A stretch of DNA of 32,000 nucleotides. Source: Pseudodesulfovibrio mercurii (GTDB lineage Bacteria > Desulfobacterota > Desulfovibrionia > Desulfovibrionales > Desulfovibrionaceae). The stretch spans positions 2,040,001 to 2,072,000 of the forward strand of contig NC_016803.1 of assembly GCF_000189295.2 (NCBI RefSeq), in the 5' to 3' direction. The translations under genes and the position numbers were made by a program. Under the pieces are notes generated by a model that was not told where the DNA came from, made no database searches, and saw nothing but the letters and a program-made list of their open reading frames with translations. Positions 1-32,000 of the stretch are shown here, in pieces. Positions within the stretch are counted from its first letter, which is position 1, and the number at the start of each line of letters is the position of its first letter.

Positions 1-1
1 G

Positions 2-73
2 CGGATGGCCTGCGGCTGCTCCACCGAGGACGCCTGCGACTGCACCGAAGAAGAGGCCCCTGCCGAGGCCTGA
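2..73 (+). CDS. 3' end of an upstream CDS (partial); Cys/acidic-rich C-terminus ...RMACGCSTEDACDCTEEEAPAEA*
   Basis: Open frame from the window edge to TGA at 71-73, with GC-rich third positions. A strong rho-independent terminator follows at 129-161. Too short for a family assignment. Confidence 0.35.
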   Translation, partial: RMACGCSTEDACDCTEEEAPAEA

Positions 74-128
74 TGATCGGCACAGCCTGGCCGAACAACG
101 TCACCTCGCTAGGCTCAAGGCTGCAACA

Positions 129-161
129 GGGCCGCTCCGGAAACGGAGCGGCCCCTTTTTT
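129..161 (+). terminator. Rho-independent terminator
   Basis: 11-bp GC-rich stem gggccgctccg / cggagcggccc (129-139 / 144-154), GAAA loop, then T6 at 156-161. Confidence 0.65.
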
Positions 162-272
162 GTGTCCACCGCCCGGACCGCCTTCCCGGCGCTGGCCCGG
201 TCCGTCCCATACCTGTTCAGGCATTGTGCGGAAACGCGCAAGGTCGATCCGTGTTGCGCCAATGCCACGGGC

Positions 273-287
273 ATGGCATAGTGCCAT
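273..287. promoter_or_regulatory. 15-bp palindrome ATGGCAtagTGCCAT (candidate operator) upstream of the FmdE-fusion gene
   Basis: Perfect 6-bp inverted arms with a 3-nt spacer. A further TGCCA half-site lies at 263-267. About 75 nt upstream of the ATG at 362. Confidence 0.3.
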
Positions 288-361
288 TCCTTTTTCCGGC
301 GGCAAATACGGGAAGGGGTCGGCGCGCCGCGCCGGGCACTCAATCGAACTGCGAGGCAAGC

Positions 362-1987
362 ATGAACATCGGACAGTACACCTTTGAGGAATTCAAGCAA
401 AAGGCCAAGGAATTTCACGGCTATCCCGCTCCGGGCCTGCTCATCGGCGGGTACATGGTGGAGGCGGCCAAGGCCCGGCTGCCCGAGGGCACCCTGTTCG
501 AGGCCATGGTCGAGTCCGGCAAGTGCCTGCCCGACGCGGTCCAGCTCCTGACCCTGTGCTCCACGGGCAACAACTGGATGAAGGTCAAACTGCTCGGGCG
601 CTACGCCGTGTCCCTGTACGACAAGTTCACGGGCAAGGGGTTCCGGGTGGCCATCGACCAGGAGAAACTCAAGCTCTGGCCCGAGATCCACGACTGGTTC
701 ATGAAGGAGAAGCCGAAGGCCGAGCAGGACACGGAACGGCTCTTCCGCGAGATCGAGGAGGCCGGGGACACCATCTGCTCCATCCGGCCCGTGACCATCG
801 CCAAGAAATACCTCGGCCACGGCCACATGACCACCATCGACGTCTGCCCGGTCTGCGGCGAGGCCTACCCCAGTTCGGACGGCTCCATCTGCCGGGGCTG
901 CCAGGGCGAGGCCCCCTATGAATCCATGGAGGGGGCCGTCTGCGCCGACGACGCCCCGGACCTCAAGGTCATGCCCGTGGAACAGGCCGTGGGCCGGAAG
1001 GCGGTCCACGACATGACCGGCATCCGGCCCGGCGAGTCCAAGGGACCCATCACCAAGGCGGGCGACATTCTCGGCATCGGCGACGTCTGCCGGTTGCAGC
1101 GCATCGGCAAGTTCAACGTCTACGACGCCGAGGCCATCCCCGGCGACGAGTGGGTCCACGAGAACGACGCGGTCAAGGCGTTCGCGAAACGCATGGCCGG
1201 GCCGGGCATCACCTATGACGCCGATCCCGAGGAGGGCAAGATCAACTTCTTCGCCGACCGCGACGGCATGCTGTCCATCGACCTGGACGCCCTCTCCCGG
1301 TTCAACCTCTCCCCGGACGTCATGCTGGCCACCCGGCACGACGGCTCGCTCATGCCCAAGGGCAAGGGCGTGGCCGGGACCAGGGCCATCCCCCTGTACA
1401 TCTCCCGCGACCGGTTCTCGCGCGCCCTGACCGCGCTGGGCGAGGGCCCGGTCCTGTCCGTGCTGCCGCTCAAGGCGGCCAAGGTCGGCATCCTGGTCAC
1501 CGGCACCGAGGTCTTCCAGGGGCTCATCGAGGACAAGTTCATCCCGATCATCTCGTCCAAGGTCATCAAGCTCGGCTGCACCGTGCACATGACCGACATC
1601 GTGCCGGACGAGCGCGAGGCCATCACCAACGCGGCCAAGGCCATGCTCAACGGCGAGTGCGATCTGATCGTGACCACGGCGGGCATGTCCGTGGACCCGG
1701 ACGACGTGACCCGCGCGGCCCTGGTGGACGCCGGGCTGCACGCCGACCACTACGGCGTGCCCATGCTGCCCGGCACCATGACCCTGGTGGGCAAGCTCCG
1801 CAAGGCGGACATCATCGGGGTCCCGGCCTGCGCCCTGTTCTACAAGACCACGGCCTTCGACGTGGTCCTGCCCCGCGTGCTCGCCGGGCAGGAGCTGCGC
1901 CGCAAGGATCTGGCGCGGCTGGGCGAGGGCGGGTTCTGCATGAACTGCAAGACCTGCTCCTTCCCCAAGTGCCCCTTCGGCAAGTAG
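362..1987 (+). CDS. FmdE-domain protein fused to a MoeA/MoaB-like molybdenum-cofactor-binding (MoCF_BD) domain, with a C-terminal Cys cluster
   Basis: In-frame ATG at 362 (MNIGQYTFEEF...) inside the 224..1987 track ORF. The N-terminus has FmdE-like HGYPAPGLLIGG and a zinc ribbon CPVCGEAYPSSDGSICRGC. The C-terminal half has ILVTGTEV...DLIVTTAGMSVDPDD, typical of MoCF-binding domains. The tail is CMNCKTCSFPKCPFGK. Confidence 0.8.
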   Translation: MNIGQYTFEEFKQKAKEFHGYPAPGLLIGGYMVEAAKARLPEGTLFEAMVESGKCLPDAVQLLTLCSTGNNWMKVKLLGRYAVSLYDKFTGKGFRVAIDQEKLKLWPEIHDWFMKEKPKAEQDTERLFREIEEAGDTICSIRPVTIAKKYLGHGHMTTIDVCPVCGEAYPSSDGSICRGCQGEAPYESMEGAVCADDAPDLKVMPVEQAVGRKAVHDMTGIRPGESKGPITKAGDILGIGDVCRLQRIGKFNVYDAEAIPGDEWVHENDAVKAFAKRMAGPGITYDADPEEGKINFFADRDGMLSIDLDALSRFNLSPDVMLATRHDGSLMPKGKGVAGTRAIPLYISRDRFSRALTALGEGPVLSVLPLKAAKVGILVTGTEVFQGLIEDKFIPIISSKVIKLGCTVHMTDIVPDEREAITNAAKAMLNGECDLIVTTAGMSVDPDDVTRAALVDAGLHADHYGVPMLPGTMTLVGKLRKADIIGVPACALFYKTTAFDVVLPRVLAGQELRRKDLARLGEGGFCMNCKTCSFPKCPFGK

Positions 1988-2009
1988 CCGGGACCGAACC
2001 CTTCACGCG

Positions 2010-2042
2010 AAAAAAGGCCGCCCTTCCGGGCGGCCTTTTCCG
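2010..2042. terminator. Bidirectional rho-independent terminator between convergent genes
   Basis: Stem aaggccgccc / gggcggcctt (2014-2037) flanked by an A-run on the left and a T-run on the right. Confidence 0.65.
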
Positions 2043-2075
2043 TCTTTTCCATACGGCGACGTCCGCCGACGCCCC

Positions 2076-2954
2076 CTAGTCCACGCGCAGCTTCTCGGGC
2101 ATCTCGGGCATGGCGCCGGGCTGGCCGCAGACCCAGGCCGCCACCCTGGCGGCATGGCGGTTGATGCGGTCCAGGGGCCATCCCTTGAGGCGGCCGAGGA
2201 CCAGGGCCGCAGTGAAGGCGTCGCCCGCCCCGATGGTGTCGACCACGTCCACGGGCTCGCCGGGCAGGTCGGAAACCTCGTCCGGGGCGAGCAGCAGGCT
2301 GCCCCTGTCGCCACGCGTGAGGACCGCGAGGCCGAGCCCGTGCCGCTCCATGAGCGCGTGCAGGGCGGGCCGCTCGCCGCGCGGCAGGTCGAACAGCCGG
2401 GTCACGGTGTCGAGCTCCGCGTCGTTGATCTTGAGCACGTCGGCCGCGTCCAGGGAGGCGGCGATGCGCTCCGGGGTGTAGAAATCCTGGCGCAGGTTGA
2501 TGTCGTAAACCTTGAGGGCCTTGTCCGCCCCGGCCAGGAAGCGGTGGATCGCCTTGCGCGAGACCTCGGCGCGCTGGGCCAGGGTGCCGAAGCAGACCGC
2601 GTCCGCGTTGGCGGCCAGGGTCAGGGCGGCCTTGTCCAGGGTCAGGAAATCCCAGGCCACGTCGTCGGGAAAGACGTAGGTGGCCACGCCGTGGGCGTCC
2701 ACCCGGGCGTCCACCGTGCCCGTGGGATGGTCCGGGTCCAGGGACACGGCGTCGATGTTCAGCCCCCGGCAGACAAGCAGGGACAGGGCCTCGCGGCCCA
2801 GGTCGTCGTCGCCCACCCTGGACACGGGCACCCCGGCCCCGCCCAGGGCGTTGACGTGATAGGCGAAGTTGGCGGGCGCGCCGCCCAGCAGGCGGCCCTG
2901 CGGCAAGACGTCCCAGAGAATCTCCCCCAGTCCCACGGCGAGTATCGGCTGCAT
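2076..2954 (-). CDS. PfkB-family carbohydrate kinase (fructokinase-like)
   Basis: Internal ATG at 2954 (MQPILAVGLGEILWDVL...GGAPANFAYH). PfkB signature DTIGAGDAFTAAL near the C-terminus. The start lies 2 nt after the upstream TPR gene stop at 2957, consistent with translational coupling. Confidence 0.85.
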   Translation of the reverse strand: MQPILAVGLGEILWDVLPQGRLLGGAPANFAYHVNALGGAGVPVSRVGDDDLGREALSLLVCRGLNIDAVSLDPDHPTGTVDARVDAHGVATYVFPDDVAWDFLTLDKAALTLAANADAVCFGTLAQRAEVSRKAIHRFLAGADKALKVYDINLRQDFYTPERIAASLDAADVLKINDAELDTVTRLFDLPRGERPALHALMERHGLGLAVLTRGDRGSLLLAPDEVSDLPGEPVDVVDTIGAGDAFTAALVLGRLKGWPLDRINRHAARVAAWVCGQPGAMPEMPEKLRVD

Positions 2955-2956
2955 GG

Positions 2957-4306
2957 CTACCCCGCTTGCTCCACGATCCGTTTGAGACGCGCCAGGGCCC
3001 GCTCGCGCAGGGGCGAGGCCGAGGACGCGGTCCGTTCCAGAAAGGCGATCAGATGGTCCAGGGCCTCCCCGCTCAGGGGGCGGTCCGGGCCGAGCCACTC
3101 CTCCCAGGCCTCGAACCCGCGCTCGAAGCAGTCCAGGGCCTCCGCCTCCCGCCTCCGTTCATCCAGGAACAGGGCCAGGTCGCACAGAGCCCGGCCGGTC
3201 TCGGGATGGTCCTGACCGAAGACGCGGCTGCGGACGTCCACCCCGGCGCGGAAATGGGTCTCGGCTTCGTCGTCCCGGCCCAGCCCCCGGCAGAGACGCC
3301 CGACCAGGTCGTGGGCCGCGGCGGTCTCGGGATGGTGCCCGCCGTACAGGTCCGTGGTCAGGGCCAGGCAGTCCTGGGCCAGACGCAGCCCCTCGGCGGA
3401 CCGGTCGAGCGCATCCAGGAGCAGGGCCTTGTCGTGCAGGCAGGCGGCCCGGGCCGGACCGCGCTCCTCGCCCGCCGCGCGGAGCACGTCCAGGCAGCCG
3501 TCCAGGGCGGCTTCGGCCCCGGCCGCATCGCCGCGCTCCCAGAGAACCAGGGCCAGGCCGTTCAGGACCGGGGCCGTGGCCGGATGGTTGGCGGTAAAGA
3601 TCTCGCCCTGCAGGTCCAGGCAGGCCCGGAAGGCCGCCTCGGCCCGGACCAGGTCCCCTCCGGCCCGGTAGACCGTGGCCAGCCCCTCGAGGTCGGCGGC
3701 GATATCCGGGTGATGGCCGCCCTTGACGGCCACGTCCACGGCCATGGCCGCCTCCAGGAGCTCTGCGGCCTCCCGGTGGCGGCCCTGGAAATGGAGGGAG
3801 AAGCCCGCCTGGTGCAGGACCCGGTTGGCGGCGGCCGTGGGCACGCCGGGATCAACGGCCAGGTCGCGGCAGGCCAGGACGTGGGGCAGGAGCCACTCGG
3901 TCAGGGGCCAGTTCTGCGGGTCCGCGTCGGGCAGGGACAGGTTCAGGGCGTAGACGGCCCGCCCGGCCCACTCGGCCGTCTGCTCGCGGTCGAGCCCGGC
4001 GCGCAGGGCCGCGCGCACGTCCCCGGGCAGGGCAAAGGCCTGTTCGTCCGCGTCCGCCTCCACCAGTCCCCGGTTGACCAGGGGGTCCATGATGGCCGTG
4101 GCCGCGAAAAAGGCGGCCGCCGGATTGACCAGGGCCGGGTTGTGCGGGGTGCCGTCCACGGACAGGACGAAGTCGTAGGGCAGGGGGGAGTCGGCCAGCA
4201 TGGCGGCCATGTACAGGGTCTCGGCCCCGCCGGGGGCCTCCCGCTCCACCTCCCGGACCAGGTCCAGGATGGCCCCATGGGTGCGGGCGTCGGATGTCTC
4301 CGTCAC
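2957..4306 (-). CDS. Tetratricopeptide-repeat (TPR_10/12-like) protein
   Basis: GTG start at 4306 preceded by AAGGAG with a 6-nt spacer. Repeated approximately 42-aa units carry the HP(D/E)(T/I)A...L...Y pattern: GGHHPDIAADLEGLATVY, ANHPATAPVLNGLALVL, GGHHPETAAAHDLVGRL, GQDHPETGRALCDLALFL. Confidence 0.8.
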   Translation of the reverse strand: MTETSDARTHGAILDLVREVEREAPGGAETLYMAAMLADSPLPYDFVLSVDGTPHNPALVNPAAAFFAATAIMDPLVNRGLVEADADEQAFALPGDVRAALRAGLDREQTAEWAGRAVYALNLSLPDADPQNWPLTEWLLPHVLACRDLAVDPGVPTAAANRVLHQAGFSLHFQGRHREAAELLEAAMAVDVAVKGGHHPDIAADLEGLATVYRAGGDLVRAEAAFRACLDLQGEIFTANHPATAPVLNGLALVLWERGDAAGAEAALDGCLDVLRAAGEERGPARAACLHDKALLLDALDRSAEGLRLAQDCLALTTDLYGGHHPETAAAHDLVGRLCRGLGRDDEAETHFRAGVDVRSRVFGQDHPETGRALCDLALFLDERRREAEALDCFERGFEAWEEWLGPDRPLSGEALDHLIAFLERTASSASPLRERALARLKRIVEQAG

Positions 4307-4375
4307 AACGTGCTCCTTGGTTGGAAATCCTGATCTGCCTATCCGGTTTGCCGGGGGAATTCAAGGCGGCGCGCG

Positions 4376-4412
4376 AAAAAGGGCGCTGCCCGGACCGGCC
4401 GGACAGCGCCCC
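4376..4412 (-). terminator. Rho-independent terminator downstream of flgE
   Basis: The minus strand reads ggggcgctgtccggccggtccgggcagcgccc followed by TTTTT. Confidence 0.6.
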
Positions 4413-4433
4413 GGAAGGCTCGGATGACTCCGC

Positions 4434-6059
4434 CTAGCGCTTGATGGAGATGAGCGTGTTCAGCATGGAATCCGCGGTGGTGATGACCTTGGTGTTGGCC
4501 TGGTAGCCGCGCTGGGTCAGGATCATGTTGGAGAACTCCGTGCTCATGTCCACATTGCTCTCCTCCAGGGAGTTCTGGTTGATGATCCCGCGCCCCCGGT
4601 CCCCGGCCGTGCCGACCATGGCCGTGCCCGAGGCCTCGGTGGCCACGAAGTTGGTCCCGCCGTCGCGCCTGAGCCCCCACGGACTGTTGAACTTGTAGAC
4701 CGCCACCTGGTACAGCTCCTCGGTCTGTCCGTTGGTGAAGTGGCCGCTCAGGATGCCCTCCTCGTCCACGCTGACGTAGTTGAGGTAACCCCAGGTATAG
4801 CCGTCCTGGATGTTGTACAGGGTGGCGGACGGCAGGTCGTAGCTGGTGGTCACGCGGGCGTCGCGGTTGGTGGCGTCCAGGCCGGGGAGCGCGTTCACAT
4901 TGGTGCCCACGGCCGCCGCGTTGCTGGCCCCGCCCGTGGTCCAGGAGGCGGTGTCGGAATTGATCCCGAAATCGTAGGCGATGGTCGAGACCCCGCCCGT
5001 GGCCGCGCCGTTGCTGCCGAAGAGGTAGTTGAACTGCGGCAACCCGTCGTCGCTGAAGGTGGCCGGGACCCAGGAGGACAGGCTGGTGCCGCCCGCCGCC
5101 GAGGTGCCCGCCGGGTCCAGGGTGAAGGCGGACTGGTCGATGAGCGCACCCTGGGCGTTGAAGGTCAGCACCCCCAACCCCGCCAGACCGGCCGCCGAAG
5201 TGCCGAAGGCCGCGGACGCGTCCGAGTCCTCGGGCATGGCGATGAGATATTCCCAGTAGGAGTAGCCGGGCACGGCGTTGGACAGGTTGGTGGTCTCCAC
5301 CGGGTCGAAATAGATGTTCATCTCGTAGCTGTTGCCGTCCTCGTCGTACACGTCGATGGCCGTGGAATACTGCGGCAGGCCGTCGCCGAAGGGCGAGGCC
5401 GCGTTGCTCTGGTTGGCGGTGTACGCCTCCAGCATGGCGAAGAACGGGTTGTCCTCGTTGGAGATCTGGCTGGCGGCCGAATGGTCGAGCCGGGTGACGA
5501 CCTCCACCGAGGTGGTGGCGAAGGGCTGGGAGCGGACCACGCGGGCGGTCTGGCCGTCCACGTCGACGTCCTCGTAGGGCAGCTGCACGTCGGACACGGC
5601 GGTGGCCCACTCGCCGGTCTCCCGGTCGTAGGCGAAGCCCTGGAGCCGGTACCCCTCCGAGTTGACCAGGTAGGCCTCGTTGTCGAAGCGGAAATCCCCG
5701 GCCCTGGTGTAGTGCGACGCCCCCCGGATGGTCCCCGAGGGGTCGTTGACCCCGAAGAACCCCTGGCCCGAGATGGCCAGGTCCGTGGCCTCGGTGGTCT
5801 CGGACAGGGCGCCCTCGGTGAAGATGCCCCGGATGGCGGACACGGCCACGCCCATGCCCATCTGGTTGATGCGCACGTCGCCGTTGTCGTACAGGGCGCC
5901 GCCCGTGGCCACCTGCTGGCTGATGAGGTCGCCGAACAGGATGTCCGAGCGCTTGTAGCCGATGGTGTTGACGTTGGCCAGGTTGTTGGCCAGGACCGAC
6001 ATGCCCTGGCTGTGGGCGATCACGCCGGTGGCGCCCACGTACATGCTTCCGAAACTCAT
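4434..6059 (-). CDS. flgE: Flagellar hook protein FlgE
   Basis: ATG at 6059 preceded by GGAGGAAG. The N-terminus has ...LANNLANVNTIGYK and the C-terminus LEESNVDMSTEFSNMILTQRGYQANTKVITTADSMLNTLISIKR, the conserved flagellar rod/hook terminal motifs. The 864-aa track ORF is an upstream read-through of this frame. Confidence 0.9.
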   Translation of the reverse strand: MSFGSMYVGATGVIAHSQGMSVLANNLANVNTIGYKRSDILFGDLISQQVATGGALYDNGDVRINQMGMGVAVSAIRGIFTEGALSETTEATDLAISGQGFFGVNDPSGTIRGASHYTRAGDFRFDNEAYLVNSEGYRLQGFAYDRETGEWATAVSDVQLPYEDVDVDGQTARVVRSQPFATTSVEVVTRLDHSAASQISNEDNPFFAMLEAYTANQSNAASPFGDGLPQYSTAIDVYDEDGNSYEMNIYFDPVETTNLSNAVPGYSYWEYLIAMPEDSDASAAFGTSAAGLAGLGVLTFNAQGALIDQSAFTLDPAGTSAAGGTSLSSWVPATFSDDGLPQFNYLFGSNGAATGGVSTIAYDFGINSDTASWTTGGASNAAAVGTNVNALPGLDATNRDARVTTSYDLPSATLYNIQDGYTWGYLNYVSVDEEGILSGHFTNGQTEELYQVAVYKFNSPWGLRRDGGTNFVATEASGTAMVGTAGDRGRGIINQNSLEESNVDMSTEFSNMILTQRGYQANTKVITTADSMLNTLISIKR

Positions 6060-6154
6060 ACTTCCTCCGATCCGGCGCGGGCCGGATGCGCGGGAACCGC
6101 CGGGATACCCATTCCCGGCAAGAAATTCCCAAGTCCTTCTCGGAAACATTAAGA

Positions 6155-6169
6155 GCAAGGGACGTGCCA
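6155..6169 (-). promoter_or_regulatory. Sigma54 (-24/-12) promoter for flgE
   Basis: The minus strand reads TGGCAC-gtccc-TTGC, an exact TGGCAC-N5-TTGC. It lies about 96 nt upstream of the flgE ATG. Confidence 0.65.
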
Positions 6170-6380
6170 CAGAGAAAACTTTATCTTTCCGAAGGGAAAG
6201 CCCGGCCGGGGCGCGGCACATCCTGCCGGACGCCCGGTCCCCATGCCGCGAGGCCCGGCCGGACGGGACCGGACGGACCGGGGCCGAACATGTTTCCCTT
6301 GCCAGATACCGGCGCCGCGCGTAGTCTTGCGCGACTTTGCGATCAGAGTGACAGCAAACGAAACTAATGGAGATATAGTA

Positions 6381-6956
6381 ATGAAACGGATTCTTCCCCT
6401 GCTCTTCGTCGCCCTCCTGGCCCTGGGACTGAGCGCCTGCAACCAGGAGCCGTCGGCCAAGATCGGCATCGTGGACGAGGCCGCCGCCTTCAAGGACAAC
6501 AAGCTGGCCACCGAGGCCATGGCCCACCTCCAGGAGATGGGCAAGCCCCTCCAGGAAAAGGCCGAGGCCGCGTACAAGGCCATGCAGGCCAACCAGACCG
6601 AAGAGACCGTGGCCGCCTACAAGCTGGCCATGGGTGAACTCCAGAACACCATGACCGCCGAGCAGCAGCGCATCGTCGGCATGGTCGACGCCAAGTTCAA
6701 CGAGGTCCTGGAGACCTACCGCAAGGAAAAGGGGCTGACCGCCATCCTGAGCAAGCAGGCCGTGATCGCCTCCGACGATGCCGTGGACATCACCAAGGAC
6801 ATCGTGGCCGCCATGAACAAGGTCACCATGGACTTCTCCCTGCCCGAGGCCCCCAAGGCCGAGGCTCCGGCCCCGGCGGCCGAACAGGCCGCTCCGGCGG
6901 CTGCGCCCGCCCCGGCTCCGGCAGCGGACCAGGCCCCGGCCAAGGCCGCGGAATAG
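6381..6956 (+). CDS. OmpH/Skp-family periplasmic chaperone-like lipoprotein with a Pro/Ala-rich tail
   Basis: ATG at 6381 with GGAGA upstream. Signal peptide with lipobox LGLSAC. Skp-like IGIVD...coiled coil...DITKDIVAAMNK. The C-terminus is a low-complexity APAPAAEQAAPAAAPAPAPAA tail. Confidence 0.75.
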   Translation: MKRILPLLFVALLALGLSACNQEPSAKIGIVDEAAAFKDNKLATEAMAHLQEMGKPLQEKAEAAYKAMQANQTEETVAAYKLAMGELQNTMTAEQQRIVGMVDAKFNEVLETYRKEKGLTAILSKQAVIASDDAVDITKDIVAAMNKVTMDFSLPEAPKAEAPAPAAEQAAPAAAPAPAPAADQAPAKAAE

Positions 6957-6973
6957 CCCACCCCGACACGCCA

Positions 6974-7015
6974 CAAAAAAAGGCCTGTCCACCCCACGGT
7001 GGACAGGCCTTTTTC
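6974..7015. terminator. Bidirectional rho-independent terminator
   Basis: A7 run, then 13-bp stem aggcctgtccacc / ggtggacaggcct (6981-7010), then T5. Serves the convergent OmpH-like and Hpt genes. Confidence 0.7.
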
Positions 7016-7031
7016 CGTTCCGGCACACGGC

Positions 7032-7376
7032 TCAGCCGAGGTTCCGGAAATCGAGCATGCGTTCCCTGGCCATGTCCAGCTTGCCGGTGAACGCGTCGAG
7101 CTTTTCGCGGACCCGGTCCAGGTTCCCGTCCCGCCCGGCATATTCCATTTCCAGGGCCAGCCCGACCAGGACGTCGGCGCGGACCACGCCGCACATGCCC
7201 TTGAGCGAGTGGGCCAGCTTGGTCGCCTGGACCGCGTCCCCGCCGTCCAGGGCCTCGATCAGCTCGGCCACGCGCCTGGGGCAGTCCTCGAGAAAGGCGT
7301 CGATGAGTTCCACGCCCAACTCCCGGTCGTGGGCCAGACTGGCCAGAAACTGCTGGCTGTCGAACAAATCCCGCAT
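7032..7376 (-). CDS. Standalone histidine phosphotransfer (Hpt) domain protein
   Basis: ATG at 7376 preceded by GGGGAAG. Contains the Hpt phospho-His motif AHSLKGMCG. Total length 114 aa. Confidence 0.8.
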   Translation of the reverse strand: MRDLFDSQQFLASLAHDRELGVELIDAFLEDCPRRVAELIEALDGGDAVQATKLAHSLKGMCGVVRADVLVGLALEMEYAGRDGNLDRVREKLDAFTGKLDMARERMLDFRNLG

Positions 7377-7527
7377 GATACTTCCCCTTCCCTTGCAAGT
7401 CCCCATGCGCGTTTCAACGTACCATCCGTGAATGGGCTTGGAAAGGGATTTCCGGGACATGCGGGGGACGAGGACGGCAATTTTGCCCAAAAACCGGGCT
7501 GGATCGCCGAAAATCGCGCCTTTCGGT

Positions 7528-8826
7528 CTACAGACAGGTGCAGGACCCGCCGGACAGCCGGTCCCAGCGTCCCTGGCGGAAGGCGAGCAGGATCTCCTGC
7601 ACGGTGCGGTCCCGGCAGCCGCGCAGGCACAGGCGGACCGCCTGGTGCCGGAACCCCTCGGCCACACGCCGGGCGTGGGAGCCGTGGGAACGCACCCAGA
7701 CGTCGGCCTCGGGCGCGACGGAGCGGATGCGGCCGTAGGCCTCCTCCCCGCCCAGGCCGCCCAGCTGCGGGGCCGCCACCACCGTGGGACGGGTCAGGGC
7801 CAGGGTCCCGCGCCGCCCCAGGAACGAAAGTTTGGATTCGCCGCACAACAGCGCGCCGCACTCGGCGTCGCCGTAGCGGAAGACCAGGCCGGACGCGGAC
7901 GCCCCCAGCCGCCTTACCGCCTGGAACACGGCCGGGGCCGACACGCGGGCCGGTGCGCCCTCCCCCCGGCCGGGCCGGACCGGATCGGAAACGCCTTCCC
8001 GGCCTTCCGGGACGGGCAGGCCGTTCAGGCACATGACCGGATGCCGGGGCACCAGACGCTCCTCGAGCCGCCCGGTCTGCCGGAACCAGCGCACCCGGAC
8101 CCCGCCCCGGAACAGCAGTCCCTGGACCGCCACGGCCAGGGCCAGGACGCCCGCCATCTCGCGGGCCGCCGCGTGCGTGGACACGGCCAGCCCCTCGGCC
8201 CGGCAGGCCAGCAGCCGGGCGCAAAGCACGGCCCGCGTACCGGGGTCCACGTCAGCGGCGCGGCTCAGGCCGTCCAGGCAGAGGGACAAAAGCTCGCCGC
8301 CCCCCCGGTTCGCGGTCCCGGCCAGGAGCATCTCGGTGACCGAGGCAAAGGCGGACTCCGGCGTGAGGGGCCGGGGCCGGACCGGCAACCGGCCCGTGCA
8401 CGCGGCCGCCCCGAGCAGGGCCATGGTCGCGCCCGCGCTCAGGTCCCCGCCGCCCACCGGAGGCAGGGTGTCGGGCACGGGAAAGGACGCCTCCACGGGC
8501 ACGGGCCAGCCGCAGCGGACCAGCCAGTCCGGGAAGCCGCCGTCGAACGCGCCCGCCGCCCCGGCCAGGTCGAGCAGCCCCTCGGGCAGCCAGTACTCCC
8601 CCACCGGGTAGTCGGCGTCCATGAGATCCAGGATGCCGCCCAGCCGCTCGGGCGACGCGGACGTGCACACCGCCGCCCGAATCCTGCCCACCCGCCGCTC
8701 GCGCAGCAGGCGGGGCAGTCGCCCGGTCAATCCGCCCCCGTCGAAGAGATAGGCACCACGCCGCGTGGACAACAGGCAGGCCTCGCCCCGGTCCACCGGG
8801 AGCACTCTGAATAGCGTCGAATCCAT
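7528..8826 (-). CDS. Hypothetical protein with ComEC-type metallo-beta-lactamase-like pattern but degenerate metal-binding motif
   Basis: ATG at 8826 preceded by AGGAA. Third codon positions are strongly G/C. The N-terminus FRVLPVDRGEACLLSTRRGAYLFDGGG then IRAAVCTSASPERLGGIL resembles the MBL strand-loop and HxHxDH region, but with His/Asp replaced. The family assignment is from memory, not from a search. Confidence 0.7.
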   Translation of the reverse strand: MDSTLFRVLPVDRGEACLLSTRRGAYLFDGGGLTGRLPRLLRERRVGRIRAAVCTSASPERLGGILDLMDADYPVGEYWLPEGLLDLAGAAGAFDGGFPDWLVRCGWPVPVEASFPVPDTLPPVGGGDLSAGATMALLGAAACTGRLPVRPRPLTPESAFASVTEMLLAGTANRGGGELLSLCLDGLSRAADVDPGTRAVLCARLLACRAEGLAVSTHAAAREMAGVLALAVAVQGLLFRGGVRVRWFRQTGRLEERLVPRHPVMCLNGLPVPEGREGVSDPVRPGRGEGAPARVSAPAVFQAVRRLGASASGLVFRYGDAECGALLCGESKLSFLGRRGTLALTRPTVVAAPQLGGLGGEEAYGRIRSVAPEADVWVRSHGSHARRVAEGFRHQAVRLCLRGCRDRTVQEILLAFRQGRWDRLSGGSCTCL

Positions 8827-9063
8827 TTGTTTCCTTGATGAAATGAGATTACCGCCAGAATTTCGATTCCACTATATTCAAAGCGGTTTTCTATATCAAG
8901 AAATAATTTTATGGAAAAAATGCACCCTGCCGCAACAGGCTGTTTTTCCTGGTCTCTCTTTTGACACATGCGAGGAATCGAAAGAGCGATATTCAAACTT
9001 TTCCCATTAATTCAGCATATTGTACGTGACGGGTCCGGGTCTTGCACCGGAAAGACTTAGGCG

Positions 9064-9092
9064 TTGACAAGGTTTTGACCGATCATTATATG
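9064..9092 (+). promoter_or_regulatory. Sigma70-like promoter for the 3D-domain gene
   Basis: TTGACA at 9064-9069, a 16-17 nt spacer, then TTATAT/TATATG at 9086-9092. About 36 nt upstream of the ATG at 9128. Confidence 0.45.
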
Positions 9093-9127
9093 CCTCGGAC
9101 CTGAAAACGACAACGGAGCAATCCTGT

Positions 9128-9619
9128 ATGCGAATACTCTTCAATTACACGATCACCCCGGTCCTGTGCGCGGCCCTGGTGATCATGGCCGTGGTGGTCG
9201 TCGTCAAGCAACAGAAGATCGACGACCTGTCCCACCGCCTGGTACTGGCCCAAAAGACGGCCGAAGCGCGCAAGGTCATGGTCGAGGAGGTCCGCCTCCT
9301 GCAAAAGGCCAAGATGTCCCCGGTTCGCACGGTGACCGTGACCGCCTACAATCCCTCCACCGACCAGTGCGACGACGACCCGCTCATGGCCGCGTCCATG
9401 CGCAAGGTCCGCACCGGCACCATCGCGGTATCCCGCGACCTCTTCGACCAGGGCTGGGTGTTCGGCCGCAAGGTCCGCATCGAGGGCCTCGGCATCTTCG
9501 AGATCAACGACCTCATGAACAAGCGCTATCATCAGCGCATCGACATCTTCATGTGGGACGAATCCCAAGCCCGCGAGTTCGGGCGCAAGAACATCAAGGC
9601 GGCGCTGCTCGATATCTAG
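9128..9619 (+). CDS. Membrane-anchored 3D-domain (MltA/RlpA-like double-psi beta-barrel) protein
   Basis: ATG at 9128 with GGAG 9 nt upstream. An N-terminal TM helix is followed by VTVTAYNPSTDQCDDDP...TGTIAVSRDLF...IEGLGIFEINDLMNKRY...IDIFM, characteristic of 3D-domain proteins. Confidence 0.8.
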   Translation: MRILFNYTITPVLCAALVIMAVVVVVKQQKIDDLSHRLVLAQKTAEARKVMVEEVRLLQKAKMSPVRTVTVTAYNPSTDQCDDDPLMAASMRKVRTGTIAVSRDLFDQGWVFGRKVRIEGLGIFEINDLMNKRYHQRIDIFMWDESQAREFGRKNIKAALLDI

Positions 9620-9638
9620 CCCGAGCGGCTGCGGAAGT

Positions 9639-9665
9639 AAGGGCCCCGTACGGGGCCTTTTTCAT
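9639..9665 (+). terminator. Rho-independent terminator after the 3D-domain gene
   Basis: Stem ggcccc / ggggcc (9642-9657) with a GTAC loop, followed by TTTTT. Confidence 0.6.
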
Positions 9666-9732
9666 TTCTTGCGCCCGAAACAACAGCGGCTCGGGAGAGC
9701 CGCTGTTCGGGGCTCCGCCCCGAAAACGCACC

Positions 9733-9788
9733 AAAGAAAAAGGCAAGTGCCCTGCTCGACACATGGTCGGGCAGGGCACTTGTTTTTT
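9733..9788. terminator. Strong bidirectional terminator-like hairpin
   Basis: 12-bp stem caagtgccctgc / gcagggcacttg (9744-9755 / 9771-9782) with extra inner pairing. T6 lies on the plus side (9783-9788) and an A-rich run on the left gives a U-tract on the minus strand. Confidence 0.6.
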
Positions 9789-9903
9789 GCAAGGTGTACG
9801 CACCACATAATATGAAGGGGATCGGAGCGATTCTCTTCTCCCCGCCGCACTTCCGGCCTCGGGATAGGCTTTCGAGAGTGGTGCAGCTGTGCATTTTCTT
9901 CCT

Positions 9904-9953
9904 GGGGGCTTTCACCGCAGCGTATTGCGGCATACGTGAGGATGAAAGCCCCC
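9904..9953. other. Nested stem-loop in non-coding DNA (no U-tract on either strand)
   Basis: 11-bp outer stem gggggctttca / tgaaagccccc encloses an inner hairpin ccgca-gcgtat-tgcgg (9915-9930). Confidence 0.45.
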
Positions 9954-10004
9954 TGGAAAAAATGTGCAGATGCGCCGCTATCGGAAGCCGCCTCCCGTCC
10001 CTAA

Positions 10005-10811
10005 CTACTCCAGCCAATCGATCTCGACGGTCTTCCTGGTCGGTATCCGCTTGTAGCGGTACTTCGGATAGCCGAGCATCAGCGCGGCGTACACCCCGTG
10101 TCCTTCCGGGATGCCCAGTTCCCTGCGGATGTTGCAGCAGCCCTCGGCGACCTCCATGAGAAAGCCGGCCCAGCAGGCGCCCAGGCCGTGGGCGTGGGCC
10201 GCGAGTTCGAGGTAGGCGGCGGCCAGGGCGCAGTCCTCGGCCGGGTTGAAGCCGTCCTCCGGGGCGTGGGCCACGGCCACGTGGGGCGCGCCGTGCAGGA
10301 TCTTGTCCACGCCGCGCGCCCAGTTCTTGACCACGCCGGGCATGATGGAGTTGGTGGCCATGTACTCAACGGTCATGCCCGCCAGCCGCCGGGTGGCCTG
10401 GGGCGTGCGGGTCACGATCCAGTGGGCGGGCTGGCCGTTCTTGGCGCTGGGCGCGAACGCGGACACGGAGAAGAGGTGGTTGAGGACCTCCTCGGGCACG
10501 GGCTTGTCCCGGTAGGTGCGCACCGAGCGCCGCCCGGCCAGGAACTGGTCGGCCTGGGCCGGGGTCAGCTTCAGGTCGCGGTCGAGGGCGACGCACTGGG
10601 CCGGGGCCAGGCCCGGGGTCACGGCGGGCATCTCGGGCAGGGTCACGGCCCCCACCGGGCAGACCGCCACGCAGTGGCCGCAATTGATGCAGGTTTTTTT
10701 GGCGGCGGGTCGGAGCTTGGGAAAGCCCTCGCGGTCCTCGACGATGAGGTCGAAGGGACACTCGTCCAGACACGCGCCGCAGCGCTTGCAGATATCCTTG
10801 TCGGCAAACAT
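10005..10811 (-). CDS. 4Fe-4S ferredoxin domain fused to a nitroreductase-family domain
   Basis: ATG at 10811 preceded by GAGGAG. Two CxxCxxCxxxCP motifs are present (CKRCGACLDECP, CINCGHCVAVCP). These are followed by nitroreductase-like RRSVRTY...APSAKNGQP... Confidence 0.85.
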   Translation of the reverse strand: MFADKDICKRCGACLDECPFDLIVEDREGFPKLRPAAKKTCINCGHCVAVCPVGAVTLPEMPAVTPGLAPAQCVALDRDLKLTPAQADQFLAGRRSVRTYRDKPVPEEVLNHLFSVSAFAPSAKNGQPAHWIVTRTPQATRRLAGMTVEYMATNSIMPGVVKNWARGVDKILHGAPHVAVAHAPEDGFNPAEDCALAAAYLELAAHAHGLGACWAGFLMEVAEGCCNIRRELGIPEGHGVYAALMLGYPKYRYKRIPTRKTVEIDWLE

Positions 10812-10866
10812 GTGTGCTCCTCGGGGGGGCTGCCCGGCGGACCGGGGAAAATCGGGCGGAACCGGG

Positions 10867-11445
10867 CTACTTCCTCGCGGCCTCGGCAATGGCCGGGATG
10901 GCCTCGTACATGACCCCGCGCAGGGCCTCGGCCAGGATGTCGGCCTCGGAGGAATAACCGGGCACGACCACGTCCTCCACCTCGCTGGTGTACTTCTCGG
11001 TGTACACGGTCTCGTCCTCGCGCATGACCTTGATGCGCACCGAGACGCGGCCCTTGTAGGTGGTCACGCCGGTCTGGTTCAGGGTCAGCTCCAGGACCTC
11101 GCCGGTGACGACCAGCTTGTCGTCGGGCGTGAGGGTGGCGGTCCGGTACTTGGGCTTGCACCCGGCGTTCTCCAGCTCGTCGAACAGGGCCCAGCCCACC
11201 CACTCGGCCACGTCGGACAGGGTGGTGATGGTCTCCTTGTCCGTGGTCTTGCCCAGGGCCGAGGCGGGCCGCTTGTCCTCGAAACGGTAGACCGTGATCT
11301 CGCCCACGCACGGCGTGTCGGTGGAGATCAGGGCGTATTTCAGCTTGACCGCGTTGCCCGCCGCGCATCCGGCGGTCAGCAGGGCCAGGGCCAGGACCGG
11401 AAGCACCAGCCGTTTCATATATGTCTTCATCGCGTTCATCTCCAT
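10867..11445 (-). CDS. Lipoprotein (YajG-like size and architecture; family uncertain)
   Basis: Lipobox LLTAGC. The ATG at 11445 overlaps the upstream stop (TGATG), suggesting coupling. Alternative ATGs lie at 11430 and 11418. Confidence 0.7.
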   Translation of the reverse strand: MEMNAMKTYMKRLVLPVLALALLTAGCAAGNAVKLKYALISTDTPCVGEITVYRFEDKRPASALGKTTDKETITTLSDVAEWVGWALFDELENAGCKPKYRTATLTPDDKLVVTGEVLELTLNQTGVTTYKGRVSVRIKVMREDETVYTEKYTSEVEDVVVPGYSSEADILAEALRGVMYEAIPAIAEAARK

Positions 11446-11855
11446 CAGATTTGGTCGCCCGTGGCGGGCGGTTCCTCGGTTGCCGGGGGCGTGTCGTCCA
11501 GCTGGGACTCCATCTTGTCCAGGAGCTTGCGGGTCAGTTCCATGAGCCGGTCGAGATTCTCACCCACGAAGCTCTTGGCCTTGGCGTCCAGTTCCTCGTC
11601 GGAGGGGGCGGCGCCGGACCCGGCGTCCCCGCCGTCCCCGGAACGATCCTTGTCCGCTTCGAGCAGGGCGCGGATGTCCTCGAGGTTCCCGCGCACGCGG
11701 GCCAGTTCCTCGCGCAACGCTTTGTCGCGCGCGGCGGCCTCCTGCTCCAGGGACTTGACCTGGGCCTCCAGCCGATCCACGCGCTCCGCATCGGGACCGG
11801 GTCCCGAGCAGGCGAACAGGGCCAGAACCAGGGCGAGTGCAGCCAATCGTTTCAT
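11445..11855 (-). CDS. Small lipoprotein with a coiled-coil segment and acidic tail
   Basis: ATG at 11855 preceded by GAAGGAGG. Lipobox ALFAC. The heptad-like stretch RVDRLEAQVKSLEQEAAARDKALREELARVRGNLEDIRALLE follows. Confidence 0.7.
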   Translation of the reverse strand: MKRLAALALVLALFACSGPGPDAERVDRLEAQVKSLEQEAAARDKALREELARVRGNLEDIRALLEADKDRSGDGGDAGSGAAPSDEELDAKAKSFVGENLDRLMELTRKLLDKMESQLDDTPPATEEPPATGDQI

Positions 11856-11942
11856 GGGCGCCTCCTTCGCATGGCTTCCGATACCACAACCCCTCGCGGG
11901 CTGACAATGCGCAAGGACGGTCCCGGACGGCCATCCCGCTCC

Positions 11943-11970
11943 TTGCCTTTCGCCCGTAAATCCGTACAAT
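11943..11970 (+). promoter_or_regulatory. Sigma70-like promoter for the 12015 operon
   Basis: TTGCCT (11943-11948), a 16-nt spacer, then TACAAT (11965-11970). About 45 nt upstream of the ATG at 12015. Confidence 0.45.
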
Positions 11971-12014
11971 GCGTTCACGGTTGCTTCCATATCCGCAGAG
12001 AGACGACATCGGCA

Positions 12015-12473
12015 ATGAACACACTGCGCGCCCTGACATTCCTGATCGTCCTGGCGGCCGCGGCCATCCCGGCCATGGCCTCCGACTACGCCCAGGCCCC
12101 CCACCCCACCGGCTTCCGAGGCCTGGCCTGGGGCACTGCCCTGTCCGAGACCCAGGGGCTGGTCCCGGTGCAGGAGCCCGGCTTCGAAAACACCTACTTC
12201 AAACGCGACGAGCCCAAGACCTTCGGCAAGGCCGACATCCTGTCCGTGGCCTACTACTTCCGCCAGGACAAGCTCTACCGCGTGGGCATCGCCTTCAAGG
12301 GGCGGGTCAACCAGTTCTTCCTCAAGGACATGCTCATGCAGCGCTACGGCATGGGCCGGGGCATCGGCTTCCGCTACGGCTGGATGTGGCCCGATTTCTC
12401 CATCGAACTGAACTACGACAACGACAAGGACAGCGGCAGCCTCTACTACACCTTTGAAGGCGCCCTGCAATAA
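12015..12473 (+). CDS. Secreted hypothetical protein
   Basis: In-frame ATG at 12015. Signal peptide MNTLRALTFLIVLAAAAIPAMA|SD. G/C-rich third positions. Followed 8 nt later by the next gene. No family recognised. Confidence 0.6.
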   Translation: MNTLRALTFLIVLAAAAIPAMASDYAQAPHPTGFRGLAWGTALSETQGLVPVQEPGFENTYFKRDEPKTFGKADILSVAYYFRQDKLYRVGIAFKGRVNQFFLKDMLMQRYGMGRGIGFRYGWMWPDFSIELNYDNDKDSGSLYYTFEGALQ

Positions 12474-12481
12474 TCCGCCCC

Positions 12482-13267
12482 ATGGACCGTTCCGCCACCG
12501 CACGACCCACGGCGCGCCACAAGGCGCTGTACGCCTTGAGCGTCGCGGCCCTGGCCCTGCTCCTGTGCGCCTGCTTCGGGGTGGTCTACAGCCTGCGCCT
12601 CCATCCGGACGCGGACCGCGACCGGCTCCTGCACCTGGCCTACCTGTGCATGGCGGGTGGGTTCCTGGTGCTCGCGGCCCAGGGGCTGCTGGTCTTCAAG
12701 AAGATTCTGGCCCCCATGGGCCGGGACGCGGCCCGCGCCGACGAACTGGCCGAGCTGGTGGAGCGGCTGGCGGTCCTGGACTCCCTGACCCAGGCCTACA
12801 ACCGGGGCAAGTTCGAGGAGATCATCACCCGGGAGCTGGACAACGTCCGGCGCTACGGCCTGGACCTGTCCGGAATCATGCTCGACGTGGACGGATTCCG
12901 GGCCATCAACCAGCTCCACGGCTACTACGCCGGCGACCGGTTGCTGGCCAACCTGGCCCACTACCTGGACGCCCAGCTGCGCAGCAACGACTTCCTGTTC
13001 CGCTGGCACGGCGGCAAGTTCATCATCCTCTGTCCGCACACGGACATCGACCGGGCGGCCATCGTGGCCGAGAAGATCCGCATGCTCGTGGGGCACAAGC
13101 TGTTCGGCGGCAAGGTCCGCATGTTCCTCTCCCTGGGCGTGGTCCAGGCCGAGGAGGAGGACACCGCCGAGACCCTCATGCAGCGGCTCCAGGCGGGCCT
13201 GGCCGCGTCCAAGAACGGCGGCCGGAACCAGGTCACCGTGGTCCGCGTCCCGCTCTTTTCCTACTGA
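12482..13267 (+). CDS. Membrane-anchored GGDEF-domain protein with degenerate active site (HGGKF) and intact RxxD I-site
   Basis: Two N-terminal hydrophobic segments. GGDEF-fold motifs DVDGFRAINQLHGYYAGDRLL. The A-site position reads RW-HGGKF (13007-13021) and RSND lies 5 residues upstream (12980-12991). Confidence 0.85.
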   Translation: MDRSATARPTARHKALYALSVAALALLLCACFGVVYSLRLHPDADRDRLLHLAYLCMAGGFLVLAAQGLLVFKKILAPMGRDAARADELAELVERLAVLDSLTQAYNRGKFEEIITRELDNVRRYGLDLSGIMLDVDGFRAINQLHGYYAGDRLLANLAHYLDAQLRSNDFLFRWHGGKFIILCPHTDIDRAAIVAEKIRMLVGHKLFGGKVRMFLSLGVVQAEEEDTAETLMQRLQAGLAASKNGGRNQVTVVRVPLFSY

Positions 13268-13396
13268 CCCGGACCCCGTCCGGGGGCGGGTCCGAAGCCT
13301 TGGGAACAGTCGCGCCATCCCATTTCCTTTTTTCCCGGTTCTACGCTATATGGTGAGGGCGATAATCAGACACTCCGAACAGGACGGCCCGCAACC

Positions 13397-15877
13397 ATGG
13401 CGCAGGACAAGACCACCCACTATCTCAAATACGCCCCCACCAGGGTCCTGCTCCCCTCGGCCCTGATGCTTCTTCTCTTCGCCGGTTCCATCTTCCTCTA
13501 CCTTCTGCCCTCGGTGGAGACGGCCCTGCTCGACGCCCAGAAGGAAAAGGTCGTGGAGATCACCGACACCGTGGTCGGCACCCTGGTCCACCTGAACGAC
13601 ATGGCCGAGCGCGGCGAGATATCCCTCGACTACGCCCACCGGCTGGGCGCGGAGTTCGTCAAGACCACCCGCTACGGCCCGGAGGCCAAGGCCTATTTCT
13701 GGATCACGGACCTGACCCCGCGCATGATCATGCACCCCTACCGGCCCGACCTGGACGGCCAGGACCTGACCGACTACCGGGACCGCGAGGGCAAGCGGAT
13801 ATTCATGGAGTTCCTGCACGCGGCCCGGCGCAACCAGGACGCCTTCGTGGACTACTACTGGCAGTGGCAGGACCAGCCCGAGCGCATCGCCCGCAAGCTC
13901 TCCCACGTGCGTCTGTTCGCCCCCTGGGGCTGGGTTATCGGCACCGGCCTGTACACCGACGACGTGCATGCCGAAATCGGCGTGTACCGCAACCACGTGG
14001 CCCTGATCTTCCTCGGCATCCTGCTGGCCAGCGCCCTGCTCTCCCTGTACGTGGTCCGCCAGGCGGGCATGACCGAAATGAAGAAGGCCCAGATCCAGGG
14101 CCAGCGGGAAAAACTGGTCCGCGTGCTCCAGGAGAGCGAGGAGCGCTACCGGACCATCGCGGACTTCGGCTACGACTGGGAGATATGGATCGGTACGGAC
14201 AACTCCATCCACTACTGCTCCCCGGCCTGCCAGCGGATCACCGGGTACCCGCCCGAGCGGTTCTTCGAGGACCCCGGCCTGGTCCGGGAGATCATCATCA
14301 ACGACGACCAGGACGCCTGGGACGCCTATCTGGTGGAGGCCGACTCGGACCGGGGCGACTCGCTCGACTTCCGCATCCTGACCGCGGACGGCAAGGTCCG
14401 CTGGCTCGGCGTGGTCGGCCGGTCCGTGTCCGGCATCGGCGGCAAGCCCCTGGGCATGCGCCTGAGCTTCCGCGACATCACCGACCGCAAGACCATGGAG
14501 GAACAGCTCCGCCACCAGGCCCTGCACGACCCCCTGACCAACCTGGCCAACCGGACCCTGTGCCTGGACCGACTGGGCCAGGCCATGCGCCGGGCCAAAC
14601 GGCGCGAGAACTACTTCTTCGCGGTGGTCTTCCTGGACCTCGACCGCTTCAAGATCATCAACGACTCCCTGGGCCACCGCTTCGGCGACATGGTCCTGGC
14701 CGAGACGGCCATCCGGCTGTCCGGCGAGATGCGCGGCCTGGACACGGTCTCCCGGTTCGGCGGGGATGAGTTCGTCCTGCTCCTGGACGAGCTGTCCAGC
14801 CCCGGCGAGGCCATCCGGATCATCAAGCGCGTGCGCGAGCGGCTGTCCGAGCCCTTCCGCTTCAACGGCAACGAGGTCCAGACCACGGCCAGCTTCGGCA
14901 TCGTCCTGAGCCCCGTGGTGGACGGCAAGGCCCCGGACGTGCTGCAACACGCCAACATCGCCATGCACCGCGCCAAGGAGGCCGGACGCAACCGCTTCAA
15001 GGTCTTCACCGAGCGCATGCTCGAGACCGCCGTGGACCAGCTGACCCTGGAGAACGACATGCGCCGGGGGCTGGCCAACGACGAGTTCCACGTGGTCTAC
15101 CAGCCGATCATGGACCTGAACGGCTCGGACGTGGTCGGCTTCGAGGCCCTGGCCCGCTGGGACCACCCGGACCGGGGGGCCATCCCGCCCGCCGAGTTCA
15201 TCCCCATGGCCGAGGAGTCCGGGCTGATCGTCGAGCTGGGCGAGTGGGTCCTGCAACAGGCCCTGCGCACCCTGGCCGGGTGGCGCAACGACACCCCGGG
15301 CGTGGACGACATCTTCATGTCCGTGAACCTGTCGAGCAAACAGTTCGCCCGTATCGAGCTGGACAAGATCGTGGTCCGGACCCTGGAGCGGTACGGCCTG
15401 CCCCCGTCCTGCCTCAAACTCGAGATCACCGAGTCCTCCATCATGGGCAACCCGGAATCCTCCCTGCGCATCCTGAACCGGCTGCGCAAGGCCGGGGTGC
15501 GCTTCTCCATCGACGACTTCGGCACGGGCTACTCCTCCCTGTCCCAACTCCAGCAACTGCCCGTGGACACCCTCAAGGTGGACCGGACCTTCATCTCGCG
15601 CATGCGCACCGACCCGGAGAACATGGAGATCGTCAAGGCGGTCATCGCCCTGGGCCACTCGCTGGACCTGAACGTGGTCGCCGAGGGCGTGGAGAACCCG
15701 GAACAGCTCTGCTCCCTGCTCAACCTGTCGTGCAACTGCGTCCAGGGGTTCTACTTCCACGAGCCCATGAACGCGGCCCTGGCCCGTGAGATGCTCCGGC
15801 AGCGCACCGCCCGGACCGCCGAGGAGACACGAGAAAAGGTTGAGGCCGCCCGGCGCGACTGCAAGCCCGACGAATAG
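13397..15877 (+). CDS. Cache-PAS-GGDEF-EAL c-di-GMP turnover protein
   Basis: The periplasmic segment between two TM helices has the Cache-like YFWITD...MIMHPYRPDLDGQDL. A PAS region follows. Intact RGLD...GGDEF. EAL motifs EALARW, DDFGTGYSSL, KVDRTFI and EGVE are all present. Confidence 0.9.
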   Translation: MAQDKTTHYLKYAPTRVLLPSALMLLLFAGSIFLYLLPSVETALLDAQKEKVVEITDTVVGTLVHLNDMAERGEISLDYAHRLGAEFVKTTRYGPEAKAYFWITDLTPRMIMHPYRPDLDGQDLTDYRDREGKRIFMEFLHAARRNQDAFVDYYWQWQDQPERIARKLSHVRLFAPWGWVIGTGLYTDDVHAEIGVYRNHVALIFLGILLASALLSLYVVRQAGMTEMKKAQIQGQREKLVRVLQESEERYRTIADFGYDWEIWIGTDNSIHYCSPACQRITGYPPERFFEDPGLVREIIINDDQDAWDAYLVEADSDRGDSLDFRILTADGKVRWLGVVGRSVSGIGGKPLGMRLSFRDITDRKTMEEQLRHQALHDPLTNLANRTLCLDRLGQAMRRAKRRENYFFAVVFLDLDRFKIINDSLGHRFGDMVLAETAIRLSGEMRGLDTVSRFGGDEFVLLLDELSSPGEAIRIIKRVRERLSEPFRFNGNEVQTTASFGIVLSPVVDGKAPDVLQHANIAMHRAKEAGRNRFKVFTERMLETAVDQLTLENDMRRGLANDEFHVVYQPIMDLNGSDVVGFEALARWDHPDRGAIPPAEFIPMAEESGLIVELGEWVLQQALRTLAGWRNDTPGVDDIFMSVNLSSKQFARIELDKIVVRTLERYGLPPSCLKLEITESSIMGNPESSLRILNRLRKAGVRFSIDDFGTGYSSLSQLQQLPVDTLKVDRTFISRMRTDPENMEIVKAVIALGHSLDLNVVAEGVENPEQLCSLLNLSCNCVQGFYFHEPMNAALAREMLRQRTARTAEETREKVEAARRDCKPDE

Positions 15878-15923
15878 TCCGCCCCCCTCCACCCGCCTAT
15901 CGTCCGCGCCATCGTCCGACGCG

Positions 15924-15962
15924 AAAAAGGCCCTGTCCGGCAACACCGGGCAGGGCCTTTTC
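15924..15962. terminator. Bidirectional rho-independent terminator
   Basis: A-run, then stem aggccctg(t)ccgg / ccgg(g)cagggcct, then T-run. Lies between convergent genes. Confidence 0.65.
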
Positions 15963-15990
15963 GGACGGCGCGGGCCGCGTCCGGGACGGA

Positions 15991-16749
15991 CTACTTCGCG
16001 CCGCCACCGGCCTGGGGGCCATACTTGTCCACGAACCAGCGCACCTGGCGGCAGACGCCCATGAGCAGGTTGAACTCGTTGCGCTTCAGGTTGATCTTGC
16101 TGAAGAAACGGCGCACCGGGAGCATCCAGTAGTCCGGGTTGTCGTCCTTGAGAAAGTCGATGGCCAGCAGGGTCTCCTGGAGGTTGCCGAACAGGGCCTC
16201 CTGCTCCTTGATCGTGGTCGGGCGCTCCTCGGGCGGGCCGTCCGGCACGAAGGGACCGGCCAGCGAGCGCTTGAAGCACTCGTACAGGACCACGACCACG
16301 GCCTGGGCCAGGTTCAGGGAGGTGTCCTCGCGGCTGGTGGGGATGGTCACCAGCCCGGAGCAGACCGAGGTCTCCTCGTTGGTCAGCCCCTTGTCCTCGG
16401 GGCCGAAGACCACGGCCACCCGGCCGCCGGTGCGCAGCCGGTCGTCCACCACGTTCGCCAGGGTCTCGGGGTTCATGATCCCCTTGCGCCAGCCTCCGGT
16501 GCGGGCCGTGGTCCCGAAGACGGCGGTGCACCCCTCCACGGCCTGGGCCAGGGTGTCCACGATACGCGCGGACGTGAGGATGTGCCGGGCATGGGCCGTG
16601 GCCAGGGGCAGGGCCTTGTCCATGTTGAAGTTGTAGGGATCGACCACCACCAGCCGCGACACGCCCATGTTCAGGCAGGCGCGGGCCGCGGAACCGATAT
16701 TCTCCGGGTATTTGGGGCGGAACAGGACCACCACGAGTTCATCCAGCAT
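15991..16749 (-). CDS. trmJ: SpoU/TrmH-family RNA 2'-O-methyltransferase, TrmJ-like
   Basis: ATG at 16749 preceded by AAGGAGG. PENIGSAARA, VFGPEDKGL and IPT...SLNLAQAV are the three SpoU motifs. The C-terminal extension is typical of TrmJ. Confidence 0.75.
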   Translation of the reverse strand: MLDELVVVLFRPKYPENIGSAARACLNMGVSRLVVVDPYNFNMDKALPLATAHARHILTSARIVDTLAQAVEGCTAVFGTTARTGGWRKGIMNPETLANVVDDRLRTGGRVAVVFGPEDKGLTNEETSVCSGLVTIPTSREDTSLNLAQAVVVVLYECFKRSLAGPFVPDGPPEERPTTIKEQEALFGNLQETLLAIDFLKDDNPDYWMLPVRRFFSKINLKRNEFNLLMGVCRQVRWFVDKYGPQAGGGAK

Positions 16750-17075
16750 GGCACCCTCCTTGGGCGTTGACGACGAGGCATGTACCACACCCCCCAGGGA
16801 TGTCAAAACACCCGTCGCGCCCCGCGGGAGCCCCCGTGCGCCGGGGGTTCCCGCCTCCGGAAACATAAGAACCGGTTATGTAAAAGATAATTAATTCAAG
16901 CAGTGAGAGTGGCCTCACCGGAGAATTGCGTTGAAATATTTGTCATTCTGTGCAACAAGGGGATACCGGGTGGAATAGTCTTCCCCCCGGGGGTGTGTTT
17001 TGCCGCCCATGCAATGTGGGCACGGCGAAAAAAGTTGCGGTCCTTATTAACTTCTGTGGTTCCTTAGGAGGAAAC

Positions 17076-18044
17076 ATGAAACGGATCTACATCCTGGCCC
17101 TTGCCATTGCCGTATTTTTCGGCATGTCTTTCGACGCGCAGGCCAAAAAGCGCTATGTCTTCGGCGGCGGTCCGGCCGGCGGCACCTTCCAGATCGTGGC
17201 CAACGCCATCCAGGTCTTCGCCCCCATCAAGGACAACCCCAACTTTTCCATCAAGGCCCAGTCCTCGGGCGGCTCCACCGAGAACCTGCGCACGGTCAAC
17301 GCGGGCCGCTGCGCCTTCGGCACCGTGTACGCTGGCGAGGTCTACCTGGGCCGCAACGGCAAGCTGACCGGCGACCCGAACAAGTACGAAAAGGTCCTGA
17401 CCGTGGGCTACCTCTACGGCGCGCCCGCCCAGCTGGTCATCCGCAAAGGCTCGGGCATCAAGTCCGCCAAGGACCTGGCCGGCAAGAAGGTCGGCGTGGG
17501 CAACGCCGGTTCCGGCGCCTTCGCCAACTGCGAGCGGTTCTTCACCCACCTGGGCATCTGGGACAAGATCGAGCGCAACGCCATGGGCTACAACGACGCG
17601 GCCCAGGCCTTCGGCAACGAACAGCTCGACGCCTTCTGGCTGCTGACCGCCTATCCGTCCGGGGCCGTGATCATGGCCGCCCAGACCAACGACATCGACC
17701 TGGTGGATGTCGGGGCCGACGCGCAGAACTCCGGCTACTACGAGGCCTATCCCTACTTCGGCAAGCTGACCATCCCGGCGGGCACCTACCGCGGGGTGGA
17801 TCACGACACCCCCTCCTTCTTCGATTCCGCGCTGCTCGTGGCCAACGCCGACGTGCCGGCCGAGGACGTGTACCAGCTCCTCAAGGCCATCTGGTCCGAG
17901 GAAGGCCTGAAGCACATGGTCGAGCAGAAGAAGACCTTCAAGGCCATGAGCGTGGCCGACGGTCTCAAGGGCGTGAATCCGGCAGCGACTCCCCTGCACC
18001 CCGGTGCGGAGAAGTTCTGGAAGGAAATGGGCGTCCTGAAGTAG
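17076..18044 (+). CDS. TAXI-family TRAP transporter solute-binding protein (paralog 1)
   Basis: ATG at 17076 preceded by AGGAGG. Signal peptide present. TAXI-like GGGPAGGTFQ..., SSGGSTENL, YLYGAPAQLV and PLHPGAEKFWKE. Confidence 0.85.
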   Translation: MKRIYILALAIAVFFGMSFDAQAKKRYVFGGGPAGGTFQIVANAIQVFAPIKDNPNFSIKAQSSGGSTENLRTVNAGRCAFGTVYAGEVYLGRNGKLTGDPNKYEKVLTVGYLYGAPAQLVIRKGSGIKSAKDLAGKKVGVGNAGSGAFANCERFFTHLGIWDKIERNAMGYNDAAQAFGNEQLDAFWLLTAYPSGAVIMAAQTNDIDLVDVGADAQNSGYYEAYPYFGKLTIPAGTYRGVDHDTPSFFDSALLVANADVPAEDVYQLLKAIWSEEGLKHMVEQKKTFKAMSVADGLKGVNPAATPLHPGAEKFWKEMGVLK

Positions 18045-18062
18045 GCCCCCGCTCCCGACATC

Positions 18063-18094
18063 GTGCACGGGCGGGCCGCACGGCCCGCCCGCAC
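18063..18094 (+). other. GC-rich intercistronic stem-loop (no U-tract)
   Basis: gtgc(a)cgggcgggccg / cggcccgcccgcac lies 19 nt after the binding-protein stop. It sits within a 217-bp gap before the permease gene. Confidence 0.4.
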
Positions 18095-18261
18095 CGCGCG
18101 TTCCCGGCGGACTCCGGTCCCCGCCGGGCCCGCGCGCAGGAAACCGATCCGCCCCGCACGGCCCGGCCGGTCTTCGGTCACGGCCCTCCGGCCCCCGGCC
18201 CGTGCGCCCGGCGCGACACATTTTTCAACCCCCGCCCCCAGCGGGCGGCCGAGAGCGCGCA

Positions 18262-20379
18262 ATGTACGACAAATTAAACAAATTCGAACGGTTTCTCTTC
18301 GACTTCCTGTCCGTGGCCATGGTCCTGTTCTACTCCTGGTCGGCCATCTTCGAACCGGCGGCGACCCAGTACCACCGGGGCGTCTACGTGATCATTACGT
18401 ACATCCTCGTCTTCCTGCTCTACAAGTCCAGGAGCCGGATCATGCGCGTGGTGGACTACCTGCTCATGCTCGCCTCCCTGACCTCCGTGGGCTACTGGAT
18501 CCTGAACTTCGAGGTCATCAACTACCGCATCGGCCGGGAGGACGACTGGGACAAGGCCATGGCCATGATCGGCGTGCTGATCGGCATCGAACTGGCCCGC
18601 CGGGTGGTCGGCAACGTCTTCGTCATCATCGGCGTGCTCATGCTCCTGTTCGGCATGTACGGCGCGCACATGCCCGAGCTCATCGCCCACGCGGGCGCGA
18701 GCTTCCCGGACCTGTGCACCTCCATCTTCTACCGCTCGGACGGCGTGTTCGGCATCATGGCCAACGTGCTGGCCACCTACATCATCCTGTTCGTGCTCTT
18801 CGGGGCCTTCCTGGAGCAGTGCGGGGCACAGCGGTTCTTCATCGACTGGCCGCTGGCGGCCGTGGGCCACAAGATCGGCGGCCCGGCCAAGGTCTCGGTC
18901 ATCGCCTCGGGCCTGTTCGGGTCCATCTCGGGCTCGGCCATCGCCAACACCGTGTCCACCGGCTCCTTCACCATCCCGATGATGAAAAAGGCGGGCTTCA
19001 AGCCCCACGTGGCCGGCGGCATCGAACCCGCCGCCTCCATCGGCGGCATGTTCATGCCTCCGATCATGGGCGCGGGCGGGTTCATCATGGCCGAGATGAC
19101 CGGCCTGCCCTATTCGCAGATCATGCTCATCGCCATCTTCCCGGCGTTCATGTACTTCTTCTCCGTGTTCGTCATGGTCCACTACGAGGCCAAGAAAGAG
19201 AACATCGTGGGCGAGCGGTACAAGGAAAACGCCATGACCATCTTCAAGCGGGAATGGCTCTACACCCTGCCGCTCATCGGCATCACCATCTTCATGCTGG
19301 CCGGCTACTCGCCGGGCTATTCGGCCATCGTCGGCCTGGCCATCTGCATCGGCCTGTCCTTCAAGGACGACACCCAGCGCATCGATCCGACCCTGCTCAT
19401 CGTCATGGCCTTCATGGTCGTCTGCCCCTGGCTGGTCAAACTGGTCGGCCTGGTGGGCGGCAAGGAGGCGGCCACGGCGCTGCGGCCGTTCATGTCCGGC
19501 CGCATCCTCATGCTCTACGGCCTGATCGCGGCCGCCGCGTTCTTCTTCTACCGGAAGAAGAGCCGGTTGGACGACAGCGGCCAGACCTTCGTCGTGGTCG
19601 CCACGCTCATGGGCGTCTCCATCCTGATGACCCTGGTCCACACGGTCCCGGCCATGATCAGCCCGGAATTCGCCAAGTCCTTCAACGCGATATTCAACAA
19701 GGAAATAATCCTCCTGGTCGGTCTGCTGATCGCCGCGGCGGTCTTCGCCTATCCCAGGGGCGAACGGAACGAACTGCACGGGTTCGTCGTCGCGTCCCGC
19801 ATGGGCACCATCAACTCGCTCAAGATCGGCGCCACCGTCGGCGTCATCGGCATCATCATCGGCGTATTGACCTACTCCGGCCTGGTGCTGACCTTCGCCG
19901 ACATCGTCATCGAGCTGGCCCACGGCAACCTGATCTACACCATCCTGCTCATCGCCCTGGCCTCGCTGATCCTCGGCATGGGCGTGCCCGTCACCGCCGC
20001 CTACCTGATCACCGCCGTGGTCGCGGTCCCGGCCCTGACCCACCTGGGGGTCAACGAGGTCGCCGCGCACATGATCGTCTACTGGCTGTCCCAGGACTCC
20101 AACATCACCCCGCCGGTCTGCATCGCCGCCTTCGCGGGCGCGACCATCGCCGGGGCCAACATGTGGCGGACCGCGTTCACCTCGTTCAAGTTCGCTAAAT
20201 TCCTCTACCTGGCGCCGTTCCTGTTCGCCTACATCCCGGCGTTCTCCCTGGACGCCTCCGTGCAGCAGATCGTCATCTGGTTCGCCGTCATCACGGTCAT
20301 CGTCTACGTATACGCCTGGTTCATGAGCTTCATCTGGTTCAAGCCGCTGAAGCGCCTGCTCGGCCTGGCCCCGGCCTGA
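18262..20379 (+). CDS. TRAP transporter fused permease (TAXI-type, small+large membrane components)
   Basis: In-frame ATG at 18262. The 705-aa polytopic membrane protein has DctM-like segments, e.g. ASGLFGSISGSAIANTVSTGSFTIPMMKKAGF and GANMWRTAFTSFKF. Confidence 0.9.
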   Translation: MYDKLNKFERFLFDFLSVAMVLFYSWSAIFEPAATQYHRGVYVIITYILVFLLYKSRSRIMRVVDYLLMLASLTSVGYWILNFEVINYRIGREDDWDKAMAMIGVLIGIELARRVVGNVFVIIGVLMLLFGMYGAHMPELIAHAGASFPDLCTSIFYRSDGVFGIMANVLATYIILFVLFGAFLEQCGAQRFFIDWPLAAVGHKIGGPAKVSVIASGLFGSISGSAIANTVSTGSFTIPMMKKAGFKPHVAGGIEPAASIGGMFMPPIMGAGGFIMAEMTGLPYSQIMLIAIFPAFMYFFSVFVMVHYEAKKENIVGERYKENAMTIFKREWLYTLPLIGITIFMLAGYSPGYSAIVGLAICIGLSFKDDTQRIDPTLLIVMAFMVVCPWLVKLVGLVGGKEAATALRPFMSGRILMLYGLIAAAAFFFYRKKSRLDDSGQTFVVVATLMGVSILMTLVHTVPAMISPEFAKSFNAIFNKEIILLVGLLIAAAVFAYPRGERNELHGFVVASRMGTINSLKIGATVGVIGIIIGVLTYSGLVLTFADIVIELAHGNLIYTILLIALASLILGMGVPVTAAYLITAVVAVPALTHLGVNEVAAHMIVYWLSQDSNITPPVCIAAFAGATIAGANMWRTAFTSFKFAKFLYLAPFLFAYIPAFSLDASVQQIVIWFAVITVIVYVYAWFMSFIWFKPLKRLLGLAPA

Positions 20380-20398
20380 CCGTAACCCACGCAATCAC

Positions 20399-20430
20399 CC
20401 CGCAAGGGGCGGCAAGCCGCCCCTTGCGGG
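20399..20430 (+). other. 14-bp perfect stem-loop after the permease gene (terminator-like, no U-tract)
   Basis: cccgcaaggggcgg-caag-ccgccccttgcggg. Confidence 0.45.
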
Positions 20431-20574
20431 ATGCCCCCTGGCCCCCCCACCCCCTCTCTCACCATCCCAAACTTTTTGGCGCCGCTTCGCGGGGGGTGTA
20501 CTATTTAGTAAAATTACATTTTTTACACCACCGTTCCGGCACGCCGCCAACACACCGCCCCCCGCGTTCGCACG

Positions 20575-20666
20575 GCCCTGCCGAAGGCACACAAAAAGTT
20601 TGGGAGGGTCCAGGGAACCCTTTTCAAAGGGTTCCCTGGTCTCCCCGAAGGGGCCGCCGGAGGCAT
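20575..20666 (+). repeat. Intergenic repeat family R1, copy a
   Basis: Shares three blocks with 24508-24630: gccctgccgaaggcacaYaaaaagtttRgga, the palindrome core gggaaccctttt..aaagggttccc, and ggccgccggaggcat. The internal 13-bp palindrome is 20610-20622 / 20627-20639. Confidence 0.75.
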
Positions 20667-20846
20667 CCCCTTCGCTCCGCTCCTCGCCCCCCCACCCCTG
20701 ACCTGCCCGGCGGACTGTCGCGAGGGATTATTATTTGCATACGCAGGGGCGTGGTGCGTTGTATTCGCGGACGACGTGTGGCAAAAAGTCGTTCAAACCG
20801 GACGCTGCGCCCGACGCGGCGTGAATCCCTCGGTTGCGGAGGTCTG

Positions 20847-21863
20847 ATGTCCCGCCTGGCCGTCATCCTGATTTCGTTGTGCTGCCTGGCCGTTTTCGCG
20901 GTCACGGACTGCGCGTGGGACATGCCGGGCGAGGCGCACGCGACGCAACCCGCCAAGGTTCGGACCCTGTTGTTCAACGGCGGTCCGCGCGGCGGGACCT
21001 TCAACCACTTCGCCAACAAGATGGCGGCGGTCATCAGCGAGGACGTGCCCGGCCTGGACGTGCTGGCGCGGCAGTCGAGCGGGAGCGTGGACAATCTCCT
21101 GGCCCTGTGCGCGGGCACGGCGGACATGGCCATCGCCAATGCGGGCGACGCCTTTCTGGCGCGCACGGGCAAGTTGAACTGCGCGCACAAGAAATACGCC
21201 GATGTTCAGGCCCTGGCCTACTTGTACGGAGCTCCGGCGCAGCTGGTGGTGCGTGCGGACTCGGCCATCCACACGGTGCTCGACCTGCGCGGCAAGGTCC
21301 TGGCGGTGGGCAATCCGGGCTCGGGCGCGGCCCTGTCGGCCGAGCGGTTCTTCCGCCACCTCAAGCTCTGGGGACGGATCAGGCATCGGTCCGTGGGCTA
21401 TGCCGAGGCGGCGGCGGACTTCGCCTCGGGCGCGGTGGATGGGTTCTGGGTCCTGGCGGGCGTGCCCAACACGGCGGTCATCGAGGCGGCGGCGGGCGTG
21501 CCGGTGCGGCTGCTCGACCTGCACCAGGCGGCCACGGTCTCGAGCTTCTACCAGCTCTATCCCTTCTACTCGCAGGCGACCATCCCGGCCGGGACCTATA
21601 CGGGCCAGGACGAGCCCGTGCAGACCTTCCAGGACGCGGCCCTGTGGTGCGCGCGCACCGGGCTGGACAGCCGGATCGTGTACGACAGCCTCAAGGCGGT
21701 GTTTTCCGAAACCCGGCTCGAAGAGCTGCGCCAGGCCCACGGCGCGGCCCGGGACATGTCCCTCAAGACCGGCATCCGCAGCCTGTCCATCCCCCTGCAC
21801 CCCGGCGCGGTCCGCTTCTGGGACGAGCACCGGGTGGAGATTCCGCCCATCCTCATGCCCTAG
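20847..21863 (+). CDS. TAXI-family TRAP solute-binding protein (paralog 2)
   Basis: ATG at 20847 preceded by GGAGG. Signal peptide present. Shares YLYGAPAQLV, GNPGSGA, PLHPGAVRFW and the overall layout with the 17076 gene. Confidence 0.85.
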   Translation: MSRLAVILISLCCLAVFAVTDCAWDMPGEAHATQPAKVRTLLFNGGPRGGTFNHFANKMAAVISEDVPGLDVLARQSSGSVDNLLALCAGTADMAIANAGDAFLARTGKLNCAHKKYADVQALAYLYGAPAQLVVRADSAIHTVLDLRGKVLAVGNPGSGAALSAERFFRHLKLWGRIRHRSVGYAEAAADFASGAVDGFWVLAGVPNTAVIEAAAGVPVRLLDLHQAATVSSFYQLYPFYSQATIPAGTYTGQDEPVQTFQDAALWCARTGLDSRIVYDSLKAVFSETRLEELRQAHGAARDMSLKTGIRSLSIPLHPGAVRFWDEHRVEIPPILMP

Positions 21864-22140
21864 GTCCTATTTTTTCCCCGACCCGTTCGCAGGGGGAAAC
21901 GGCCCAACCGGCTGATTTGACTGGACGCTCAACCAGACCCCCCGCAATGACCCGCAAACCCTTGCCGTGCAAGGAGAGATACTGCTTGACGGAAATTGAA
22001 AAACCCCCGTACCAATGGTCAACTGTATTGCGGTCACACCAGTCTGTCGGGAGGTTTCCGGTCACGGGCCGCGCCGGTCCGTGGGCCACTTTTCCGCTCT
22101 TCAACGACTGGGCCATAACTGAATCAAGGGAGGCCTGATC

Positions 22141-23460
22141 ATGGCATTGTTCACCAAGGAAGAAGCGCTCAACTATCACTCCAGCAAACGCAAGGGCAAG
22201 CTGGAGGTCATCTCCATCAAACCGTGCAGGAACCAGAAGGACCTGTCCATGGCCTACAGCCCCGGCGTGGCCGAGGCCTGCCGCGCCATCCACGCGGACA
22301 CGGAAAAGGTCTACGACTACACCAACAAGGGCAACCTGGTGGCGGTCGTGTCCAACGGCACCGCCGTGCTCGGCCTGGGCAACATCGGGCCCGAGGCGGG
22401 CAAGCCGGTCATGGAGGGCAAGGGCGTCCTGTTCAAGATATTCTCCGACATCGACGTCTACGACCTGAACATCAGCGCCAAGACCCCGGACGAGGTGGTC
22501 GCCTTCTGCAAGCTGCTGGAGCCGACCTTCGGCGGCATCAACCTGGAGGACATCAAGGCCCCCGAGTGCTTCGAGATCGAGACCCGGCTCAAGGCCGAAA
22601 TGGGCATCCCGGTCTTCCACGACGACCAGCACGGCACGGCCATCATCTCGGCGGCGGGCATCATGAACGCCCTGGAGATCTCGGGCAAGAAGATCGACGA
22701 GATCAGGATCGTGGTCTCGGGCGCGGGCGCGGCGGCCATCGCCTGCTCCAACCTGTACGTGCACATGGGCGTCAAGCGCGAGAACATCTTCATGTTCGAC
22801 TCGCGCGGCCTGATCCACGCCGGGCGCACCGATCTGAACGAGTTCAAGCAGGCCTACGCCCAGACCGAGAACAAGGGAACCCTGGCCGAATGCATGGTCG
22901 GGGCCGACATGTTCCTGGGGCTGTCCGTCAAGGACGCCATCAACCAGGACATGGTCAGGACCATGGCCGACAACGCCATCATCTTCGCCTGCGCCAACCC
23001 GGACCCGGAGATCACCTACGAGGCGGTCAAGGAAGTGCGCCCGGACATCATCATGGGCACGGGCCGGTCCGACTTCCCCAACCAGGTCAACAACGTGCTC
23101 GGCTTCCCGTTCATCTTCCGGGGCGCGCTCGACTGCCGCGCCAAGACCATCAACGAGGAGATGAAGATCGCCGCGGCCGAAGCCCTGGCGCGCCTGGCCA
23201 AGGAGCCGGTCTCCCAGGACATCTGCGACGCCTTCGGCGTGGACAAGCTCGAGTTCGGCATCAACTACATCATCCCCAAGCCGCTGGACCCGCGCGTTCT
23301 CACCTGGCTCGCCCCGGCCGTGGCCAAGGCCGCCATGGACACCGGCGTGGCCCAGATTCAGCTGGACCTCGACCAGTACGCCAAGGACCTCGAAGCGCGC
23401 ATGATCGCCTCCAAGGCCCGCACCAAGCTCGTGGTCGATTCCTTCGGGTACGACATCTAG
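22141..23460 (+). CDS. NAD(P)-dependent malic enzyme (short form, no PTA domain)
   Basis: GGGAGG upstream. [56 protein letters not shown] and GAGAAAIA are classic malic-enzyme motifs. Confidence 0.9.
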
Positions 23461-23483
23461 TTGAACCAACGCTTCATATAATT

Positions 23484-23514
23484 AAGGCCGGACAACTTGC
23501 CCGGCCTTTTTTTT
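23484..23514 (+). terminator. Rho-independent terminator after the malic enzyme gene
   Basis: Stem ggccgg / ccggcc followed by T8 (23507-23514). Confidence 0.7.
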
Positions 23515-23523
23515 GGAATAGCG

Positions 23524-23651
23524 GATGCCGCTGCGCGGCGATTGTTGGATGATTTCGCCTCCGCCGGGCAGCACCAGCTCTTGGCGAGTCTTCAAGCCTT
23601 AGAGATGACAGCCGCGATAGGGTTCGCACCCTTGCATCCCGTTTATACGCC
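23524..23651 (+). repeat. Intergenic repeat family R2, copy a (with a ~48-nt internal insertion)
   Basis: Block 1, gatgccgctgcgcggcgattgttggatgatttcgcctccgccgggca (23524-23570), and block 2, agggttcgcacccttgcatcccgtttatacgcc (23619-23651), match 25439-25519 with only a few substitutions. Confidence 0.75.
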
Positions 23652-23711
23652 CTGTCGGGCGCGGAGAGCACGCGCGTTGCGCTGGGGGGAGTTGTCCTCT
23701 ATGCTTTGCAT

Positions 23712-23894
23712 ATGGACGAAACCACCATTCAAGAACTGCGCGAACTGGCCGAACAAAACGGCATCGACCCGGACCAGTTGCTGGCCATCGGCGAAACCGA
23801 CGGGCTGGACCCGGAGCTGCGCCGGGCCGTGGCCGACATCCTCGGCGACGTCACCCTGTTCGGCCAGGCCCTGGACGGCCTGGACCACGACTAG
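23712..23894 (+). CDS. Small acidic hypothetical protein (60 aa)
   Basis: ATG at 23712; the track ORF starts at a TTG two codons earlier. G/C-rich third positions. The stop is 3 nt before the thpR ATG. There is no SD, but a TTGCGC-17-TATGCT box ends 6 nt before the ATG, so the mRNA may be leaderless. Confidence 0.45.
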   Translation: MDETTIQELRELAEQNGIDPDQLLAIGETDGLDPELRRAVADILGDVTLFGQALDGLDHD

Positions 23895-23897
23895 ACC

Positions 23898-24470
23898 ATG
23901 CCCAGACTGTTCATCGGCATAGGCTTGCCGGACACTTACCGGCAATCGCTCAACGCCCTGACGAAGTGGCTTTCCAAACTTACCGATGCCAGCGTCAACT
24001 GGTCCCGGCCCGACACCTGGCACCTGACGCTGAAGTTCCTGGGCGAGACCGAGGAGGCGCGCATTCCGGCCATCCGGGAGGCGCTGGCCGCCATCCATTT
24101 TCCCGCCTTCCCCGTGCAGGCCGGGGGCACGGGCGCGTTCCCGGACGCGAAACGCCCCAAGGTCCTCTGGCTCGGCCTGGTCCAGGGCGGGGAGCAGACC
24201 GCGACCCTGGCCCGGTCCATCGAGGACGCCTTGACGGCCATCGGCATCCCGCGCGAGAAAAAGCCCTTCCGCCCGCACCTGACCCTCGGCCGCATCAGAA
24301 AACCCGCCCCCGGCGACTGGCAACCCATCCTCGACGCTGCGGCCGCACAGGAATGGCCGCCCTTCACCGTCCCCCACTTCACCCTCTGGCAGAGCGTACT
24401 CACCCCGGAAGGAGCCATCCACACCCCCCTGGCCGCATTCCCCGCCCAACAAGTTCAACCTCCGCTTTAA
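23898..24470 (+). CDS. thpR: RNA 2',3'-cyclic phosphodiesterase (2H phosphoesterase, LigT/ThpR)
   Basis: Two HxT motifs at the expected spacing: WHLTLKF and PHLTLGR. Confidence 0.85.
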   Translation: MPRLFIGIGLPDTYRQSLNALTKWLSKLTDASVNWSRPDTWHLTLKFLGETEEARIPAIREALAAIHFPAFPVQAGGTGAFPDAKRPKVLWLGLVQGGEQTATLARSIEDALTAIGIPREKKPFRPHLTLGRIRKPAPGDWQPILDAAAAQEWPPFTVPHFTLWQSVLTPEGAIHTPLAAFPAQQVQPPL

Positions 24471-24507
24471 AAACGACCAAAAGCGCACGCGCCCACGCGG
24501 ACGCACG

Positions 24508-24630
24508 CCCCTGCCGAAGGCACATAAAAAGTTTAGGAAGGAAGAGAGGATGGGGGTCCGGGGGAAGGGGAGAAGGGAACCCTTTTCTCAAAGGGTTCCC
24601 TTCTCCCCTTCCCCCGGCCGCCGGAGGCAT
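24508..24630 (+). repeat. Intergenic repeat family R1, copy b, containing a 24-bp perfect palindrome
   Basis: Same three blocks as 20575-20666. The palindrome is ggggaaggggagaagggaaccctt (24561-24584) / aagggttcccttctccccttcccc (24591-24614). The copy abuts the xthA stop codon. Confidence 0.8.
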
Positions 24631-24633
24631 TCT

Positions 24634-25401
24634 TTAAACGTCGATCTCCACGCCGATGGGGCAGTGGTCGGAGCCGAGGACGTCGGGTTCGATCCAGGCG
24701 CGGACGACCTTGTCCTTGAGTTCCTCGGACACGAAGAAGTAGTCGATGCGCCATCCGGCGTTGTTCTTGCGGGCGTTGAAGCGGTAGGACCACCAGGAGT
24801 AGTGGTGCGGGCCGTCCTCGAACAGGCGGAAGGTGTCCACGTAGCCGTGTTCGATGAACTTGTCGATCCAGGCGCGTTCCACGGGCAGGAACCCGGACCG
24901 TTCGCTGTTGGCCTTGGGGTTCTTGAGGTCGATTTCCCGGTGCGCGGTGTTGAAGTCGCCGCCGACCACGATGGGCTTGGTCCGGCGCAACGCCTGGGCG
25001 TGCTCCAGAAAGGTGTCGTAGAAGCCCATCTTGAAATCCAGCCGCTCGTCCGACATCTGGCCGTTGGGAAAATAGATGTTGAACAGGTGGAAGTCCGGGT
25101 ATTCGAGATGCAGCACCCGGCCCTCGTCACGGAACCGGTCGTCGGGCAAGCCCGTGTCCCAGCGGATGGGCTCGGGATTGGCGAAGCAGGCCACCCCGGA
25201 ATAGCCCTTCTTTTTCTTGGACCAGTTCCAGTAGTGGTTGGAAAAGGAATCCGGCTCGCGCTCGTCCAGGGCCAGCTGGTCCGGCTCGACCTTGGTCTCC
25301 TGCAACATGACCACGTCGCCGCCGCAACCGTCCAGCCAGTCGCGGAAATCCTTCTTGAGCACCGCCCGGTACCCGTTGACGTTCCAGGAATAGATGATCA
25401 T
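24634..25401 (-). CDS. xthA: Exodeoxyribonuclease III
   Basis: ATG at 25401 preceded by AGGAGAAAG. MIIYSWNVNG..., VVMLQETK, GGDFNTAH and GSDHCPIGVEI are EEP/ExoIII motifs. The 466-aa track ORF is an upstream read-through. Confidence 0.9.
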   Translation of the reverse strand: MIIYSWNVNGYRAVLKKDFRDWLDGCGGDVVMLQETKVEPDQLALDEREPDSFSNHYWNWSKKKKGYSGVACFANPEPIRWDTGLPDDRFRDEGRVLHLEYPDFHLFNIYFPNGQMSDERLDFKMGFYDTFLEHAQALRRTKPIVVGGDFNTAHREIDLKNPKANSERSGFLPVERAWIDKFIEHGYVDTFRLFEDGPHHYSWWSYRFNARKNNAGWRIDYFFVSEELKDKVVRAWIEPDVLGSDHCPIGVEIDV

Positions 25402-25438
25402 GGGGCTTTCTCCTAGTAAAGAGGGGAAATCGGGAGGG

Positions 25439-25519
25439 GAATGCCGCTGCGCGGCGATGGTCGGATGATTTCGCCTCCGGCGGGCAAGGGTTCGCACCCT
25501 TGCATCCCGTTTGTGCGCC
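25439..25519 (+). repeat. Intergenic repeat family R2, copy b
   Basis: gaatgccgctgcgcggcgatggtcggatgatttcgcctccggcgggca + agggttcgcacccttgcatcccgtttgtgcgcc. Same orientation as copy a. Confidence 0.75.
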
Positions 25520-25557
25520 TGCGGCGCAAGGTGTTGCGCTTCGCGAGGGAGGGGGGT

Positions 25558-25593
25558 GAAAAAACGAAGGGGAACCGGCCGGGCCGATTCCCC
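25558..25593 (-). terminator. Rho-independent terminator after the 29-aa ORF
   Basis: The minus strand reads GGGGAATCGGCCCGGCCGGTTCCCC (10-bp stem) followed by TTCGTTTTTT. Confidence 0.6.
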
Positions 25594-25616
25594 TGATGCC
25601 GCGTGCGCGGCGAAAA

Positions 25617-25706
25617 CTAGTGCTCGTTGGGGGTGCTGATCTTGATCATGACCAGCGCGGCGATGGTCAGACACAGCCCCAGGAAAAACCAGAAATAACC
25701 CATCAT
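25617..25706 (-). CDS. Unlisted 29-aa hydrophobic small protein MMGYFWFFLGLCLTIAALVMIKISTPNEH (CydX/AppX-like N-terminus?)
   Basis: Hand translation of the minus strand. GGAGGA lies 7 nt upstream of the ATG ATG. A single TM helix is predicted. Its own terminator is at 25558-25593. It is below the length cut-off of the supplied ORF track. Confidence 0.5.
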   Translation of the reverse strand: MMGYFWFFLGLCLTIAALVMIKISTPNEH

Positions 25707-25831
25707 GTTCGCATCCTCCACGTATGTAAGCAATTGTTGTCTTGCTCATAGCAGAAACCCGGAGGGAAGGAAAGTACGGCGGCCCGGAGAAATTCCCCGG
25801 ACCGCCTTTCGGTTTCCGTATGGAGCGGCGG

Positions 25832-26419
25832 CTAGGCTTCGATCCGGGTGCCGAGCACCTTGAGGAACTTGGCCATCCACTCGGGATGGGCGGGCCAGGC
25901 CGGGGCGGTGACGATGTTGCCGTCCGCGCAGGCGTTGGAGGCCGTGGCGTTGACCTCGCACCAGGTGGCCCCGGCGCCGTCGATGTCCGGCTTGACCGCC
26001 GGGTAGGCCGTGCAGGTCTTGCCCTTGATGACATCGGCCGCGGTCAGGATCTGCGGGCCATGACAGATGGCCGCGATGGGCTTGCCCGCGTTCGCGAAGT
26101 GCCGCACGCACTTGATCACGTCCGGGTTCAGGCGCAGGTATTCCGGGGCGCGGCCGCCGGGGATGACCAGGGCGTCGTAGTCCTCGGGCTTGATCTCCTC
26201 GAAGGTGGTGGTCACCCCGAAGTTGTGGCCCGGTTTTTCGGAGTAGGTCTGGTGCCCCTCGAAGTCGTGCACGGCCGTGGCCACGAACTCGCCCGCCTTC
26301 TTGCCGGGGCAGACGGTGTGGACGGTGTGGCCGACCATCAGAAGCATCTGAAAGGGAACCATGGCCTCGTAGTCCTCCACGAAGTCGCCGACCAGCATCA
26401 GTATTTTCTTGGCAGCCAT
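25832..26419 (-). CDS. DJ-1/PfpI-family protein (type 1 glutamine amidotransferase-like fold)
   Basis: ATG at 26419 preceded by GGAGGAAG. Nucleophile elbow AAICHGPQIL, plus DALVIPGGRAPE. Confidence 0.9.
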   Translation of the reverse strand: MAAKKILMLVGDFVEDYEAMVPFQMLLMVGHTVHTVCPGKKAGEFVATAVHDFEGHQTYSEKPGHNFGVTTTFEEIKPEDYDALVIPGGRAPEYLRLNPDVIKCVRHFANAGKPIAAICHGPQILTAADVIKGKTCTAYPAVKPDIDGAGATWCEVNATASNACADGNIVTAPAWPAHPEWMAKFLKVLGTRIEA

Positions 26420-26457
26420 TTTGCTTCCTCCAAGGTAGAGTTTATACAGGTTCCGCC

Positions 26458-26485
26458 ATCATAGCCCCGCCCGTTTTTTTGTCAA
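26458..26485 (-). promoter_or_regulatory. Sigma70 promoter for the DJ-1/PfpI gene
   Basis: The minus strand reads TTGACA (26485-26480), a 16-nt spacer, then TATGAT (26463-26458). About 38 nt upstream of the ATG. Confidence 0.55.
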
Positions 26486-26529
26486 CACGGCTTGGTGACA
26501 ATCCGCAGGCCTTGCCGTAAAACCGGCGC

Positions 26530-27699
26530 ATGAACCATTTCGACGCCGTCATCCTCGGAGCCGGGGCCTCGGGCCTGTGGTGCGCCATGACCGCCGGGGC
26601 GCGCGGCCGCACGGTCGCGGTCATCGACCACGGGGCCAAGACCGCCCGCAAGGTGCGCGTGTCCGGCGGCGGCAAGTGCAATTTCACCAACCTCGACGTC
26701 TCGCCCGCCCACTACCTGTGCGCCAACCCCCACTTCGTCAAATCCGCCCTGGCCCGGCTGTCGCCCTGGGACGTGGTCGCCTTTCTGGGCGAGCACGGCA
26801 TCAGCTATGAGGAGCGCGACCACGGCCAGCTCTTCACCCTGGAGGGCGCGGGCAAGGTGGCGGGGGCCCTGGCGGAGCGCTGCGGCCGGACGGGCGTGGC
26901 CCTGCTGACCGGCCGGGAGATCGGCGCGGTCTCGGGCGAAGGGCCGTTCACCGTCGAGATGGGCAACGAGACCGTGACCGGCGACAGCCTGGTCCTGGCC
27001 CTGGGCGGCCCGTCCTGGCCCCAGGTCGGGGCCACGGACCTCGGCTTCCGGCTGGCCCGTCAATTCGGGCTGCAACTCACCCCGACCCGGCCCGGCCTGG
27101 TGCCCCTGGTCTTCCCCAAGAAGCTCCAGCCCCTGTGCGCGGACATGGCGGGCAACGCCCTGCCCGCCGCCGTGGAGGCGGGCTCCATGCGCTTTACCGA
27201 CCCCCTGCTCTTCACCCACCGGGGCATCTCCGGCCCGGCCGTGCTCCAGGCGTCGAGCTACTGGCGGGAGAACCGGCCCGTGGCCATCGACTTCCTGCCC
27301 GACCTGGCGCTCACGGATTTTCTGGCGGACAACCGCTCCTCCAACCAGCAGCTGCGCAACCTGCTCGCCCGCGTCCTGCCCAAGCGGCTGCCGCCCCTGC
27401 TCCTGGCCCCGGCCCTGGCCGAGACCCAGGTCAGCCAGCTGTCCAAGGCGCAGACCGAGGCCGCCTGCGAGGCCATCCACCGCTTCACCGTCACCCCGTC
27501 CGGCACCGAGGGCTACGCCAAGGCCGAGGTCACGGTCGGCGGCGTGGACACGGCCCGCATCTCCTCCAAGACCATGGCGGCCCGCGACGTGCCGGGGTTG
27601 TACGTCATCGGGGAGACCCTGGATGTGACCGGCCATCTGGGCGGCTTCAACCTGCACTGGGCGTTTGCGTCGGGGCAGGCATGCGGGGAAGCGATTTAA
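26530..27699 (+). CDS. BaiN/RdsA (HI0933-like) NAD(P)/FAD-dependent oxidoreductase
   Basis: The N-terminal dinucleotide fold is FDAVILGAGASGLWCA. SGGGKCNFTN, GISGPAVLQ and GETLDVTGHLGGFNLHWAFASG are characteristic of the HI0933 family. Confidence 0.9.
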   Translation: MNHFDAVILGAGASGLWCAMTAGARGRTVAVIDHGAKTARKVRVSGGGKCNFTNLDVSPAHYLCANPHFVKSALARLSPWDVVAFLGEHGISYEERDHGQLFTLEGAGKVAGALAERCGRTGVALLTGREIGAVSGEGPFTVEMGNETVTGDSLVLALGGPSWPQVGATDLGFRLARQFGLQLTPTRPGLVPLVFPKKLQPLCADMAGNALPAAVEAGSMRFTDPLLFTHRGISGPAVLQASSYWRENRPVAIDFLPDLALTDFLADNRSSNQQLRNLLARVLPKRLPPLLLAPALAETQVSQLSKAQTEAACEAIHRFTVTPSGTEGYAKAEVTVGGVDTARISSKTMAARDVPGLYVIGETLDVTGHLGGFNLHWAFASGQACGEAI

Positions 27700-27803
27700 C
27701 AGTGGCCTTCGAACGCACCCCAACACAAATCGGGGAGATACGTAATCTGTGTGCTATGAGGCTGTAAAATTCAGGGATAGCTTTTTATACTTGAATAAGT
27801 CTG

Positions 27804-28406
27804 TCACAGCGCAAGTGAAGTAACGACGCCATAAATAAGCATCATAAATCCACACAGCTGGTGCAAAAGTTCTTCTTCAACTGTTTGAGTAATTTTTACT
27901 TCTAAAGATGTACATGTATTTATTATTTTTTTATTTAATTCATCTTTGACTTTCTTTACTTTTCGATCCATATCTTGACCTTGCTCAAACAATTTCGCAT
28001 CAAGCTCGTTGAGCTTATTGTGGATGAAATCTACCCGTTGCTCTAATGTTGTAAAACTAGGTGTAAATAGTGTGTGCATACTGGCACCAATTGTAACACT
28101 TTCGCTTAACTCAATATTGAATATACGACCAGGATGCCATGGAGCCTTTCTCCACCATTCTAAAAACATTCCACCAAGGCTGACCCCTTTGAAGCTATTA
28201 AGGGTGCCATTGATTGTATAGAAGATAATAGCTGCACCACCAACTTGACCTATGAAGGCTATGAACTTGTGGACTAAAGGACGATTGGGCACTTCAACGT
28301 GAAGCCACAGTACAAAGTGAATAAAGCCAATTATGATTAATGTGGCGAGAAAGCGGAGAGGATAGAGCCAGTCCAACCAAGATTGGAGATTTTTAGTGCA
28401 TGACAT
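27804..28406 (-). CDS. Orphan low-GC membrane/coiled-coil protein (200 aa), no recognisable family
   Basis: ATG at 28406 preceded by AGGAGG with a 5-nt spacer. It is the only long ORF in the low-GC segment. Two N-terminal hydrophobic helices (approx. residues 15-35 and 47-66), a charged helical region (approx. 112-178) and a hydrophobic C-terminal tail (LCGFMMLIYGVVTSLAL). Codon usage is AT-rich, unlike every neighbouring gene. Confidence 0.7.
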   Translation of the reverse strand: MSCTKNLQSWLDWLYPLRFLATLIIIGFIHFVLWLHVEVPNRPLVHKFIAFIGQVGGAAIIFYTINGTLNSFKGVSLGGMFLEWWRKAPWHPGRIFNIELSESVTIGASMHTLFTPSFTTLEQRVDFIHNKLNELDAKLFEQGQDMDRKVKKVKDELNKKIINTCTSLEVKITQTVEEELLHQLCGFMMLIYGVVTSLAL

Positions 28407-28545
28407 AGAGGCCTCCTGCTCATGGGGTGTAACTAATGTTTAGGCCCATGGAAACCCAAAAACTAAGAAGGAACCGCAGGACGACTCGACTCCTGTATTT
28501 TCCCTCGCCACATTTCCCGCGTTCAAAAGAACAACCAACCACAAG

Positions 28546-28592
28546 AAAAAACAAACGCCGCCCCATGTGCGATACATGGAGCGGCGTTTTTC
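28546..28592. terminator. Bidirectional rho-independent terminator (serves rdgB on the minus strand)
   Basis: 15-bp stem aacgccgccccatgt / acatggagcggcgtt with 1 mismatch. T5 lies on the plus side and an A-rich run on the left gives a U-tract on the minus strand. Confidence 0.6.
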
Positions 28593-28628
28593 GATATTCA
28601 TCCGCACCCCGGAAGGGCCGGAGAGGGG

Positions 28629-29237
28629 CTACCTGTTGGCCTTCGCCCAAAAGTCCGGCCACTGTTCCAGCAGCTTCCGCATGGCCTTGCCCCGGTGGGA
28701 CTTGGCGTTCTTCACTTCCGGGTCCAGTTCGGCCACGTGCAGTCCCAGCTCGGGGTCGATGACGATGACGTCGTAGCCGAAGCCCCCGCGGCCCTTGTAG
28801 CCGTGGCCGACGGTGATCTCGTAGGTCCCGTCCGCGTGGATCTCCGCGCCGTTGGGGGCGGAGGCGGCCATGACGCAGCGGTAGCGGCCCGTGCGCTTGC
28901 CCTCGGGCACGTCCTGCATCTCGGCCAGCATCTTCTCGTTGTTGTCGTGGTCGTCGTGCTGCTCGCCCGCATAGCGCGCGGAGTACACGCCGGGGCGGCC
29001 GCCCAGGGCATCGACCTCCACGCCCGAGTCGTCGGCCACGGCCACCAGGCCGGTGATCTGGGCCACGGCGCGCGCCTTGATGAAGGCGTTCTCCAGGAAG
29101 GTCTCGCCGGTCTCGGGAATGTCGCCGATCTCCGGAAACTCGGCCAGGCTCTTCACGGCCACGCCGAAGGGCTCGAGCATGACGGACAGCTCCCGAATCT
29201 TGCCCTTGTTGTTGGTCGCCAGAACGATGGTGTCCAT
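28629..29237 (-). CDS. rdgB: dITP/XTP pyrophosphatase (Ham1/RdgB family)
   Basis: ATG at 29237. The family motifs are LATNNKGKIRE, ADDSGVEVDALGGRPGVYSARY, GFGYD and SHRGKA. Confidence 0.9.
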   Translation of the reverse strand: MDTIVLATNNKGKIRELSVMLEPFGVAVKSLAEFPEIGDIPETGETFLENAFIKARAVAQITGLVAVADDSGVEVDALGGRPGVYSARYAGEQHDDHDNNEKMLAEMQDVPEGKRTGRYRCVMAASAPNGAEIHADGTYEITVGHGYKGRGGFGYDVIVIDPELGLHVAELDPEVKNAKSHRGKAMRKLLEQWPDFWAKANR

Positions 29238-29330
29238 TGGAATTTCCCCCTGCGGTGGTTGTTTCAGGGGGAAGAACCTACGCGGACTCGCCGGAATCTT
29301 CAACCGCCAGGATGGGCGGCAGGTACAGGG

Positions 29331-30758
29331 TCACCTTGGTGCCGACCCCTCCATGGAGGCCAGGTCCACCCGACCGCCCAGCTCGCCCACGATCTTGTGG
29401 ATCTGGGCCAGTCCCAGGCCCACGCCCTTGTCCTTGGTGGAGAAGAACGGGCTGAAGATCTTGTCGCGGATGTCCAGCGGGATGCCCACCCCGGTGTCCT
29501 CCACCACGAGCATGGCCATGTCGCGGTTCATGGCCGTGGTCACGTACAGCTTGCCGCCCGAGGGCATGGCCTCCAGGCCGTTCTTGACCAGGTTGATGAG
29601 GCACTGCTTGATCAGGTCCGGGTTGGCGTGGACCTTGGCCATGCCTTCGTCCAGGGAGATGTGCGCCTCCACGCTCTGGTTGGAGCACGGCAGCTGCATG
29701 ACGTCCATGGTGGCCGAGACCACCTCGTTCAGGTCCACCTCCGCCACCCGGGCCTCGGTGGGCCGGGTGAAGTTGAGCAGGCTGCGCAGGACCTCGTCCA
29801 GCCGCCGGGACTCGTCCAGGATGATGGACAGCTTCTCGCGCGCCTTGATGCCCACGTCCTTGTCGCGCATGAGCGAGTTGGCGAAGCCGCTGATGGAAAA
29901 CAGGGGGTTGCGGATCTCGTGGGCCATGTAGGTGGACAGCTCGCCGATGGAGGCCAGCCGCTCGGCCTGTTGCAGCCGGTTCTCCATGGCCCGCCGCTGG
30001 GTGATGTCGCGGCGCATGGCCACCACGTGGTTGACCGACCCGTCCTCGTCGGCCACCGGGCTGGTGTAGACCCGGTAGTACTGGACCCGGCCGTCCGGGT
30101 CCACTAGGCTGGTGGTGGCCTCGGCCGGGGCGTGGGTGCGCATGGTCGCCTCGAAGGGGTCCTCCCACTCCTCGCACTCGCCCTCGTTGGTCCGGGTGAA
30201 AATCTCGCAGTAGTGCCTGCCGAGCAGGACCCGCTTGGGCAGGCCGGAGCGGTTCAGCACGGTCTGGTTCATGCCGATGACCATGCCGGTCCGGTCCAGG
30301 AACAGGATCTCCTGGTCCATCTGGTCGATGATGGTCTTGAGCATGTTCTGGGTCTGCAGCAGGTCCACCTTGCAGGCCACCCACATCTGGTTGGAGGCCA
30401 GCAGGTTGATGAAGAAATGGGCCGCGCCGCGCTCCACCAGGGTGATGGACGGCGGCAGGTACTTGCGCAGCTCGTAGACCAGCGCCGGACGGCCCGTGGC
30501 CTCGATGACCATGTTGATCTCGGGGTGCTTCTCGAGCATGGCCTTGTAGCCCGCGTAGGTGGGGATGATCCGGCCCGCGTCGTGGGCCTCGGGCAGCACG
30601 GCCTCGCCCGGCAGGGCCACGGCCACCACGCCGATCTCCTTGAGGGTCTCGTCGTTGCCCTGGTCCTTGAACATCTCCCAGAAGGCCAGGAGCGCGGGGA
30701 TGTCTCCGATGACGCCGATGATGTATCGTTTGTCGTCCACGATGGAACCTTCGATCAT
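29331..30758 (-). CDS. PAS sensor histidine kinase with an N-terminal Rossmann-like domain; 3' end disrupted by an apparent 1-nt frameshift
   Basis: ATG at 30758 preceded by GGAGGAGG. H-box STYMAHEIRNPL, N-box LINLVKNGLEAM, G1 VEDTGVGI and G2 GVGLGLA are present. The frame stops at 29331, while the expected ending ...GVGTKVTLYLP continues in another frame to 29278. Confidence 0.8.
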   Translation of the reverse strand: MIEGSIVDDKRYIIGVIGDIPALLAFWEMFKDQGNDETLKEIGVVAVALPGEAVLPEAHDAGRIIPTYAGYKAMLEKHPEINMVIEATGRPALVYELRKYLPPSITLVERGAAHFFINLLASNQMWVACKVDLLQTQNMLKTIIDQMDQEILFLDRTGMVIGMNQTVLNRSGLPKRVLLGRHYCEIFTRTNEGECEEWEDPFEATMRTHAPAEATTSLVDPDGRVQYYRVYTSPVADEDGSVNHVVAMRRDITQRRAMENRLQQAERLASIGELSTYMAHEIRNPLFSISGFANSLMRDKDVGIKAREKLSIILDESRRLDEVLRSLLNFTRPTEARVAEVDLNEVVSATMDVMQLPCSNQSVEAHISLDEGMAKVHANPDLIKQCLINLVKNGLEAMPSGGKLYVTTAMNRDMAMLVVEDTGVGIPLDIRDKIFSPFFSTKDKGVGLGLAQIHKIVGELGGRVDLASMEGSAPR

Positions 30759-30861
30759 TTGACCTCCTCCCCGTCCTGTGCTCATCTGCGCGCGCGTCCG
30801 GGCTGGACTTTGCACCGACTCAAGGCTACCCCATTCAGGAAACGTTATCAAAGGAAATGAC

Positions 30862-32000
30862 ATGCCGAAAACCCCCGCCACCGCCGTGCGAACATACACC
30901 GTCAGCCTCGGCTGTCCCAAGAACCGCGTGGACACCGAACGGCTGCTCGGAGCCCTGGGTCCGCACATGGTTCCGGCGGACGACGCGGCCGGGGCCGACC
31001 TGGTCCTGATCAACACCTGCGGCTTCATCCAGCCCGCCGTGGAGGAGTCCGTGGCCACCATCCTGGACGTCATCGGCGAGGCCGCCGAGACCTTCGACAG
31101 GACCGGGCGCAGGCCGCTCATCTGCGTGGCCGGGTGCCTGGTCTCGCGCTACGGCGAGGACCTCCGGAGCGAGCTGCCCGAGGTGGACCTGTGGCTGAAC
31201 ACCGAGGAGATCGAGCAGTGGCCCGCCATGGCCGCGCGCGCCCTGGCCCTGCGCCTGACCGGCGACACCCCGCGCAGCCTGTCCACCGGCCCGTCCTACG
31301 CCTACCTCAAGGTCTCGGAGGGGTGCTCGCACAACTGCCGGTTCTGCACCATCCCGTCCATCCGGGGACCGCACCGGAGCTGGCCCGTGGACTTCCTGCT
31401 GAACGAGGCGCGGCTGCTGGCGGGCCAGGTGCCCGAGATCATCGTGGTCGGCCAGGACTCCACGGCCTACGGCTCGGACCTGGGGCCGGGCAACGACCTG
31501 CCGACCCTGCTCAGGGGGCTGGCCGCCATCCCGGACCTCCACTGGCTGCGCATCATGTACCTCTACCCCGCCGGGCTGACCGAGTCCCTGCTCGGCCTGC
31601 TGCGCGACACGGGCGCGCCGTTCCTGCCCTATTTCGACATCCCCCTGCAACACGCCCACCCGGACGTGCTCGCGTCCATGGGCCGCCCGTTCGCCCGCAA
31701 CCCGGAAAAGGTCGTGGAGCGGGTGCGCAGGTTCTTCCCGGAGGCGGCCCTGCGGACCACCTTCATCGTCGGCTATCCCGGCGAGACCGAGGCCCACTTC
31801 CGGACCCTCATGGACTTTGTGCGGGAAACCCGCTTCCACCACCTCGGCGTCTTCCCCTACTGGGCCGAGGAGGGCACCCCGGCGGCGGCCATGGACGGCC
31901 AGGTGCCGGACGAGGTCAAGCTGGACCGCCGCGACCGGCTCATGGCCCTCCAGGCCGAGATCAGCGCCGAGATTCTGGAAGGATACGTGGGCGCGACCCT
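30862..32000 (+). CDS. rimO: Ribosomal protein S12 methylthiotransferase RimO (5' partial, runs off the window)
   Basis: Hand translation from the ATG at 30862, with AAGGAA upstream. The N-terminal UPF0004 cluster is VSLGCPKNRVD...INTCGF. The radical-SAM motif is SEGCSHNCRFCTIP. GYPGETE...GVFPYWAEEGTPAA follows. It is absent from the ORF track because no stop is reached. Confidence 0.9.
   Translation, partial: MPKTPATAVRTYTVSLGCPKNRVDTERLLGALGPHMVPADDAAGADLVLINTCGFIQPAVEESVATILDVIGEAAETFDRTGRRPLICVAGCLVSRYGEDLRSELPEVDLWLNTEEIEQWPAMAARALALRLTGDTPRSLSTGPSYAYLKVSEGCSHNCRFCTIPSIRGPHRSWPVDFLLNEARLLAGQVPEIIVVGQDSTAYGSDLGPGNDLPTLLRGLAAIPDLHWLRIMYLYPAGLTESLLGLLRDTGAPFLPYFDIPLQHAHPDVLASMGRPFARNPEKVVERVRRFFPEAALRTTFIVGYPGETEAHFRTLMDFVRETRFHHLGVFPYWAEEGTPAAAMDGQVPDEVKLDRRDRLMALQAEISAEILEGYVGAT

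What the first reader, a model, noticed from the sequence alone, without database searches (positions are those of the whole stretch)
7528..8826. Possible pseudo-enzyme: MBL (ComEC-type) fold pattern with the HxHxDH metal site replaced, next to an orphan Hpt
The N-terminus FRVLPVDRGEACLLSTRRGAYLFDGGG...IRAAVCTSASPERLGGIL has the same spacing and hydrophobic pattern as the first strands and HxHxDH loop of ComEC-type metallo-beta-lactamase domains (compare ...DVGQGD...LIDGGG...LTHxDxDHxGGL). The ligand positions, however, read S-A-S-P-E-R. The gene ends about 150 bp upstream of a standalone Hpt gene on the same strand, and no kinase or receiver is adjacent. A catalytically dead MBL scaffold beside a phosphorelay module is unusual.
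Basis: inference. Interest (0 to 1): 0.45.

Follow-up and report, generated by a model that had tools for sequence, protein, structure and literature searches.

The report
Dead ComEC-type MBL nuclease relative
This Pseudodesulfovibrio gene encodes a well-folded relative of a DNA-cutting metallo-beta-lactamase enzyme whose metal-binding residues have all been replaced, so it probably binds rather than cuts; its position next to the Hpt signalling gene looks like an accident of gene order.

Summary
The ORF at 7528-8826(-) is DND132_1842 of Pseudodesulfovibrio mercurii ND132 (432 aa). It has no Pfam, NCBIfam or PDB sequence hit. Its AlphaFold model (pLDDT 88, pTM 0.90) best matches the ComEC beta-lactamase-like domain (9ic4). 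Its family profile aligns at 100% probability (E 8e-59) with a large uncharacterised family of stand-alone ComEC-type MBL proteins. That family carries [ST]HxDxDH, NxxS, DS and PHHG motifs plus a C-terminal Cys4 zinc ribbon.

In the Pseudodesulfovibrio clade (51 representatives, monophyletic) every catalytic position has lost its constraint: H/D/D/H became S56/S58/E60/R61, N became S310, D became E330, and HH became Q354/L355. The fold core and the zinc ribbon are kept. The closest pairs give dN/dS of about 0.45.

Sister proteins that still carry HxDxDH sit at the same chromosomal locus, so the site decayed in place.

The Hpt link is weak. In earlier-branching relatives a glycosyltransferase gene lies between the two genes, the whole 12-kb block is syntenic, and active relatives elsewhere have no Hpt neighbour.

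The most likely role is a non-catalytic binding protein, perhaps for nucleic acid. That role is inferred, not shown.

The parts
7528..8826 (-). DND132_1842, 432 aa: catalytically degenerate, stand-alone ComEC-type MBL-fold protein with a helical insert and a C-terminal zinc ribbon
   Evidence: ORF. 100% identical to P0001, hypothetical protein DND132_1842. AF2 model pLDDT 88.1, pTM 0.90. Foldseek top hit 9ic4 ComEC MBL domain. hhalign probability 100% against motif-bearing relatives.
8581..8826 (-). N-terminal half of the MBL fold (residues 1-82). This is the most conserved part of the protein in the clade.
   Evidence: DSSP strands 4-8, 17-21, 24-28, 49-53 and 75-81. Mean identity within the clade is 0.67. 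G14, D29, G31, G64, E77, W79 and P81 are shared with the active family.
8635..8667 (-). Remnant of motif 2 (residues 54-64, C-T-S-A-S-P-E-R-L-G-G). The active family has C-[TS]-H-x-D-x-D-H-x-x-G here.
   Evidence: Column table: H 1.00 became S56, D 1.00 became S58, D 1.00 became E60 (variable in the clade), and H 1.00 became R61 (Arg in 90% of the clade). Ala mutants of the ComEC equivalents H598, D600, D602 and H603 are virtually inactive (PMC12455585).
8107..8580 (-). Helical insert (residues 83-240) between the two halves of the fold. It is poorly conserved and shared only with the closest active clade.
   Evidence: Helices 83-92, 98-104, 130-144, 156-172, 177-191, 195-211 and 215-240. Mean identity 0.37. 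It is shorter or absent in distant active members.
7642..8106 (-). C-terminal half of the MBL fold (residues 241-395), with the remnants of the NxxS, motif-4 and motif-5 positions
   Evidence: N 0.99 became S310; D 0.99 became E330 (D in only 0.48 of the clade); HH 0.99 became Q354 and L355. N268, Y364 and W377-V378-R379 are kept. Net charge of this segment is +9.
7756..7773 (-). Remnant of motif 5: A352-P-Q-L-G-G357, where the active family and ComEC have (A/V)-P-H-H-G-S
   Evidence: The ComEC H725A and S728A mutants show reduced nuclease activity (PMC12455585).
7528..7641 (-). C-terminal Cys4 zinc-ribbon-like module (C400, C404, C429, C431) plus the stop codon
   Evidence: These columns are Cys in 0.98-0.99 of the active family and in 0.80-1.00 of the degenerate clade. 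The spacing changed from CxxC to Cx3C. Metal binding is inferred from the pattern and was not tested.
8871..8899 (-). Sigma-70-like promoter of the MBL-like gene (TTGATA-17-TATAGT). It overlaps a conserved upstream element, ATATAG-N13-ATATAG.
   Evidence: Promoter scan: 2 sites found against 0.1 expected. The ATATAG and AATAT blocks are invariant in all 8 aligned loci, including the HxDxDH-bearing sister L013.
7377..7527 (-). 151-bp spacer between the MBL-like gene and Hpt. No terminator-like site was detected in it.
   Evidence: Co-transcription is therefore possible but untested.
7032..7376 (-). Stand-alone Hpt gene (114 aa, H56 in HSLKG). It is a neighbour and is not shown to be a partner.
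   Evidence: Pfam Hpt E 7e-14. It lies downstream in most related loci but is separated from the MBL gene by a glycosyltransferase gene in L012, L013 and L014.
9128..9619 (+). Divergently transcribed 163-aa membrane-anchored protein ('p3D'). It is the most constant neighbour of the MBL-like gene.
   Evidence: Present head-to-head in every related locus, at 68-93% identity. No Pfam or PDB hit. Weak NCBIfam match to the C-terminus of cell-wall-binding EntA (E 0.002).

Best explanation
DND132_1842 is a vertically inherited, catalytically dead descendant of a stand-alone ComEC-type metallo-beta-lactamase nuclease family.

Shown:
- It keeps the alpha-beta/beta-alpha fold, a helical insert and a C-terminal Cys4 zinc ribbon.
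- Every position that binds the two metal ions or the substrate phosphate in ComEC and in its own active relatives has been replaced or has lost its constraint.
- The second His of the DH pair is now a fixed arginine (R61).
- The loss happened once, in place, at a fixed chromosomal locus. Sister proteins at the same locus still carry HxDxDH.
- The gene stays an intact ORF under purifying selection and has a conserved upstream promoter element.

Inferred:
- It no longer hydrolyses anything.
- It works as a non-catalytic binding protein. It would use the old substrate groove (now carrying R61 where a metal sat), the zinc ribbon and a clade-specific gain of positive charge to hold an anionic ligand, most plausibly nucleic acid or a nucleotide. 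This would resemble the inactive MBL modules of CPSF100, INTS9 or the N-terminal half of tRNase ZL.
- Its position next to Hpt is a by-product of conserved gene order and the loss of an intervening glycosyltransferase gene. It is not a phosphorelay partnership.
For: Identity: 100% match to DND132_1842.

Fold: AF2 pLDDT 88 and pTM 0.90. Foldseek's best PDB hit is ComEC 9ic4, and the other top hits are all MBLs.

Homology: the profile search finds 646 representatives. Relatives from P0058 onward carry [ST]HxDxDH, PHHG and CxxC..CxC and hit Pfam Lactamase_B. hhalign of A1 against A3 gives probability 100%, E 8e-59. The A3 profile hits ComEC 9ic4 at E 1e-14.

Site loss: column frequencies compare 145 active with 50 degenerate representatives. 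The ComEC ligand residues were validated by mutagenesis (PMC12455585).

Single origin and stepwise decay: in the NJ tree the degenerate clade is monophyletic. Its sister is P0051/52/55 (HD[DVE]H, RH), and the next group out is the fully intact clade.

Decay in place: P0051 and P0055 lie in the same syntenic block.

Selection: dN/dS is 0.43-0.47 in the least saturated pairs. There are 28 invariant positions, including new clade-specific ones: R44, R50, R61, W101, H262, C323 and E411. The promoter element is conserved.

Charge: median pI 9.26 and net charge +12 in the clade, against 7.05 and 0 in the active family, and 7.83 and +1.5 in the closest active clade.
Against: - No biochemical, expression or phenotype data exist. 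No paper mentions the locus tag.
- I could not read the model coordinates, so the absence of a re-formed metal site rests on conservation patterns only.
- dN/dS is 3-4 times that of the flanking genes, so constraint is weak.
- The ligand is unknown. The isolated ComEC MBL domain binds DNA undetectably weakly in vitro (PMC12455585), so DNA binding cannot be assumed from the fold.
- The higher pI could partly reflect composition in a 67% GC genome.
- Hpt does lie downstream, directly or one gene away, in most loci, so a functional link is not excluded.
Confidence: 0.55

Rival explanations
1. Phosphorelay accessory. The dead MBL scaffold works with the downstream Hpt protein, for example by docking it or gating phosphotransfer, and the two genes are co-transcribed.
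For: The two genes are on the same strand, 151 bp apart, with no terminator-like site between them. Hpt is downstream of the MBL gene in the window and in L004/5, L010, L011, L012, L013 and L014. The two genes evolve at similar, elevated rates: dN/dS 0.43-0.47 against 0.32-0.47.
Against: A glycosyltransferase gene separates them in L012, L013 and L014. An opposite-strand gene follows the MBL gene in L002. Hpt is absent within 6 kb in L001. The whole block of more than 12 kb is syntenic, so adjacency carries little information. None of the seven loci of active relatives has an Hpt. No domain in the protein is known to bind Hpt.
Confidence: 0.1
2. Decaying relic. After the nuclease activity was lost, the gene became dispensable. 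It is drifting and has not yet been disrupted.
For: It is the fastest-evolving gene in the block: 37-75% identity where its neighbours keep 72-95%. Its dN/dS is 3-4 times that of p3D and the nitroreductase. The insert has only 0.37 mean identity.
Against: Full-length intact ORFs persist down to about 35% identity across 51 cluster representatives. dN/dS is clearly below 1. New clade-specific invariant residues appeared after the loss. The upstream promoter element is conserved. The zinc-ribbon cysteines are retained.
Confidence: 0.12
3. Still an enzyme. The site has been rebuilt for different chemistry, either metal-independent or mononuclear, using retained or new residues such as E77, N268, R61, H262 and the conserved cysteines.
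For: E77 and N268 are invariant in both the active and the degenerate groups. R61, H262 and the C202/H262/C266/C323 quartet are conserved in the clade. The N-terminal region around the old site is the best-conserved part of the protein.
Against: All four motif-2 ligands, the NxxS Asn, the motif-4 Asp and both motif-5 His are lost or variable. H262, C266 and C323 were already present in the closest clade that still has a complete canonical site, so they are not replacements. By strand polarity, H262 and C323 sit at the ends of their strands away from the site (inference).
Confidence: 0.1
4. Inactive partner of an active MBL nuclease. Like CPSF100 with CPSF73 or INTS9 with INTS11, it pairs with a catalytically competent MBL encoded elsewhere in the genome and supplies substrate binding.
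For: This is the best-documented role for dead MBL modules (PMC4819959; PMC3714273, listed). The fold and the dimer-capable scaffold are retained.
Against: No paralogue from the same genome appeared in the homologue search. There is no MBL gene in the 32-kb window. Active relatives are solitary genes with no conserved neighbour.
Confidence: 0.08

Closest known systems
ComEC beta-lactamase-like nuclease domain (e.g. Moorella glycerini BLACT, PDB 9ic4)
   Same: It is the best structural match over both halves of the fold. The active relatives of this protein hit it at E 1e-14 and share HxDxDH, N-x-x-S-L-V, D and PHHGS in the same order.
   Different: ComEC's domain is the extracytoplasmic C-terminal domain of a membrane channel and works with an OB fold. 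It is a Mn2+-dependent nuclease (PMC12455585). This protein is stand-alone, has no signal peptide or transmembrane segment, and carries a 158-residue helical insert and a Cys4 ribbon. It lacks every ligand whose mutation inactivates ComEC.
Unnamed family of stand-alone ComEC-like MBL proteins with a C-terminal CxxC...CxC ribbon (alignment A3; 646 representatives at E<=1e-3)
   Same: Clear homology over the whole length (hhalign 100%). Shared features are GD, DGG, E-W-P, N268, Y364, W-V-R-S and four ribbon cysteines. The closest subgroup also shares the long insert and the HPxxC(V/L)NG motif.
   Different: Those proteins keep all catalytic motifs. They are near-neutral in charge and sit in variable neighbourhoods, some of them defence-island-like. 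The window protein belongs to a monophyletic offshoot that lost the motifs and is fixed at one chromosomal locus.
CPSF100, INTS9 and the N-terminal half of tRNase ZL (inactive MBL-fold modules of eukaryotes)
   Same: They keep an MBL fold whose HxHxDH ligands are lost, under selection for a non-catalytic role (PMC4819959; PMC3714273, listed).
   Different: Those are beta-CASP or tRNase Z lineages that act as obligate partners of an active paralogue. No paralogue or partner was found here. The lineage is ComEC-type and bacterial.
Defence-system MBL proteins (Avs1a, MBL-type LmuA, DRT-associated RTasMBL, PDC-M48B, 6A-MBL)
   Same: Active relatives give weak matches, mostly N-terminal but near full-length for some (P0085 and P0130 against LmuA, E 1e-13 to 1e-15). 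Some of them sit beside TIR, AAA_15/21, PIN or AbiEii genes.
   Different: All scores are far below the curated cut-offs (for example Avs1a 30-44 bits against 420). The window protein itself matches none of these models. No partner genes of those systems are present.

Membership tests
Metallo-beta-lactamase superfamily (fold level) | alpha-beta/beta-alpha sandwich fold | tested here: met
   AF2 model with pLDDT 88. All top Foldseek PDB hits are MBLs, and 9ic4 is covered at TM 0.65.
Metallo-beta-lactamase superfamily (fold level) | Demonstrable homology to bona fide members | tested here: met
   No direct Pfam, NCBIfam or PDB sequence hit. The link is transitive: A1 to A3 at hhalign 100%, E 8e-59; A3 members hit Lactamase_B and ComEC 9ic4 at E 1e-14.
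Metallo-beta-lactamase superfamily (catalytically competent members) | Motif 2, HxHxDH (HxDxDH in the ComEC type) | tested here: not met
   S56-A-S58-P-E60-R61. These columns are 100% H/D/D/H in 145 active representatives.
Metallo-beta-lactamase superfamily (catalytically competent members) | Motif-4 Asp and motif-5 His | tested here: not met
   E330 (Asp in only 48% of the clade, against 99% of active members). Q354 and L355 stand in place of HH.
ComEC beta-lactamase-like domain | Part of a ComEC/Rec2 protein with a competence channel domain (and OB fold) | tested here: not met
   The protein is a stand-alone 432-aa ORF with no Competence or ComEC Pfam or NCBIfam hit. True ComECs appear only at the far tail of the relatives' search.
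ComEC beta-lactamase-like domain | Metal-dependent nuclease activity | not testable with these tools
   This needs biochemistry. The residues shown to be essential in ComEC (H598, D600, D602, H603, D700; PMC12455585) are all substituted.
Stand-alone ComEC-like MBL + zinc-ribbon family (A3, unnamed) | Full-length homology, including the E-W-P, W-V-R-S and Y364 framework | tested here: met
   hhalign over 382 columns and the column table.
Stand-alone ComEC-like MBL + zinc-ribbon family (A3, unnamed) | C-terminal Cys4 pattern (CxxC ... CxC) | tested here: met
   C400, C404, C429 and C431 are conserved. The first pair is spaced Cx3C instead of CxxC. Zinc binding itself was not tested.
Stand-alone ComEC-like MBL + zinc-ribbon family (A3, unnamed) | Invariant catalytic set H-D-D-H / N / D / H-H | tested here: not met
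   The window protein belongs to the monophyletic degenerate offshoot.
Known anti-phage MBL components (Avs1a, LmuA-MBL, RTasMBL, PDC-M48B, 6A-MBL) | Score above the model cut-off, and the system's partner genes nearby | tested here: not met
   PADLOC and NCBIfam give no hit for the window protein. Its neighbours are housekeeping genes.
Pseudoenzyme (operational definition) | Loss of catalytic residues with retention of the fold under purifying selection | tested here: met
Pseudoenzyme (operational definition) | Experimentally demonstrated lack of activity | not testable with these tools
   This needs purified protein.
Hpt-coupled module | Co-occurrence with Hpt beyond what shared gene order explains | tested here: inconclusive
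   Hpt is downstream in 7 of 9 distinct loci, but with a glycosyltransferase gene between them in 3. All 9 loci share the same syntenic block. None of the 7 loci of active relatives has an Hpt.

The most novel reading that the evidence does not exclude
A solitary, possibly defence-related ComEC-type nuclease was captured at a fixed chromosomal site in an ancestor of Pseudodesulfovibrio. It was then converted step by step into a non-cutting sensor or regulator. In this reading the fixed arginine R61 takes the place of a metal ion, so the old active site now binds the phosphate of a nucleotide or nucleic-acid ligand and signals instead of hydrolysing. The ligand could, for example, be a cyclic (di)nucleotide, given the GGDEF and GGDEF-EAL genes in the same conserved block. 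The signal might pass to the co-directional Hpt.
Probability: 0.07. Interest if true: 0.7.

Novelty: new variant of a known kind. Interest (0 to 1): 0.38.

Why it matters
Inactive MBL-fold modules are well documented in eukaryotic RNA-processing complexes. The papers I found describe none in bacteria.

This case comes with an unusually complete evolutionary series. It runs from fully intact enzymes, through partly degraded sister proteins at the same locus, to a fully dismantled site with a fixed Arg in place of a metal ligand. That makes the conversion directly testable by resurrection mutagenesis.

It also flags a large family (646 representative clusters) of stand-alone ComEC-like MBL plus zinc-ribbon proteins. 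That family has no dedicated Pfam or NCBIfam model and no known function.

For annotation, the lesson is practical. This gene should not be called a hydrolase, and its adjacency to Hpt should not be read as a phosphorelay operon.

Tried and rejected
- Direct Pfam, NCBIfam, PADLOC and PDB sequence searches with the window protein found nothing useful. Even the clade profile against PDB gave only sub-threshold BcII hits at E about 0.3-0.5, plus a spurious designed helical repeat on the insert.
- The first Hpt translation used a frame-shifted coordinate (7377) and gave nonsense. This was corrected to 7376.
- The search for related loci with the broad alignment A1 failed because no conserved 7-10-mer was available. 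With A2 it returned only 3 loci, so I could not survey the genus for presence or absence.
- The BFVD fold search gave two unnamed viral proteins and nothing interpretable.
- tblastn of an active relative against plasmids and phages gave only N-terminal matches to other MBLs, apart from one Azospirillum replicon. I therefore dropped the idea that the family is typically plasmid- or phage-borne.
- Rfam found nothing real in 6500-9700. The two weak Thr_leader hits fall on the terminator hairpin.
- I considered that conserved H262, C266 and C323 might replace the lost ligands. I rejected this because they already coexist with a complete canonical site in the closest active clade.
- Literature searches for the locus tag and its neighbours found no paper.
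Full report
**1. What is at the coordinates**

The window is from Pseudodesulfovibrio mercurii ND132. The ORF at 7528..8826 on the minus strand (ATG start, 432 aa) is 100% identical to hypothetical protein DND132_1842. An AAGGAA ribosome-binding site precedes the ATG. A sigma-70-like promoter (TTGATA-17-TATAGT) lies at 8899..8871.

The positions aligned with HxHxDH read S56-A-S58-P-E60-R61, followed by G63-G64.

The next gene on the same strand is a stand-alone Hpt gene at 7032..7376 (114 aa, Pfam Hpt E 7e-14), 151 bp after the stop codon. My first translation of it was out of frame by one base, which is why searches found nothing for it.

The other neighbours, are:
- FlgE, a TPR protein, PfkB and FmdE/MoCF further downstream;
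- OmpH, convergent with Hpt;
- on the other side, a divergent 163-aa membrane protein ('p3D'), a Fer4-nitroreductase, a lipoprotein, a GGDEF protein and a Cache-PAS-GGDEF-EAL protein.

No kinase or receiver domain lies within about 5 kb. The nearest HisKA/HATPase gene is at 29331-31121.

**2. Is it an MBL fold?**

Direct sequence searches are blind to it: Pfam, NCBIfam, PADLOC and PDB phmmer all return nothing meaningful. Structure and profile methods are clear.

- An AlphaFold2 model built on 30 homologues has mean pLDDT 88.1 and pTM 0.90.
- Foldseek against the PDB puts the ComEC beta-lactamase-like domain of Moorella glycerini (9ic4) first: prob 1.00, TM 0.65 normalised to the 266-residue target, aligned across both halves. 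All the following top hits are metallo-beta-lactamase-fold proteins matching the N-terminal 65-107 columns.
- A profile of the family searched against 1.84 billion representative proteins finds 646 relatives at E<=1e-3.
- From about the 58th hit onward, these are 320-540-aa proteins that carry [ST]HxDxDH, (A/V)PHHG and a C-terminal CxxC...CxC. They reach Pfam Lactamase_B.
- Profile-profile alignment of the Pseudodesulfovibrio-type clade (A1) with 22 of these motif-bearing proteins (A3) gives probability 100%, E 8e-59, over 382 columns.
- The A3 profile in turn hits ComEC 9ic4 at E 1e-14, then full-length ComECs. A second aligned stretch matches N-x-x-S-L-V ... D ... PHHGS.

**3. Is the site really gone?**

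I aligned 199 full-length family members and compared column frequencies in 145 motif-bearing representatives and 50 members of the window's clade.

| Active family (frequency) | Window residue | Frequency in the degenerate clade |
|---|---|---|
| H (1.00) | S56 | S .52, F, A |
| D (1.00) | S58 | S .50, C, T |
| D (1.00) | E60 | E .50, G, D |
| H (1.00) | R61 | Arg in 90% |
| N of NxxS (0.99) | S310 | P, H, S |
| S of NxxS (0.94) | G313 | G .78, S .18 |
| Motif-4 D (0.99) | E330 | D .48, N .28, E .12 |
| H H of PHHG (0.99 each) | Q354, L355 | Q/R/G; Q/R/L |

In ComEC, H598, D600, D602, H603 and D700 coordinate Mn2+, and their Ala mutants are virtually inactive. H725 and S728 of the PHHGS region contact the substrate (PMC12455585). 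All of these equivalents are substituted here.

The framework, by contrast, is kept: G14, D29, G31, G64, E77-x-W79-x-P81, N268, Y364, W377-V378-R379 and the four ribbon cysteines C400, C404, C429 and C431.

The conserved His and Cys residues that might look like substitutes (H262, C266, C323, C202) already coexist with a complete canonical site in the closest active clade. They are therefore not replacements.

On this evidence the protein is a pseudoenzyme in the usual sense. Lack of activity itself remains to be shown.

**4. How the loss happened**

In a neighbour-joining tree of the 199 sequences (326 columns), all 51 representatives that lack the motif-2 histidines form one clade. Its sister is a trio, P0051/P0052/P0055, which keeps H-D-[D/V/E]-H and the motif-4 Asp but has N replaced by D and PHHG replaced by PRHG. 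The next group out is a fully intact clade (P0058, 60, 61, 63, 65, 68, 180-183) that shares the long helical insert. One early-branching member of the degenerate clade (P0053) has lost motif 2 but still has PHHGS.

The partly degraded sisters P0051 and P0055 lie at the same chromosomal place as the window gene: p3D divergent upstream, then the MBL gene, a glycosyltransferase, Hpt, OmpH (opposite strand) and FlgE. The gene was therefore already resident at this locus while it still carried HxDxDH, and it decayed in place.

Fully intact relatives from other phyla sit in unrelated, variable neighbourhoods with no conserved partner:
- beside a TIR_2 protein and an HTH protein (L006);
- between two AAA_15/AAA_21 ATPase genes and near an IS110 (L008);
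- among PIN, AbiEii and relaxase genes (L009);
- among ordinary metabolic genes (L007, L015-L017).

They match defence-system MBL models (Avs1a, MBL-type LmuA, RTasMBL, PDC-M48B, 6A-MBL) only weakly, far below the curated cut-offs. They are rare on sequenced plasmids and phages. A defence-related origin is possible but not established.

**5. Is the dead gene still used?**

- Intact full-length ORFs persist down to about 35% identity. Two apparently short homologues (P0035, P0036) are gene-calling truncations, because tblastn and the DNA alignment extend them upstream.
- For the two least saturated comparisons (against P. karagichevae L010 and D. caledoniensis L011), Nei-Gojobori dN/dS is 0.43-0.47. 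The values are 0.09-0.14 for p3D and the nitroreductase, and 0.32-0.47 for Hpt. Constraint is therefore real but weak.
- Conservation is uneven. Mean identity within the clade is 0.67 in the N-terminal half around the old site, 0.54-0.55 in the C-terminal half and the ribbon, and 0.37 in the insert.
- New invariant residues arose in the clade: R44, R50, R61, F94, W101, H262, C323 and E411.
- An upstream element (ATATAG-N13-ATATAG, overlapping the promoter-like site) is invariant in all eight aligned loci, including the sister L013.
- The clade is markedly more basic than its active relatives. Median pI is 9.26 and net charge +12, against 7.05 and 0 for the active family and 7.83 and +1.5 for the closest active clade. 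In the window protein the charge sits in the C-terminal half (+9) and the ribbon (+4).

**6. Most likely mechanism**

Shown: the fold is retained, the ribbon is retained, the metal site is dismantled, one ligand is replaced by a fixed Arg, and the gene is under purifying selection with its own conserved promoter.

Inferred: the protein no longer hydrolyses and acts by binding. The fixed R61 at a former metal position, together with the gain of positive charge, suggests that an anionic ligand is held without being cleaved. Nucleic acid or a nucleotide is the most plausible ligand, given the nuclease ancestry.

The best-documented parallels are CPSF100 and INTS9, which are inactive MBL modules retained for assembly and substrate recruitment (PMC4819959). 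A further parallel is the N-terminal half of tRNase ZL, which lacks the catalytic motifs; I know this case from memory and from PMC3714273, which was listed but which I did not read in full.

One caution applies. The isolated ComEC MBL domain binds DNA very weakly on its own (PMC12455585), so any binding here would have to come from the ribbon, the insert and the added charge.

**7. The Hpt question**

Hpt lies downstream of the MBL gene in most loci, and no terminator-like site separates the two genes here. Co-transcription is therefore possible.

Several observations argue against a specific link:
- A glycosyltransferase gene sits between them in L012, L013 and L014.
- In L002 an opposite-strand acetolactate-decarboxylase gene follows the MBL gene, then the glycosyltransferase. 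That contig ends before any Hpt could be seen.
- L001 has a convergent GGDEF-EAL gene instead of Hpt.
- The most constant neighbour is actually the divergent p3D gene.
- Everything within about 12 kb is syntenic across these genomes.
- No active relative elsewhere is near an Hpt.

The direct adjacency in P. mercurii and its closest relatives is best explained by loss of the glycosyltransferase gene. I give a specific MBL-Hpt partnership a probability of about 0.1.

**8. Comparison with what is known, and novelty**

The protein works like, and descends from, ComEC-type MBL nucleases. It fails the defining catalytic features of that family and is not part of a ComEC protein. It belongs to an unnamed family of stand-alone ComEC-like MBL plus zinc-ribbon proteins, as a catalytically degenerate offshoot.

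UniProt auto-names one orthologue 'Metallo-beta-lactamase domain-containing protein'. No paper mentions the gene, and I found no description of the site loss.

Dead MBL modules are a known kind of thing. A bacterial, ComEC-type, stand-alone example with a traceable stepwise decay at one locus is a new variant of that kind.

**9. Verdict**

The suggested significance of the Hpt neighbour is not supported. The function remains unknown; a non-catalytic binding role is the best-supported guess.

Interest is moderate (0.38). It is a clean, testable example of enzyme-to-pseudoenzyme conversion and a pointer to an uncharacterised MBL family, but it is not a surprising kind of event and there is no phenotype in hand.

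Noticed in passing
window 8827-9127 (intergenic region between the MBL-like gene and p3D): Two sequence blocks are invariant across all 8 related loci. One is CATATAAT-N14-CTTGTCAA. Read on the + strand it is TTGACA-N17-TATATG, a near-consensus promoter pointing at p3D. The other is ATATAG-N13-ATATAG, about 55 nt upstream of the MBL ATG. A terminator-like hairpin (8939-8926, minus strand) sits between them.
   Followed up: partly
window 9128-9619 (+): A 163-aa protein with an N-terminal hydrophobic segment is 68-93% identical across all related loci and always head-to-head with the MBL gene. It has no Pfam or PDB hit. It gives only a weak NCBIfam match (E 0.002) to the C-terminal part of cell-wall-binding protein EntA. 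From memory it resembles a 3D-domain protein, but this was not confirmed.
   Followed up: partly
window 7032-7376 (-): The stand-alone Hpt (H56 in HSLKG) evolves quickly for a signalling protein: 51-71% identity and dN/dS 0.32-0.47 against close relatives. It has no kinase or receiver within 5 kb. Its phosphorelay partners are unknown.
   Followed up: partly
window 6975-7010: A perfect 13-bp GC-rich hairpin (AGGCCTGTCCACC-GTGG-GGTGGACAGGCCT) is flanked by A and T runs on both sides, between the convergent Hpt and OmpH genes. It looks like a bidirectional intrinsic terminator. The terminator scan did not list it. Rfam gave weak Thr_leader hits on it, which I take to be spurious.
   Followed up: no
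L012 6315-8547; L013 6363-7487; L014 2012-3136; L002 8231-9205: A GT4-type glycosyltransferase gene lies between the MBL gene and Hpt in the earlier-branching relatives. It has no tblastn match anywhere in this window. It was apparently lost in the P. mercurii lineage, which created the direct MBL-Hpt adjacency.
   Followed up: yes
L001 5929-6000 and L004 5893-6000: The database gene calls for P0035 (412 aa) and P0036 (372 aa) start too late. tblastn and the DNA alignment show the conserved N-terminus (MTQFRxLP...) upstream of the called start. Their apparent N-terminal truncation in alignment A1 is an annotation artefact.
   Followed up: yes
residues C202, H262, C266, C323 of the window protein (window ~7858-8222): A Cys-His-Cys-Cys quartet is present in 45 of 51 degenerate-clade representatives and in 2 of the closest active ones. 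It is absent from the rest of the family. It may be a second structural metal site tying the helical insert to the core.
   Followed up: partly
window 12482-15877 (+): A GGDEF protein and a Cache-PAS-GGDEF-EAL protein belong to the same conserved gene block as the MBL-like gene in all relatives, so the neighbourhood is rich in c-di-GMP turnover genes.
   Followed up: no
L008 4636-10159 (Carboxydothermus islandicus): An intact member of the active MBL + zinc-ribbon family is flanked on both sides by AAA_15/AAA_21 (OLD/ABC-type) ATPase genes, next to an IS110 transposase fragment. This could be an uncharacterised defence-like cassette.
   Followed up: no

Follow-up and report, generated by a model that had tools for sequence, protein, structure and literature searches.

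What does a GGDEF protein do when its catalytic motif is degenerate and its RxxD I-site is intact? A large fraction of bacterial c-di-GMP proteins carry a degenerate GGDEF domain, and few of these have an assigned role. One such protein is encoded in the window, by which we mean the whole 32,000-nucleotide stretch of Pseudodesulfovibrio mercurii DNA analyzed herein. A preliminary description of this DNA had suggested that the protein is a catalytically dead c-di-GMP receptor, paired with a GGDEF-EAL sensor encoded next to it. The gene and its predicted parts are as follows.

12482-13267, forward strand: degenerate GGDEF protein gene, 261 aa, membrane-anchored (ORF list, Pfam, alignments, AlphaFold, Foldseek)
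12524-12697, forward strand: transmembrane (TM) hairpin: TM1 (residues ~15-37), short periplasmic turn (~38-48), TM2 (~49-72) (hydropathy and AlphaFold)
12698-12778, forward strand: cytoplasmic stalk helix, continuing TM2 into the GGDEF domain (AlphaFold)
12770-13231, forward strand: GGDEF domain, residues 97-250 (Pfam PF00990, full length)
12980-12991, forward strand: RSND, the RxxD I-site motif (R167, D170), codons CGC AGC AAC GAC, 5 residues (FLFRW) before HGGKF
13007-13021, forward strand: degenerate A-site HGGKF in place of GG(D/E)EF, codons CAC GGC GGC AAG TTC; family consensus [RHQAG][GS]G[KRT]F
13073-13075, forward strand: K198, in the place where canonical domains have the secondary I-site Arg (AERIR); Lys in 117/118 family members

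The 261-aa protein is 100% identical to a Pseudodesulfovibrio mercurii protein, and sources annotate it as a "diguanylate cyclase". GGDEF is its sole Pfam domain above cut-off, with no match to HAMP or EAL. The PF00990 match (residues 97-250) spans positions 1-161 of the 161 in the profile (E=3.3e-28; bit score 98.9, cut-off 23.8), and the NCBIfam model TIGR00254 matches as well, at 102.5 bits (cut-off 37.4). In Foldseek, the model of the protein matched diguanylate cyclases (E=1e-17; target-normalised TM of at most 0.91), and its nearest folds were the stalk-bearing cyclases SiaD and DgcB. PleD, WspR, DgcB and SiaD share with it the fold, the layout of a stalk helix plus GGDEF domain, and the RxxD I-site. 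The hydropathy profile contains two hydrophobic stretches (13-42 and 48-79) and a positively charged N-tail, and AlphaFold places a helix at 11-40, a turn at 41-45 and a second helix at 46-98. Together, these predictions confirm the membrane anchoring claimed in the preliminary description, with both termini in the cytoplasm. Both methods predict a short periplasmic turn, of about 5-11 residues, and no domain on that side of the membrane.

Whether such a domain could still make c-di-GMP depends on its A-site. HMMER aligned "rwhggkfiil" without a gap to "RYGGEEFGII" (3ign) and "RWGGEEFLII" (5llw), which by position gives G to H, G retained, E to G, E to K and F retained. The codons read as earlier stated, and the description of HGGKF as a degenerate motif holds; a different register, in which GGKFI would be GGDEF with a one-residue insertion, was excluded because the alignment runs gap-free through the motif and on into the next beta-strand (FIILCP on FGIILP). 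Among the relatives counted for motif conservation (n=118), every one matches [R/H/Q/A/G][G/S]G[K/R/T]F; the Mg-binding Glu is replaced by Gly at position 178 in 118/118, and the second Glu, at position 179, by Lys or Arg, rarely Thr, across the same 118/118. Since the A-site thus lacks both acidic residues, cyclase activity of the 261-aa protein is, judging from its sequence, very unlikely, which agrees with the earlier assessment.

A diguanylate cyclase that is active in spite of its unusual motif would fit the naming in the sources and the intact substrate-binding residues beyond the motif. Variant motifs such as AGDEF can indeed be active, as is reported (PMC3974145), but active AGDEF keeps both acidic residues, whereas the changes from E to G and from E to K/R/T occur in every member of this family. 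In PleD, Mg is bound by E370 and D327, and E370 is essential to the mechanism (bioRxiv 10.1101/2025.08.22.671821). Moreover, the curated cyclase equivalog models of NCBIfam all score far below their cut-offs, the best being SiaD with 105.9 bits against 290. We regard an active cyclase as extremely improbable.

The gene is not a decayed copy but belongs to a conserved family. In a comparison of 13 loci, the codons of its conserved residues differ at synonymous positions, which shows purifying selection. The HGGKF-type motif is likewise, as the alignments have it, a conserved charge-reversed variant, a point missed by the preliminary description. A literature search for the [R/H]GG[K/R]F motif (as RGGKF, HGGKF, GGKF or RSGRF) matched only unrelated peptide papers. 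In addition, position 176 is mostly basic in the family, and Tyr stands in place of His at 148, in the GHxxGD element. Relative to PleD-type cyclases, then, the catalytic acids have become Gly and Lys, the His of GHxxGD has become Tyr, and the secondary I-site Arg has become Lys.

The guanine, metal and phosphate residues outside the motif are, on the other hand, those of PleD-type cyclases. The window protein has R108, D135, R140, N143, D152 and K244, which correspond to PleD R300, D327, K332, N335, D344 and K442; of the last pair, we take PleD K442 to have a substrate-contact role. R248, which is presumably the counterpart of a phosphate contact, PleD R446, varies within the family. R108, D135, N143, D152 and K244 are invariant across it, D137 counts among the positions that are invariant or kept basic, and K or R occupies position 140 in most members. 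In PleD, guanine is contacted by N335 and D344, and phosphate by K332 and R300 (bioRxiv 10.1101/2025.08.22.671821). The retention of these predicted guanine- and metal-binding residues, likewise overlooked by the preliminary description, makes a second ligand site possible.

An unlikely explanation builds on this retention. The remodelled A-site would be the functional one, and its ligand, held free of metal, would be one of the guanine nucleotides GTP, (p)ppGpp and c-di-GMP, with Lys179 and His/Arg176 replacing the Mg-binding acids and contacting phosphates; the protein would be a pseudo-enzyme sensor of that nucleotide, or would pair with the GGDEF domain of an active cyclase nearby and so block or scaffold it, and the I-site may act additionally. 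The invariant or basic residues listed above argue for it, although they are kept in nearly all GGDEF domains, maybe for folding, and R248 is not conserved in the family. The substitutions form a non-random, fixed pattern (Gly178, a basic 179, a mostly basic 176, and Tyr for His at 148). The literature provided no precedent for a metal-free nucleotide at a GGDEF A-site, but (p)ppGpp is known to occupy a GGDEF active site (bioRxiv 10.1101/2025.08.22.671821). Contact with another cyclase would be in keeping with the degenerate CdgI, which strongly contacts other GGDEF domains (PMC5635695), and with the next gene, which encodes a GGDEF sensor in 9/9 Pseudodesulfovibrio-type loci; no GGDEF neighbour is present outside the genus, however.

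The I-site points to a different function, that of an inactive c-di-GMP receptor. RSND had been noted earlier for its I-site geometry, and the spacing of five residues before HGGKF bears this out; RxxD is kept in 118/118 family members. K198 is at the position that we equate with PleD R390, from the spacing and from remembered numbering. In other GGDEF domains a basic residue here tracks with RxxD, which favors the receptor: 94% of the RxxD-positive non-family domains have one (Arg 81%, Lys 13%), while of the six most frequent residues in RxxD-negative ones Arg alone is basic, at 45%. The Lys of this family, in place of the usual Arg, is an observation against the receptor, as is the presence of RxxD in 175/244 (72%) of the non-family GGDEF domains among the nearest matches. 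Because RxxD is so common in the nearest canonical cyclases, its presence here is partly inherited. One RxxD is by itself unsurprising; its retention in 118/118 members of a family with a dead A-site exceeds chance. Three degenerate GGDEF proteins with an intact RxxD are known to bind c-di-GMP: PssE, with a Kd of 0.79 uM (PMC4125290), CdgI (PMC5635695) and YdaK (PMC9800504).

The distribution of conservation bears on a further, unlikely explanation, in which the protein would be a scaffold or adaptor that binds no nucleotide, with the TM hairpin as its functional part and RxxD as a structural feature or historical relic. Pairwise identity in the family is 50-51% in the TM helices, 29% in the periplasmic loop and 59% in the GGDEF domain. 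The helices are thus nearly as conserved as the domain, and within them the polar residues Y17, S20, Y36 and Q67 are invariant or near-invariant; the frequency of RxxD in the ancestral pool, 72%, would also suit a relic. Yet the GGDEF domain is the best-conserved part of the protein. An alignment of 39 sequences that share 34-79% identity with the window protein has only 28 invariant columns; the RxxD and K198 positions are among them, and the I-site triad thus stands together with the nucleotide-contact residues in the few columns that do not change.

The receptor reading gains a second component from the gene 5' of the GGDEF gene, which we refer to as sec152. This gene and the other neighbours discussed here are located as follows.

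10867-11445, reverse strand: lipoprotein gene, 192 aa, lipobox LTAGC, divergent from the sec152 operon (synteny)
11445-11855, reverse strand: lipoprotein gene, 136 aa, lipobox LFAC, divergent from the sec152 operon (synteny)
11943-11970, forward strand: sigma-70-like promoter match TTGCCT-16-TACAAT, 45 nt 5' of the sec152 start (consensus match, putative function)
12015-12473, forward strand: sec152, conserved partner gene for a 152-aa secreted protein, signal peptide at about residues 1-23 (AMA|SD), mature part about 130 aa
13397-15877, forward strand: 826-aa sCache_2-PAS-GGDEF-EAL sensor gene, a genus-only neighbour (Pfam, NCBIfam, synteny)

The stop codon of sec152 lies 8 nt before the start of the GGDEF gene. 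A sec152 homologue is found 5' of the GGDEF gene, on the same strand, in 13/13 loci with readable upstream DNA; where the genes adjoin, the gaps are 8-37 nt, and the linkage still holds where the GGDEF protein is only 34% identical. The two genes thus form a conserved module. The conserved pairing supports the apparent operon that had been suspected earlier, and a signal-peptide-like N-terminus ending in AMA|SD supports the secreted nature assigned at the same time to the product of 12015-12473. The sigma-70-like match upstream of sec152 is one site against 0.3 expected in shuffles. Homologues of sec152 fall into 117 clusters, and every named one belongs to the Desulfovibrionaceae; the GGDEF family and the sec152 family have the same narrow taxonomic range, the sulfate-reducing Desulfovibrionaceae.

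AlphaFold models sec152 with a pLDDT of 91.2, its mature part being a compact alpha/beta domain. The protein belongs to no Pfam or NCBIfam family, and 33 of its relatives gave only weak, scattered matches to Pfam, with E of at least 0.009 and none common to more than six members. Comparison of the model with PDB folds gave nothing below E=0.04, and the top match, an Rhs immunity protein (TM 0.42, E=0.04), was not taken as a homologue. A PDB sequence profile search with sec152 returned nothing better than E=0.32, as did a PDB sequence search with the 192-aa lipoprotein.

The partner proposed in the preliminary description was instead the 826-aa sensor. The sensor, described there as bifunctional-looking, has intact RFGGDEF, RGLD, EAL, DDFGTG and EGVE motifs. 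The synteny sample consisted of 13 loci, nine of Pseudodesulfovibrio type and four from other lineages. A contig search with the family alignment used two back-translated patterns, one of which was GGDEF-generic, and returned only L001-L003 as true family loci; synteny was read from 12 exact-protein look-ups. The Cache-PAS-GGDEF-EAL gene directly adjoins the module in 4/9 Pseudodesulfovibrio-type loci (the window, L002, L085 and L093), is one gene further off in L001 and L082, and is replaced by a PAS-rich GGEEF sensor in L084, L086 and L094. In the other lineages, L081 (Humidesulfovibrio), L087 and L090 have no c-di-GMP gene 3' of the module, and L003 is without a GGDEF-EAL gene. The proposed source and receptor pair therefore survives as a neighbourhood within the genus and fails across the family, where all four other-lineage loci are without it. 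Conservation of synteny, named earlier as a check, is found for sec152 and not for adjacency of the GGDEF-EAL gene. The family-wide partner of the GGDEF protein is sec152, not the Cache-PAS-GGDEF-EAL gene.

The two lipoprotein genes share a 160-bp intergenic region with the sec152 operon. Both are beside the module in seven Pseudodesulfovibrio-type loci, L002 has the 192-aa gene only, and neither was seen in the four other-lineage loci; this synteny suggests that they are tied to the module. Neither lipoprotein has a Pfam match. The window contains no c-di-GMP riboswitch or other Rfam family, and the intergenic region between the GGDEF and GGDEF-EAL genes has no terminator-like site, no inverted repeats of at least 12 nt, and a folding z of 0.58. 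Genes for glycosyltransferases or for export are absent from the flanks of the module.

Several known systems resemble this one in part. With its degenerate A-site and an RxxD that orthologues keep five residues ahead of the motif, the 261-aa protein agrees in sequence with the degenerate-GGDEF I-site receptors of the PopA, PelD, PssE, YdaK and CdgI type. CdgI (YeaI) of Escherichia coli is likewise a GGDEF-only protein with N-terminal membrane attachment, a degenerate A-site and an intact RxxD; purified CdgI binds c-di-GMP and contacts other GGDEF domains, with strong heteromeric contacts (PMC5635695). CdgI has an N-terminal sensory domain common to DgcT and DgcX, however, whereas the 261-aa protein has a two-helix hairpin with its turn of about 5-11 residues only, and no conserved secreted partner such as sec152 is described for CdgI. 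PssE of Listeria monocytogenes and YdaK of Bacillus are also membrane-associated, with RxxD five residues before a dead motif, and are I-site c-di-GMP receptors with a degenerate GGDEF (PMC4125290; PMC9800504). Their genes, however, sit in exopolysaccharide synthesis operons, with activation of the synthase as output, and no such genes flank the module here. The DKDDA motif of PssE is decayed, in contrast to the conserved variant motif of this family.

In LapD, the periplasmic domain is large and is accompanied by HAMP and by an EAL domain that binds c-di-GMP; its partner LapG is a protease. The 261-aa protein lacks these three domains of LapD, and sec152 has no recognisable protease family. 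LapD is an inner-membrane c-di-GMP receptor whose GGDEF domain is degenerate and whose function is linked to a protein of the periplasm (PMC5231407), as may hold for the 261-aa protein. The resemblance is one of logic only: membership of the LapD type was rejected, as there is no HAMP or EAL, the turn is about 5-11 residues, and the LapD equivalog model gives 30.6 bits where 1020 are required. YfiBNR and HmsCDE, each made up of a periplasmic repressor, a membrane cyclase and an outer-membrane lipoprotein, are similar in gene content to our locus, where the small sec152 protein and a membrane GGDEF protein are encoded near lipoprotein genes. In YfiN a sensor domain lies in the periplasm. The protein is reported to be an active cyclase without autoinhibitory I-sites (PMC10127611), whereas the 261-aa protein has a short periplasmic turn, a dead A-site and an I-site. 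Membership of the YfiN/YfiR type was likewise rejected, for want of a periplasmic domain, because the score with the DgcN/YfiN equivalog model is 71 bits where 325 are required, and because sec152 and the lipoproteins match no Pfam family.

We consider it about an even chance that the 261-aa protein is a catalytically inactive receptor that binds c-di-GMP at its I-site and functions together with the secreted sec152. The full-length GGDEF domain, the cyclase fold, the dead A-site, the retained I-site, the purifying selection on the conserved residues, the linkage to sec152, the taxonomic range common to both families and the precedents named above all favor such a receptor. We infer its c-di-GMP binding, dimerisation, signalling direction and output as follows. 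The sec152 and GGDEF genes would be co-transcribed; sec152 would be exported and fold in the periplasm, and the GGDEF protein would be inserted with both ends in the cytoplasm, probably as a dimer via the TM2-stalk helix. C-di-GMP, the source of which in Pseudodesulfovibrio could be the GGDEF sensor encoded just downstream, would bind at the I-site (R167-x-x-D170 plus K198) and fix the orientation of the GGDEF domains. The change in orientation might then be relayed to a partner, either across the membrane to sec152 or laterally to another GGDEF protein.

Other observations weigh against this receptor. N143, D152, D135, R108 and K244 are invariant, yet a pure I-site receptor has no need of them. 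The periplasmic turn of about 5-11 residues, at 29% pairwise identity, is short and poorly conserved, which argues against a specific docking site for the highly conserved sec152. No output domain or target gene is evident. A two-site sensor, in which the I-site would read c-di-GMP, the charge-reversed A-site would read GTP or (p)ppGpp without metal, and the hairpin would relay both to a secreted protein of undescribed fold, seems distinctly improbable.

The family offers a clean case for study: a small, single-domain protein with an intact I-site, an active-site change from acidic to basic that is fixed rather than decayed, and an obligatory gene partner without a known fold. Pseudodesulfovibrio includes the mercury-methylating model strain P. 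mercurii, and a literature search for the genus together with GGDEF found nothing. If the protein is an I-site receptor, it would be the first candidate c-di-GMP effector noted in Pseudodesulfovibrio, as far as the searched papers go, and a testable case of how a receptor with almost no periplasmic part could be linked to a protein of the periplasm. Should the A-site have kept its nucleotide binding, this would be a new route to reusing a cyclase active site as a sensor. Finally, if both sites act as sensors, the module would amount to a minimal device for inside-out signalling that has no sequence relationship to LapD-LapG.

The degenerate GGDEF domain lies in the following open reading frame:

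12482-13267, + strand, degenerate GGDEF protein, 261 residues

Pfam places a GGDEF domain on residues 97-250, covering the whole profile (E=3.3e-28; 98.9 bits, cut-off 23.8). At 100% identity, the product matches a Pseudodesulfovibrio mercurii protein, called 'diguanylate cyclase' by its sources. Other long reading frames overlapping this stretch had no such support, and are expected by chance at high G+C. The preliminary description had reported HGGKF at the catalytic GG(D/E)EF site (A-site) and, five residues before it, RSND at the RxxD c-di-GMP site (I-site); the codons agree exactly, with H-G-G-K-F at 13007-13021, R-S-N-D at 12980-12991, and the spacer FLFRW. In HMMER alignments to the solved cyclases 3ign, 5llw and 4wxo, HGGKF falls over GGEEF with zero gaps, and the Arg-aromatic pair beside it and the next beta-strand are in register. 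Because the alignment is ungapped, the A-site motif reads as G replaced by H, G retained, E replaced by G, E replaced by K, and F retained. The domain has the GGDEF fold, and its A-site is dead. An active cyclase is most improbable, since no family member keeps either acidic residue and all curated cyclase models score far under their cut-offs.

The pattern RxxD-xxFRW-[H/R][G/S]G[K/R]F was found in 106 of the 106 closest protein clusters (34-100% identity), which come from Pseudodesulfovibrio, Humidesulfovibrio and metagenome sequences. Searching 1.84 billion representative proteins with a profile returned ~14 clusters (50% level) of the same layout and size (~245-275 aa), with the motifs RGGKF, RSGRF, RGGRF, RGGTF, QGGRF, AGGRF and GGGTF. 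Nearly all remaining domains in the best 150 proteins were canonical GG(D/E)EF, and the non-canonical remainder were second, degenerate domains of multi-GGDEF proteins. Many of the other top matches were tandem double-GGDEF proteins, and one match, P0181 (1274 aa), has seven or eight tandem GGDEF-like repeats, mostly degenerate (GRDEF, GEDEF, AGDEF, DEDTF, NGGEF, EGGIF), with one GGEEF. The family's motif strings were not found in this context in the searchable literature.

When 118 family sequences were compared with 193 canonical domains from the profile search, only a few positions differed consistently: the family has Gly178 where canonical domains have Glu/Asp, Lys/Arg179 for Glu, Tyr148 for His (91% of canonical domains) and Lys198 for Arg (69%), and is further set apart by Phe173. 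Common to both are D100, T103, N107, R108, D135, D137, N143, G147, G151, D152, R174, F180 and K244. In PleD, N335 and D344 form hydrogen bonds with guanine, D327 and E370 are Mg ion ligands, and K332 and R300 contact phosphate (bioRxiv 10.1101/2025.08.22.671821). By these equivalences, the metal-binding E370 is missing from the family together with the residue next to it, and the rest of the substrate pocket is kept. Over 13 loci, conserved residues show synonymous variation (Arg CGC/AGA/CGG/AGG, Gly GGC/GGA/GGG/GGT, Lys AAG/AAA), which argues for purifying selection on the protein. The family motif is, as judged from these sequences, a conserved variant and not decay, and the A-site is evidently a basic one in an otherwise intact nucleotide pocket. 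This fixed, charge-reversed site, and the invariance of the residues contacting guanine, metal and phosphate, suggest that a guanine nucleotide still binds in the pocket; the site could also pair with an active GGDEF domain of the neighbouring sensors. As an explanation of the protein, a remodelled A-site that serves as ligand site or pairing surface seems rather unlikely.

The I-site residues are conserved, with RxxD kept in 118 of 118 family members. RxxD alone is weak evidence: of the 244 GGDEF domains outside the family among the nearest matches, 175 have it too. The stronger points are its retention throughout a family that cannot need product inhibition, and the residue at position 198. 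Position 198, which is Lys in 117 of 118 members, is 22 residues past the motif start, a spacing that we take to be that of the secondary I-site Arg390 in PleD. Of the 175 non-family domains with RxxD, 94% have a basic residue here (141 Arg, 23 Lys); of the 69 that lack RxxD, 31 (45%) have Arg, and Lys is outside their six commonest residues. On these counts, a basic residue at 198 goes together with the predicted I-site, and Lys can stand in for Arg there. Among degenerate GGDEF proteins that keep RxxD, c-di-GMP receptors are well established (PMC4125290, PMC5635695, PMC9800504): PssE binds two ligands per protein with a Kd of 0.79 uM (PMC4125290), E. coli CdgI both binds c-di-GMP and makes contact with other GGDEF domains (PMC5635695), and YdaK has been described as a receptor of this type (PMC9800504). 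The case that the present protein is a receptor too stands, in our judgement, close to even, and a scaffold that binds no ligand is improbable.

The N-tail carries four Lys/Arg, and two hydrophobic stretches span residues 13-42 and 48-79. An AlphaFold model with 39 orthologues as input (pLDDT 86 overall, ~95 in the domain) has a helix at 11-40, a turn at 41-45, and a single long helix, 46-98, running from the membrane into the GGDEF domain. Hydropathy and these helices together make the protein a membrane hairpin of N-in/C-in topology, of which just ~5-11 residues reach the periplasm. The nearest solved folds are the stalk-bearing active cyclases SiaD, DgcB, Idiomarina phytochrome cyclase, WspR and PleD (E ~1e-17 to 1e-14). 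Pairwise identity in the family is 50-51% in the transmembrane helices, 59% in the GGDEF domain, 29% in the periplasmic turn and 31% in the stalk. Conservation of the helices, and of polar residues within them, indicates that the hairpin does more than anchor; the variable turn makes an unlikely site for specific docking, which weakens a simple LapD-LapG-like picture. In the receptor model, c-di-GMP would be bound at R167/D170/K198 and, as it does in cyclases, would shift the GGDEF domains of a dimeric stalk relative to each other; a partner in the cytoplasm, or one across the membrane, may read this shift.

The gene is genetically tied to that of a secreted protein, sec152.

11943-11970, promoter-like site
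12015-12473, + strand, sec152, 152 residues, signal-peptide-like start ending AMA, before SD

Its stop codon is 8 nt from the GGDEF start codon, and no terminator-like site was found in 11300-13500. A 7-bp G+C hairpin (CCCGGAC-CCC-GTCCGGG, 13268-13285) lies directly past the GGDEF stop codon, with no T-run after it; the structure of the whole intergenic region there is not unusual (z=0.58). No family match to sec152 was found in Pfam or NCBIfam, nor a sequence match in the PDB, and a PDB search with its predicted fold, a helix packed on a beta-sheet (pLDDT 91.2), returned nothing below E=0.04. Homologues form 117 clusters, of which all named ones are from Pseudodesulfovibrio, Salidesulfovibrio, Humidesulfovibrio or other Desulfovibrionaceae, and their taxonomic range is that of the degenerate GGDEF family. 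A homologue stands upstream of the GGDEF gene, on the same strand, in every locus with readable upstream DNA (the window and the family loci L001, L002, L003, L081, L082, L084, L085, L086, L087, L090, L093 and L094), 8-37 nt away where the genes adjoin, and the two genes stay linked at identities as low as ~34-40% for both products. In L087 and L090, a further gene is inserted between the two.

L087 3421-4026 and L090 4328-4897, cyclophilin-type peptidyl-prolyl isomerase gene

Of these two distant lineages, one has it on the opposite strand and one on the same strand.

The preliminary description had put the protein in an apparent operon with the secreted protein, and had proposed a c-di-GMP source and receptor pair with the sCache_2-PAS-GGDEF-EAL enzyme encoded downstream (826 aa; 13397-15877, + strand). 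The downstream gene varies between loci; the conserved partner is the secreted protein, not this enzyme. The next gene encodes a GGDEF sensor in all nine Pseudodesulfovibrio-type loci, namely a Cache-PAS-GGDEF-EAL protein in the window, L002, L085 and L093, and a PAS-rich protein of ~1020 aa with a C-terminal GGDEF domain in L001, L082, L084, L086 and L094. That domain is RxxD-GGEEF in L082, L084, L086 and L094, and a Cache-PAS-GGDEF-EAL orthologue comes after the PAS-rich gene in L001 and L082. L081 (Humidesulfovibrio) has ffh in this place, L087 and L090 have an unrelated convergent gene, and L003 had no match to the GGDEF-EAL gene. The 826-aa protein keeps RFGGDEF, the RGLD I-site, EAL, NLS, EITE, DDFGTG, KVD, EGVE and QG and may be bifunctional; all its NCBIfam equivalog scores were under the cut-offs. 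What had been observed at the outset thus stands, and its interpretation in part, with the partner corrected and the A-site recognized as a conserved basic variant.

Other genes of the window include the following:

224-1987, + strand, FmdE (with zinc finger) fused to a molybdopterin-binding MoCF_biosynth domain
4434-7028, - strand, FlgE-like flagellar hook protein, 864 aa, Pfam rod and hook domains from residue 329
10867-11855, - strand, two overlapping lipoprotein genes (136 aa and 192 aa), lipoboxes LFAC and LTAGC
16950-21863, + strand, two NMT1_3 (TAXI-type) solute-binding protein genes around a fused DctM-type TRAP permease
22141-23460, malic enzyme gene, after the TRAP permease/NMT1_3 genes

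The lipoprotein genes overlap stop to start at 11445 and are divergent from the apparent sec152 operon; their products had no Pfam or PDB match. Together with a ferredoxin-nitroreductase gene, they are syntenic with the module inside Pseudodesulfovibrio only. Because its Pfam domains begin only at residue 329, the FlgE-like gene may in truth start further along the frame, or else have an unusual N-terminal third. L084 and L086 carry a FlgM-like gene at a distance of a few kb from the module.

In function, the nearest known proteins are CdgI, PssE and YdaK; in sequence and fold, they are canonical stalk-bearing cyclases. The protein lacks the defining features of an active cyclase and of LapD-type receptors, and with sec152 it lacks those of YfiN/YfiR pairs; at the sequence level, it appears to have the features of I-site receptors. 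The searched papers held no link between Pseudodesulfovibrio and GGDEF proteins. The protein is a putative degenerate-GGDEF receptor, which is a known kind, and the value of the sec152-GGDEF pair lies mainly in its being a compact, testable module.

Follow-up and report, generated by a model that had tools for sequence, protein, structure and literature searches.

Modular palindromic repeats at gene ends in Pseudodesulfovibrio mercurii: two sites in one genomic window and their relatives

What fills the gap between a permease gene and the following binding-protein gene of Pseudodesulfovibrio mercurii, and why does part of it recur beyond the next genes? We analysed a stretch of 32,000 nt (contig NC_016803.1, positions 2,040,001 to 2,072,000, forward strand; hereafter the window, numbered from its first letter). 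An earlier note, made from the letters alone, had described the gap as a composite of four elements resembling REP/BIME or MITE sequences. The genes that frame the two repeat sites are as follows.

18202-20379: fused TRAP/TAXI permease gene (Pfam DctM), upstream of the permease-SBP2 gap
20380-20846: permease-SBP2 gap, 467 nt
20847: ATG start codon of the second TAXI binding-protein gene (SBP2), which starts here and not at the long-ORF start 20424
23898-24470, plus strand: LigT-like gene, left flank of the second repeat site
24634-25398, minus strand: xth-like endonuclease/exonuclease/phosphatase (EEP) gene, stop codon 24634-24636; the protein has 255 aa in relatives

Two open reading frames, 20424-21863 and 24634-26034, run past the true gene bounds and through the repeats. 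P. hydrargyri, P. methanolicus and D. caledoniensis share the gene order SpoU - SBP1 - permease - SBP2 - malic enzyme - LigT - xth, and all species compared keep a TTATAAT-like box some 110 nt ahead of the start codon of SBP2. Together with motifs further downstream, this box is likely to be the SBP2 gene's own promoter and operator. Since it is conserved 3' of the repeat patch, the patch sits between two transcription units. In the window, positions 20727-20736 read gattattatt, with TTATAAT at the matching place in sister species, where GCGTTGTCTTA and TGGCAAA are also conserved further downstream of the box. A sigma-54 promoter at 20724-20738 was considered and rejected: its GG-N10-GC spacing is lost in sister species, which conserve the TTATAAT box instead.

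The window carries three repeat units, of which those at 20548-20666 and 24501-24630 are full and the one at 20434-20492 is partial and inverted; their parts are listed here.

20399-20430, plus strand: hairpin (14-bp stem, 4-nt loop) lying 19 nt 3' of the permease stop codon, with no T-run after it
20434-20478, plus strand: C-rich tail ending CCCAAACTTTTTG, right-arm remnant of a B-type long-palindrome unit, in permease sense
20482-20492, plus strand: mini-hairpin CCGC-TTC-GCGG, counterpart of TGCC-GAA-GGCA in the facing unit
20495-20529: AT-rich core, ends GGTGTA/TACACC; a unique spacer that separates the facing units
20548-20666, plus strand: complete A-type unit (copy A), beginning with a 5' extension
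20579-20589: copy A mini-hairpin TGCC-GAA-GGCA
20593-20605: copy A box AAAAAGTTTGGGA
20610-20639: copy A hairpin-1
20643-20653: copy A second mini-hairpin CCCC-GAA-GGGG
20652-20666: copy A cap GGCCGCCGGAGGCAT
24478-24508, minus strand: terminator-like hairpin from the terminator scan (stem 24508-24485, then CTTTTGG), at the distal end of copy B
24501-24630, plus strand: B-type unit (copy B), in the 3' region of the minus-strand xth-like gene
24512-24522: copy B mini-hairpin
24526-24538: copy B box AAAAAGTTTAGGA
24558-24617: copy B 28-bp hairpin, an inverted repeat
24616-24630: copy B cap

All the individual elements reported in the earlier note are present at the positions given there. The perfect hairpin at 20399-20430 folds as described (14-bp stem, 4-nt loop), tcccaaactttttg (20465-20478) recurs as an exact reverse complement at 20592-20605, the AT-rich core lies inside this inverted pair, the palindrome at 20610-20639 has 13-bp arms and a 4-nt loop, and the block GGCCGCCGGAGGCAT is exact at 20652-20666 and again at 24616-24630. 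The proposed recurrence of the right half near 24508-24630 is true of the block order, which is the same on the plus strand, and CCTGCCGAAGGCACA is exact at 20577-20591 and 24510-24524; it does not extend to the second hairpin, which is much longer at the second site (28-bp stem), the copy A and copy B hairpins sharing only the innermost GGGAACCCTTTT..AAAGGGTTCCC. What finds no support is the reading of the 14-nt pair and the AT-rich core as one MITE-like element, as the pair consists of the AAAAAGTTTGGG boxes of two opposed units. The core itself has no match in ~0.5 Mb of related loci, and the spacers of other doublets are unrelated to it. The hairpin at 20399-20430, which had been counted as part of the repeat, is likewise unique, with no match in the same ~0.5 Mb. 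It aligns with the permease terminator of P. methanolicus (A-tract/GGGGGGCGG..CCGCCCCCC/T-tract) and is probably the permease operon's own 3' hairpin, standing outside the repeat family. The C-rich tail at 20434-20478, on the other hand, aligns with B-type units that are intact at this site in D. caledoniensis and P. methanolicus, and the mini-hairpin motif that it precedes follows CCTAAACTTTTT in more than ten loci.

The shared blocks of the window are far above chance. The 13-mer AAAAAGTTTGGGA, allowing up to two mismatches, occurs three times in the window against 0.19 expected, a count reached in 0 of 100 shuffles, and the single-stranded fold of 20380-20700 has a z-score of -8.9 against shuffles. 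Under a covariance model made from 28 related copies, the score is 100.6 bits for 20568-20639, 53.4 bits for 24501-24603 and 22.1 bits (E = 2e-4) for the inverted partial copy (20461-20503, minus strand). By BLAST, copy A matches over 15 loci with 80-99% identity. Given the dozens of copies in other genomes and metagenomes, there is next to no chance that the blocks are a local coincidence or a private duplication that belongs to no family.

The distribution of these copies was obtained by scanning one genome per species for the 20-base pattern GCCGAAGGC-N4-AAAAAGTTT-NGG, which returned 48 loci. Pseudodesulfovibrio karagichevae accounts for 25 matches at 24 loci and 'Desulfovibrio caledoniensis' lm2024 for nine matches at eight loci; a Desulfovibrionaceae MAG and a MAG labelled Thermoguttaceae have one locus each, a MAG labelled Clostridia has ten, and four are evident chance matches. 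A metagenome scan added 25 loci, mostly Pseudodesulfovibrio-like with 59-65% GC. When the window was compared with the scan loci by BLAST, only its two repeat sites matched, apart from true synteny with one P. karagichevae contig. The binding protein encoded in the window is 100% identical to a protein listed under Pseudodesulfovibrio mercurii. Because dozens of copies exist in relatives and are retained at the same sites in sister species, conserved as units and not confined to the two seen in the window, the earlier note's suggestion of a dispersed modular intergenic repeat of the REP/BIME/MITE kind stands. Searches of the literature, by sequence and by organism plus REP/MITE, found no description of the repeat family in the library they covered. 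We conclude that this hairpin-rich modular family is apparently undescribed before, and that it is a fresh instance of a well-known bacterial repeat kind, with no new type of system.

The Thermoguttaceae-labelled locus (L015, contig CAXXFQ010000019.1, 786 kb) holds at least two typical units at 64% GC, representing either a true occurrence outside Desulfovibrionaceae or a binning or labelling error; MAG labels, here and for 'Clostridia', are no proof of host. Several draft contigs stop inside family repeats (L044 at both ends, L001, L046, L017, L063 and L064), which suggests that the repeats break short-read assemblies. A blastn search of PLSDB for a plasmid origin gave no match, and a phage origin of the A-box was discarded, its single viral match being a chance one inside a coding region. 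The cap (ATGCCTCCGGCGGCC) followed by a perfect hairpin was also seen in viral contigs of 57-68% GC (L084, L086, L087, L088, L089, L096, L100 and L102), mostly right after a stop codon; low-GC viral matches of the same scan may be due to chance.

Read along the plus strand of the window, a family unit begins with a GC-rich lead-in (..CGCACGCCCCT), the mini-hairpin TGCC-GAA-GGCA, whose loop is 3 nt long, and a spacer of 3-5 nt. These are followed by the box AAAAAGTTTRGG, a purine-rich stretch, a perfect hairpin with a TTTTCAAA-like loop and, optionally, extra modules (CGGGGTCCGGGGCAGCGCCCCGG, CCGTCGGAGACGCCCGCCCGGCGAGGGCC, CCCCGAAGGGG), and the unit closes with the cap GCCGCCGGAGGCAT and then pyrimidines. 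Read in the other direction, from a gene end, the same unit presents a purine-rich run (consensus about GGRRGAATGCCTCCGGCGG) and the cap ATGCCTCCGGCGG, at least one perfect hairpin, a C-rich tail ending CCCAAACTTTTT and a mini-hairpin with a 3-4 bp stem and a 3-nt loop. The B-type form is a single long palindrome, from AAAAAGTTTAGGAAGG... to ...CCTTCCTAAACTTTTT, complete in L032; in full it consists of an A-tract, a long stem and a T-tract, and in window copy B the right arm is truncated and closed by a cap. Units are ~70-130 nt long, and doublets reach ~600 nt.

Compensatory changes preserve the pairing of the stems. Among 28 aligned copies, 99.6% of the proposed-pair cells hold standard pairs, 7 of 17 pairs have changed on both sides (55 cells), and 0 of 500 shuffles do as well in paired fraction or in covariation score; if the partner is shifted by one column, pairing falls to ~60%. 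At least seven perfect stem variants occur (CCAGGG, CTTAAG, CTCAAG, CCAAAG, CCAGAG, CCAGGGGG and CCAGGGGGG). Copies found via the hairpin, and not via the searched pattern, give a less biased look at the left half: in these the mini-hairpin stem varies with compensation (TGCC/GGCA, CGCC/GGCG, CCGC/GCGG), while the AAAAAGTTT box changes little. Loops of the mini-hairpins are mostly GNA (GAA, GCA, GGA; one ACA) and closed by C-G, and among 72 family hairpins 20 have a 3-nt and 47 a 4-nt loop. Mismatches in the stems show no strand asymmetry (16 G.T against 12 A.C, p = 0.57), so that there is no support for selection on one RNA strand, and what is kept may be RNA, single-stranded DNA or a symmetric duplex site. 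Rfam at its gathering threshold gave 0 matches in the window and four loci, and a known RNA family was dismissed, an E-value threshold yielding only miRNA-precursor-like hairpin look-alikes far below that level. A small protein starting from the cap ATG was rejected as well: the downstream frames are not the same in copies A and B, and the loops differ in length by numbers not divisible by three.

Units are placed preferentially at gene 3' ends. Half of the bona fide caps (39 of 78) lie a median of 8 nt (range 2-40) past the stop codon of a long high-GC3 ORF reading into the cap, and another 7 of the 78 follow a T-run. Among 20 sites that could be classified with crude gene calls, 12 are convergent, seven tandem and one divergent. 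Copy B agrees with this pattern, its cap ending 3 nt from the xth stop codon; the copy A cap faces the promoter region of the next gene and not a gene end. A T-run within 0-2 nt of a GC-rich hairpin is found at 24508-24485 on the minus strand and in the centre of long doublets, and is missing at 20399-20430, at hairpin-1 (20610-20639) and at the 28-bp hairpin. The minus-strand hairpin 24508-24478 with its CTTTTGG is conserved in five species and likely marks the end of the xth-like transcript. Hairpin-1 is not a canonical intrinsic terminator, because 12 nt separate it from a T-run. The lack of an adjacent T-run at most hairpins and the orientation of copy A towards a promoter region speak against a pure terminator role and, as some units lie 3' of an already complete terminator, termination cannot be the general purpose of the units.

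How these sites have changed over time can be followed in sister species, since D. caledoniensis, P. karagichevae, P. methanolicus and P. hydrargyri all have family sequence at the two window sites, though modules have been deleted or swapped. In D. caledoniensis the permease-SBP2 gap holds a complete doublet, which runs from a cap through a B-type palindrome, CCCAAACTTTTT, a mini-hairpin and a long-hairpin centre to a second half composed of a mini-hairpin, box, hairpin-1, two more hairpins and a cap. From the box to the end of hairpin-1, D. caledoniensis agrees with the window at all 48 nt, but its mini-hairpin is CGCC-GCA-GGCG where the window has TGCC-GAA-GGCA. P. methanolicus has a canonical terminator and then a B-type unit, with no A-type unit; P. 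karagichevae has a B-type unit at a contig end; P. hydrargyri retains unit remnants only. Given these sister-species states, the window arrangement is an old doublet that has decayed, and not a fresh insertion. In P. hydrargyri a 1.3-kb low-GC insertion with an ORF lies beside the remnants (L103:3700-4650).

At the LigT-xth gap the lead-in, mini-hairpin, box and left arm are kept in five species, and the whole hairpin is lost in two. Elsewhere, orthologous sites of P. karagichevae, D. caledoniensis and metagenomes differ by one-arm deletions and module swaps within flanks that are 90-98% identical. Among five species, identity is 85-95% in the A-box half and 67-85% in the adjacent spacer. Fourfold sites of the malic-enzyme gene give no useful yardstick for this constraint, because that gene combines extreme codon bias with 95-97% identity across species. 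Insertion sequences of the IS5 family and IS1595-like type were seen inside units, with ends that differ from those of the units. One IS5-family element of D. caledoniensis (L035:5372-6176; ends GGGTCTGTCGACATTC), confirmed by Pfam DUF4096 and DDE domains, is inserted at the central TTAA of hairpin-1 with a TA duplication, and the hairpin is intact in the P. karagichevae ortholog L042. Another D. caledoniensis sequence (L038, ~2250-2600, minus orientation), which by eye we take to be the C-terminus of an IS1595-family transposase, replaces the left part of the B-type palindrome found in P. karagichevae L008.

These comparisons bear on whether the units act as functional RNAs, that is, small RNAs derived from 3' UTRs or RNA elements that bind a protein, the recognition site being AAAAAGUUU or CCUCCGGCGG. 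The strong covariation of the stems, the near invariance of box and cap over copies and species, the position of the cap 2-26 nt past stop codons and the higher identity of the A-box half are what such a role would predict. However, whole hairpins are lost or exchanged at orthologous sites while the locus is kept, orientation to the neighbouring genes is not fixed, G.U pairs occur without strand asymmetry, no Rfam family corresponds, and the invariance of the box is partly circular, because the box belonged to the search pattern. We consider a functional RNA of this kind very unlikely.

The inverted doublet layout seen in the window occurs at more than ten other loci with unrelated spacers. 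At nine or more loci, inverted caps with their arms stand at both ends of composites of 490-615 nt, forming terminal inverted repeats, and the centre of these, ~80% identical, contains, besides a long covarying hairpin, a bidirectional terminator (AAAAAACGG..stem..GTTTTTT). Composites of such similar length and conserved interior could be interpreted as classical MITEs: a deleted insertion sequence with inverted repeats ending ATGCCTCCGGCGG, mobilised by a DDE transposase in trans, of which the single units would be broken copies. Consistent with this, copy A is missing from the alignable part of the P. karagichevae ortholog. The target-site duplications that the earlier note had proposed to look for are, however, not there: no direct repeat flanks the complete doublets consistently, the best around nine composites being of 3-5 nt at scattered offsets. 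Nor does any transposase recur beside units in ~0.35 Mb, the search for a recurrent neighbour gene returning high-identity protein pairs that are all sister-species orthologs. With the window sites ancient and common to five species, not recent insertions, and with modules swapped at fixed sites, a classical MITE origin seems to us quite unlikely.

Movement as single-stranded DNA, by a RAYT or another HUH tyrosine transposase reading the hairpins and invariant boxes as in REPINs, would fit the inverted doublets, the perfect stems with minimal loops, the missing target-site duplication and the lack of strand bias in wobble mismatches. The mini-hairpins, with their C-G-closed GNA loops, resemble the very stable DNA hairpin d(GCGAAGC). 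Against this, the RAYT search suggested in the earlier note came out negative (tblastn with E. coli RayT against 0.52 Mb of loci, best E-value 0.53), a conserved GTAG-like tetranucleotide at the foot of the palindrome is absent from the family alignment, in which the conserved flanks are AAAAAGTTTRGG and GCCGCCGGAGGCAT, and the units are much longer and more modular than REPs. We therefore regard a REPIN-type element as unlikely.

A related repeat exists at lower GC. The 'Clostridia' MAG (40-48% GC) and a camel-gut contig carry a multi-hairpin repeat, GCCGAAGGCAAATAAAAAGTTTCGG followed by TCAAGCCTTTTCAAAGGCTTG and GGGGCAAAGCCCC (L001, L010, L013, L019, L026, L029, L031, L033, L045, L046 and L068), in which the mini-hairpin and AAAAAGTTT box are near-identical to those of the main family and the next two hairpins similar. 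Outside the searched pattern, local scores of these copies reach 41 against 12.3 ± 2.1 (0 of 2000 shuffles), and the covariance model gives them 32-37 bits. The similarity may reflect shared descent, horizontal spread or a common constraint. They often lie directly upstream of gene starts, which counts against reading the units as 3' barriers. It may be that the units are mobile 3'-end cassettes that cross phylum boundaries, a proposition we hold to be quite doubtful. If true, it would mean that a sequence-specific agent reading box and cap spreads or re-templates the modules, or that a conserved host factor binds them; a single-strand-DNA enzyme is a candidate for such an agent because of the minimal loops and the lack of strand bias. 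The link to a low-GC lineage or to viral contigs matters only if a shared mobilising or binding factor is found.

A second repeat, R2 (GGGGAATGCCGCTGCGCGGCGATGGTCGGATGATTTCGCCTCCGGCGGGCAAGGGTTCGCACCCTTGC...GCGCCTGCGGCGC), was noticed in the window at 23525-23644 and 25425-25560, and also in L023, L036, L052 and L055. It shares the GGGGAATGCC start, the GCCTCCGGCGG motif and 3-nt-loop mini-hairpins with the main family. The R2 copy that separates the xth-like gene from the DJ-1-like gene persists there in three sister species, in one of them with an internal insertion.

Taken together, we think it probable that the region is a patch of lineage-wide, non-coding, modular palindromic repeats, a REP/BIME-like mosaic in 3' untranslated and inter-operon DNA that serves as a hairpin barrier/terminator module. 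Family membership, conservation of structure, 3'-end placement, retention at orthologous sites and turnover of whole modules are directly supported. The units are placed in the REP/BIME-, BOX- and MITE-like class because of their many copies, absence of coding capacity, mosaic build and inverted doublets, and also because of their compensated stems, position at gene 3' ends and use as insertion-sequence landing sites. On this reading, the SBP1-permease operon would be followed by its own hairpin, a decayed sense unit, the unique AT-rich spacer and a full facing unit, and copy B, situated where two genes converge, would make up the 3' untranslated region of the xth-like one. The units would be transcribed as 3' tails of the upstream gene, where, by analogy with E. 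coli REP/BIME, their stable stems could block 3' exonucleases in the RNA and could slow or stop polymerases and so insulate neighbouring transcription units. Copies may persist and stay alike through recombination or gene conversion and through hairpin-driven repair or slippage.

For annotation, the units explain long 'empty' intergenic stretches, spurious ORF extensions and draft contig breaks in Pseudodesulfovibrio. They also offer a compact system in which to study how palindromic mosaics stay perfect and alike while modules turn over at fixed sites, and a way to ask if these modules influence 3' ends and operon insulation in sulfate reducers, a model mercury methylator among them.

Several known systems share parts of this build. 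Compared with intrinsic terminators, including bidirectional ones, the likeness lies in the A-tract/stem/T-tract of the B-type form and in the hairpin with T-run in the centre of long doublets and at the distal end of copy B; unlike them, most family hairpins have no direct T-run, stems reach 28 bp and more, and the sequences are repeated genome-wide and not locally evolved. Bacterial MITEs such as Correia/NEMIS of Neisseria are likewise short, non-coding and bounded by inverted ends, and we count it as a further likeness that they are often co-transcribed with neighbouring genes and form long RNA hairpins. They differ from the present family, in which no target-site duplication or cognate insertion sequence was found, single arms are common and modules are exchanged at fixed sites. 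The BOX elements of Streptococcus pneumoniae (boxA-boxB(n)-boxC) combine fixed terminal modules with variable internal hairpin modules in the same way, and are similarly non-coding, dispersed and without a known transposase; here, however, the host is another and there is a strong preference for positions right after stop codons, and no relation in sequence is expected. REP/BIME elements of Enterobacteria and REPINs of Pseudomonas contrast with the present units, which are longer, carry the fixed cap ATGCCTCCGGCGG and the fixed box AAAAAGTTTRGG, and have neither a GTAG-type motif nor a RAYT in 0.52 Mb of loci. Like our units, they are extragenic palindromes that occur in many copies at gene 3' ends and between convergent genes, form doublets and mosaics of alternating orientation, have compensated stems and act as insertion-sequence targets, and the role proposed for them is likewise protection of mRNA 3' ends and attenuation of transcription.

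What the first reader, a model, noticed from the sequence alone, without database searches (positions are those of the whole stretch)
25558..25715. Unannotated 29-aa membrane peptide with its own SD and terminator; N-terminus resembles CydX/AppX
The minus strand 25706-25617 encodes MMGYFWFFLGLCLTIAALVMIKISTPNEH. It is preceded by GGAGGA at ideal spacing and followed by a strong terminator. The Y-F-x-(W/F)-x-x-L-G start and the 28-30 aa length recall the cytochrome bd accessory peptides. From memory, E. coli CydX begins MWYFAWILG and AppX begins MWYLLWFVG. No cydAB genes are in this window, since the peptide lies downstream of a DJ-1/PfpI gene. It could therefore be an orphan bd-oxidase subunit, another small membrane regulator, or a small toxin-like peptide.
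Basis: partly seen in the sequence, partly recalled or inferred. Interest (0 to 1): 0.5.

Follow-up and report, generated by a model that had tools for sequence, protein, structure and literature searches.

The report
Conserved small membrane protein, possible bd-oxidase partner
The 29-residue reading frame is a real, conserved gene for a one-helix membrane peptide of sulfate-reducing Desulfovibrionaceae; it is not a CydX family member, but in some relatives it sits right next to the cytochrome bd oxidase genes and may be an undescribed small partner of that enzyme.

Summary
The ORF at 25706-25617 (-) is real. It has GGAGGA 7 nt upstream and a strong terminator, and it is the only small ORF in the window with both a strong ribosome-binding site and a hydrophobic helix. 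The window is from a Pseudodesulfovibrio. The ORF belongs to a family of more than 130 database peptides of 27-31 aa, all labelled hypothetical. Within subfamilies dN/dS is 0.06-0.3, and a ribosome-binding site is present in every lineage.

It is not a CydX/AppX (PF08173) member. No family member matches the HMM, while CydX and AppX controls score 54 and 45 bits. None of 114 members carries the CydX motif YxxWxxGx15[ED]. The N-terminal resemblance is close to chance (empirical p about 0.04-0.07).

Gene neighbourhood still revives the bd idea. In three of eight lineages the peptide gene lies beside cydAB, once 143 nt downstream of cydB, the classic cydX position. No other small membrane ORF follows cydB in the two loci inspected.

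Against this, the constant partner is the downstream exonuclease III gene (xthA), with an HI0933-like flavoprotein gene upstream in six of eight lineages.

Best reading, about 45%: a new, non-CydX accessory peptide of the short-type cytochrome bd, separated from cydAB in Pseudodesulfovibrio. This is unproven.

The parts
25617..25706 (-). Small-protein gene, 29 codons plus TAG: MMGYFWFFLGLCLTIAALVMIKISTPNEH. It has one hydrophobic helix (about residues 3-21) and a polar tail. F7, F8, G10 and K22 are invariant across the aligned family members.
   Evidence: ORF. Homologues. Invariant columns. dN/dS 0.06-0.3 within subfamilies. Hydropathy.
25714..25719 (-). Shine-Dalgarno GGAGGA, 7 nt upstream of the ATG.
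   Evidence: Read. A purine-rich SD 5-9 nt before the start is present in all 14 distinct orthologous loci.
25745..25773 (-). Promoter-like element (inferred): TTTCCT, 17 nt, then TGcTATGAG, an extended -10-like box. The equivalent pattern CTTCCC or TTTGCA, about 17 nt, then TGnTA recurs upstream of the peptide gene in distant lineages.
   Evidence: Upstream regions compared by eye. The simple sigma-70 scan did not call it. Inference only.
25778..25806 (-). G+C-rich hairpin just after the DJ-1/PfpI stop codon. It separates the peptide gene from the upstream gene.
   Evidence: Sequence. Conserved in L001, L002 and L081, absent in L003.
25558..25611 (-). Small hairpin (25611-25598), then an intrinsic terminator (stem-loop 25594-25568 and T-run 25567-25558).
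   Evidence: Conserved in L001, L002, L003 and L081.
24634..25401 (-). Exodeoxyribonuclease III-type gene (xthA, Exo_endo_phos). It is the downstream same-strand neighbour of the peptide gene in all eight lineages, with an inserted gene between them in one sub-lineage (L097).
   Evidence: Pfam. Synteny.
25832..26419 (-). DJ-1/PfpI gene. It is the upstream neighbour only in Pseudodesulfovibrio-like loci.
   Evidence: Absent from this position in the other seven context classes.
26530..27699 (+). HI0933-like FAD protein gene, divergent from the peptide gene. It is the upstream neighbour in 6 of 8 lineages.
   Evidence: Pfam. Synteny.

Best explanation
The ORF is a translated core gene of Desulfovibrionaceae. 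It encodes a 27-31-residue single-pass membrane peptide with the pattern M-x(1-2)-[YF]-F-[WF]-F-F-x-G-L ... I-K-x-[ST]-[ST]. It has its own promoter-like element and ribosome-binding site. A hairpin or terminator separates it from the exonuclease III gene that follows. These points are shown or directly read. Inferred: the peptide is an accessory third subunit or assembly factor of the short-Q-loop cytochrome bd quinol oxidase (CydAB). It would lie against the transmembrane helices of CydA, as CydX, AppX and CydS do, and stabilise the haem-containing subunit. It is not a detectable homologue of CydX. The ancestral order would be cydA-cydB-peptide-xthA, which is kept in one lineage. In Pseudodesulfovibrio cydAB has moved elsewhere, leaving an orphan subunit gene, as ynhF (CydH) is for E. 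coli bd-I.
For: Real gene. It is conserved in frame across 14 distinct orthologous DNA sequences. Window versus L003 shows 7 synonymous and 2 non-synonymous differences (dN/dS 0.06), and other within-subfamily pairs give 0.12-0.3. An SD is present in every lineage. More than 130 family members of 27-31 aa exist.

Link to cytochrome bd. In L089, a 3.6-Mb contig, the order is cydA, cydB, 143 nt, peptide, xthA, all on one strand. In L100-L102 and L082 the order is cydA-cydB, HI0933-like (-), peptide. In L083-86 and L095 cydB and cydA are divergent, about 1.3 kb upstream. CydA in these three lineages is only 67-69% identical, so they are well separated. No other small membrane ORF follows cydB in L089 or L100.

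The peptide has the size and build of known bd small subunits: an aromatic-rich start of the helix with a conserved Gly, and a weak N-terminal profile match to CydX.

Literature. Small subunits can be non-homologous yet occupy the same site, as CydS and CydX do. One subunit, CydH/ynhF, is encoded away from the operon (PMC8951039). Other small proteins replace CydX in operons that lack it (CydY, CydZ), and orphan copies exist (PMC4325964, PMC5322542). Pseudodesulfovibrio cashew has cydAB (10.1101/2020.12.08.417204).
Against: No physical or expression evidence exists. In 5 of 8 lineages, including the window's, no cydAB lies nearby: none within 6-10 kb in four, and a 2.1-kb contig is uninformative in the fifth. 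The three cydAB-adjacent lineages may reflect one ancestral adjacency rather than three independent events. Even in L089 a terminator hairpin follows cydB, so the peptide gene is not in the cydAB transcript. The constant partner is xthA, often only 62-110 nt downstream. That fits a peptide-xthA transcription unit. HI0933-like is a more frequent neighbour than cydAB. Sequence similarity to CydX is not above chance, and there is no match to any solved bd subunit.
Confidence: 0.45

Rival explanations
1. It is a conserved small membrane protein with a partner other than cytochrome bd, such as another respiratory or transport complex or a sensor kinase. It would be expressed from one promoter with xthA as part of an oxygen or oxidative-stress response. 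The nearness of cydAB in some lineages would be inherited gene order without functional meaning.
For: The peptide-xthA adjacency holds in all eight lineages, and HI0933-like is upstream in six, against cydAB in three. A terminator lies between cydB and the peptide gene in L089 and after cydB in L100. There is no significant similarity to any bd subunit. Neighbours include oxidative-stress-type genes: DJ-1, xthA, HSP20 and a hemerythrin gene.
Against: No alternative membrane partner is conserved in the neighbourhood; xthA, HI0933-like and DJ-1 are soluble enzymes. The position directly after cydB in L089 is exactly where bd small subunits are normally encoded. The chance that an unrelated gene sits there is low.
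Confidence: 0.33
2. It is a truly homologous but highly diverged CydX (PF08173) family member. This is a sub-case of the bd hypothesis.
For: hhalign aligns family columns 2-14 with CydX columns 1-13 (46% identity, probability 24.6%). [YF]xx[WF]xxG is present in 106 of 114 members.
Against: No HMM hits, while controls hit strongly. YxxWxxG and YxxWxxGx15[ED] occur in 0 of 114 members. Shuffle controls give p of 0.04-0.07. CydX tracks the long-Q-loop CydA of Alpha-, Beta- and Gammaproteobacteria (PMC4325964), whereas the CydA proteins here are 433-439 aa, the short type (PMC5322542).
Confidence: 0.08
3. It is a leader peptide or upstream ORF whose translation, together with the following hairpins, controls read-through into xthA.
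For: The hairpin or terminator lies between the ORF and xthA. The spacer is only 62-110 nt in many lineages, and in L003 the SD of xthA follows the T-run directly.
Against: The amino-acid sequence is under purifying selection and forms a typical membrane helix. No alternative anti-terminator pairing was seen. In L097 an opposite-strand gene separates the ORF from xthA, yet the ORF is retained.
Confidence: 0.06
4. It is a type I toxin-like or other membrane-damaging peptide.
For: It is small, hydrophobic and a stand-alone gene with its own terminator.
Against: It is a single copy at a fixed, vertically inherited chromosomal position across several genera, with strong purifying selection and no mobile-element context. 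No known RNA family lies in or opposite the locus.
Confidence: 0.03
5. It is a chance ORF that is not translated.
For: There is no direct expression evidence.
Against: It is conserved in frame at low dN/dS over divergent lineages. An SD is present everywhere. It is the only small ORF in 64 kb of two-strand sequence that combines an SD and a membrane helix.
Confidence: 0.02

Closest known systems
CydX / AppX (CbdX), Pfam PF08173 YbgT_YccB, third subunit of E. coli cytochrome bd-I and bd-II
   Same: A single-helix peptide of about 30 aa whose helix starts with aromatic residues followed by Gly. It has a strong SD. In one relative (L089) the gene lies directly downstream of cydB.
   Different: No HMM match. 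The defining motif YxxWxxGx15[ED] is absent. The family has its own invariant pattern G-x11-K, in 114 of 114 members against 0 of 111 CydX/AppX sequences. It is linked to short-Q-loop CydA, it is not co-transcribed with cydAB, and in the window it is far from any cydAB.
CydS of Geobacillus thermodenitrificans cytochrome bd (PDB 5DOQ)
   Same: A small single-helix third subunit of a short-Q-loop bd oxidase. That is the enzyme type reported for most deltaproteobacteria (PMC5322542).
   Different: No sequence similarity was detected in the PDB searches. The binding mode is untested.
CydH / CydY (YnhF) of E. coli bd-I
   Same: A 29-aa single-helix subunit encoded by an orphan gene away from the cyd operon (PMC8951039). 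It is the precedent for an orphan bd subunit.
   Different: No sequence similarity. It binds a different cleft of CydA and is specific to long-Q-loop enzymes.
CydZ (DUF2474, PF10617) and the 'CydY' small ORFs of Allen et al. 2014
   Same: These alternative small membrane proteins are found downstream of cydB where CydX is missing. They have a conserved aromatic residue at the start of the helix.
   Different: No Pfam match to PF10617. The lineage and sequence are different.

Membership tests
CydX/AppX (PF08173 YbgT_YccB) | Scores above the Pfam gathering threshold (26.2 bits) | tested here: not met
   No hits at E <= 10 for the window peptide, its 38-aa extension and 8 other diverse members. 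Controls: CydX 53.9 bits, AppX 45.4 bits. NCBIfam also has no hit for the cyd small subunits.
CydX/AppX (PF08173 YbgT_YccB) | Motif YxxWxxGx15[E/D], present in 97% of CydX homologues (PMC4325964) | tested here: not met
   0 of 114 family members against 102 of 111 CydX/AppX sequences. Only the relaxed [YF]xx[WF]xxG is shared, in 106 of 114.
CydX/AppX (PF08173 YbgT_YccB) | Detectable profile-profile homology | tested here: inconclusive
   hhalign probability 24.6%, P = 8e-4, over 13 N-terminal columns. Of 1000 column-shuffled profiles, 42-74 score as high. HMM cross-scores are at most 6.5 bits.
CydX/AppX (PF08173 YbgT_YccB) | Encoded immediately downstream of cydB in the cydAB operon | tested here: not met
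   The window has no cydAB. In the relative L089 the position is right, but a terminator follows cydB. In two other lineages cydAB is 1.3-1.5 kb away with another gene between.
CydX/AppX (PF08173 YbgT_YccB) | Associated with long-Q-loop CydA of Alpha-, Beta- and Gammaproteobacteria (PMC4325964) | tested here: not met
   The neighbouring CydA proteins are 433-439 aa, the short type described for deltaproteobacteria (PMC5322542).
Cytochrome bd small subunit in the functional sense (any family) | Co-purifies with, or is seen bound to, CydA/CydB and is needed for activity or stability | not testable with these tools
   Needs biochemistry, cryo-EM or multimer structure prediction. Only single-chain prediction was available.
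Cytochrome bd small subunit in the functional sense (any family) | Genomic association with cydAB beyond chance | tested here: inconclusive
   cydAB is adjacent in 3 of 8 lineages, in three different local arrangements. These may descend from a single ancestral adjacency. A phyletic co-occurrence test was not possible.
CydS / CydH / other solved bd subunits | Sequence similarity to a chain in a solved bd structure | tested here: not met
   Profile and single-sequence searches of the PDB at E <= 10 returned no bd subunit. The control CydX query finds CydX and AppX.
Type I toxin | Patchy, often multi-copy distribution with an overlapping antisense RNA | tested here: not met
   It is a single copy at a conserved syntenic position with low dN/dS. 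No Rfam RNA was found. Antisense transcription itself is not testable here.

The most novel reading that the evidence does not exclude
The peptide founds a previously undescribed family of third subunits of the short-Q-loop cytochrome bd oxidase of sulfate-reducing Desulfovibrionaceae. It is unrelated in sequence to CydX, CydS, CydH or CydZ. It is transcribed from its own conserved promoter together with the DNA-repair gene xthA, and in Pseudodesulfovibrio it is physically uncoupled from cydAB. That would make an oxygen-defence module in which an oxidase subunit and an oxidative-lesion repair enzyme are co-expressed.
Probability: 0.4. Interest if true: 0.6.

Novelty: new variant of a known kind. 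Interest (0 to 1): 0.5.

Why it matters
Cytochrome bd is the main membrane oxygen reductase that lets 'strict' anaerobes such as Desulfovibrio survive oxygen. Its small subunits decide assembly, stability and oxygen access in the enzymes studied so far. No small subunit has been described for the enzyme of sulfate reducers. A conserved 29-aa candidate gives a concrete target for purification, cryo-EM and genetics. It would also add a case of an oxidase subunit gene that has left its operon. Even if the bd link fails, this is a strongly conserved, family-wide small membrane protein. It has no Pfam or NCBIfam model and is worth annotating.

Tried and rejected

2. The look-up of encoding contigs refuses proteins under 30 aa. 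Contexts therefore came only from members called with longer N-termini or of 30 aa or more.

3. The single metagenome scan was wasted. The back-translated pattern was too degenerate: 600 stretches, only 2 confirmed.

4. BLASTP of the peptide against CydX gave no alignment at E <= 100.

5. PDB searches gave only a trivial SxPNE match to designed armadillo repeats and a FliR helix, and nothing with the broad profile.

6. One family member hit NuoJ in NCBIfam at E = 0.045. I judged this to be noise.

7. Rfam returned only sub-threshold chance matches.

8. The DJ-1 neighbour was considered as a functional partner and rejected. In the other Desulfovibrionaceae DJ-1 loci (for example L007, L026, L046, L073-76, L079) no peptide gene is nearby. 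In seven of eight peptide contexts no DJ-1 is present.

9. A topology comparison with CydX was dropped, because the literature read here is inconsistent on CydX orientation.

Full report
OBSERVATION. The minus strand carries ATG (25706) to TAG (25617), encoding MMGYFWFFLGLCLTIAALVMIKISTPNEH. GGAGGA sits 7 nt upstream at 25719-25714. After the stop there is a small hairpin, then a 12-pair stem-loop (8 G-C pairs) at 25594-25568 followed by TTCGTTTTTT. The tail folds at -31.9 kcal/mol, z = -4.4. Of 237 ATG ORFs of 20-50 aa on both strands of the window, 7 have a strong SD. Only this ORF also has a membrane-helix-like hydropathy window.

ORGANISM AND SETTING. The adjacent DJ-1/PfpI protein is 94-95% identical to those of Desulfovibrio caledoniensis and Pseudodesulfovibrio karagichevae, so the window is from a Pseudodesulfovibrio. 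In the orientation of the peptide gene the local order is: HI0933-like flavoprotein (divergent), DJ-1/PfpI, peptide, exonuclease III (xthA), then LigT, a small acidic ORF and malic enzyme on the other strand. No cydA or cydB is among the 20 main ORFs of the 32-kb window that were scanned.

IS IT A GENE? tblastn found the ORF intact at the same place in three related genomes. One is L003, where DJ-1 is only 82% identical but 27 of the 28 aligned peptide residues are identical. Database searches gave 14 close relatives and distant relatives. A profile search then gave 138 proteins. All are 27-31 aa once trimmed to the conserved Met. All are labelled 'hypothetical' or unnamed, and none has a Pfam domain. 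F7, F8, G10 and K22 (window numbering) are invariant in a 19-sequence alignment of diverse members. G-x11-K is present in 114 of 114 members. Within subfamilies, where synonymous sites are not saturated, dN/dS is 0.06-0.3; window versus L003 shows 7 synonymous and 2 non-synonymous changes. A purine-rich SD lies 5-9 nt before the start in every lineage. A promoter-like pattern recurs upstream in distant lineages: CTTCCC or TTTGCA, about 17 nt, then TGnTA (inference by eye). The ORF is therefore a real, selected, small membrane-protein gene.

IS IT CydX? Every membership test failed or was inconclusive.
- Pfam and NCBIfam give no cyd-related match at E <= 10 for the window peptide or for 8 other diverse members. 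CydX and AppX score 53.9 and 45.4 bits on PF08173.
- PDB searches with the peptide and with two family profiles find no bd subunit. CydX as query finds AppX.
- The motif that defines 97% of CydX homologues, YxxWxxGx15[E/D] (PMC4325964), occurs in 0 of 114 members against 102 of 111 CydX/AppX sequences.
- A CydX HMM run without filters scores the family at 6.5 bits or less, barely above shuffles.
- hhalign aligns family columns 2-14 with CydX columns 1-13 (probability 24.6%, P = 8e-4). When the helix columns of either alignment are shuffled, 42-74 of 1000 trials reach that score.

The N-terminal resemblance is real to the eye but close to what two aromatic-rich helix starts give by chance. CydX is also tied to long-Q-loop CydA of Alpha-, Beta- and Gammaproteobacteria (PMC4325964). 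The CydA proteins found next to relatives of this peptide are 433-439 aa, the short type reported for most deltaproteobacteria (PMC5322542).

GENE NEIGHBOURHOODS. I obtained contexts for eight sequence lineages of the family.
1. Pseudodesulfovibrio (window, L001-3, L081, L096): HI0933(-), DJ-1, peptide, xthA.
2. L091-94: HI0933(-), peptide, xthA.
3. L109: the same order.
4. The 'MD[YF]FFFFAGL' group (L087/88, L090, L097-99, L104-106): MatE(-), HI0933(-), peptide, xthA, with an opposite-strand gene inserted before xthA in L097.
5. L107/108: HI0933(-), peptide, xthA, on short contigs.
6. L100-103 and L082: HSP20(-), cydA, cydB, HI0933(-), peptide, xthA.
7. L083-86 and L095: cydB(-), cydA(-), SBP_bac_3, peptide, xthA.
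8. L089, a 3.6-Mb contig: HSP20(-), PFK, cydA, cydB, peptide, xthA.

xthA therefore follows the peptide gene in all eight lineages. The spacer is often 62-110 nt and holds only a hairpin, which suggests a shared transcript with an internal attenuating terminator. HI0933-like is upstream in six lineages and DJ-1 in one. cydAB is adjacent in three. In L089 the peptide gene starts 143 nt after cydB on the same strand, the canonical position of cydX. However, a terminator hairpin and the conserved promoter-like element lie between them. No other small membrane ORF follows cydB in L089 or L100.

INTERPRETATION. A gene unrelated to cytochrome bd would rarely sit directly after cydB in a relative, and rarely stay within 1.5 kb of cydAB through an inversion and two different insertions. 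Known bd enzymes carry single-helix subunits that are mutually undetectable by sequence (CydX versus CydS). One of them, CydH/YnhF of 29 aa, is encoded away from the operon (PMC8951039). Alternative small proteins replace CydX in other clades (PMC4325964, PMC5322542). At least one Pseudodesulfovibrio has cydAB (10.1101/2020.12.08.417204).

I therefore favour, at about 45%, a new non-CydX accessory peptide of the short-type cytochrome bd. It would bind CydA helices and stabilise the enzyme, and its gene would have become separated from cydAB in Pseudodesulfovibrio.

Shown: the gene, its conservation, its signals and the synteny. Inferred: the promoter, co-transcription with xthA and the whole bd role.

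The main rival, at about 33%, is a membrane peptide with another partner that is co-expressed with xthA, with cydAB proximity being inherited gene order. That rival fits the stricter xthA and HI0933 linkage and the terminator after cydB. Leader-peptide, toxin and chance-ORF readings are unlikely, given peptide-level purifying selection and fixed single-copy synteny.

NOVELTY AND SCORE. The kind of element, a small single-helix partner of a respiratory oxidase, is well known. This family has no model in Pfam or NCBIfam, no name and no literature that I could find. No small subunit is described for the bd oxidase of sulfate reducers. I rate it a new variant of a known kind, with interest 0.5. 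The functional claim rests on synteny only.

Noticed in passing
window 25441-25503 (-) and 23525-23564 (-); also L001 and L002 between the peptide gene and xthA: A repeated G+C-rich palindromic (REP-like) intergenic element, ...GCAAGGGTGCGAACCCTTGC...CCGGAGGCGAAATCATCCGACCATCGCCGCGCAGCGGCAT. It occurs twice in the window (the second copy has 3 mismatches in 40 nt) and is conserved in two relatives. It is absent from L003 and L081, where the peptide-xthA spacer is only about 75 nt.
   Followed up: partly
window 27600-28500, ORF 27804-28406 (-): A low-GC island (36-49% against about 66% for the window) holds a 200-aa ORF with a hydrophobic N-terminal part and no Pfam or PADLOC match. In the related contig L081 the flanking HI0933-like and Ham1 genes are only about 70 nt apart, so this looks like a recent insertion.
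   Followed up: partly
window 23706-23894 (+): A small acidic ORF (about 60 aa, MDETTIQELRELAEQNGIDPDQLL...) lies between malic enzyme and LigT. It is conserved at 61-72% identity in L001, L081 and L096 and was not scanned against Pfam. ORFs of 59-66 aa at the same position in L083 and L089 show no detectable similarity.
   Followed up: partly
window 25402-25616 and the equivalent spacers in L003, L081, L100, L107: In many relatives the xthA start codon follows the peptide gene's hairpin or terminator by only a few nucleotides. xthA may therefore be expressed by read-through from the peptide promoter, as a bicistronic unit with an internal attenuator.
   Followed up: partly
upstream of the peptide gene: window 25773-25745 and, for example, L087, L089, L097, L100, L109: A conserved promoter-like pattern (CTTCCC or TTTGCA, about 17 nt, then TGnTA) is kept across lineages in which the rest of the intergenic sequence has diverged.
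   Followed up: partly
L083-L085, about 4800-6820: An EcoRV-type restriction-modification cassette (D12 methyltransferase, HTH regulator, Endonuc-EcoRV) is inserted between xthA and the malic-enzyme block in one lineage.
   Followed up: no
window 224-1987 (+): A 587-aa ORF combines FmdE, its treble-clef zinc finger and a MoCF_biosynth (molybdopterin-binding) domain in one protein.
   Followed up: no

What the first reader, a model, noticed from the sequence alone, without database searches (positions are those of the whole stretch)
27700..28552. Low-GC single-gene island encoding an orphan 200-aa membrane/coiled-coil protein
Directly after the BaiN-like stop codon the composition collapses. 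My hand count over 27841-28380 gives about 38% G+C, with one 60-nt line near 18%. A flanking line at 27601-27660 is about 63%, and composition recovers at the rdgB terminator. The segment holds exactly one convincing gene (27804-28406, minus strand) with a consensus AGGAGG SD and AT-rich codon usage unlike all neighbours. The predicted protein has two N-terminal TM helices and a Trp/Gly-rich juxtamembrane stretch (GGMFLEWWRKAPWHPG). It also has a highly charged helical region (NKLNELDAKLFEQGQDMDRKVKKVKDELNKK...) and a hydrophobic C-terminal tail. I recognise no family. No integrase, transposase, tRNA, flanking direct repeat or partner gene is visible. Small membrane-targeting proteins dropped as isolated foreign genes between housekeeping genes are a common form of abortive-infection or defence effectors, toxins and prophage-derived accessory genes. 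A role of that kind is only a hypothesis here.
Basis: partly seen in the sequence, partly recalled or inferred. Interest (0 to 1): 0.7.

Follow-up and report, generated by a model that had tools for sequence, protein, structure and literature searches.

The report
Foreign membrane-protein gene in swap hotspot
A single AT-rich gene dropped between two housekeeping genes of the mercury-methylating bacterium Pseudodesulfovibrio mercurii ND132 belongs to an undescribed family of about 200-residue membrane proteins that travel with mobile DNA (twice fused to an integrase gene); what they do is still unknown.

Summary
Window 27700-28530 is a low-GC cassette (CDS GC 0.386, GC3 0.36; neighbours GC3 0.87-0.95; z = -6.8) holding one gene, 27804-28406(-), which is DND132_1860 of Pseudodesulfovibrio mercurii ND132.

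"Orphan" is wrong. An exhaustive profile search finds 275 representatives, nearly all about 200 aa, with shared motifs. No Pfam, NCBIfam, PHROG, PADLOC or PDB family matches.

A deep-alignment AlphaFold model is confident (pLDDT 92.7) and has no Foldseek analog. It shows two N-terminal TM helices, a Trp/Pro interfacial helix, an extended segment, and a 79-residue helix running into a C-terminal TM. The stalk is predicted cytoplasmic.

The gene is constrained (dN/dS 0.24). The rdgB/BaiN junction is a swap hot spot: four related genomes carry three different low-GC single-gene cassettes between identical boundaries.

Elsewhere the family sits directly behind DUF6538 tyrosine integrases (twice), in tRNA-linked islands, near R-M, TIR-like and toxin-antitoxin genes, or as a lone insert. 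One lone insert is next to tRNA-Lys in another Pseudodesulfovibrio. No partner gene is conserved, and none was found in phage, plasmid or IMG/VR collections.

The foreign-cargo reading is well supported. The defence or exclusion-effector reading is circumstantial only.

The parts
27700..28530 (.). Variable low-GC cassette (about 830 bp) between the BaiN-like stop codon (27699) and a point about 20 nt past the rdgB terminator
   Evidence: The four-genome alignment loses homology exactly between these points. GC is 0.33-0.48 against about 0.66-0.74 outside.
27804..28406 (-). CDS of DND132_1860, 200 aa, member of an undescribed family of 3-TM plus coiled-coil membrane proteins
   Evidence: 100% match to P0001. 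dN/dS is 0.24 against the L001 ortholog. Family HMM score is 164.6 bits. The family has 275 representatives.
28412..28417 (-). Shine-Dalgarno AGGAGG, 5 nt before the ATG
   Evidence: Read directly from the sequence. Invariant in ND132, L001 and L004.
28407..28481 (-). Conserved 5' leader or promoter block (TTkGGTTyyCATGGG ... GTTAyACmCyATGAryAGGAGGC)
   Evidence: 72% identity between ND132 and L004 over 75 nt, against 44.5% at third codon positions and 63% over the CDS. The predicted anti-SD hairpin is not significant.
28299..28364 (-). TM helix 1 (residues 15-36) with family-conserved His30, preceded by the W10 / [W]P15-16 amphipathic motif
   Evidence: AlphaFold helix 15-36. Hydropathy and conservation (H30 87%, W10 91%).
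28209..28265 (-). TM helix 2 (residues 48-66) with the Q54..G57-G58 motif
   Evidence: Q54 and G57 are each 97% conserved. AlphaFold helix 39-73.
28140..28178 (-). Interfacial Trp/Pro helix (residues 77-89, LGGMFLEWWRKAP; family motif W...FP)
   Evidence: W84 is 61% conserved (plus 27% Y) and P89 is 93%. AlphaFold helix 77-86.
27867..28046 (-). Cytoplasmic coiled-coil stalk (residues 121-180)
   Evidence: The hydrophobic seam at 121/125/128/132/135/139/146/150/153/157/161/168/172/177/180 is 0.6-1.0 conserved, mostly 0.9-1.0. It is part of a single helix 121-199 with pLDDT 91-98.
27810..27866 (-). C-terminal TM helix 3 (residues 181-199), continuous with the stalk; motif Q183.FG186.....YG193
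   Evidence: G186 99%, G193 91%, Y192 83%, Q183 77%. The C-terminal tail is uncharged.
28553..28589 (-). rdgB intrinsic terminator; conserved left border of the hot spot
   Evidence: 16-bp stem followed by a T-run. Conserved in ND132, L001, L005 and L008.
26530..27699 (+). Flanking core gene: HI0933-like (BaiN-like) flavoprotein; right border of the hot spot
   Evidence: Pfam HI0933_like on the L001 ortholog. 83.5% aa identity to L001.
28629..29237 (-). Flanking core gene: rdgB/Ham1-like NTP pyrophosphatase
   Evidence: Pfam Ham1p_like on the L001 ortholog. 91% aa identity to L001, L005 and L008.

Best explanation
What is shown. Window 27700-28530 is a horizontally acquired single-gene cassette in a recombination hot spot between two core genes, rdgB and the HI0933/BaiN-like gene. 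Its gene, DND132_1860, is a functional, selectively constrained member of an undescribed family of about 200-residue inner-membrane proteins. That family moves as stand-alone cargo of integrative elements.

What is predicted with good support. The N-terminus is cytoplasmic. A TM1-TM2 hairpin carries conserved His30, Gln54 and a GG motif. An interfacial Trp/Pro helix follows. An extended segment and a roughly 60-residue heptad helix then form a cytoplasmic stalk, and that helix continues without a break into a C-terminal TM helix carrying Q183, G186, Y192 and G193.

What is inferred. The conserved a/d seam and the 7-residue spacing of the glycines suggest that several copies assemble through the stalk. 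The C-terminal TM helices would then form a central membrane bundle surrounded by the TM1-TM2 hairpins. That is the layout of a small gated pore or membrane-perturbing assembly.

Most likely role. Given the integrase-coupled and island contexts, the most likely role is one that benefits the mobile element or its host in genetic conflicts, such as superinfection or entry exclusion, or abortive-infection-type membrane permeabilisation. The protein would act alone, kept at a low level by very poor codon adaptation and possibly by its conserved leader.

Confidence by part. Foreign cargo and new family: about 0.9. Topology and oligomeric stalk: about 0.6. Conflict or exclusion effector role: about 0.3-0.35.
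For: Foreign origin. GC3 is 0.36 against 0.87-0.95 and Fop is 0.22 against 0.71-0.81. Third-position W->S and S->W changes are balanced, so there is no amelioration.

Hot spot. The boundaries are identical in four genomes, but the contents are three unrelated low-GC genes.

Real gene. dN/dS is 0.24.

Family. There are 275 representatives, 49 at E<=1e-10, aligned over their full length, with near-invariant W10, Q54, G57, P89, G186 and G193.

Structure. pLDDT is 92.7 and pTM is 0.67. Positive-inside counts over 106 sequences are: N-terminus K+R 3.4 against D+E 0.6, loop 1.25 against 1.27, residues 67-95 5.2 against 1.6.

Mobility.
- The family gene lies directly after a DUF6538+Phage_integrase gene in L088 (79-nt gap).
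- In L101 the stop and start overlap (TAATG), and the integrase is preceded by tRNA-Pro. The two integrases are 25% identical and the two family genes 28% identical, so the linkage is old.
- L087 is a lower-GC island at tRNA-His holding a type I R-M system and a PDC-S19-like gene.
- L093 has pRha, Bro-N, a resolvase and HP1_ORF34.
- The P0159 contigs have HTH_3, DnaB and HTH_17.
- L098 has RES and HI1420-type TA genes.
- L088 has a TIR-effector-like neighbour.
- A distant member, P0027, is again a lone low-GC gene, 283 nt after tRNA-Lys in another Pseudodesulfovibrio genome.

Stand-alone. No neighbour is shared between contexts.
Against: No functional evidence of any kind exists, and there is no literature on the gene. 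PADLOC, PHROGs, Pfam, NCBIfam and PDB give only coiled-coil noise. Foldseek finds no analog, so the pore-like reading rests on architecture alone. The oligomeric state was not modelled.

No relative was found in 50,697 phage records, 72,556 plasmids, or in four IMG/VR scans. One further profile scan failed technically.

Several members are lone inserts with no mobile or defence neighbours: ND132/L001, L090, L095 and L099. The other cassettes in the same hot spot are secreted or envelope-type proteins (PEP-CTERM-like, TPR-like), not defence genes. Only about 11 contexts were sampled and no enrichment statistic was computed.
Confidence: 0.4

Rival explanations
1. An accessory envelope or membrane-organisation protein with no conflict role, for example a membrane scaffold, a stress-response protein or an anchor. 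It would be carried on islands simply as niche-adaptive cargo, like the secreted PEP-CTERM-like and TPR-like proteins that occupy the same hot spot in sister species.
For: The hot spot's other cassettes are envelope or secreted proteins. PEP-CTERM proteins lie next to family members in L004 and L093. Several members are lone inserts among housekeeping genes. There is no PADLOC match.
Against: Two deeply diverged members are coupled to an integrase, one translationally, which points to a function tied to the element itself. The distribution is rare and patchy. Codon adaptation is extremely poor and there is no amelioration.
Confidence: 0.25
2. A core function of a class of DUF6538-integrase elements: a membrane protein serving the element's own life cycle, such as element-specific entry exclusion, membrane tethering for transfer, or an addiction function. 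On this view the lone copies, including the ND132 one, are remnants left after the rest of the element decayed.
For: The integrase-family gene pair is conserved at 25-28% identity in L088 and L101, with a stop/start overlap in L101. Islands bordered by tRNA genes support integration. L099 looks like a minimal remnant next to tRNA-Lys.
Against: Only 2 of about 11 contexts show the pairing. ND132 and L001 have no integrase trace, no att repeats and no tRNA. The lone copies are still under purifying selection, so they function without the element.
Confidence: 0.15
3. A lysis-module relic: a holin, antiholin or XhlA-like membrane protein from a decayed prophage.
For: The C-terminal half (coiled coil plus terminal TM) resembles the XhlA architecture. 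There are weak hits to PF10779 XhlA (E 3.1), to phrog_937 'hemolysin' in 3 of 106 members, and to one Rz-like spanin. L093 and L101 contain phage-type genes (pRha, Bro-N, HP1_ORF34).
Against: All hits are below threshold and limited to the coiled coil. No endolysin, spanin or structural phage gene is adjacent in any context. There are no relatives in phage genomes or IMG/VR. The conserved N-terminal 2-TM module is absent from XhlA.
Confidence: 0.07
4. Not foreign: a native, vertically inherited gene whose AT-richness is maintained by selection. The variable junction would then reflect lineage-specific loss.
For: ND132 and L001 share the same junctions and have homologous non-coding arms. No mobility gene is nearby.
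Against: Unrelated low-GC genes occupy the same site in two sister species. The nearest other homolog is in a 44%-GC contig with a different context. dS is 3-4 times that of the flanks. The family is found in integrase- and tRNA-linked islands elsewhere.
Confidence: 0.04
5. A spurious or decaying ORF with no function.
For: Very poor codon adaptation. No expression data were found.
Against: dN/dS is 0.24 with dS 0.92. The full-length reading frame is kept in 275 clusters with conserved motifs. The AlphaFold model is confident. The SD and leader are conserved.
Confidence: 0.02

Closest known systems
Prophage- or island-encoded single-gene membrane proteins that mediate superinfection exclusion or abortive infection (for example lambda/P22 SieB, and the integrase-proximal defence genes of temperate mycobacteriophages). 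This comparison rests on my own knowledge, not on a tool result.
   Same: A small stand-alone inner-membrane protein. It is placed next to the integrase or repressor end of integrative elements. It has no partner gene, a patchy distribution and foreign composition.
   Different: There is no sequence or fold similarity to any such protein in Pfam, PHROGs, PADLOC or BFVD. It has not been found in any sequenced phage. Function is untested.
ZorA (Zorya) and other MotA/ExbB-type stators with a long cytoplasmic coiled-coil tail
   Same: TM helices plus a long cytoplasmic helical stalk. A few members give weak ZorA hits.
   Different: The hits cover only the coiled coil (query residues 119-180 against ZorA 395-456) and are far below the cutoff (11.6 against 190 bits). 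There is no MotA/ExbB TM domain and no ZorB-like partner. The protein is 200 aa rather than more than 600.
XhlA (PF10779 / phrog_937) phage lysis-associated 'hemolysin'
   Same: A coiled coil followed by a C-terminal TM anchor.
   Different: E is 3.1 (8.5 bits against a cutoff of 34.7). Only 3 of 106 members give weak PHROG hits. XhlA lacks the conserved N-terminal 2-TM and W..FP module. No lysis genes are nearby.
SlyX / COG2900 'uncharacterized coiled-coil protein' (the JGI annotation of the ortholog P0002)
   Same: A heptad-repeat segment.
   Different: PF04102 gives E 0.069 and 14.2 bits against a cutoff of 30. SlyX is a soluble protein of about 70 aa. The annotation is a coiled-coil artefact.
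CorA-type channels, where a stalk helix continues into the pore-lining TM helix. This is an architectural analogy from my own knowledge.
   Same: A long cytoplasmic helix runs without a break into a TM helix bearing conserved small and polar residues.
   Different: There is no sequence or Foldseek similarity. The TM order and size differ. The oligomeric state here is unknown.
Genomic islets or 'flexible gene' hot spots between conserved core genes, and integron-like single-gene cassettes
   Same: The core-gene borders are identical, with different single foreign genes of 0.8-1.2 kb in each genome.
   Different: No attC-like inverted repeat, integrase or array is present. The insertion mechanism is unknown.

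Membership tests
Undescribed family defined here (275 representatives of about 200 aa) | Full-length match to the family profile, including the W10/WP motif, H30, Q54-x2-GG, W84...P89, T120-x-EE and G186...YG193 | tested here: met
   Family HMM 164.6 bits, E 2.5e-50. Motif residues are present except that Y15 replaces W, HK replaces NK at 46-47, and E178-E179 replace GG.
Undescribed family defined here (275 representatives of about 200 aa) | Stand-alone gene with no conserved partner | tested here: met
   All-against-all BLAST of ORFs within +/-4 kb in 9 family contexts (plus the L005 and L008 hot-spot loci) shows that only the family gene itself is shared.
SlyX (PF04102 / COG2900) | Score above the Pfam gathering threshold | tested here: not met
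   14.2 bits against a cutoff of 30, E 0.069, coiled-coil region only.
XhlA hemolysin/lysis protein (PF10779, phrog_937) | Profile match, and location in a lysis cassette with a holin and endolysin | tested here: not met
   8.5 bits against a cutoff of 34.7. 3 of 106 members give weak phrog_937 hits. No lysis genes occur in any of 11 contexts.
ZorA / Zorya | MotA/ExbB-type TM domain plus an adjacent ZorB | tested here: not met
   NF033914 gives 11.6 bits against a cutoff of 190, tail region only. No partner gene.
Any PADLOC-DB v2 defence protein | Significant match to a defence-system HMM outside the coiled-coil region | tested here: not met
   0 families for the ND132 protein. Family-wide hits are to the SMC-like or coiled-coil models LmuB, JetC and ZorA only.
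2-TM effector modules of signalling defence systems (SLATT, S-2TMbeta, Cap15-like) | Pfam SLATT or S_2TMBeta match and a neighbouring cyclase, TIR or SMODS sensor | tested here: not met
   No such Pfam hit in 106 members. A TIR-like neighbour occurs in only one context, L088.
Superinfection-exclusion / abortive-infection membrane proteins (a functional class) | Blocks phage or mobile-element entry, or kills the infected cell | not testable with these tools
   This needs an expression and challenge experiment. Only context evidence is available.
Integron gene cassette | attC recombination site (imperfect inverted repeat with GTTRRRY cores) at the 3' end of the cassette, plus an array or intI | tested here: inconclusive
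   No attC-like inverted repeat in 27600-28700 and no integrase in the window. A single GTTAAAT at the BaiN stop is at chance level. No dedicated attC model was available.
tRNA-targeting integrative island | Integrase, tRNA and att direct repeats at the ND132 locus | tested here: not met
   No tRNA, no integrase and no repeats at the ND132 locus. These features are met for other family members in L101, L087 and L099.

The most novel reading that the evidence does not exclude
DND132_1860 is the only cultured-isolate representative found here's look-ups of a new class of single-protein membrane effectors with a fold that has no known analog. In this reading the protein is an oligomeric, stalk-gated pore. 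DUF6538-type integrative elements and genomic islets carry it to exclude competing phages or mobile elements, or to abort infection. It would be a new one-gene defence or exclusion system that current catalogues (PADLOC, PHROGs, Pfam) miss.
Probability: 0.25. Interest if true: 0.75.

Novelty: new variant of a known kind. Interest (0 to 1): 0.5.

Why it matters
A conserved and confidently modelled membrane-protein family has no Pfam, PDB or defence-catalogue entry, and it recurs next to integrases and in tRNA-linked islands. That makes it a good candidate for a missing piece of mobile-element biology, whether exclusion, abortive infection or element maintenance.

Among the look-ups made here, only ND132 is a cultured isolate that carries it. 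ND132 is the genetically tractable model for mercury methylation, so deletion and induction experiments are feasible right away.

The locus is also a clean example of a cassette-swapping hot spot with sharp borders in a high-GC sulfate reducer. Four genomes carry three different AT-rich single genes there, with no recombinase and no sign of amelioration. This raises a mechanistic question: how are such cassettes exchanged, and why do they stay AT-rich? If the protein turns out to be a plain accessory envelope protein, the finding is an ordinary case of horizontal gene transfer.

Tried and rejected
1. Single-sequence scans of Pfam, PADLOC, PHROGs and NCBIfam gave only sub-threshold coiled-coil hits: SlyX, XhlA, Baculo_PEP_C and the ZorA tail.

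2. Family-wide scans of 106 members gave the same noise: apolipoproteins, Mu Gam, LmuB, JetC.

3. A profile search of PDB sequences returned only coiled coils such as GCN4, HA2, tropomyosin and apolipoproteins.

4. The AlphaFold run on a 3-sequence alignment was poor (pLDDT 53.5). It was replaced by the 106-sequence run.

5. Foldseek against PDB and BFVD found no match with E<=0.001.

6. IMG/VR scans with the close-homolog profile and with three individual members were all negative. The scan with the wide alignment failed because it had no conserved 7-mer.

7. tblastn of a central member against the phage and plasmid collections found no match.

8. The word-indexed search with the family alignment recovered only 6 proteins and added nothing.

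9. The leader RNA was tested as follows. Rfam gave only a sub-threshold ctRNA hit on the rdgB terminator (E 0.23). RNAalifold predicts an anti-SD hairpin but with almost no covariation across 3 sequences. Stability z-scores are -1.0, -2.3 and -0.3, so the result is inconclusive. The sigma-70 scan found no promoter in the leader.

10. A possible 9-codon uORF is conserved in ND132 and L004 but out of frame in L001, so I rejected it as a conserved feature.

11. For flanking repeats or att sites, only 10-11-nt matches at chance level were found.

12. Literature and supplement searches for DND132_1860 found nothing.

13. The M2-like HxxxW motif (H30...W34) was rejected because W34 is not conserved in the family.

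14. The second low-GC trough in the window (8800-9130) is an intergenic region, not another cassette.
Full report

Yes. The window is from Pseudodesulfovibrio mercurii ND132, and the ORF is DND132_1860 (100% identity to P0001).

- GC of 27841-28380 is 0.383.
- The line 27901-27960 is 0.183.
- The line 27601-27660 is 0.633.

The 603-nt CDS (27804-28406, minus strand) has GC 0.386. That is 6.8 sd below the other 600-nt windows of the 32-kb window. Its GC3 is 0.358, against 0.87-0.95 for five neighbours. Only 22% of its codons are the host's preferred ones, against 71-81% for the neighbours. An AGGAGG lies 5 nt before the ATG. The window has no tRNA, no integrase or transposase trace, no second copy of the gene, and no flanking repeats above chance.

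**2. Is it a real gene?**

Yes. A 64%-identical ortholog (P0002) occurs in metagenome contigs L001-L003. Between the two, dN/dS is 0.24 with dS 0.92, which indicates clear purifying selection.

**3. It is not an orphan.**

The word-indexed search of 5.8 billion clusters found only three relatives. An exhaustive HMMER profile search of 1.84 billion representatives found 275 proteins at E<=1e-3, 49 of them at E<=1e-10. Nearly all are 180-240 aa and aligned end to end.

A 106-sequence alignment shows these conserved features:
- W10 (91%) and a W/P pair at 15-16.
- H30 (87%) in TM1.
- N46-K47.
- Q54 and G57 (97% each), followed by G58, in TM2.
- N68.
- W84 and P89 (93%).
- T120-x-E-E.
- A heptad seam from residue 121 to 184.
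- Q183, G186 (99%), Y192 and G193 (91%) in the C-terminal TM.

No Pfam, NCBIfam, PHROG or PADLOC model and no PDB sequence matches anything except the coiled coil. This holds for the ND132 protein and for all 106 members scanned. The JGI label 'SlyX' for P0002 is a coiled-coil artefact (14.2 bits against a cutoff of 30).

**4. Structure and topology.**

With three sequences AlphaFold failed (pLDDT 53.5). With 106 sequences it gave pLDDT 92.7 and pTM 0.67. The model has:
- helix 2-13,
- TM1 (15-36),
- TM2 with an extension (39-73),
- a short Trp/Pro helix (77-86),
- an extended segment (87-120),
- one unbroken helix (121-199) that contains the coiled coil and the C-terminal TM.

Foldseek found no analog in PDB or BFVD. 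The best E-values were 8.8 and 0.74.

Charge counts over the family are:
- N-terminus: K+R 3.4 against D+E 0.6.
- TM1-TM2 loop: 1.25 against 1.27.
- Residues 67-95: 5.2 against 1.6.
- C-terminal tail: uncharged.

By the positive-inside rule this places the N-terminus and the roughly 110-residue stalk in the cytoplasm and the C-terminus outside.

The a/d seam is 0.9-1.0 hydrophobic at most positions and runs straight into TM3. The conserved glycines in TM3 are 7 residues apart. I infer, but have not shown, that several subunits assemble through the stalk. TM3 would then form a central bundle and the TM1-TM2 hairpins would sit at the periphery.

**5. The locus is a cassette-swap hot spot.**

I fetched rdgB loci from GTDB species genomes. 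The rdgB-BaiN adjacency exists in ND132, in L001/L002, in Desulfovibrio caledoniensis (L005) and in P. karagichevae (L008). Flanking proteins are 83-95% identical among them.

All four share the rdgB terminator and about 20 nt beyond it. Homology then stops and resumes exactly at the BaiN stop codon. The contents between these points differ:
- ND132 and L001 carry the family gene.
- L005 carries a low-GC (0.32-0.40) 217-aa signal-peptide protein with a PEP-CTERM-like tail.
- L008 carries a low-GC 181-aa TPR-like signal-peptide protein, a duplicated 150-nt BaiN 3' fragment, and purT.

No genome with an empty junction was seen. More distant relatives (L006-L012) have different synteny and no GC trough.

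**6. How did it get there?**

ND132 and L001 share both junctions and have homologous non-coding arms. That argues for one ancestral insertion, or for exchange of the whole cassette through the flanks.

However, dS (0.92) is 3-4 times that of the flanks (0.20-0.35). Third-position changes polarised with L004 are balanced (W->S 12-13, S->W 12-15). GC3 stays at 0.36-0.38 in genomes whose own GC3 is about 0.94. So the divergence did not accumulate under the host's mutational regime, or else AT-richness is selected. This remains unexplained. Note that the outgroup is nearly saturated, so the polarisation is rough.

The 75 nt upstream of the ATG are more conserved between ND132 and the 44%-GC contig L004 (72%) than the CDS is (63%; third positions 44.5%). 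The leader therefore travels with the gene. An anti-SD hairpin is predicted there but is not statistically supported.

**7. Where else does the family live?**

I sampled eleven independent contexts.

Mobile or defence hallmarks occur in seven:
- L101: tRNA-Pro, then a DUF6538+Phage_integrase gene, then the family gene with a TAATG stop/start overlap, followed by pRha, a resolvase and HicB.
- L088/L089: the same integrase type 79 nt upstream, more recombinases, and a TIR-effector-like protein 440 nt away.
- L087: a roughly 15-kb lower-GC island beginning at tRNA-His, with a type I R-M system and a PDC-S19-like Schlafen/AlbA gene.
- L093/L094: pRha, Bro-N, a resolvase and HP1_ORF34.
- The P0159 contigs: HTH_3, DnaB_C and HTH_17.
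- L098: RES and HI1420-type toxin-antitoxin genes.
- L099: a lone low-GC copy (GC 0.43, GC3 0.44, against 0.93-0.94 for neighbours) 283 nt after tRNA-Lys in another Pseudodesulfovibrio genome.

Lone inserts among housekeeping genes account for three contexts: ND132/L001, L090-L092 (pyrF / DUF1800) and L095-L097 (pfkB). L004/L085 is too short to judge.

The two integrases are 25% identical and their linked family genes 28% identical, so that linkage is old. No neighbour is shared across contexts.

Against a phage origin, there were no relatives in four IMG/VR scans or in the GenBank phage and PLSDB plasmid collections.

**8. Most likely mechanism.**

Shown: this is a foreign, selectively constrained, stand-alone membrane-protein gene of a new family that moves with integrative elements.

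Predicted: a 3-TM topology with a cytoplasmic hairpin stalk.

Inferred: an oligomer whose stalk-continuous TM3 helices form a central bundle, giving a small gated pore or membrane-perturbing device. Elements would use it for exclusion, abortive infection or their own maintenance. Very poor codon adaptation, and perhaps the conserved leader, would keep expression low.

I rate the conflict-effector role at about 0.3-0.35. The rivals and their weights are:
- a plain accessory envelope protein (0.25),
- an element life-cycle function (0.15),
- a lysis relic (0.07),
- a native gene (0.04),
- a spurious ORF (0.02).

**9. Comparison with known systems, and novelty.**

The phenomenon is known: a foreign single-gene islet in a hot spot, encoding an island-borne small membrane protein. 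The protein family and its predicted fold are not described in any library searched here. The integrase-coupled arrangement and the non-ameliorating cassette exchange are unusual.

I therefore rate it a new variant of a known kind, with interest 0.5. It is ordinary as a case of horizontal transfer. It is promising as an uncatalogued mobile-element membrane effector that can be tested directly in a tractable isolate.

Noticed in passing
window 8800-9130: A second AT-rich trough (GC 0.38-0.46) lies between the divergent ORFs 7528-8826(-) and 9128-9619(+). It has no convincing ORF and is probably a divergent promoter region.
   Followed up: partly
L008 6934-8371 (P. karagichevae): The hot spot holds a duplicated 150-nt fragment of the BaiN 3' end (74% aa identity to ND132 BaiN residues 340-389). 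It is followed by a complete purT-like gene of intermediate GC, before the intact BaiN gene. This looks like the scar of an earlier insertion or recombination.
   Followed up: partly
L005 5895-6548(-); L004 10-225; L093 2075-2710 and 12954-13574: The alternative cassette in D. caledoniensis encodes a low-GC signal-peptide protein with a PEP-CTERM-like tail (E 1.4e-3, just under the cutoff). True PEP-CTERM proteins also lie next to family members in two unrelated contigs. This could be coincidence or a shared donor pool.
   Followed up: partly
window 28423-28452 (-) and L004 about 646-675: A possible 9-codon upstream ORF, MGLNISYTP* in ND132 and MGSNIRYTP* in L004, ends just before the SD. The frame is broken by a 1-nt indel in L001, so it is probably not a conserved uORF.
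   Followed up: partly
window 28407-28470 (-): A predicted leader hairpin pairs a conserved GGUUUCC block with the SD GGAGGCC. There are only three sequences, almost no covariation, and z-scores of -1.0, -2.3 and -0.3.
   Followed up: yes
L088 3498-4406(-): A 302-aa protein with a C-terminal match to a PADLOC TIR effector model (E 7.8e-9) lies 440 nt from the family gene, in an element rich in tyrosine and serine recombinases.
   Followed up: no
L087 3600-19200: A roughly 15-kb lower-GC island (0.43-0.57 against 0.61) starts at tRNA-His. It carries the family gene, several proteins with no Pfam hit, a type I R-M system and a Schlafen/AlbA protein that matches the candidate defence family PDC-S19.
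   Followed up: partly
L002 11772-12452(-): An IS1595-family DDE transposase lies just beyond the xth-like gene in one metagenome variant of the syntenic locus. It is absent from the ND132 window.
   Followed up: partly
window 27698-27707 and 28657-28666: A perfect 10-nt inverted repeat (AACAGTGGCC / GGCCACTGTT) brackets the cassette, at the BaiN stop and inside the rdgB 3' coding end. About 0.6 such pairs are expected by chance (my estimate) in 1.1 kb, and it is not conserved in L001.
   Followed up: yes
window 28541-28614 (-): A sub-threshold Rfam hit to ctRNA_pGA1 (20.6 bits against a gathering score of 45, E 0.23) coincides with the rdgB terminator hairpin. It is almost certainly just the terminator.
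   Followed up: yes
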